The translations under genes and the position numbers were made by a program. From the NCBI GenBank assembly GCA_002269645.1, contig NIVC01000927.1:274066-306731 (forward strand): a stretch of 32,666 nucleotides of DNA, in the 5' to 3' direction. Below, piece by piece: positions 1-32,666 of this stretch; positions within the stretch are counted from its first letter, which is position 1; every line of letters starts with the position of its first letter. A model generated the notes under the pieces. The model was not told the DNA's origin. It made no database searches and saw only the letters and a program-made list of their open reading frames with translations. Source of the stretch: Macrostomum lignano. Lineage: Eukaryota.

Positions 1-623
1 CTCTCCCTCTCTCCTCCCTCCCTGTCTCCCTGTCTCCTCCCTCCCTCTCCCCTCTCTCCTCTCTCCTCTCTCCCTCCCTCCTCTCCCCTCTCTCCCTCCT
101 CCCTGCTCTCCCCTCTCTCCCTCTCTCCCTCTCTCCCTCTCTCTCCTTCTCCCTCCCTCCCTCTCCCCCTCTCTCCCTCTCTCCCTCTCTCCCTCCTCCC
201 TCTCCCCCTCTTCTCCTCTCTCCCTCTCTCCTCTCTCCCTCTCTCCCTCTCTCCCTCTCTCCCTCTCTCCCTCCCTCCCTCTCCCCCTCTTTCTCCTTCC
301 CTTCCTCTCGCCCTGTCTCCCTCTCTCCCTGTCTCTCCCTGTCTCCCTGTCTCCCTCTCTCCCTCTCTCCCTCCCTCCCTGTCTCCCTGTCTCCCTCTCT
401 CCCTCTCTCCCTCCCTCCCTGTCTCCCTGTCTCCCTCTCTCCCTCTCTCCCTCCCTCCCTGTCTCCCTGTCTCCCTCTCTCCCTCTCTCCCTCCCTCCCT
501 GTCTCCCTGTCTCCCTCTCTCCCTCTCTCTCCCTCCCTCTCTCCCTGTCTCCCTCTCTCCCTCTCTCCCTCCCTCCCTGTCTCCCTGTCTCCCTCTCTCC
601 CTCTCTCCCCCTCCGCCTCTCTC
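1..623. repeat. Degenerate CT-rich polypyrimidine simple repeat (ctctccc / ctgtctcc)
   Basis: Almost only C and T, with sparse G, for more than 600 nt; runs off the window edge. Confidence 0.95.
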
Positions 624-1212
624 CCCGCATTGTCCGGCATATCAAGCTGTCTCGAGTCCCGTGCTTGAATTTTCAGCCAGTCTTTTTCTTTGTCAAATTT
701 TCCTAATTCTTCGCTGTCAGCTTAAAATCCTCTTATTTAATCTCCTCCTCAAATACTCTGGGAATCCGCTGGCATGTCGAAATCTTTTGTGCAGGCAGCA
801 GCAGGTTTTGCTCTTCTCCGCCGACAAGGGGGGGGGGGCTTTAGAGTCTCGAACGATAGAGAGAGTGAGTGGGAAAAGAAGAAATTAATTCGAATAGCTA
901 GTTGCCAAGCTGTCGCGAAGCCTGTCTGCGGTAATCTCTGGCAACACGCGCGATCCCCGCTGCGCCCCCCCCCCCTACGGCCGACGGATTACGGAGGGTC
1001 ACGACAGGTCCGCTCAAAAGTGGCCGCACACTTCCTTAACTCGCGTCATTGCTCAGGGCTAATCCCCCCGCCCTCTTCCCCCCAAAGCGCCTGCCTCAAA
1101 AAAGCTGCTGAAAAATTGCACTATAGTATTGTGAATCGAATACAGACCGACCAGACGACTGCTACAGTGTGTGCAGGAGCATACTTTTGTGCCGCTCAGT
1201 CACTATTGTGCT

Positions 1213-1558
1213 GTCCTGTCTCTCCTCTCTCATATCCTGTCTCTCTTCTCTCATATCCTGTCTCTCATCTCTCATATCCTGTCTCTCATCTCTCATATCC
1301 TATATCTCATCGCTTATATCCTGTCTCTCATCTCTAATATCCTATATCTCATCGCTTATATCCTGTCTCTCATCTCTAATATCCTATATCTCATCGCTTA
1401 TATCCTGTCTCTCATCTCTCATATCCTGTCTCTCATCTCTCATATCCTGTCTCTCATCTCTCATATCCTGTCTCTCATCTCTCATGTCCCGTCTCTCATC
1501 TCTCATACTCCGTCTCTCATCTCTCATATCCTGTCTCTCATCTCTCATATCCTATTTC
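1213..1558. repeat. 21-bp minisatellite (atatcctgtctctcatctctc), about 16 copies
   Basis: Direct inspection; gives 7-aa-period ORFs in three frames. Confidence 0.95.
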
Positions 1559-1991
1559 CCAGTTCCCGCCGGATTCATTAGACTGTGCAACCAGATGCAA
1601 AAGAACCTGTACATTATTTTAGCATCGGGGGGAGCAACACTATCCAGTATAGAGAATTCACGAGCTGACATTTGATTGGTCCAAAGCAGTGCCCACCAAC
1701 TTGAAATTGCGCCTATCATTGGCGTCTGAACCCCTGGACTAGAAATTCCTGTCTGTGCACAATGTCTATATTATCGTATGTTGCAGATTTTCTGCATCTT
1801 CTTCACCAGCTGGCTTCTAGACAGCAATATACTGAATCATTTTACTAAATAATAGAAGCCAATCCTTTAATGTGGTTGCCGCCTCTGCTTTTGCTGGCTC
1901 TGCTGCCGGCAGCGGCTGTTGCTTTGCAGAAAATCAATAATCCTCAACAAGAAAGCTTTGATGTTCAAAACCGGAAATTCCATCCTGACAG

Positions 1992-2140
1992 GCGGCTATC
2001 ATTTGTCACCAAGGAGACTGGCTACATCATCTCCGGTCTGCAGCCTGACACCGCCTACACCGTACAGGTGTCCGCTCAGGGCTCCAGTGATCAGCTGCGA
2101 AGCCGGCCTGCCGTGATGACCTTCCGTACTGAGAGGGCCG
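1992..2140 (+). CDS. fra: fra-like exon: C-terminal half of FN3 domain 1
   Basis: Acceptor cctgacag|1992, donor 2140|gtgagt. Encodes RLSFVTKETGYIISGLQPDTAYTVQVSAQ...VMTFRTERA (FN3 GLxPxTxY motif). Confidence 0.85.
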
Positions 2141-5100
2141 GTGAGTGTGGCTGAGTGACCCAGTCAAGTGGCTGAGTGACCCTGCGGTGGTGGCTGAGTG
2201 ACCCTGCGGTGGTGGCTGAGTGACCCTGCGGTGGTGGCTGAGTGACCCTGCGGTGGTGGCTGAGTGACCCTGCGGTGGTGGCTGAGTGACCCTGCGGTGG
2301 CGGCTGAGTGACCCTGCGGTGGTGGCTGAGTGACCCTGCGGTGGTGGCTGAGTGACCCTGCGGTGGTGGCTGAGTGACCCTGCGGTGGTGGCTGAGTGAC
2401 CCTGCGGTGGTGGCTGAGTGACCCTGCGGTGGTGGCTGAGTGACCCTGCGGTGGTGGCTGAGTGACCCTGCGGTGGTGGCTGAGTCAAGTGGCTGAGTGA
2501 CACGGCTCGCTGATTCAAGTGGCTGAGAGACCCTTCGGTGATGGCTGAATGTCCCTGCGTAATGGCTTATTCAAGTGGCTGAGTGACTAAGTGGCTGAGT
2601 GGCTGAGACAGAAGTCCACAGACCACAGAAGTCCACAGACCACATCCACTACCACAGAAGTCCATGTGGTAGTGGATGGGTGTTTCTGCAGTGTTGGCTG
2701 AGTCAAGTGGCTGTGTCCATAAGGGTTTGGTGAGGGTCAGTGAGAGTCAGTGAGGGTCAGTGAGGTCTTTTACATCGCAACCCGTTTCCAACCGCCCTCC
2801 TTCAACGCCAACCTGGCAGCTCCGTCACCGGATCCGGTTCGAAGTTTTCGGGTCCTGGCTGCGAATTCGACTGATCTCCAAATCTCCTGGGACCCGCCTG
2901 CGGCAGCGTCCGACTGCTTAGTGGTGCTGTGAGTTGCTGGACTTGGATTTATTATTGCTAATGTAGCTCATGGATTGCTAATGCAGCTCATGGATTGCTA
3001 ATGCAGCTCATGGATTGCTAATGCAGCTCATGGATTGCTAATGTAGCTCATGGATTGCTAATGTAGCTAATGGATTTTTAATGTAGCTCATGGATTACTA
3101 GTCTAGTTCAAGCACTAAGGCCGGGTTATAATAAACAGTTTGTTATTATCTAGATAGTTTATGAACTGGATTGCTAGTCTATCCAATGAGCAGAACAAAC
3201 ATTATATCTTTAAGTATCCGAAATATTGGATTCTTCTAGCTGATTGCTAAATTCTCATTTGACCTCCAATTATCATGGATAATTAATTGCAAACACACAC
3301 CATAATGCGAGAGCTTATGGCATGAGTCGGCTCTGGTAGAGAGAAAGAGAGCTTTGCTTTTTATAACTGGGCAAGGCAGCTTCGGCTGCTTTTTCATGGA
3401 GAAGAAAATTGTGCCGCATGACTGACTCATCCTGCTTTTGGGAGGGATTTTTTTGAGTGCTCCAGCTTCTCTGCCTCATCATCTCCCTTCCCCTCTCTCT
3501 TTGGCATCAATGACTCGCTAGAATTTCTGTGGAACAGGACTCTGGGAAGTCCCCCTCGGCCCCTTCCTTCTCAGCTCACTCTCCACTGGACACTCGAGTG
3601 GCCTTCGCTGTGGAGTGCGGACTCTGAAACTGTATGAGGCTGTAAGGAGCTTAAAAATGTGCAGGCTAGATTTTTTAAAAATTGACTGGCTAGGAATCAG
3701 CCTCTCGATCATTCACGCAGTTTTAGATTCGATTTTCCCAATACTGCCGTCATTTGGGATTGACATCGAGTGGCGCTCTGCATTGCTAGCAATCTGGACT
3801 TTCAAATTCAGACTGATGGAGATTGGAAATTGTTGCTTTAAGTAGGAATATGCTGAGCCTTAGCACCGAAGGACCCTAGCAACGAAGGACCCTAGCAACA
3901 AAGGATCCTAGCAACGAAGGACCGTAGCAACAAAGGACCCTAGCAACAAAAGATCCTAGCAACAAAGGACCCTAGCAACAAAACACCCTAGCAATAAAGG
4001 ACCCTAGCAACAAAGGACCCTAGCAACAAAGGACCCTAGCAACGAAGGACCGTAGCAACAAAGGACCCTAGCAACAAAAGATCCTAGCAACAAAGGACCC
4101 TAGCAACAAAACACCCTAGCAATAAAGGACCCTAGCAACAAAGGACCCTAGCAACAAAGGACCCTAGCAACGAAGGACCGTAGCAACAAAGGACCCTAGC
4201 AACAAAAGATCCTAGCAACAAAGGACCCTAGCAACAAAACACCCTAGCAATAAAGGACCCTAGCAACAAAGGACCCTAGCAACAAAGGACCCTAGCAACA
4301 AAGGACCCTAGCAACAAAGGACCCTAGCAACAAGGGATCGTAGCAACAAGGGACACTAGCACCGAAATACCCTAGCAACAAAGGACCCAAGCAACAATGG
4401 ACCCTAACAACAAAGGACCCTAGCAACGAAAGACCCTAGCATCAAAGAACTTCAACACCGAAGGAACCTAGAACAAAAGAGGCAGCACCAAGGACCCATT
4501 CCGAACCTCCTCGCCCACCGCGCAGTCTGCAGCTCCGCGACCTGACGCTGCAGTCGGACAGGCAGTTCAACGCCACCTGCTCGCCGCCAGCCGAGGGCCT
4601 TCGCCTGCGGGTCCACCCGCACCGACGCTACCGCCTGCTGGCCACTGTCCTGTCTGACTTCGGCCAGTCCCGTCCGGCCATGCTGAGCCTGCGGACTCCC
4701 TCGGCCAGGCCGAACCGGAGCCCATCGAATTTCACCGCTGTGGGCGCGAGCTCCGGCGCCCAGCTCACCTGGCTGCCGCCGCCGCTGCCGGGTCGCAATG
4801 GACTCCTGGTTGGCTACCGGATCCGCTACCGGGAGCTGCCGGCCGAGTCCGACGTCTCGGCGACCGCGCTCGGTGAAGATGCCGACATTGGCGATGACGA
4901 CGATGAAAGCATCGTCGATGGCGCGGTGTACAAAGTGACCGTGCCGGGCGATCAGCTGACTCACCGGCTGGCCGGACTGAAGCCGTTGAGACGCTACGCT
5001 GCTCAAGTGGCCGCCAGGACTGTCAATGGAACCGGCAGGTTCACCCGCTGGCTGGTGTTCAGCACCCTGCCCGGTGCCTACAGATTACGGCCTGCTAGTG

Positions 5101-8100
5101 AGTGGGTGGGAGAGTCTGTGGGATGGGGAAGTTCGGGTATGGGATAGTTTTGGGATGGGGAAGTTTGAGTATGGGATAGTTTTGGGATAGGGAAGTTTGA
5201 GTATGGGATAGTTTGGAATGGGGAAGTTTGAGTATGGGATAGTTTTGGGATAGGGAATTTCGGGTATGGGATAGTTTTGGATGGGGAAGTTCGGGTATGG
5301 GATAGTTTGGAATGGGGAAGTTTGAGTATGGGATAGTTTGGAATGGGGAAGTTAGAGTATGGGATAGTTTTGGGATAGGGAATTTCGGGTATGGGATAGT
5401 TTTGGATGGGGAAGTTCGGGTATGGGATAGTTTGGAATGGGGAAGTTTGAGTATGGGATAGTTTTGGGATAGGGAATTTTGGGTATGGGATAGTTTTGGA
5501 TGGGGAAGTTCCGGTATGGGATAGTTTGGAATGGGGAAGTTTGAGTATGGGATAGTTTTGGGATAGGGAATTTCGGGTATGGGATAGTTTTGGATGGGGA
5601 AGTTCCGGTATGGGATAGTTTGGAATGGGGAAGTTTGAGTATGGGATAGTTTTGGGATAGGGAAGTTCGGATATGGGATAGTTTTGGGATAGGGAAGTTT
5701 GAGTATGGGATAGTTTGGAATGGGGAAGTTTGAGTATGGGATAGTTTGGAATGGGGAAGTTTGAGTATGGGATAGTTTGGAATGGGGAAGTTCGGATATG
5801 GGATAGTTTTGGGATAGGGAAGTTTGAGTATGGGATAGTTTGGAATGGGGAAGTTTGAGTATGGGATAGTTTTGAGATGAGGAATTTCGGGTATGGGATG
5901 GGGTAGTTCGGGGATGGATAGGAAATACTAAAGATTGGGATGGAAATTTTGTGAACTGGAGAGTTTAGAGATGAAGGAAGCTTGGGGATCAATGGGAGGA
6001 AGAAGAGGAAGACTGCCTTTGAAAAGTCCAAGCCGAGGCCTCCCGCCCGGACCGCTCAGGACTGCGCGACCAGAATACCGAGTCGCAGCTTCACGGAGAC
6101 GTGCCGCTGCCGGAGAAGATCCGAATCCGGCCCAAGGATGTGACCGCCATCGGCAAGCGGGACTCCATCCTGCTGTCCTGGACGCGACCGTCTGCCCTGG
6201 TGATCCCCGACAAGTACGTCATCTACTATGGCAGCCAGCTGCCCAAGGAGAGGCTGGCTGGCGAAATCTCCGGCGACCAGGACGCCTATCAGATTCGGAA
6301 TCTCGGTGAGAACTCGCAAATTTTAGAGCTTTTTGGCTTCTCATAAGGAGATTTTGGAATCTAATAGTGAGATTTTGGAATCTAATAGTGAGATTTTGGA
6401 ATCTAATAGTGAGATTTTGGAATATCATGGTGAGCTTTTGGAATCACAAGGTGAGATTTTGGAATCTCTAATGAGATTTGGGAATCTCATGTTGTGATTT
6501 TGGAATCTCAAGTGAAATTTTGGAACCTCAAGTGAGATTTTGGAATCTCATGGTCTCATGATTTTGGAATCTCATGGTCTCATGATTTTGGAATCTCATG
6601 GTCTCATGATTTTGGAATCTCGTGGTCTCATGATTTTGGAATCTCGTGGTCTCATGATTTTGGAATCTCATGGTCTCATTATTTTGGAATCTCATGGTGA
6701 GATAATGGAACCGCAAGATAAGATTTTGGAATTTTATGGTGAGAATTTAGAATCTCATGGTGAAATTTTGGAATCTCATGTTGTGATTTTGAAATTGCAA
6801 GGTGAGATTTCGGAATCTCATTGCGAGATTTTGGAACTTCACGGTGAGATTTTGGAATCTCATGTGAGATTTTGGAATCTTATAGTGAGACTTTGTGATT
6901 TTAGAATCGCAAGGTAAGACTTAAAAATCTCATGTTATGATTTTGGAATCGCAAAGTGAGATTTTGTAATCTTATGGCAAGATTTTGGAATCTCATGTTG
7001 TGATTTTGAAATTGCAAGGTGAGGTTTTGGAATCTCATGGCAAGATTTTGGAATCTCATGGTGAGATTTAAAAATCTAAGAATAAGACAGAAATTCCAGG
7101 GTAGGATTTGAAAATCTACTGAAATAGCTAATACTCGTGCCAAGGACCACTATAGCAGAGAGAGGTACTACAGTAGTCCTTGACTCGGGCGTACGGGAAA
7201 GGGTCGAACCTGCATGAGACGCCAGGGTTGATGCTGAAAGCACTATAAACAAGAAATAAAACTCGTCTACAGTCTAAAAAATCACAAAATTTTCAAATTA
7301 CGAGCGCGCCTGCTTGAAATGATGATAAACAAAGTAAATTTCAACGCAAAATTTGATTGACATTCAAATTATTTTGTCAAAAATGTTCATCAGACAATAT
7401 CCATTAGGAACAAGTGCAGAGGCGAGACTTTGAATATGAGGAAGTTGAATAATTCTGGTCAATATTTAGTCAGGTAGTGCAAACACAATCCCAGTGTTGT
7501 TGCAGATGGAATGCATGGGGAACTCAGTTGCACTTCTGCCCAGTCCGCTGACTTCTGAGCACACGCACTCATACACTCGCTCACACAGGGTGTACAGCAG
7601 CCCCTGACTCTCTAATCGTCAAACATGTACAATCTGTGTGCCTTGGGGCTCGGCCCTTATGGGTGCGAATCGCACTACAACCCCCTGGCCAACTTTTGTG
7701 CTAAAAAACGCCCAAAAATTAATCTGACCTCGCACGAAATCGAACCAGGGGTCGAGGCGCGCTCAGCCCCTCCCGCAGCAGTCAGTAACCGCTTTACTAA
7801 CCCTGCATTGCAGTGCCCAACCAGTACTACTTCATCACCATTGTGGCCATCAAAGACGGAGTCCAGGCGGAGACGCCACTGCACGAGAAAACCCAGAGCG
7901 GGACCCGTAAGAAAATATTTAAACTATTAAAATCTTGTCTAGAGAGCTATTTATACTACTCACAGTAACGTTATTGCGCGCATGACTGTCTTTAATTAGT
8001 TAGCGGCGTAAATATTTCATTTTGAATGGTAGCATGAATATTGTTAATCTACGCTCATGTATGCTGTCAGCCTCCATGGCTCTTCTTCGTTGATAATATT

Positions 8101-11100
8101 TCTAGCTGGGGATACTCCTGTCTAACAGGTGACTCTCCTGTCTAACAGGTGACTCTCCTGTCTAACATGTGACACTCCTGTCTAACAGGTGACTCTCCTG
8201 TCTAACAGGTGACACTCCTGTCTAACAGGTGACTCTCCTGTCTAACAGGTGACTCTCCTGTCTAACAGGTGACACTCCTGTCTAACAGGTGACTCTCCTG
8301 TCTAACAGGTGACTCTCCTGTCTAACAGGTGACACTCCTGTCTAACAGGTGACTCTCCTGTCTAACAGGTGACACTCCTGTCTAACATGTGACACTCCTG
8401 TCTAACAGGTGACTCTCCTGTCTAACAGGTGACACTCCTGTCTAACAGGTGACACTCCTGTCTAACAGGTGACTCTCCTGTCTAACAGGTGACACTCCTG
8501 TCTAACAGTTGACACTCCTGTCTAACAGGTGACTCTCCTGTCTAACAGGTGACACTCCTGTCTAACAGGTGACTCTCCTGTCTAACATGTGACACTCCTG
8601 TCTAACAGGTGACTCTCCTGTCTAACAGTTGACACTCCTGTCTAACAGTTGACACTCCTGTCTAACAGGTGCCACTCCTGTCTGACCCTTAGGTACCCAA
8701 TCAAATCAGAGCTGTATTATAAAGTACAGTGACTCATTTATCCCATTTTATTGCGAATGCTACTACTATCAGCAACCATAAATATTAGACATTCCTGTTA
8801 CGTTTAAATGCATTAAACAACAATGTGGTGCGAATATGAATATATAATTGCAATATTATCAATGCAAACATCAATTACCAAACCTGCCCGTATGCTTCAT
8901 TTACAGGTGGTCAAACTTGTAAGTATGAGTATCGTTTTTTTTATTTAAACCGTTTTCTGTTGTCGTCAGAGCACAAATTTTTCTTCTACGAAACTACCGA
9001 TGTATACCAGACAAAGTCTGCTGGTGCACTTGTACTTTTAGAAGCGCAATTAAACTGAACGCAACCCAGCACCAACAAGTTCAAATCCATATGCTTTAAG
9101 CGTTTTGTCCGTTTTTATTCTGGCCCCGACAAATTTCTTTTCGGGGAGAGAAATAGCCAATTTAGTGAACCAATCTACAGAATGAGTTATTGGCTTTTCT
9201 TAAATTTCGGTGTAGGTTACGAAAAAACTTATATACTACTTATAATCTGCATGTATTTAGCTGGAAAGCGAGCTGGTCTCAATAGTGTGTCAGCTCCCAC
9301 TGACCCCTGACTGACAGAAGTGTGTCAGCTCACACTGACCCTGACTGACAGAAGTGTGTCAGCTCACACTGACCCTGACTGACAGAAGTGTGTCAGCTCA
9401 CACAGACCCTGACTGACGGAAGTGTGTCAGCTCACACTGACCCTGACTGACAGAAGTGTGTCAGCTCACACTGACCCTGACTGACGGAAGTGTGTCAGCT
9501 CACACAGACCCTGACTGACGGAAGTGTGTCAGCTCACACTGACCCTGACTGACAGAAGTGTGTCAGCTCACACTGACCCTGACTGACAGAAGTGTGTCAG
9601 CTCACACTGACCCTGACTGACAGAAGTGTGTCAGCTCACACTGACCCTGACTGACAGAAGTGTGTCAGCTCACACAGACCCTGACTGACGGAAGTGTGTC
9701 AGCTCACACAGACCCTGACTGACGGAAGTGTGTCAGCTCACACTGACCCTGACTGACAGAAGTGTGTCAGCTCACACTGACCCTGACTGACAGAAGTGTG
9801 TCATCTCACACTGACCTTGACTGACAGAAGTGTGTCAGCTCACACTGACCCTGACTGACAGAAGTGTGTCAGCTCACACAGACCCTGACTGACGGAAGTG
9901 TGTCAGCTCACACTGACCCTGACTGACAGAAGTGTGTCAGCTCACACTGACCCTGACTGACAGAAGTGTGTCAGCTCACACTGACCCTGACTGACGGAAG
10001 TGTGTCAGCTCACACTGACCCTGACTGACAGAAGTGTGTCAGCTCACACTGACCCTGACTGACAGAAGTGTGTCAGCTCACACTGACCCTGACTGACAGA
10101 AGTGTGTCAGCTCACACTGACCCTGACTGACGGAAGTGTGTCAGCTCACACAGACCCTGACTGACGGAAGTGTGTCAGCTCACACTGACCCTGACTGACG
10201 GAAGTGTGTCAGCTCACACTGACCCTGACTGACAGAAGTGTGTCATCTCACACTGACCTTGACTGACAGAAGTGTGTCAGCTCACACTGACCCTGACTGA
10301 CAGAAGTGTGCCAGCTCTACAGACCCTGACTGACAGAAGTGTGTCAGCTCTACAGACCCTGACTGACAGAAGTGTGTCAGCTCAGACTGGCCCTTCCTGT
10401 CAGCTCACACTGGCTCTTCCTGTTAGTCACACTGGCCCTGTCAGCTCCCACAGATCTGTACTCTCGCGAATTTCCGCAGACGACCGGCAGTCGCCCAGCG
10501 TCCCGCTGAACGTGAAGGCCACCGTCATGGACGGCCGTACAGCGGTGGTCAGCTGGACAGACCGGGACCTCGGCCTGCCCGGCTCGGACGCGGCCGGCCG
10601 CCTTTACGAAGTCGAACTCGCCGAGGATGCCACCTCGTCCAGATCGTCCTCGGCTGTCGTTGACGCGAAACCGCGCCGATTCAACACGACGGGGCTTCGA
10701 CTGCGGCTGTCCCAGCTGCGCCCGTTCACCGCCTACGCGGCCAGGATCCGCTGCCACCTGGGCTACATGCAGAGCGACTTCAGCATGGTGGCCACCTTCG
10801 TCACCAAGGCTGAGCCGCCGGGCACGCCGCCACTGGAGCTGCGGGTGGCCCGCACCAGCCTGTCCGGCTCCGTGCTGCTCACCTGGCGGCCGCCGCTGGA
10901 GCCGAACGGGCCGCTGACTGGCTACACAGTGTACTACGCTCCTCACGGCGGTCAGTTCATCAGCCGCAACGCCGCGGCTAAGGAGACTCAAATTGTTGTC
11001 ACCGGTCTGCAGCAGTCCAGTCTGTATGTGTTCAAGGTGCGCGCCGAGAACCAGGCGGGCGTCGGGCCGGCCACCAACTTGACAGCATTTATGACGCCGG

Positions 11101-14100
11101 ATGGTGAGTTCGAGGAGTGAGGTGGCTGCGGAGTGAGGTGGTTGCGGAGTGAGGTGGCTGCGGAGTGAGGTGGTTGCGGAGTGAGGTGGCTGCGGAGTGA
11201 GGTGGCTGCGGAGTGAGGTGGCTGCGGAGTGAGGTGGCTGCGGAGTGAGGTGGTTGCGGAGTGAGGTGGCTGCGGAGTGAGGTGGCTGGCGGAGTGAGGT
11301 GGCTGCGGAGTGAGGTGGCTGCGGAGTGAGGTGGTTGCGGAGTGAGGTGGCTGCGGAGTGAGGTGGTTGCGGAGTGAGGTGGCTGCGGAGTGAGGTGGCT
11401 GCGGAGTGAGGTGGCTGCGGAGTGAGGTGGTTGCGGAGTGAGGTGGCTGCGGAGTGAGGTGGCTGGCGGAGTGAGTTGGCTGGCGGAGTGAGGTGGCTGG
11501 CGGAGTGAGGTGGTTGCGGAGTGAGGTGGCTGCGGAGTGAGGTGGCTGCGGAGTGAGGTGGCTGGCGGAGTGAGGTGGCTGGCGGAGTGAGGTGGTTGCG
11601 GAGTGAGGTGGCTGCGGAGTGAGGTGGCTGCGGAGTGAGGTGGCTGCGGAGTGAGGTGGCTGCGGAGTGAGGTGGCTGGCGGAGTGAGGTGGCTGCGGAG
11701 TGAGGTGGCTGTGGAATGAGGTGATAAATGGGGGCTAGGATAGCAGTTTAGCACTGCATCAGCCTATCAAGCTTGTTATTCTTTAAACTGCCAACCCGCA
11801 GCAAACGGATACGGCGGCGGCATGGTGCTTGACGCAATTGCAGGATCAGGATCCCAATGTAAGCATAAAGTGAATGGTCAAGCTTTAGTTCAGCAACAAT
11901 ATCGATACCATAGCGTAGCTAAACTTACTTTTTCAGCCGACCCCCCTCTGCAAGCGGCCAGCTCGCCGGATTCCGAGAGCGACCGGAAGCTGTGGTTCGT
12001 CATCGGCGGCGGATTCGGCCTAGCGATTGTGCTCCTGATTGTTGCCATAGCAACCGTTTGCCTCTGTCGAAGCGGCGAGGCAGCGGGCGGCACCGGAGGA
12101 GGCGGCGGCCGCCGGCGCAGACAGGCGGACCGGGCGGCCAAGGAGGAGGCGAGCCTGATTGGTCAAGAGGCGGCAGCCAATCAGCGGCACCCGGGCTCGC
12201 CGCGAGCTCGTTCCGGCAAGAATTCGCCAGACGCGCAGGCGGCGGCGCTGCTGATTTCGACAGGCGGAGGCCAGCACCAGCTGCAGCACCAGCAACAGAC
12301 GCCAGACCTCTGCCGCCGGTCGGAGAACTGCCTGGAGCTGCGGCACCTTCCACAGGCGGGCCGTGGCGCTGACGGCCCTGTAGGTGGACCGTTCGGCCGG
12401 AGCTCGGTGCACCCGCCGCACCACCTGGGCGGCGGCCACCTCGGCCTCGGAGGCGGGCGCGGCTTCATGGGCGAGCCGCTGCTGCTCGATCATCCGGGCG
12501 GCGCGTCGCCGAACCCACCGGGACACTTTAGGAACATCTCCAGCTCCGGGCTTTACCCGCCGGGGACGCCGCCGTCCTACCAGCCAGGCGCTGCTGCTGC
12601 TGCCATCGGGGCTTCGTCGAGAGGCCTCGCCTCGCCGCCGCGAGTTGACGCGCCCGACTTCAGCTCGGGTGAGCCGCGGCCTCGGTGTACATGGGCTGCT
12701 GTGGGGGTTCTCGTTGTACATTGGTGTCGAGAGGGGGCGTCAATGTACATTGGTGTCGTGAGGGGGGTGTCAATGTACATTGGTGTCATGAGAGGGTGTC
12801 AATGTACATTGGTGTCGTGAGGGGGGTGTCAATGTATATTGGTGTCGTGAGGGGGCGTCAATGTACATTGGTGTCGTGAGGGGTTGTCAATGTACATTGG
12901 TGTCGTGAGGGTGGTGTCAATGTACATTGGTGTCGAGAGGGGGGTGTCAATGTACATTGGTGTCATGAGGGGGTGTCAATGTACATTGGTGTCGTGAGGG
13001 GGGTGTCAATGTACATTGGTGTCATGAGAGGGTGTCAATGTACATTGGTGTCGTGAGGGGGGTGTCAATGTACATTGGTGTCGTGAGGGGGCGTCAATGT
13101 ACATTGGTGTCGTGAGGGGTTGTCAATGTACATTGGTGTCGTGAGGGTGGTGTCAATGTACATTGGTGTCGAGAGGGGGCGTCAATGTACATTGGTGTCA
13201 TGAGGGGGTGTCAATGTACATTGGTGTCGTGAGGGGGCGTCAATGTACATTGGTGTCGTGAGGGGGGTGTCAATGTACATTGGTGTCGTGAGGGGGGTGT
13301 CAATGTACATTGGTGTCGAGAGGGGGGTGTCAATGTAAATTGGTGTCTAGAGGGGGCGTCAATGTACATTGGTGTCGAGAGGGGGGTGTCAATGTAAATT
13401 GGTGTCTAGAGGGGGCGTCAATGTACATTGGTGTCGTGAGGGGGGTGTCAATGTACATTGGTGTCGTGAGGGTGGTGTCAATGTACATTGGTGTCGTGAG
13501 GGTGGTGTCAATGTACATTGGTGTCGTGAGGGGGGCGTCAATGTACATTGGTGTCGTGAGGGGGGCGTCAATGTACATTGGTGTCGTGAGGGGGCGTTAA
13601 TGTACATTGGTGTCGTGAGGGGGGCGTCAATGTACATTGGTGTCGTGAGGGGGCGTTAATGTACATGGCTGCTGTGTGGGGAAGCTACACCGCACACAAC
13701 TAAACAAGCTACACCCTCACTCGTTCCCACTCGCAAGCAGGCAAGCTGTCCAGCCCGCACTCGAGTCTCAGCTCTTCTATTGGTTCGCCATCCAAGCGAC
13801 GTCCGTCTACATCGGCGGCGGCGGCGGCGGCGTCTACAGCTGCACCGACGCTCATGCTGGCGTCGCTAGGCAACGGTCGCTCAGTCAACGTAACGCCGGA
13901 CATTCTCAACCCGCCCGTTGCCCGTCCATCGCGCAGCCTGCACGGCGGCAACGGAGGCAGCGGCGGCGGCGGTGGCAGCGGCGGTGGCCTCAGCGGCGCG
14001 TATAACGGAGGCGGCGCTGGTGGAGGCGGCGGCGGCGGATCCACATTCGACAGTGAGACGTCAAGAAGTGTATGTACCATCGGTGATCATGTTCCATAAT

Positions 14101-14659
14101 GTAGATAAGTGTTTTCTGTACGAGCGTATGGTGTACTGTGTATGCTGTATGGTGTACATGCTCTATGGTGTACATGCTCTATGGTGTACATGCTCTATGG
14201 TGTACATGCTCTATGGTGTACATGCTCTATGGTGTACATGCTCTATGGTGTACATGCTCTATGGTGTACATGCTCTATGGTGTACATGCTCTATGGTGTA
14301 CATGCTCTATGGTGTACATGCTCTATGGTGTACATGCTCTATGGTGTACATGCTCTATGGTGTACATGCTCTATGGTGTACATGCTCTATGGTGTACATG
14401 CTCTATGGTGTACATGCTCTATGGTGTACATGCTCTATGGTGTACATGCTTTATGGTGTACATGCTCTATGGTGTACATGTTACATGCTCTATGGTGTAC
14501 ATGTACATGCTCAATGGTGTACATGCTCTATGTTATAAAGCATCCAAACCTCACTTGTGCCCATTTTAGTTCGTGCTGTCAACCGAGGATATGACAAAGA
14601 CTCTTGACGGCCTCATGAACGATCTGAGGTGCCTGACTAACAAAGAATTCGAGTGCTGA
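1992..14659 (+). CDS. fra: DCC/neogenin/frazzled (UNC-40) family netrin receptor, 5'-partial, spliced: join(1992-2140,2820-2928,4526-5097,6060-6305,7814-7906,10480-11103,11937-12668,13741-14069,14570-14659)
   Basis: All eight introns are GT..AG with matching phases (1,2,1,1,1,1,1,0), and the joined length of 2944 nt is 1 + 981 codons. Family hallmarks: FN3 end AQVAARTVNGTGRFTRW (cf. DCC VSAMTVNGTGPPSNW); FN5-FN6 SDFSMVATFVTKAEPPGTPP...WRPPLEPNG; single TM; P1-like TPDL..LELRHL; P3 STEDMTKTLDGLMNDLRCLTNKEFEC* (cf. Drosophila Fra LEGLMKDLSAITANEFEC, recalled). Confidence 0.93.
2145..2610. repeat. 22-bp minisatellite (ggctgagtgaccctgcggtggt), decaying after about 2480
   Basis: Direct inspection; 22-aa periodicity in ORF 2027-2518. 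Confidence 0.95.
2820..2928 (+). CDS. fra: fra-like exon: N-terminal part of FN3 domain 2
   Basis: Acceptor ctggcag|2820 (phase 1), donor 2928|gtgagt (phase 2). Encodes APSPDPVRSFRVLAANSTDLQISWDPP. Confidence 0.85.
2952..3100. repeat. 20-bp minisatellite (tggattgctaatgcagctca), about 7 copies
   Basis: Direct inspection. Confidence 0.9.
3858..4460. repeat. 16-bp minisatellite (aaggaccctagcaaca) with a 128-bp higher-order repeat
   Basis: The variant monomer ccgtag recurs at 3922, 4050 and 4178 (128-bp spacing), along with the aaagatcc and aaacaccc variants. Confidence 0.93.
4526..5097 (+). CDS. fra: fra-like exon: rest of FN2 plus FN3 domain 3
   Basis: Acceptor cgcgcag|4526 (phase 2), donor 5097|gtgagt (phase 1), with a weaker same-phase donor at 5074. 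Encodes LTWLPP..RNGLLVGYRIRYR...LAGLKPLRRYAAQVAARTVNGTG. Confidence 0.9.
5122..5905. repeat. 30-32-bp G-rich minisatellite (atgggatagtttggaatggggaagtttgagt)
   Basis: Direct inspection; source of the spurious ORF 5078-6031. Confidence 0.95.
6060..6305 (+). CDS. fra: fra-like exon: first part of FN3 domain 4
   Basis: Acceptor gctcag|6060, donor 6305|gtgaga, both phase 1. Encodes NTESQLHGDVPLPEKIRIRP...ILLSWTRP...YVIYYG...YQIRNL. Confidence 0.88.
6345..7080. repeat. Degenerate 21/24-bp minisatellite (gagattttggaatctcatggt)
   Basis: Direct inspection; blocks of 21-bp and 24-bp (…ggtctcat) variants. Confidence 0.92.
7814..7906 (+). CDS. fra: fra-like exon: F/G strands of FN3 domain 4 (not called in the ORF track)
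   Basis: Acceptor cattgcag|7814, donor 7906|gtaaga; 93 nt, symmetric phase 1. Encodes (V)PNQYYFITIVAIKDGVQAETPLHEKTQSGT, which supplies the otherwise missing half of FN4. Confidence 0.85.
8112..8685. repeat. 20-bp minisatellite (ctcctgtctaacaggtgaca/t), about 28 copies
   Basis: Direct inspection; exact 20-nt register. Confidence 0.96.
8907..8918 (+). CDS. Candidate 12-nt microexon in the FN4-FN5 linker
   Basis: tatgcttcatttacag|GTGGTCAAACTT|gtaagt: good acceptor, consensus donor, frame-preserving length, no stop when joined (R-G-Q-T-Y). No transcript evidence available. Confidence 0.5.
9285..10450. repeat. 34-bp minisatellite (ctgactgacagaagtgtgtcagctcacactgacc), decaying towards the FN5 acceptor
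   Basis: gaagtgtg recurs at 9317, 9351 and onwards. Confidence 0.96.
10480..11103 (+). CDS. fra: fra-like exon: FN3 domains 5 and 6
   Basis: Acceptor tttccgcag|10480, donor 11103|gtgagt, both phase 1. Encodes VPLNVKATVM..AVVSWTD...LRPFTAY...WRPPLEPNGPLTGYTVYY...GLQQSSLYVFKVRAENQAGVGP. Confidence 0.93.
11112..11720. repeat. 16/17-bp G-rich minisatellite (gcggagtgaggtggct)
   Basis: Direct inspection; begins immediately after the donor at 11104. Confidence 0.96.
11937..12668 (+). CDS. fra: fra-like exon: transmembrane helix and proximal cytoplasmic tail (P1-like, Pro-rich)
   Basis: Acceptor acttactttttcag|11937, donor 12668|gtgagc. TM LWFVIGGGFGLAIVLLIVAIATVCLC followed by a basic RRRR; then QTPDLCRRSENCLELRHL and PPGTPPSY. 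Confidence 0.9.
12712..13668. repeat. 29/30-bp minisatellite with a 12-bp palindrome (caatgtacattg gtgtcgtgaggggggtgt)
   Basis: Direct inspection; about 32 copies with a variable G-run. Confidence 0.96.
13741..14069 (+). CDS. fra: fra-like exon: Ser/Gly-rich cytoplasmic segment
   Basis: Acceptor cgcaagcag|13741 (phase 1), donor 14069|gtatgt (phase 0). Open frame GKLSSPHSSLSSS...DSETSRS links both neighbouring exons. Confidence 0.8.
14128..14532. repeat. 16-bp minisatellite (atggtgtacatgctct)
   Basis: Direct inspection; near-homogeneous copies. Confidence 0.96.
14570..14659 (+). CDS. fra: fra-like last coding exon: P3 motif and stop (not called in the ORF track)
   Basis: Acceptor ccattttag|14570 (phase 0). 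Encodes FVLSTEDMTKTLDGLMNDLRCLTNKEFEC, with TGA at 14657-14659. Confidence 0.92.
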   Translation, partial: FVLSTEDMTKTLDGLMNDLRCLTNKEFEC

Positions 14660-14946
14660 CCGCCTGCCTAAAACAGAGCTTAGTGCAATGATCGATTGAA
14701 TGTAATATTTTACCCTCTTCACATAGAGGATGCTGCTGATAGTTCTAGCCAGTAACACATTCAGTAGTATTTGCTAATAGTGTATTATTCTCTATATTCA
14801 TATTTTCAAGCTAATTTTCCCCAGCCCCTATCTAATAGTGGCTTAAAGAGCTGAAATTTAAAAAAAGTTATTTAATTTGTGCAATTGAAAATCGCAAAGA
14901 ATTATTTACAGAAATTGCTGACAAGTGTACAAATGATTCAATGTCG

Positions 14947-14956
14947 AATAAATAAA
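14947..14956 (+). terminator. Overlapping AATAAA polyadenylation signals, probably of the fra-like gene
   Basis: aataaataaa gives AATAAA at 14947 and 14951, the first canonical signal I found after the stop at 14659. Confidence 0.55.
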
Positions 14957-14985
14957 CGAGACGCACAAAAAAATAACAAATTTTG

Positions 14986-15036
14986 TTTATTTAATTCTAT
15001 CGACAACGAAAAGTATAATAATTTTCCGGGTTTATT
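14986..15036 (-). terminator. AATAAA polyadenylation signals, probably of the FBXL16-like gene
   Basis: TTTATT on the + strand at 15031-15036 and 14986-14991, about 205-250 nt past the minus-strand stop at 15241. Confidence 0.5.
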
Positions 15037-15240
15037 TTTTTACTTTAAAATTGTTGCAATACTCGCTCAATGCTACTGTTAGTAGAGCTTTTAGAAATTA
15101 AATTAAAAATATATCCGATTAGCAACCTGACGAAATTGATCAGTGGTGATTTATACTACTGAAAGTGCAGTATTTTTTAACATGAATTAACACGACAACA
15201 ACAGATAAGACATAAGTTACTAGTACACCAGCGCCTCGGG

Positions 15241-19762
<4,522 letters not shown>

Positions 19763-20210
19763 TCGAGTTGTCAATGGATGCCAAATTCACTGCGGGCTGA
19801 ATCTGCCGAGAGGCGTAACGCGCGGCATCCCTAAAAAATCCCTTCGTCTCCGCCCGGGTTTCCCCTTTTTTCTCCTGGCCCCACCCGCCTCCCACAGCGC
19901 ACTGCTCAAATTCACAACAGTTTCGTCCTTTCGCTTGCTCGTGCTCTGCTTCGACAGATTTCATTGGCTCAAAAATCTCTTTTGCTGGCAGAGGGCGCGG
20001 GCAAGGGAACTCCCATCGGCTGTCCTGTCCCTGCCCTCTTCCCCATCCTCTTTTAGCTACTTCTTCTCCATATTTCAGAGCGCGGCACGGGCCGGCCTCA
20101 AGCCTCTGTTATATACTAGCAGATAGAGCTCACCTTATCCACCTCCCAGCTTCACTTGTTCTTCTTCATGCTCCGGTGCTGCTCATGCGTTCTAGTCTCT
20201 CCGCCCTCAC

Positions 20211-20216
<6 letters not shown>

Positions 20217-20280
<64 letters not shown>
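20217..20280. repeat. (CT)32 perfect microsatellite upstream of FBXL16
   Basis: Direct inspection. Confidence 0.98.
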
Positions 20281-20282
<2 letters not shown>

Positions 20283-20924
20283 GCTTTCCGCTCCTCAATT
20301 AATCCTGGCAACCTTTCTCTCCTTTCAGCTTGTATACAAGGGGGTTGGATCGAGGATAGGATGGGGGTGTCGAAGTTGCAGACCCTTGCGGCAGTTCAAA
20401 AGAAGAAGAAGAAGACAGATTCGGGCGGGGCCGATCGAAGCAGCCGCCTGTTGTTGCCGTGCCAGATAGAGTGAGACGAGCGAGCGATATTCGAGTAGGT
20501 AACGGAGCCTGAGCTGGGGAGGGGGGGGGGTTATGATGCAAAATTAAGAATTCGACAAGAAGCTCTTCATCAAGAATTTCCTTTGAGTGAGCACGAACTG
20601 AAAGGTGAGCTAGGCTACGAGTATAGGTTGTTAAGGCGATGTTAGTTGAGCAAAGCGTATTGCAAGATTTCAGATTGAATCTAGCTCTCAAAAATGAGCT
20701 CTGGAGTATGCTTTTGCTTTCGCAAGTCGAAGTATAACATTGCTGATAACTGCTTTAGCATTCTGAGAACGCTGAGGTGCCACGGATCAAGGGAGAGTCG
20801 CTAAGATGCCATGACTCAACGAGAAGTTGCTGAGATGCCATGACTCAAAGGCTTAGCCGGACTCATCTCTTAGCTGGATTCTCATCTACGAGTATAGCCG
20901 GACTGTAATCATCTCTAGCAGGTC

Positions 20925-21548
20925 TCTTAGCCGGATTCTTATCTCTTAGCCAGACTCTCACCTCTTAGCCAGACTCTCATCTCTTAGCCAGACTCTTATC
21001 TCTCAGCCAGACTCTCATCTCTTAGCCAGACTCTCACCTCTTAGCCAGACTCTTATCTCTTAGCCAGACTCTCACCTCTTAGCCAGACTCTCACCTCTTA
21101 GCTAGACTCTCATCTCTTAGCCAGACTCTCATCTCTTAGCCAGACTCTCACCTCTTAGCCAGACTCTCATCTCTTAGCCAGACTCTCACCTCTTAGCCAG
21201 ACTCTCACCTCTTAGCCAGACTCTCACCTCTTAGCCAGACTCTCACCTCTTAGCCAGACTCTCACCTCTTAGCCAGACTCTCATCTCTTAGCCAGATTGT
21301 CATCTCTTAGCCAGACTCTCATGTCTTAGCCAGACTGCCATCTCTAAGCCAGACTCTCATCTCTAAGCCAGACTCTCATCTCTTAGCCAGACTTTCATTT
21401 CTTAGCCGGACTCTCATCTCTTAGCCAGACTCTCACCTCTTAGCCAGACTCTCATCTCTTAGCCAGACTGCCATCTCTAAGCCAGACTGCCATCTCTAAG
21501 CCAGACTCTCATCTCTAAGCCAGACTCTCATGTCTTAGCCGGAGTCTC
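20925..21548. repeat. 19-bp minisatellite (ttagccagactctcacctc), intergenic
   Basis: tagccag recurs at 21061, 21080 and onwards. Confidence 0.95.
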
Positions 21549-23177
21549 ATTGCAGCTGTATATAGAGAAAGAAATAAATTGTGAGGAAAATGTCACAGAC
21601 AAAAGATTTTTAATTCTCCATCTGAAAGAAGTGAGTGACTTGCATGGGCTGTTTTTGGCTAATTGTATATTATATACGGTATGCGACTATGAACACGTCG
21701 CATATTCAGACTGGGCAAAAGCAGCAAGAGCAATTAGCATATAAATATAAATTAAAATAAAGTTAGGATTTGCATTGCTCAGTACAATAGAGTAGTATCA
21801 TGCGCACATATATAGTGCAGCTAAATCTGTTACAAAGCCAGATATATTAATGTTTTAAAGCAGATGTGGCAGCACGAAAAAGAGAGGACGCGGTGCACTT
21901 TTAATAGCGATCGTAGCACAAAACTAGGTGTGTATAAATAAAATTTTAAAAAGTTTGAGAACCCAGAACCAACAGTGCCGTCAGGACACTTAATTAGGAA
22001 AATCTAATTATGAATAAAAATTTATTAAATACCAAGATGAATTCTGTGACAATGCCGATTTTTTCAATAACGATACAAAACGGAGAAATGCCAAATAACG
22101 CTAGTAATATTCCATACATGCTACTATCTTAGAGAGAGATGCGACAGTAGTGCAGTTAGTTTTACAAGAAACCCTCAAAATGGTATTTAAATTATAAAAT
22201 GGTAATTAGAGTTCAATGAAAACAGAAAGAGTTACCAGAATTGGCAAATTATGAAAATATAAAGAAATAAAAATTATTTAAGGCGACAGCAGGCACAACA
22301 GAGGCCGGTTTGATTAATTTATTTAATTAGTTTCATCAGTAACGCAATCACGGAGAGGGGAGACACACAGACACGAAAACTGATGTCGGAAGGTGAGAAA
22401 GCGCGCGCCGTGTCTTTGTGTGTACGATGCATTTAAACTACTCAAAGTAGGTCGGGAAACTACGATTATTAGAAATTTTTAGGAGGCAGGATTTACTGAA
22501 AACCACAAGAGAACCACAGAGAAATGGAGATCGGTGAGCCAAGCGCTGTAAAACAAATATAGTATCATTATAACAAAACAAAAAAACGCACAAGGCAGAT
22601 AAAGCTGTATAAAAAATAATAATAACTATTATTATTATTATTACCAGGGCAAAGAAAGCGTTAAAAAATTGCACATTAAATTTGTTAATTTATAACAAAA
22701 CAACATGATTTTCACTTCCGGATTTGTTGCAATGCAGTTCAACAAACAAAAACCAACTGGGCAAAAATGAGATAAAAATTTGCAAAACAAAAAATAACAA
22801 ACAATTTTTATACACCAGAGAAGAAACGGTTGCAAAAGTGCAAAGCCTTTTTTGTTTAAATATTTTATTTGATAGTCAGAGATCTGCTGAAGATGCATAG
22901 ATCAGCGAGATTGTGCTTGCGAAGATTCCCAGTGCTGCATGGCGAAAAACAGCAATTAAAAAACAGGATATATGCCAGCTGCTGTACCAATTATAATTTT
23001 GACTGAACAGTTAGGTACAAAAATGTTGTAAAATTTAGTTTAAATTAATATAATACACACGCCACACACCTCCGAGATGAGGGGCCGCCACCAGTCACTG
23101 ATAGACATCTTTTAGCAAAAGTAAAAAGTACAGATTGTCCTTTTAATAAGAGAAATTCTTGCAGTCTCATTTCACGA

Positions 23178-24095
23178 CATTGAGGGTTGGAGTTCATTCC
23201 TCAAGATTGAAGTTTGGGGTTCGATTCCCAGACATTGTGGGTTGAAGTTCAATTCCTCAAGATTGAAGTTTGGGGTTCGATTCCCAGACATTGAGGGTTG
23301 AAGTTCATTTCCCAGGATTGAAGTTTGGGGTTCGATTTCAAGACATACATTATGGGTTGGAGTTAAAATCCTCAGGATTGAAGTTTGGGGTTCGATTCCC
23401 AGACATTGTGGGTTGGAGTTCAATTCCTTAAGATTGAAGTTTGGGGTTCGATTCCCAGACATTGAGGGTTGAAGTTCATTTCCCAGGATTGAAGTTTGGG
23501 GTTCGATTTCAAGACATACATTATGGGTTGGAGTTAAAATCCTCAGGATTGAAGTTTGGGGTTCGATTCCCAGACATTGTGGGTTGAAGTTCAATTCCTT
23601 AAGATTGAAGTTTGGGGTTCGATTCCCAGACATTGTGGGTTGGAGTTCAATTCCTCAAGATTGAAGTTTGGGGTTCGATTCCCAGACATTGTGGATTGAA
23701 GTTCAATTCCCCAGGATTGAAGTTTGGGGTTCGATTCCCAGACATTGAGGGTTGGAGTTCAATTCCTCAAGATTGAAGTTTGGGGTTCGATTCCCAGACA
23801 TTGATGGTTGAAGTTCATTTCCCAGGATTGAAGTTTGGGGTTCGATTCCCAGACATTGAGGGTTGGAGTTCAATTCCTCAAGATTGAAGTTTGGGGTTCG
23901 ATTCCCAGACATTGAGGGTTGAAGTTCATTTACCAGGATTGAAGTTTGGGGTTCGATTCCCAGACATTGTGGGTTGGAGTTCAATTCCTCAAGATTGAAG
24001 TTTGGGGTTCGATTCCCAGACATTATGGGTTGGAGTTAAACTCCTCAAGATTGAAGTTTGGGGTTCGATTCCCAGACATTGTGGATTGGAGTTTT
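23178..24095. repeat. 55/56-bp minisatellite (dimer of a 28-bp monomer), 16 units, each carrying GGTTCGATT(C/T)C
   Basis: Unit gattgaagtttggggttcgattcccaga + cattgagggttggagttcaattcctcaa. I counted 16 ggggttcgatt, of which 14 are followed by CCC. Confidence 0.95.
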
Positions 24096-24201
24096 AGTCT
24101 AGGACATTGTAGAATGGGGTCACAGATCACAGAAGCATATAAAAACCAGAGCAGCAGACAGCTGGTGAAGTTCAGCATTTCAACCGAAGTGTCTCTAAAG
24201 C

Positions 24202-24723
24202 TCATGGATCGTGAAAAATCTGAGTAGCCATAATCTCGCCCGTGCTAAGAGTCTGCGTTGCCATAGTGACCATTTTTCTACCACCGTTACAGGCGGCCGG
24301 CGTAGTTGGCGCCTGACAACGCGAGCAGCAGCCGCCGCTTGTCGAACGCGATGGCGTCGGCTGCGGCGGCTGCTGATGCGGCGGTGGCGGCGGCGGCTCA
24401 TCCTTGCCTTCGGAGAGGTCGGGCGTCAGCACAGGCGACGGCACGGAGCTGCTAGTCCGACTGTCGGCGTCGTCCTGCAGCACCCGGCGCAGCTCGGTCT
24501 CGTCAATGTCGGACAGGAATTTGATATCGTCGGCCAGCTCGAGGCTGTCCAGCGGTTCGGGGCCCAGCGGACTCTTGACGGCCGAGGCGGCGGCGGTCAG
24601 GGCTCCGCCGGACAGGCGCTCCATCACGGCTCGGTCGGCCTCCTTCCAAACCTGAGTAGCGCGCCATTTAGCGCGGCTCTCCTTTGGCGCCAGGATGGCG
24701 TTGAAGTACAGAATCTCGTTCAT
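24202..24723 (-). CDS. egl-like gene exon 5 (end of OB-like domain, disordered tail, TQT motifs, stop)
   Basis: Acceptor ccccactccag|24723 (phase 0). Encodes [28 protein letters not shown]...[22 protein letters not shown], with TGA at 24204-24202. Confidence 0.85.
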   Translation of the reverse strand: MNEILYFNAILAPKESRAKWRATQVWKEADRAVMERLSGGALTAAASAVKSPLGPEPLDSLELADDIKFLSDIDETELRRVLQDDADSRTSSSVPSPVLTPDLSEGKDEPPPPPPHQQPPQPTPSRSTSGGCCSRCQAPTTPAACNGGRKMVTMATQTLSTGEIMATQIFHDP

Positions 24724-27700
24724 CTGGAGTGGGGCGGTTAAATAGGCTAGATTATACGGATGGAGGGGCGGATATGAGGGGCAGAGGATAGGAGCGGATG
24801 AGGCGCGCTGGAGCGGGTATTGTCATTTTCCACGAGGGTAAGATGCTCTTCCAGGAAAGTCTGCACCTCGGTGAGAACACCTCGGTTTTCCAAGCAGAAA
24901 TTTGCGCCATTGAGCAGTGCGCCCAGCACCTGCTCCAGGTGAATATTAATAACTTCAATATTAAATTTTACACTGATAGCCAAGCCGCTATTAAGGCCTT
25001 AACCACTGAGAATATCTCCGCTGCTACAGTATATCAATGCCACCGCAGTGTGCAATCCCTCTCAGTCCTTAACAGGATTAGAATTATCTGGACACCTGGT
25101 CACAGCAACATCCTGGGCAACGAGCTCGCGGACTCTCTCGCCAAGGAGGGCAGCAACCCAGACGGCAACCACCGTCTGATGAGGCTACCCCCCCCCAGGT
25201 CGCAAGTCACCCGCCATATCAACAGGTGGCTCCATCAGCAGCACCAGCTCCACTGGTACAGCTGCACCGAGTACAGGCAGACCCGCTCTGCCATGCCTAA
25301 CCTGAACAGGAAAGTCTCTGATTATCTGATTTCGCTTAACAGAACAGACCTCAGGGAGATGTGCATGGTCCTAACCGGCTATGGATTCTTCCAGAGACAT
25401 ATATCGTTGCAAACCGGTTGCCCTCCCACCTGTCCTTTCTGTGGCATAGGAGAGGAGACCGCGGAGCATCACGTCACCTTCTGCCCTTACTTCAACAAGG
25501 CGCGGCACAAATACCTCGGCCACCCCCAGCGGATGGACGAGCTGACCACCCCGGACAATATCCGTGACCTTCGCGCCTTCATCCGGGACTCCGGCCAGAT
25601 TAGGGTCGCCGATGCCTCCACTGCAAACCTGCCGACTACAGGCGGGGACTGGGCGCACCCCCAAGGTTAATCCTTGTGCTCTTTTATTTTGGGGTTGCGA
25701 TAGGGGCCTCGCGGCTCCTGCGCCCCCCCGTCAGTAGTAAGTAAGTAAGTAAGTAGGAGCGGATGAAGGAGCGGATGAGTGGATTAAGGGGTGGAGGGCA
25801 GGAGCGGATGAAGGGGCGGATGAGCGGATGAAGGGGTGGAGGGCAGGAGCGGACGAAAAGGGGATATGAGGAGCGGAGGAACGTAGGGGCGGATGTCTGG
25901 TAGGGGTGGAAAGTGGAGTAAAGAAGGGAATAAAACTGATGGAGTCCAAAAGATGGATTCCACTATAAATGGCATTCTAAAATGAATTAATGCCTTAGTA
26001 TAATTAGTTCACCTTAAAGTGCTTCTGCAAATCGTCCACGTGTTTAAAGATGGACTTGTCAAAGAACACGTGCTCGTGCCGGCCCAGATCGATGATGCCC
26101 CACAGTCTGGCGCAGTGGAACACTCGGCCGCGGCGATTGGTCAGCGTCCGGGGCGCGGTTTGATCTACGCCGGCAGAGCCGCCGCCGGCGCCGGACTTGC
26201 CGTCTCGGTTGGAGCGCCGGCCGCCGGTGATGATGATGTTGAGCTTCTGGGCGCGCCGGCAGGACACTGAGCCGTCGGCCGGGTGAATGTCGAAGAATAG
26301 GGACTGTTTGCGCAGGAATTCTTCCAGCTCGATCTGAGTCCAGCCGATTAGATTGCGGGCCTGCTCGGCGCCTTCGCCGGACCTGGCCGAATAAAAGTAA
26401 CAGGAAGCGAGCTTCATTGGCGAGCTCGAATCGGCATGGGAAGGGGGCGGACGGAGAGAGCGGGTGGAAAAGGGGGAGGATTGGAACAAAGAGGGGGGCG
26501 GAAAGAAGAGGACTGAAACTAAACGGGGCGGAAAGGGGAGGATTGGAAATAAAAGGGGCGGAAAGAGAAGAATTGAAACAAAGAAGGGGGGCGGAAAGGA
26601 GAGGACTGAAACTAAGAGGGGCGGAAAGGGGAGGATTGGAAATAAGAGGGGCGGAAAGGAGAGGACTGAAACTAAAAGGGGCGGAAAGGGGAGGATTGGA
26701 AATAAAAGGGGCAGAAAGAGAAGAATTGAAACAAAGAAGGGGGCGGAAAGGGGAGGATTGAAACAAAGAAGGGGGCGGAAAGGGGGAGGATTGAAACAAA
26801 GAAGAGCGGAAAAGGGGAGGATTGAAACGAAGAAGAGCGGAAAGGGGGAGGATTGAAACGAAGAAGAGCGGAAAGGGGGAGGATGGAAACGAAGAAGAGC
26901 GGAAAGGGGGAGGATTGAAACGAAGAAGAGCGGAAAGGGGGAGGATTGAAACGAAGAAGAAGAATCAGGAGGGCGTAATCAGGGGCAATGGAAACGGAGA
27001 ATAGGAGTGGGAAACTGAAAGAATCGAGTATTCAAGAACAAACTAGCAAGTCTTCTCTACCGAAAGGCGTTCGAATAAATTTCTAGAAAAAAATAGAACG
27101 CAGCTAAGCAATGTCTGTAAAAGAATCTGCGACATCATCGAGCTGGCAGCATTTCAAGCTGGGACAACGCGTTGTCAACAATATTTAAGCGAACTTCGAC
27201 ACGTTCCAACACGAAAGATCTGAGAGGAGAAATCGACAGCTTTTGTTTCCATTTTTGACTAAGGTTCAACAGTCCATAGATGCGTAGACCATCAGCAATG
27301 AGTCATGCCAGTCCTGGCTACCCAGTTACCCAGGTGCTGCTATTTCAAAAATCCGTATATTCATACGCGCATAAAGTGCAGGAAAATTCCAGTAAGAGAC
27401 TGACGTAGCTTAAAACTTTTCCTATCTAGAAGCTTAAAGCCTCTCTAATCCAGTGGCTGAGAGAGAGGGGGGCAACTAAATGAATGCGCATCTTCGCATC
27501 ACGTGAACCGCTGCATAGAGGCTGCAGCGCCGCCACTTCAGCCCAACCCCTCCCCTAACCCTCCCGATCCCAAAACTGATTGGAATTTGCGCAGAAAACG
27601 CCTGCAAAAGCAACCACCGCAATGGCATCCGTAGCACTGTATATATATGTAGCCATTTGATTTCTACTGTAAACTAGTCTAATGTAAACTCCAGCGGCAA

Positions 27701-30590
27701 GCCCATCTATTACATTACACTAAACAAAGAGTTATAAAATAGCCGAATTACCTAGACAATACGGAGAACAGCTGCGGTATGGACAATAAGCCACCCTTTC
27801 GTTCGAGCACTTTGCGCAGAAACATGACAGTTTTGTATTCGGCCGCCGTCATGCTGACTGGCCCGGCGCCGCCACTGATGCTGCTGGAGAGGCCGCCGCC
27901 GCTGCTGCCGCCAGGGCCAGCTGTTGATGTTGGCGTTGTTGGCAGCGACTTGCCTGCGGGTTGGACAATCGGGACAGTGTTAAACTGTATTGATAGCAGT
28001 GCTCTGACAGACGAAATGGGGATCGGATCTAGTAGACCTAGGATCGGATCTAGTAGGTCTAGGATCGGATCTAGTAGGTCTAGGATCGGATCTAGTAGGT
28101 CTAGAATCGGATCTAGTAGGTCTAGAATCGGATCTAGTAGGTCTAGAATCGGATCTAGTAGATCTAGAATCGGATCTAGTAGGTCTAGAATCGGATCTAG
28201 TAGGTCTGAATCGGATCTAGTAGGTCTGAATCGGATCTAGTAGGTCTAGAATCGGATCTAGTAGGTCTAGAATCGGATCTAGTAGGTCTAGAATCGGATC
28301 TAGTAGGTCTAGAATCGGATCTAGTAGGTCTAGAATCGGATCTAGTAGGTCTAGAATCGGATCTAGTAGGTCTAGAATCGGATCTAGTAGGTCTAGAATC
28401 GGATCTAGTAGGTCTAGAATCGGATCCAGCAGGTCTAGGATCGGATCCAGCAGGTCTAGGATCGGATCTAGTAGGTCTAGAATCGGATCTAGGAGATCCA
28501 TATTCTGATCTATGAGACCGAGAATAGCTACTAAAGGATGCCTCACCTGAGCTACGCTGATCGCCAGAGCAGCTTGGCATAACGAGACTCTTAGGCCGGG
28601 CCATTCGAGCCGACTGCGAGTGATGCAGGCCGCCGCCGAGGTTGCCGCTGCCGCGATTCCTCGACTGCAACTGCTGCTGCTGGTGCCGCTGCGAGGAGCC
28701 GCCGCCCCCGCTGCCGCCGCTCAGGCAGTGCGCAGCAAACGTGTCCCGCAAGCCAACTAGCTCGCCTTGCAATTCGAACACGTGCCGATGCCTGGCCAGA
28801 AACCTGGCAAACTCGGCCTGCGGTCCCACCACGGCTCGAATCTCTGGCGGCGCCTGGCTGAGATGCCCGGCTAAGCTTTTAATTGGCACCCAGCGGTCCT
28901 CGCGCCGGCTAAGCCGGGTCTGAAAGAACCGGACCGCCTCAGTCTCGCGGGCGAAGTCGTTCGGATCGCCGCTAACCGAGTGCAAAGCGGCGGCCGCGTC
29001 GGAGCCGGACCTGGCCGAGTTGTTCGAACCGATGGAGTCGCGCGCGGCCGCCGTTGTGATGCTGCGAGCGGCCGCTGCCAGTTGATGAAGCCGCCGCCGC
29101 CGCCGCAGCCGCTTGAGCAGCCGCGGCAGCCATCGTCGAACTCGACGAAGACGACGAGGCCGCTGTCGCCGCGGCATCGCCGCTGATCTGCGAGAGTGCG
29201 CCGTCCAGACTAACGGCAGAGACGGACTCGCCGTTCACTCGAAACAGCGACGGATATTTCTGCAGGAAGGGCTTGAGCCCGCCGGCCGAGGCCACGGCCT
29301 CTCGCATGTCTTGGGTGAAGTGCCGGCTGTGGAAATGCTGCGACAGCGACGTCAGGCGGACGCCGTCGGGCGAGTCGACATTCATGAGCACCTCAAGAAA
29401 ATAGAGCATAGACCGGTGCGCCGGGTCGCCCATCATTTTGTAGAGGAAAACCTCGCGCGACTTCAAGTAGGACAGGCACGACTGGGCGTCTGAAATGAAC
29501 GAAATGCAATTATTATAGATAAATATAGAACTACTGACAGTAGCGCAATTGGACATGTTGCATATAAATGATTTTTCAGCAACACAGCATAAACTTTAAA
29601 AAAAGGTTAATTAGCTTTCCAGAGCCCCATAGCTAGAAACAAAACGTTTCCTTTTTAAAACAAAACTTATTTATCTTTTGAGGCAGATAAGCCGGTGATA
29701 AAAGAAGAAAATAATGACTAGTTACGAAAGAAAAACTGAAGGAAACTTTGTTAGCGCGAGAGATGGCGGCCCAAAACTGGAATTCCTTAAGCTTCAGTCT
29801 TAACTCTACTCTTGTTAGAACAGAATTCTTCAGTCTGTCTAGTTAGCTAAGCATGCACACGGACCTGTCGCTAGTCCGCCCTGCCGTAGTGCTTGCGGCA
29901 ATAAATAGATAACTTCAACCAAAGAACCAACCCTCATAATGACGTCACGTGCAAGCTGGTACGTAACAATCATCGTCAAAGATGTACGCTTCTATAATGT
30001 ACGAGTTTGGTAGGTATTGTGTTTCACGGGTGCCTGTTGGCATATCATGCACTTGTTGCTCATACGGGGGAATTGTTGAGATATTGAGATGCCATTGCTA
30101 AGGGAGGGGGGGAATTGCTGAGATGCCAATGCTAAAGGGGGGGGGAATTGCTGAGATACTGAGATTCCAATGCTAAAGGGGGAATTGCTGAGATGCTGCC
30201 AATGCTAAAGGGGGGAATTGCTGAGATGCTGCCAATGCTAAAGGGGGAATTGCTGAGATGCTGCCAATGCTAAAGGGGGGAATTGCTGAGATGCTGCCAA
30301 TGCTAAAGGGGGAATTGCTGAGATGCTGCCAATGCTAAAGGGGGAATTGCTGAGATGCTGCCAATGCTAAAGGGGGGAATTGCTGAGATGCTGCCAATGC
30401 TAAAGGGGGGAATTGCTGAGATGCCAATGCTAAAGGGGGGAGTTGCTTTCAGTGCTGATGCTTGGTTGCTTTAAATGTCTTATTCTTTAAGAAACTCACC
30501 AGTCACGTCTGTTGGGTCGCCATCGCCAATAGGCGTAGTGGCGGCCAAATTATTTGGCACTTGTTGAGCTTGCTGCGGTGAACTGGTCAT
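24202..30590 (-). CDS. Egalitarian-like protein (3 winged-helix domains + cold-shock/OB-like domain + C-terminal TQT motifs, no exonuclease domain), about 708 aa if the frameshift is corrected: complement(join(24202-24723,26013-26382,27752-27953,28547-29489,30500-30590))
   Basis: Junction phases are 1,1,2,0 and all introns are GT..AG. The exon sum of 2128 nt is 3n+1, matching a visible frame switch in exon 2. WH1 MLYFLEVL...[16 protein letters not shown]...[15 protein letters not shown] and WH2 [13 protein letters not shown]...[13 protein letters not shown] resemble the recalled Egalitarian N-terminal repeats. Confidence 0.78.
24802..25753 (+). mobile_element. 5'-truncated non-LTR retrotransposon (RNase H-bearing LINE, LOA/R1/I-group-like), antisense in the last intron of the egl-like gene
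   Basis: The ORF to TAA at 25670 has RNase H motifs [33 protein letters not shown] (first catalytic Asp lost to truncation) and a CCHC knuckle [15 protein letters not shown]. There is a short 3' UTR and a (GTAA)4 tail at 25737-25752. TAGGAGCGGATGA is duplicated at 24789-24801 and 25754-25766. Clade assignment is inference. Confidence 0.9.
25754..25900. repeat. Degenerate purine-rich repeat (ggagcggatga), the target of the LINE insertion; its left remnant is at about 24755-24801
   Basis: The same motif lies on both sides of the LINE. Confidence 0.75.
26013..26382 (-). CDS. egl-like gene exon 4 (end of WH3, start of OB/cold-shock-like domain)
   Basis: Acceptor tttattcggccag|26382, donor aag|gtgaac at 26012. 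Encodes [23 protein letters not shown]...[39 protein letters not shown]. Confidence 0.85.
26440..26965. repeat. Purine-rich minisatellite of about 30-33 bp (ggggcggaaaggggaggattgaaacaaagaa)
   Basis: Direct inspection; polypyrimidine on the host gene's sense strand. Confidence 0.9.
27752..27953 (-). CDS. egl-like gene exon 3 (Gly/Ser linker and first half of WH3; not called in the ORF track)
   Basis: Acceptor caacccgcag|27953 (phase 1), donor ag|gtaatt at 27751 (phase 2). Encodes ...[33 protein letters not shown]. Confidence 0.8.
28020..28500. repeat. 21-bp minisatellite (tctagtaggtctagaatcgga) in egl-like intron 2
   Basis: 7-aa periodicity (RIGSSRS / SDSRPTR); two 20-bp deletion variants near 28200-28240. 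Confidence 0.96.
28547..29489 (-). CDS. egl-like gene exon 2 (WH1, linker, WH2), containing an apparent +1 frameshift near 29030-29060
   Basis: Acceptor ttcatttcag|29489, donor ctcag|gtgagg at 28546. WH1 is in the frame of ORF 28972-29556 and WH2 is in the frame of ORF 28197-29177. Confidence 0.78.
30065..30445. repeat. Minisatellite of about 29-32 bp (gggggaattgctgagatgctgccaatgctaaa) in egl-like intron 1
   Basis: Direct inspection; variable G-run. Confidence 0.93.
30500..30590 (-). CDS. egl-like gene exon 1 (predicted)
   Basis: ATG at 30590, [30 protein letters not shown], strong donor g|gtgagt at 30499 in phase 1 matching the next acceptor. An alternative start is the MM at 29436. Confidence 0.6.
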
Positions 30591-32666
30591 ATTTGTGCAG
30601 CTTAGAATTGATTTGTTTTAACTATTATACAGAGCTTGTGCGTTAAAAATGCTTTTCAAAACCGGACAAATCAAACCAACGGGGGAACGGATTTTTTATT
30701 CACAAATGAATTGAGACTTTACGCACTGCCGCGTGGCTGAAGCCGAAACAAAAAGGTGCTTAATATTAAAATTTGTATGTATTGTTATATAATGGGCAGT
30801 TTAGCTCAGAAATTGCTTATAGCCGCGACTCCTCCCGTTGCAAAGCCTCGGAGAAGAAAAGAAAAGTGCCACAGAAACCGAACGGATGGGAGGACCAAAA
30901 ATTTTTTAGGAGAATTGAATTCGGGAAAGTGTAAAAGCTACATGGGAGATCGAGGACGAGGGGGGGCAAAGAACCTGGCTGGGAAATATAGGAATGCAAC
31001 AAACCTGGAACCCTGTCTGTCTACCCGCCCTCCGCTTGACTGGTACCCTTCCCTCAGCCGTCCAACCTCGGCCAGCCTCTCTTTACTTCGAGCCAGCTGT
31101 CCCTCATCCCCCTCCCCATTCGGATGGTCTGCAGCTACCGCATCCGAGATCTGCAGATCTGCAGAATCCAACAGAACCAGCGGGCATCCAATAGCAGTGA
31201 ACGCAGCTGGTCTGGTCCAGCACTAGCCTAGCAGACAGTCCGAGCCACGTATGGAAAGCAACGAGAGAGAGAGGAAAAATCAATAGATTCCAGAGGGATG
31301 CAGCGCAGCGGCACCGAACCTTCGCCTTTTCCATCTATTATTATACACATGTATACTACTTATACCAAAGTCTACTTACTTCCGTCCCACTCTAGACCCG
31401 ACGAAATTCTAAAGAAGAGATTCTTGAATTTTATTTGTCTTTCAAATACTTAGCAGCTCGCGCGCATCATCTGCCGCCAGGATGGACTGGGGGGAGGGGA
31501 TTTTTTATTGAAGGAAGCAGCTGATCTGCAGCTGCAATGCGAACTATGTTTTCTTTGTCTACAAAAGAGACCGCCCAGGCTGGATGGATGGAGTCTTGCG
31601 GACTGGCGATATTGGCGCAAACCCTTACTTAGCAAGCAGAAAGAGACTAAACTACAAAGCTTTGAAGCTCAGATCTGAAGCGAAATTTTTCTGCTTTGAT
31701 ATTCAAAGAGATTTGATTTGAGAGTTTCAGAAGGTTTGATTGGAGAATCGTTAACTCACAATGCTTCAACGCCCACTTTGGCCTAAATGTTATGGTGCTG
31801 TAACCGCTAAGTTGGTGTCAGTGCTACTAGTATGATATTAGTATGCTGTTATATAACGAAAATGCCATTCGTGCAAAATGCCATATAGTATTCTAACGCC
31901 CGGCACAAATACTCGTACATCAATATATATCAGGAAGCTTCTACACGTGGTGATGCTCATTCTCATACAGCAGTTTGTCCTTCAAGAATTTTATTTTTTA
32001 ACAAGTTGCAAAGTAGACGCGCAGAGCCGTCTGTAACCCAGGAGGTACACGCATAGATCATCAGCCCCAGGTGGTGGCAAAAATGGTGCACACGCATTGC
32101 ATAACGGCAGACAGTAATGGCGCGACGGCCATAAAGCAGTTGCAGACGGGACGTCTGTCGGAATGACCTGGAAGAAACTGGACGAAGAAAGAATGCGCCC
32201 AGGCCACTTAGTACCTACTAGCAAACAGGGTATAAACTGTACAGATCCTGGAATCGCCGATTAATCCTGCAGCAGGCCAAACCAATCGATCAGTCAAGGA
32301 AAGACGGGAATGGAATGGAGTTGAAGAGAAGCAAGCGATGCTTTATCTCAGTTGGTTGGAGGAAGCCAATTGTTAAAGGCCGATGTATTGGCAAAGCGCA
32401 ACTGTGCCAATGGAGCTTAAACAAAAATGACCTAACAAAGTATGAAGCAGATTCCTATTGCTTTCAAGATAAAAACGCTGGTACTCGAACCAATGCAGAT
32501 TTCTTGTATTTTAATCACTATTTTTATTTTTGCCTACAATACTGTGATAGTGACAATTACTACAATGTAGGTTATAAAAGTTCCAGCAGACTACTTGTAG
32601 TAGCAATATTGAGACGAATTACAGCTGTTTGAAAGGCAAGATCATAAAAGCTTTGTACTTTTTTCA

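Follow-up and report, generated by a model that had tools for sequence, protein, structure and literature searches.

The window analyzed here, a 32,666-nucleotide stretch of Macrostomum lignano contig NIVC01000927.1, carries on its minus strand a five-exon gene for a 709-aa protein of the Egalitarian-like (Egal-like) family, which was already described in planarians in 2025. The protein has three winged-helix (WH) domains, a central region predicted with high confidence to fold as an S1/cold-shock-type OB barrel, and a C-terminal motif of dynein-light-chain (LC8) type (Table 1). New here are the fold assignment, a small, model-based addition to a known family; a pattern seen in the sequence alignments, in which the RNA-reading residues Gly124/Ser127/Gln128 of the second Egalitarian (Egl) domain, ED2, are kept and His31/Cys35 of ED1 are lost; and the mutual exclusivity of OB and exonuclease versions among 271 relatives. 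The family connects regeneration polarity in flatworms (planarian egal-1, notum asymmetry) with the best-understood mRNA-dynein adaptor, and no mRNA localization adaptor has been defined so far in spiralians. The predicted barrel and the ED2-kept/ED1-lost pattern offer concrete domains and mutations for work on RNA and dynein binding in that group.

Table 1. Features of the Egalitarian-like gene and its surroundings (window coordinates).
Feature	Position	Strand	Remarks
Whole coding region	24202..30590	-	GT/AG at all junctions; translation unbroken save one base
Exons	30590-30500, 29489-28547, 27953-27752, 26382-26013, 24723-24202	-	GT/AG exons
WH1 / ED1, aa 55-123	29212..29418	-	Pfam WH_Egal; aligns with Egl residues 11-76; pLDDT >90
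One extra base, exon 2	29044..29044	-	window GGCCGCGCGCGAC vs GGCCG-GCGCGAC in NIVC01002588.1
WH2 / ED2, aa 210-279, GHLSQA motif	28743..28952	-	Pfam WH_Egal; Gly124/Ser127/Gln128 kept
WH3 / ED3, aa 380-457	26247..27849	-	third WH_Egal stretch; pLDDT >90; interrupted by intron 3 (27751-26383)
Central S1/CSD-like OB domain, aa 490-566	24631..26150	-	predicted fold; interrupted by intron 4 (26012-24724)
C-terminal LC8-type motif	24205..24276	-	aligns with Egl 957-980, including the SQTLS site
Stop codon TGA	24204-24202	-	end of the coding region
Retrotransposon fragment, RNase H + zf-RVT	24798..25670	+	antisense within intron 4; Pfam RNase_H E=8e-10; outside the protein

The three repeats had been proposed to be Egl winged helices, and the searches agree on this. 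Pfam identifies three WH_Egal domains (PF23713, E=1e-53), all modeled with pLDDT >90; phmmer finds a direct match to Egl (PDB 9rvy, E=6e-13) that spans ED1, ED2, and the C-terminal motif; and the best Foldseek matches of the protein are chains of the Egl-BicD-RNA cryo-EM structures (E=4.5e-9). WH1 is the counterpart of ED1, the first Egl domain, which binds BicD and RNA; in the Egl structure, binding of BicD CC3 is assigned to ED1, and Gly124, Ser127, and Gln128 of ED2 read the RNA minor groove (PMC13186709). All three ED2 residues are present in the window gene. Across the alignment, Gly124 and Gln128 are identical in 15/15 sequences and Ser127 in 14/15, the exception being P0012, the second paralogue in M. 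lignano, with Gly at position 127. All exonuclease-type proteins in the alignment (5/5) retain the ED1 residues His31/Cys35, whereas every OB-type protein aligned has replaced them, with Thr/Gln in the window protein, Ser/Gly in most spiralians, and acidic residues in planarians. Because of these replacements, ED1 of OB-type proteins may not touch RNA.

The window gene belongs to the Egal-like family. Table S3 of the planarian egal-1 study (Development 2025; PMC12579938) lists Mlig021118.g1 (PAA56698.1) as an Egalitarian-like homologue, and the sequence of PAA56698.1 (P0001 here) is 98% identical to the window protein, which itself has the three WH modules, the central region of ~70 aa, and the C-terminal dynein motif of the family. 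The original prediction thus recognized the gene family correctly, yet its "novel system" was already published, with an RNAi phenotype in planarians (PMC12579938). That study described the dynein motif, a central region conserved among spiralians, and the three modules at the N terminus, left the fold of the central region unnamed, with a degenerate exonuclease domain as a possibility, and called the biochemical similarity to Egl unclear. The three Schmidtea mediterranea proteins, Egal-1 (dd_8302), Egal-2 (dd_6723), and Egal-3 (dd_7434), have in common with the window protein the three N-terminal winged-helix modules, a 67-71-aa spiralian central region, the C-terminal dynein-light-chain motif, and a flatworm N-terminal extension (CLxYLK..LYKMM). 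By BLAST, the window protein is 44% identical to egal-2 and 39% to egal-1, and over WH2 it shows 59% identity to egal-3; in this partial sequence comparison, egal-2 is the closest planarian relative; the central region matches those of Smed egal-1 and egal-3. The planarian genes differ in being from another species and representing other paralogues, and a phenotype is available for egal-1 alone, which wounding induces in longitudinal muscle and which affects notum polarity (PMC12579938).

The central domain comprises 77 aa in an AlphaFold2 domain model (pLDDT 92) with five strands. Without exception its Foldseek matches are S1/CSD/OB folds (probability 1.0, E ~1e-2, TM 0.58-0.67), led by the S1-like domain of DBC1 and including the cold-shock domains (CSDs) of Unr, YB-1 (TM 0.65-0.67, rmsd 2.6), and Lin28 as well as S1 domains. 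A five-stranded beta barrel in which a short helix separates strands 3 and 4, as in YB-1, Lin28, Unr/CSDE1, ribosomal S1, and DBC1/CCAR2, is likewise predicted here, although identity to those domains is only 11-22%. The PF00313 (CSD) profile gave no match up to E=10 in 23/23 family members, nor in the full protein, while sub-threshold matches were obtained to DUF7930 (PF25558) in 3/23 members (best E=0.005) and to S1-like (PF14444) in 1/23 (E=0.04). A repeat in P0212 (810-889) matches the OB domain model (E=1e-7) and overlaps a DUF7930 match (36 bits, cut-off 27), an indirect link to the window domain. Against PDB chains, a sequence profile of the OB domain returned matches at chance level only (E ~0.4), so the fold assignment had to rest on structure prediction; against the protein collection, the same profile recovered ten short fragments and nothing on distant named relatives. 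The classical RNP1 and RNP2 motifs are merely echoed, as LWGII and HVFFD, and in a hand alignment to Escherichia coli CspA about 2/6 of the classical aromatic/His positions are kept. The earlier description of this region as a "cold-shock/OB-like domain" therefore holds for the predicted OB barrel, but not for a CSD recognizable in sequence. It is the best-conserved part of the family, with 24/80 columns invariant and 58-87% identity between the window domain and other members over the 80 columns; its most invariant stretch is the beta2-beta3 face.

By homology to Drosophila Egl, an OB-type protein of this kind is probably an mRNA-dynein adaptor. WH1 would dock onto the C-terminal coiled coil of Bicaudal-D, and a TQT-type motif at the C terminus would bind the LC8 dynein light chain, aiding dimerization of the protein. 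The second helix of WH2 would enter the RNA minor groove through its Gly-His-Leu-Ser-Gln-Ala motif, and the small OB barrel, standing in for the exonuclease-homology domain and XAD clamp of Egl, would provide a second RNA contact, probably to a single strand or loop. With BicD and LC8 on one side and RNA contacts by WH2 and the barrel on the other, the protein would therefore tie selected mRNAs to dynein, leading to microtubule-based localization. On the BicD/LC8 side, the support consists of motif and domain conservation: the LC8-type motif is kept in nearly all family members and predicted to form a beta hairpin. The tail is disordered, as earlier described, but the original prediction missed this deeply conserved motif at its very end; the same C-terminal motif had been noted in planarians (PMC12579938). 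Ectopic notum appears at posterior planarian wounds after egal-1 RNAi as well as after treatment with microtubule poisons (PMC12579938), a shared phenotype that fits a microtubule-linked role. Weighing against an mRNA adaptor are the failure of the OB domain to match the CSD profile and its weak S1-like match, the loss of the ED1 residues, and the frame-breaking base in the window copy.

Several of these points would also be expected if the OB domain were a protein-interaction module, the protein then serving as a BicD/LC8-linked adaptor for protein or organelle cargo, or as a regulator outside transport. The DBC1 S1-like structure, its best Foldseek match, stems from a study of the DBC1/SIRT1 protein-protein interaction, and the unmatched CSD profile, the partial retention of RNP aromatics in the hand alignment, and the lost RNA-reading residues of ED1 all point the same way. 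In planarians, the Egal-1 protein is distributed along muscle fibers and has no known RNA partner. However, strict conservation of the ED2 RNA-reading motif needs a reason, the structural neighbors are mostly RNA-binding S1/CSD domains, and the beta2-beta3 face, with which CSDs bind nucleic acid, is where the invariant residues are located. We consider a protein-interaction role unlikely and retain the mRNA-dynein adaptor as the preferred reading.

The peptides on which the original prediction drew were all found on the minus strand, and its ATG and stop agree with those of the joined five-exon gene. The exons sum to 2128 nt, and leaving out base 29044 gives a 2127-nt, 709-aa open frame. The extra base emerged from a blastn search with exon 2 in the other M. 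lignano assembly (L001). It shifts the frame downstream of WH1 and leads to a stop; the "corrected protein" of the original prediction did indeed require correction at this one position. The sole GT..AG candidate for a small intron mending the exon 2 frame is 39 nt long, a multiple of three, and thus cannot restore it; a one-base indel was found instead. The UniRef model P0002 erroneously reads through the retrotransposon fragment in intron 4.

Base 29044 is either an assembly indel or the sign of a disabled copy. The protein BOX15_Mlig021118g1 of M. lignano is 98% identical to the window protein, and the assembly holds at least two copies that are 98% identical and differ by small indels. The window copy, as an allele or homeologue, could have lost its function through the insertion that breaks its frame past WH1, with the intact NIVC01002588.1 copy doing the work. 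Set against this, base 29044 is the sole disruption, every splice site and the other 708 codons being intact, and it falls within a GC-rich low-complexity run. Base miscounts are frequent in such runs in long-read assemblies. Loss of function in the window copy seems improbable on balance.

The absence of a DEDD exonuclease-like domain, noted in the original prediction, was borne out by two models: the window protein matches neither the Pfam exonuclease domain (PF01612) nor an ExoHD-XAD model built from arthropod Egl, which matched 43 ecdysozoan proteins. Drosophila Egalitarian and C. elegans EGAL-1 (PDB 9RVY-9RWB; PMC13186709) have in common with the window protein the ED1-ED3 winged helices, the ED2 minor-groove motif GH(R/L)SQA, and the C-terminal dynein-light-chain site SQTLSTG; they differ in carrying ExoHD (PF01612) and a four-helix XAD where the window protein has the predicted OB barrel, and in the ED1 residues His31/Cys35. 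No protein among the 271 relatives combines OB and exonuclease domains (0/271). In the relatives examined (150 of 475 profile matches, a minority of them named), named OB-type proteins are from Spiralia and named exonuclease-type proteins from arthropods, tardigrades, and nematodes, with none of the latter from a spiralian (0/43). A sea-urchin protein in Table S3 of the planarian study (PMC12579938) was considered as a carrier of both modules and rejected, its N-terminal segment being OB-like by eye only (domain model E=0.65). By eye, that segment precedes a winged helix as well as an exonuclease domain.

It is doubtful, then, that the gene is an "Egl paralogue", as named proteins of the two types come from different clades and the two domains never from one protein. 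That flatworms also have a canonical Egl with an exonuclease domain, of which the window gene would be a true paralogue, is very unlikely: several OB-type paralogues do exist in flatworms, and just 150 of 475 matches, a minority of them named, were examined, but the 43 named exonuclease-type proteins include no spiralian, both domains occur together in none of the 271 proteins, and the planarian study reported three OB-type genes and no spiralian WH-plus-exonuclease protein (PMC12579938). A wider reading is possible, if tentative. OB-type Egal-like proteins might be true BicD-dynein mRNA adaptors, with ED2 binding stem-loops and the OB barrel binding a neighboring single strand or loop; the exonuclease-XAD clamp of Egl in fly and worm would then represent a lineage-specific exchange of one RNA-binding module for another in one ancestral protostome gene, and related multi-OB, multi-ED2 proteins with the dynein motif, among them a Priapulus protein, would count as additional variants of this modular adaptor family.

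The suggested relationship to LIN-66 is without support in the literature. C. elegans LIN-66 reportedly contains a cold-shock domain that is needed for its function, flanked by low-complexity sequence, and is reported to be restricted to nematodes, with no homologues elsewhere and no winged helices. Its likeness to the window protein would lie in the CSD; by the published descriptions, the winged helices and the non-nematode origin set the window protein apart, and nematodes carry the exonuclease-type EGAL-1, unlike the OB type of the window gene. A literature search on PF26288, Smp_140990, and Mlig021118 returned nothing; PF26288 is precomputed on some relatives. The Priapulus protein has several OB and several ED2 modules and the same dynein motif.

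The window protein carries three WH_Egal domains (PF23713, E = 1e-53), and Pfam found nothing else above threshold in it, PF01612 exonuclease included; the original prediction, which had described Egalitarian winged helices and the absence of an exonuclease-like domain, is borne out on both points. A phmmer search of PDB sequences matched Drosophila Egalitarian (Egl; 9rvy plus 13 other entries, E = 6e-13) across ED1, ED2 and, unexpectedly, the final 24 residues of the window protein, which align with Egl 957-980 (VVKLVDAESQTLSTGDVVITKIFF). An LC8 site had been mentioned for Egl and none noticed here; an Egl-type motif does end the protein, and its consensus, [AC]QT[ILV]STG[DE]I[IL]ATQLY, is present in almost all full-length relatives. 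AlphaFold2 with a 48-sequence alignment, run on the near-identical copy P0001, predicted with confidence three winged helices and, at residues 464-548, a beta domain; the predicted linkers are long and disordered, and the C-terminus is modelled as a beta hairpin. With the whole model, the top Foldseek matches were cryo-EM chains of the 2026 Egl-BicD-RNA structures (E = 4.5e-9), followed by S1 and cold-shock OB folds.

Egl is built of ED1-ED3, an exonuclease homology domain (ExoHD), an XAD and a dynein-light-chain site (PMC13186709, 2026). ED1 binds BicD CC3, ED1 His31/Cys35 and ED2 Gly124/Ser127/Gln128 read U-A pairs from the minor groove of the RNA, and ED3 is dispensable for RNA binding (PMC13186709). 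Among 15 aligned proteins of both architectures, Gly124 and Gln128 were identical in all and Ser127 in 14, within the context SL[LA]GH[RL]SQA; the sole exception was the second M. lignano paralogue (P0012), with Gly at position 127. At 31/35 the proteins of the fly, worm, scorpion, tardigrade and whipworm have His/Cys, and every OB-type protein aligned has a different pair (Thr/Gln in the window protein, Ser/Gly in most spiralians, acidic in planarians). Because the ED2 residues are conserved and His31/Cys35 replaced, OB-type proteins have, judging by these residues, probably retained ED2-type RNA reading and not the ED1 type. The best-supported model for the window protein is an Egl-like adaptor, in which WH1 would bind BicD, the C-terminal motif would bind LC8, WH2 would sit in the RNA minor groove and the OB barrel would make the second contact in place of the ExoHD-XAD clamp.

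Modelled alone, the central domain has five strands and one short helix (pLDDT 92), and Foldseek matched it to OB folds only: the DBC1 S1-like domain, Unr and Lin28 cold-shock domains (CSDs), S1 domains and the LysRS anticodon-binding domain. The matches have probability 1.0, yet E-values of only about 1e-2 and identities of 11-22%; for the YB-1 CSD, TM was 0.65-0.67 and rmsd 2.6. The proposed cold-shock/OB-like character thus holds as a predicted fold and fails at the sequence level, where the CSD profile matched no family member up to E = 10. S1-like and DUF7930 profiles gave sub-threshold matches only; the multi-repeat relative P0212 provides an indirect link to DUF7930. By hand alignment to E. 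coli CspA, LWGII and HVFFD occupy the RNP1 and RNP2 positions, but of the six classical aromatic/His residues only about two are conserved. That the OB domain is a protein-binding module is a main rival to its proposed role as a second RNA contact. Between WH3 and the OB domain lies a short predicted beta strand, KLNIIITG, nearly invariant among relatives as [KR][LMI]N[VI][IV]ITG.

Another main rival is that the gene is a disabled copy. Its five exons sum to 2128 nt, 1 nt in excess, and the frame switch sits in the Ala/Ser-rich part of exon 2. Aligned to the other M. lignano assembly, exon 2 has 1 extra base at 29044 (GGCCGCGCGCGAC versus GGCCG-GCGCGAC), as well as 4 substitutions and a 12-nt in-frame indel; with that base removed the gene is an open frame of 709 codons. 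The predicted limits, 24202-30590, match its ATG and stop exactly, and all the peptides quoted were located in minus-strand ORFs within 24202-29556.

Features of the window
Feature	Position	Strand	Remarks
Exon 1	30590-30500	-	GT/AG borders; ATG at 30590
Exon 2	29489-28547	-	GT/AG borders
Exon 3	27953-27752	-	GT/AG borders
Exon 4	26382-26013	-	GT/AG borders
Exon 5	24723-24202	-	GT/AG borders; stop at 24204-24202
KLNIIITG	about 26246-26223	-	aa 458-465
Minisatellite arrays	28022-28492, 26473-26959, 30066-30447, 23176-24093		examples, many more
Non-LTR retrotransposon fragment	24798-25670	+	290-aa ORF; RNase H, weak zf-RVT match; intron 4, antisense to gene
LRR ORF	18470-19774	-	434 aa; LRR_6, LRR_4
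FN3 gene exons	1870-2154, 4680-5147, 10272-11120, 11822-12820	+	fibronectin type III domains

Searching 1.84 billion representatives with a full-length profile returned 475 relatives, 150 of which were inspected. Among 271 relatives examined, the OB model matched 165 and an ExoHD-XAD model derived from arthropod Egl matched 43; none matched both. Named exonuclease-type members are all arthropod, tardigrade or nematode, and named OB-type members come from spiralians, among them the rotifer relative Seison. In this incomplete sample, the distribution fits a single ancestral gene whose central module differs by lineage better than two coexisting paralogues; the last main rival is that flatworms also have an undetected Egl, of which this gene would be a true paralogue. 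A Priapulus protein is related yet distinct: it carries four OB repeats alongside several ED2-like helices and has the same C-terminal motif. P0171 (Priapulus caudatus XP_014669431), P0172, P0155 and P0212 combine several ED2-like winged helices with two to six OB repeats and share a C-terminal QT..TG motif; these multi-OB proteins are an architecture variant unmentioned in the planarian study (PMC12579938). That study found no clear deuterostome homologue (PMC12579938). P0154 (Branchiostoma belcheri XP_019619473), a deuterostome protein of 2119 aa, has nine WH_Egal domains ahead of an AAA-type ATPase, and the winged-helix module is therefore not confined to protostomes.

The best database match is P0001 (BOX15_Mlig021118g1, contig NIVC01002588.1, 98% identity); identity to a second M. 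lignano paralogue, Mlig000003g2, is 43%. Nemerteans, annelids, molluscs and one brachiopod have full-length relatives of roughly 600 aa, and parasitic flatworm versions are longer (900-1200 aa). Nearly all bear no annotation beyond 'Egal-1 winged helix domain-containing', hypothetical or, mistakenly, EXD1; some (e.g., P0021, P0027, P0040) carry the precomputed Pfam accession PF26288.1. The planarian dd_8302 was named 'Egalitarian-like-1' (Development 2025, PMC12579938). The egal-1 family, with paralogues egal-2 and egal-3, has three N-terminal modules, a conserved central region of 67-71 aa common to spiralians, no clear exonuclease site and a C-terminal dynein-light-chain motif that shares 75% identity with Egl; both egal-1 RNAi and microtubule poisons cause ectopic notum at posterior wounds, and the authors call the biochemical function unclear (PMC12579938). 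They leave the central fold unnamed and mention neither OB nor cold-shock folds. The 98%-identical copy, Mlig021118.g1 (PAA56698.1), is in their Table S3; of the partial sequences there, egal-2 comes nearest to the window protein (44% identity across 272 aa; egal-1, 39%). The original reading of the sequence is correct, but the supposed novel system is a published family and effectively a known gene, and the present additions are modest. The suggested kinship with LIN-66 finds no support in the literature, which describes a nematode-only protein with a CSD between low-complexity sequence, no homologues elsewhere and no reported winged helices.

The gene's introns are rich in minisatellites; such arrays, which are long (periods 16-56 nt, 10-38 copies), occur in nearly all introns and intergenic stretches of the window and give rise to numerous long but spurious ORFs on either strand. 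UniRef model A0A1I8I3F0 (P0002, 'Phosphodiesterase I') erroneously includes in the protein a translation antisense to the intron-4 retrotransposon fragment. The LRR ORF, an upstream neighbour on the same strand, is probably an F-box/LRR-type protein. The plus-strand FN3 gene, in which the domains precede an apparent transmembrane segment and then a tail of low complexity, seems to encode a receptor-like FN3 protein.
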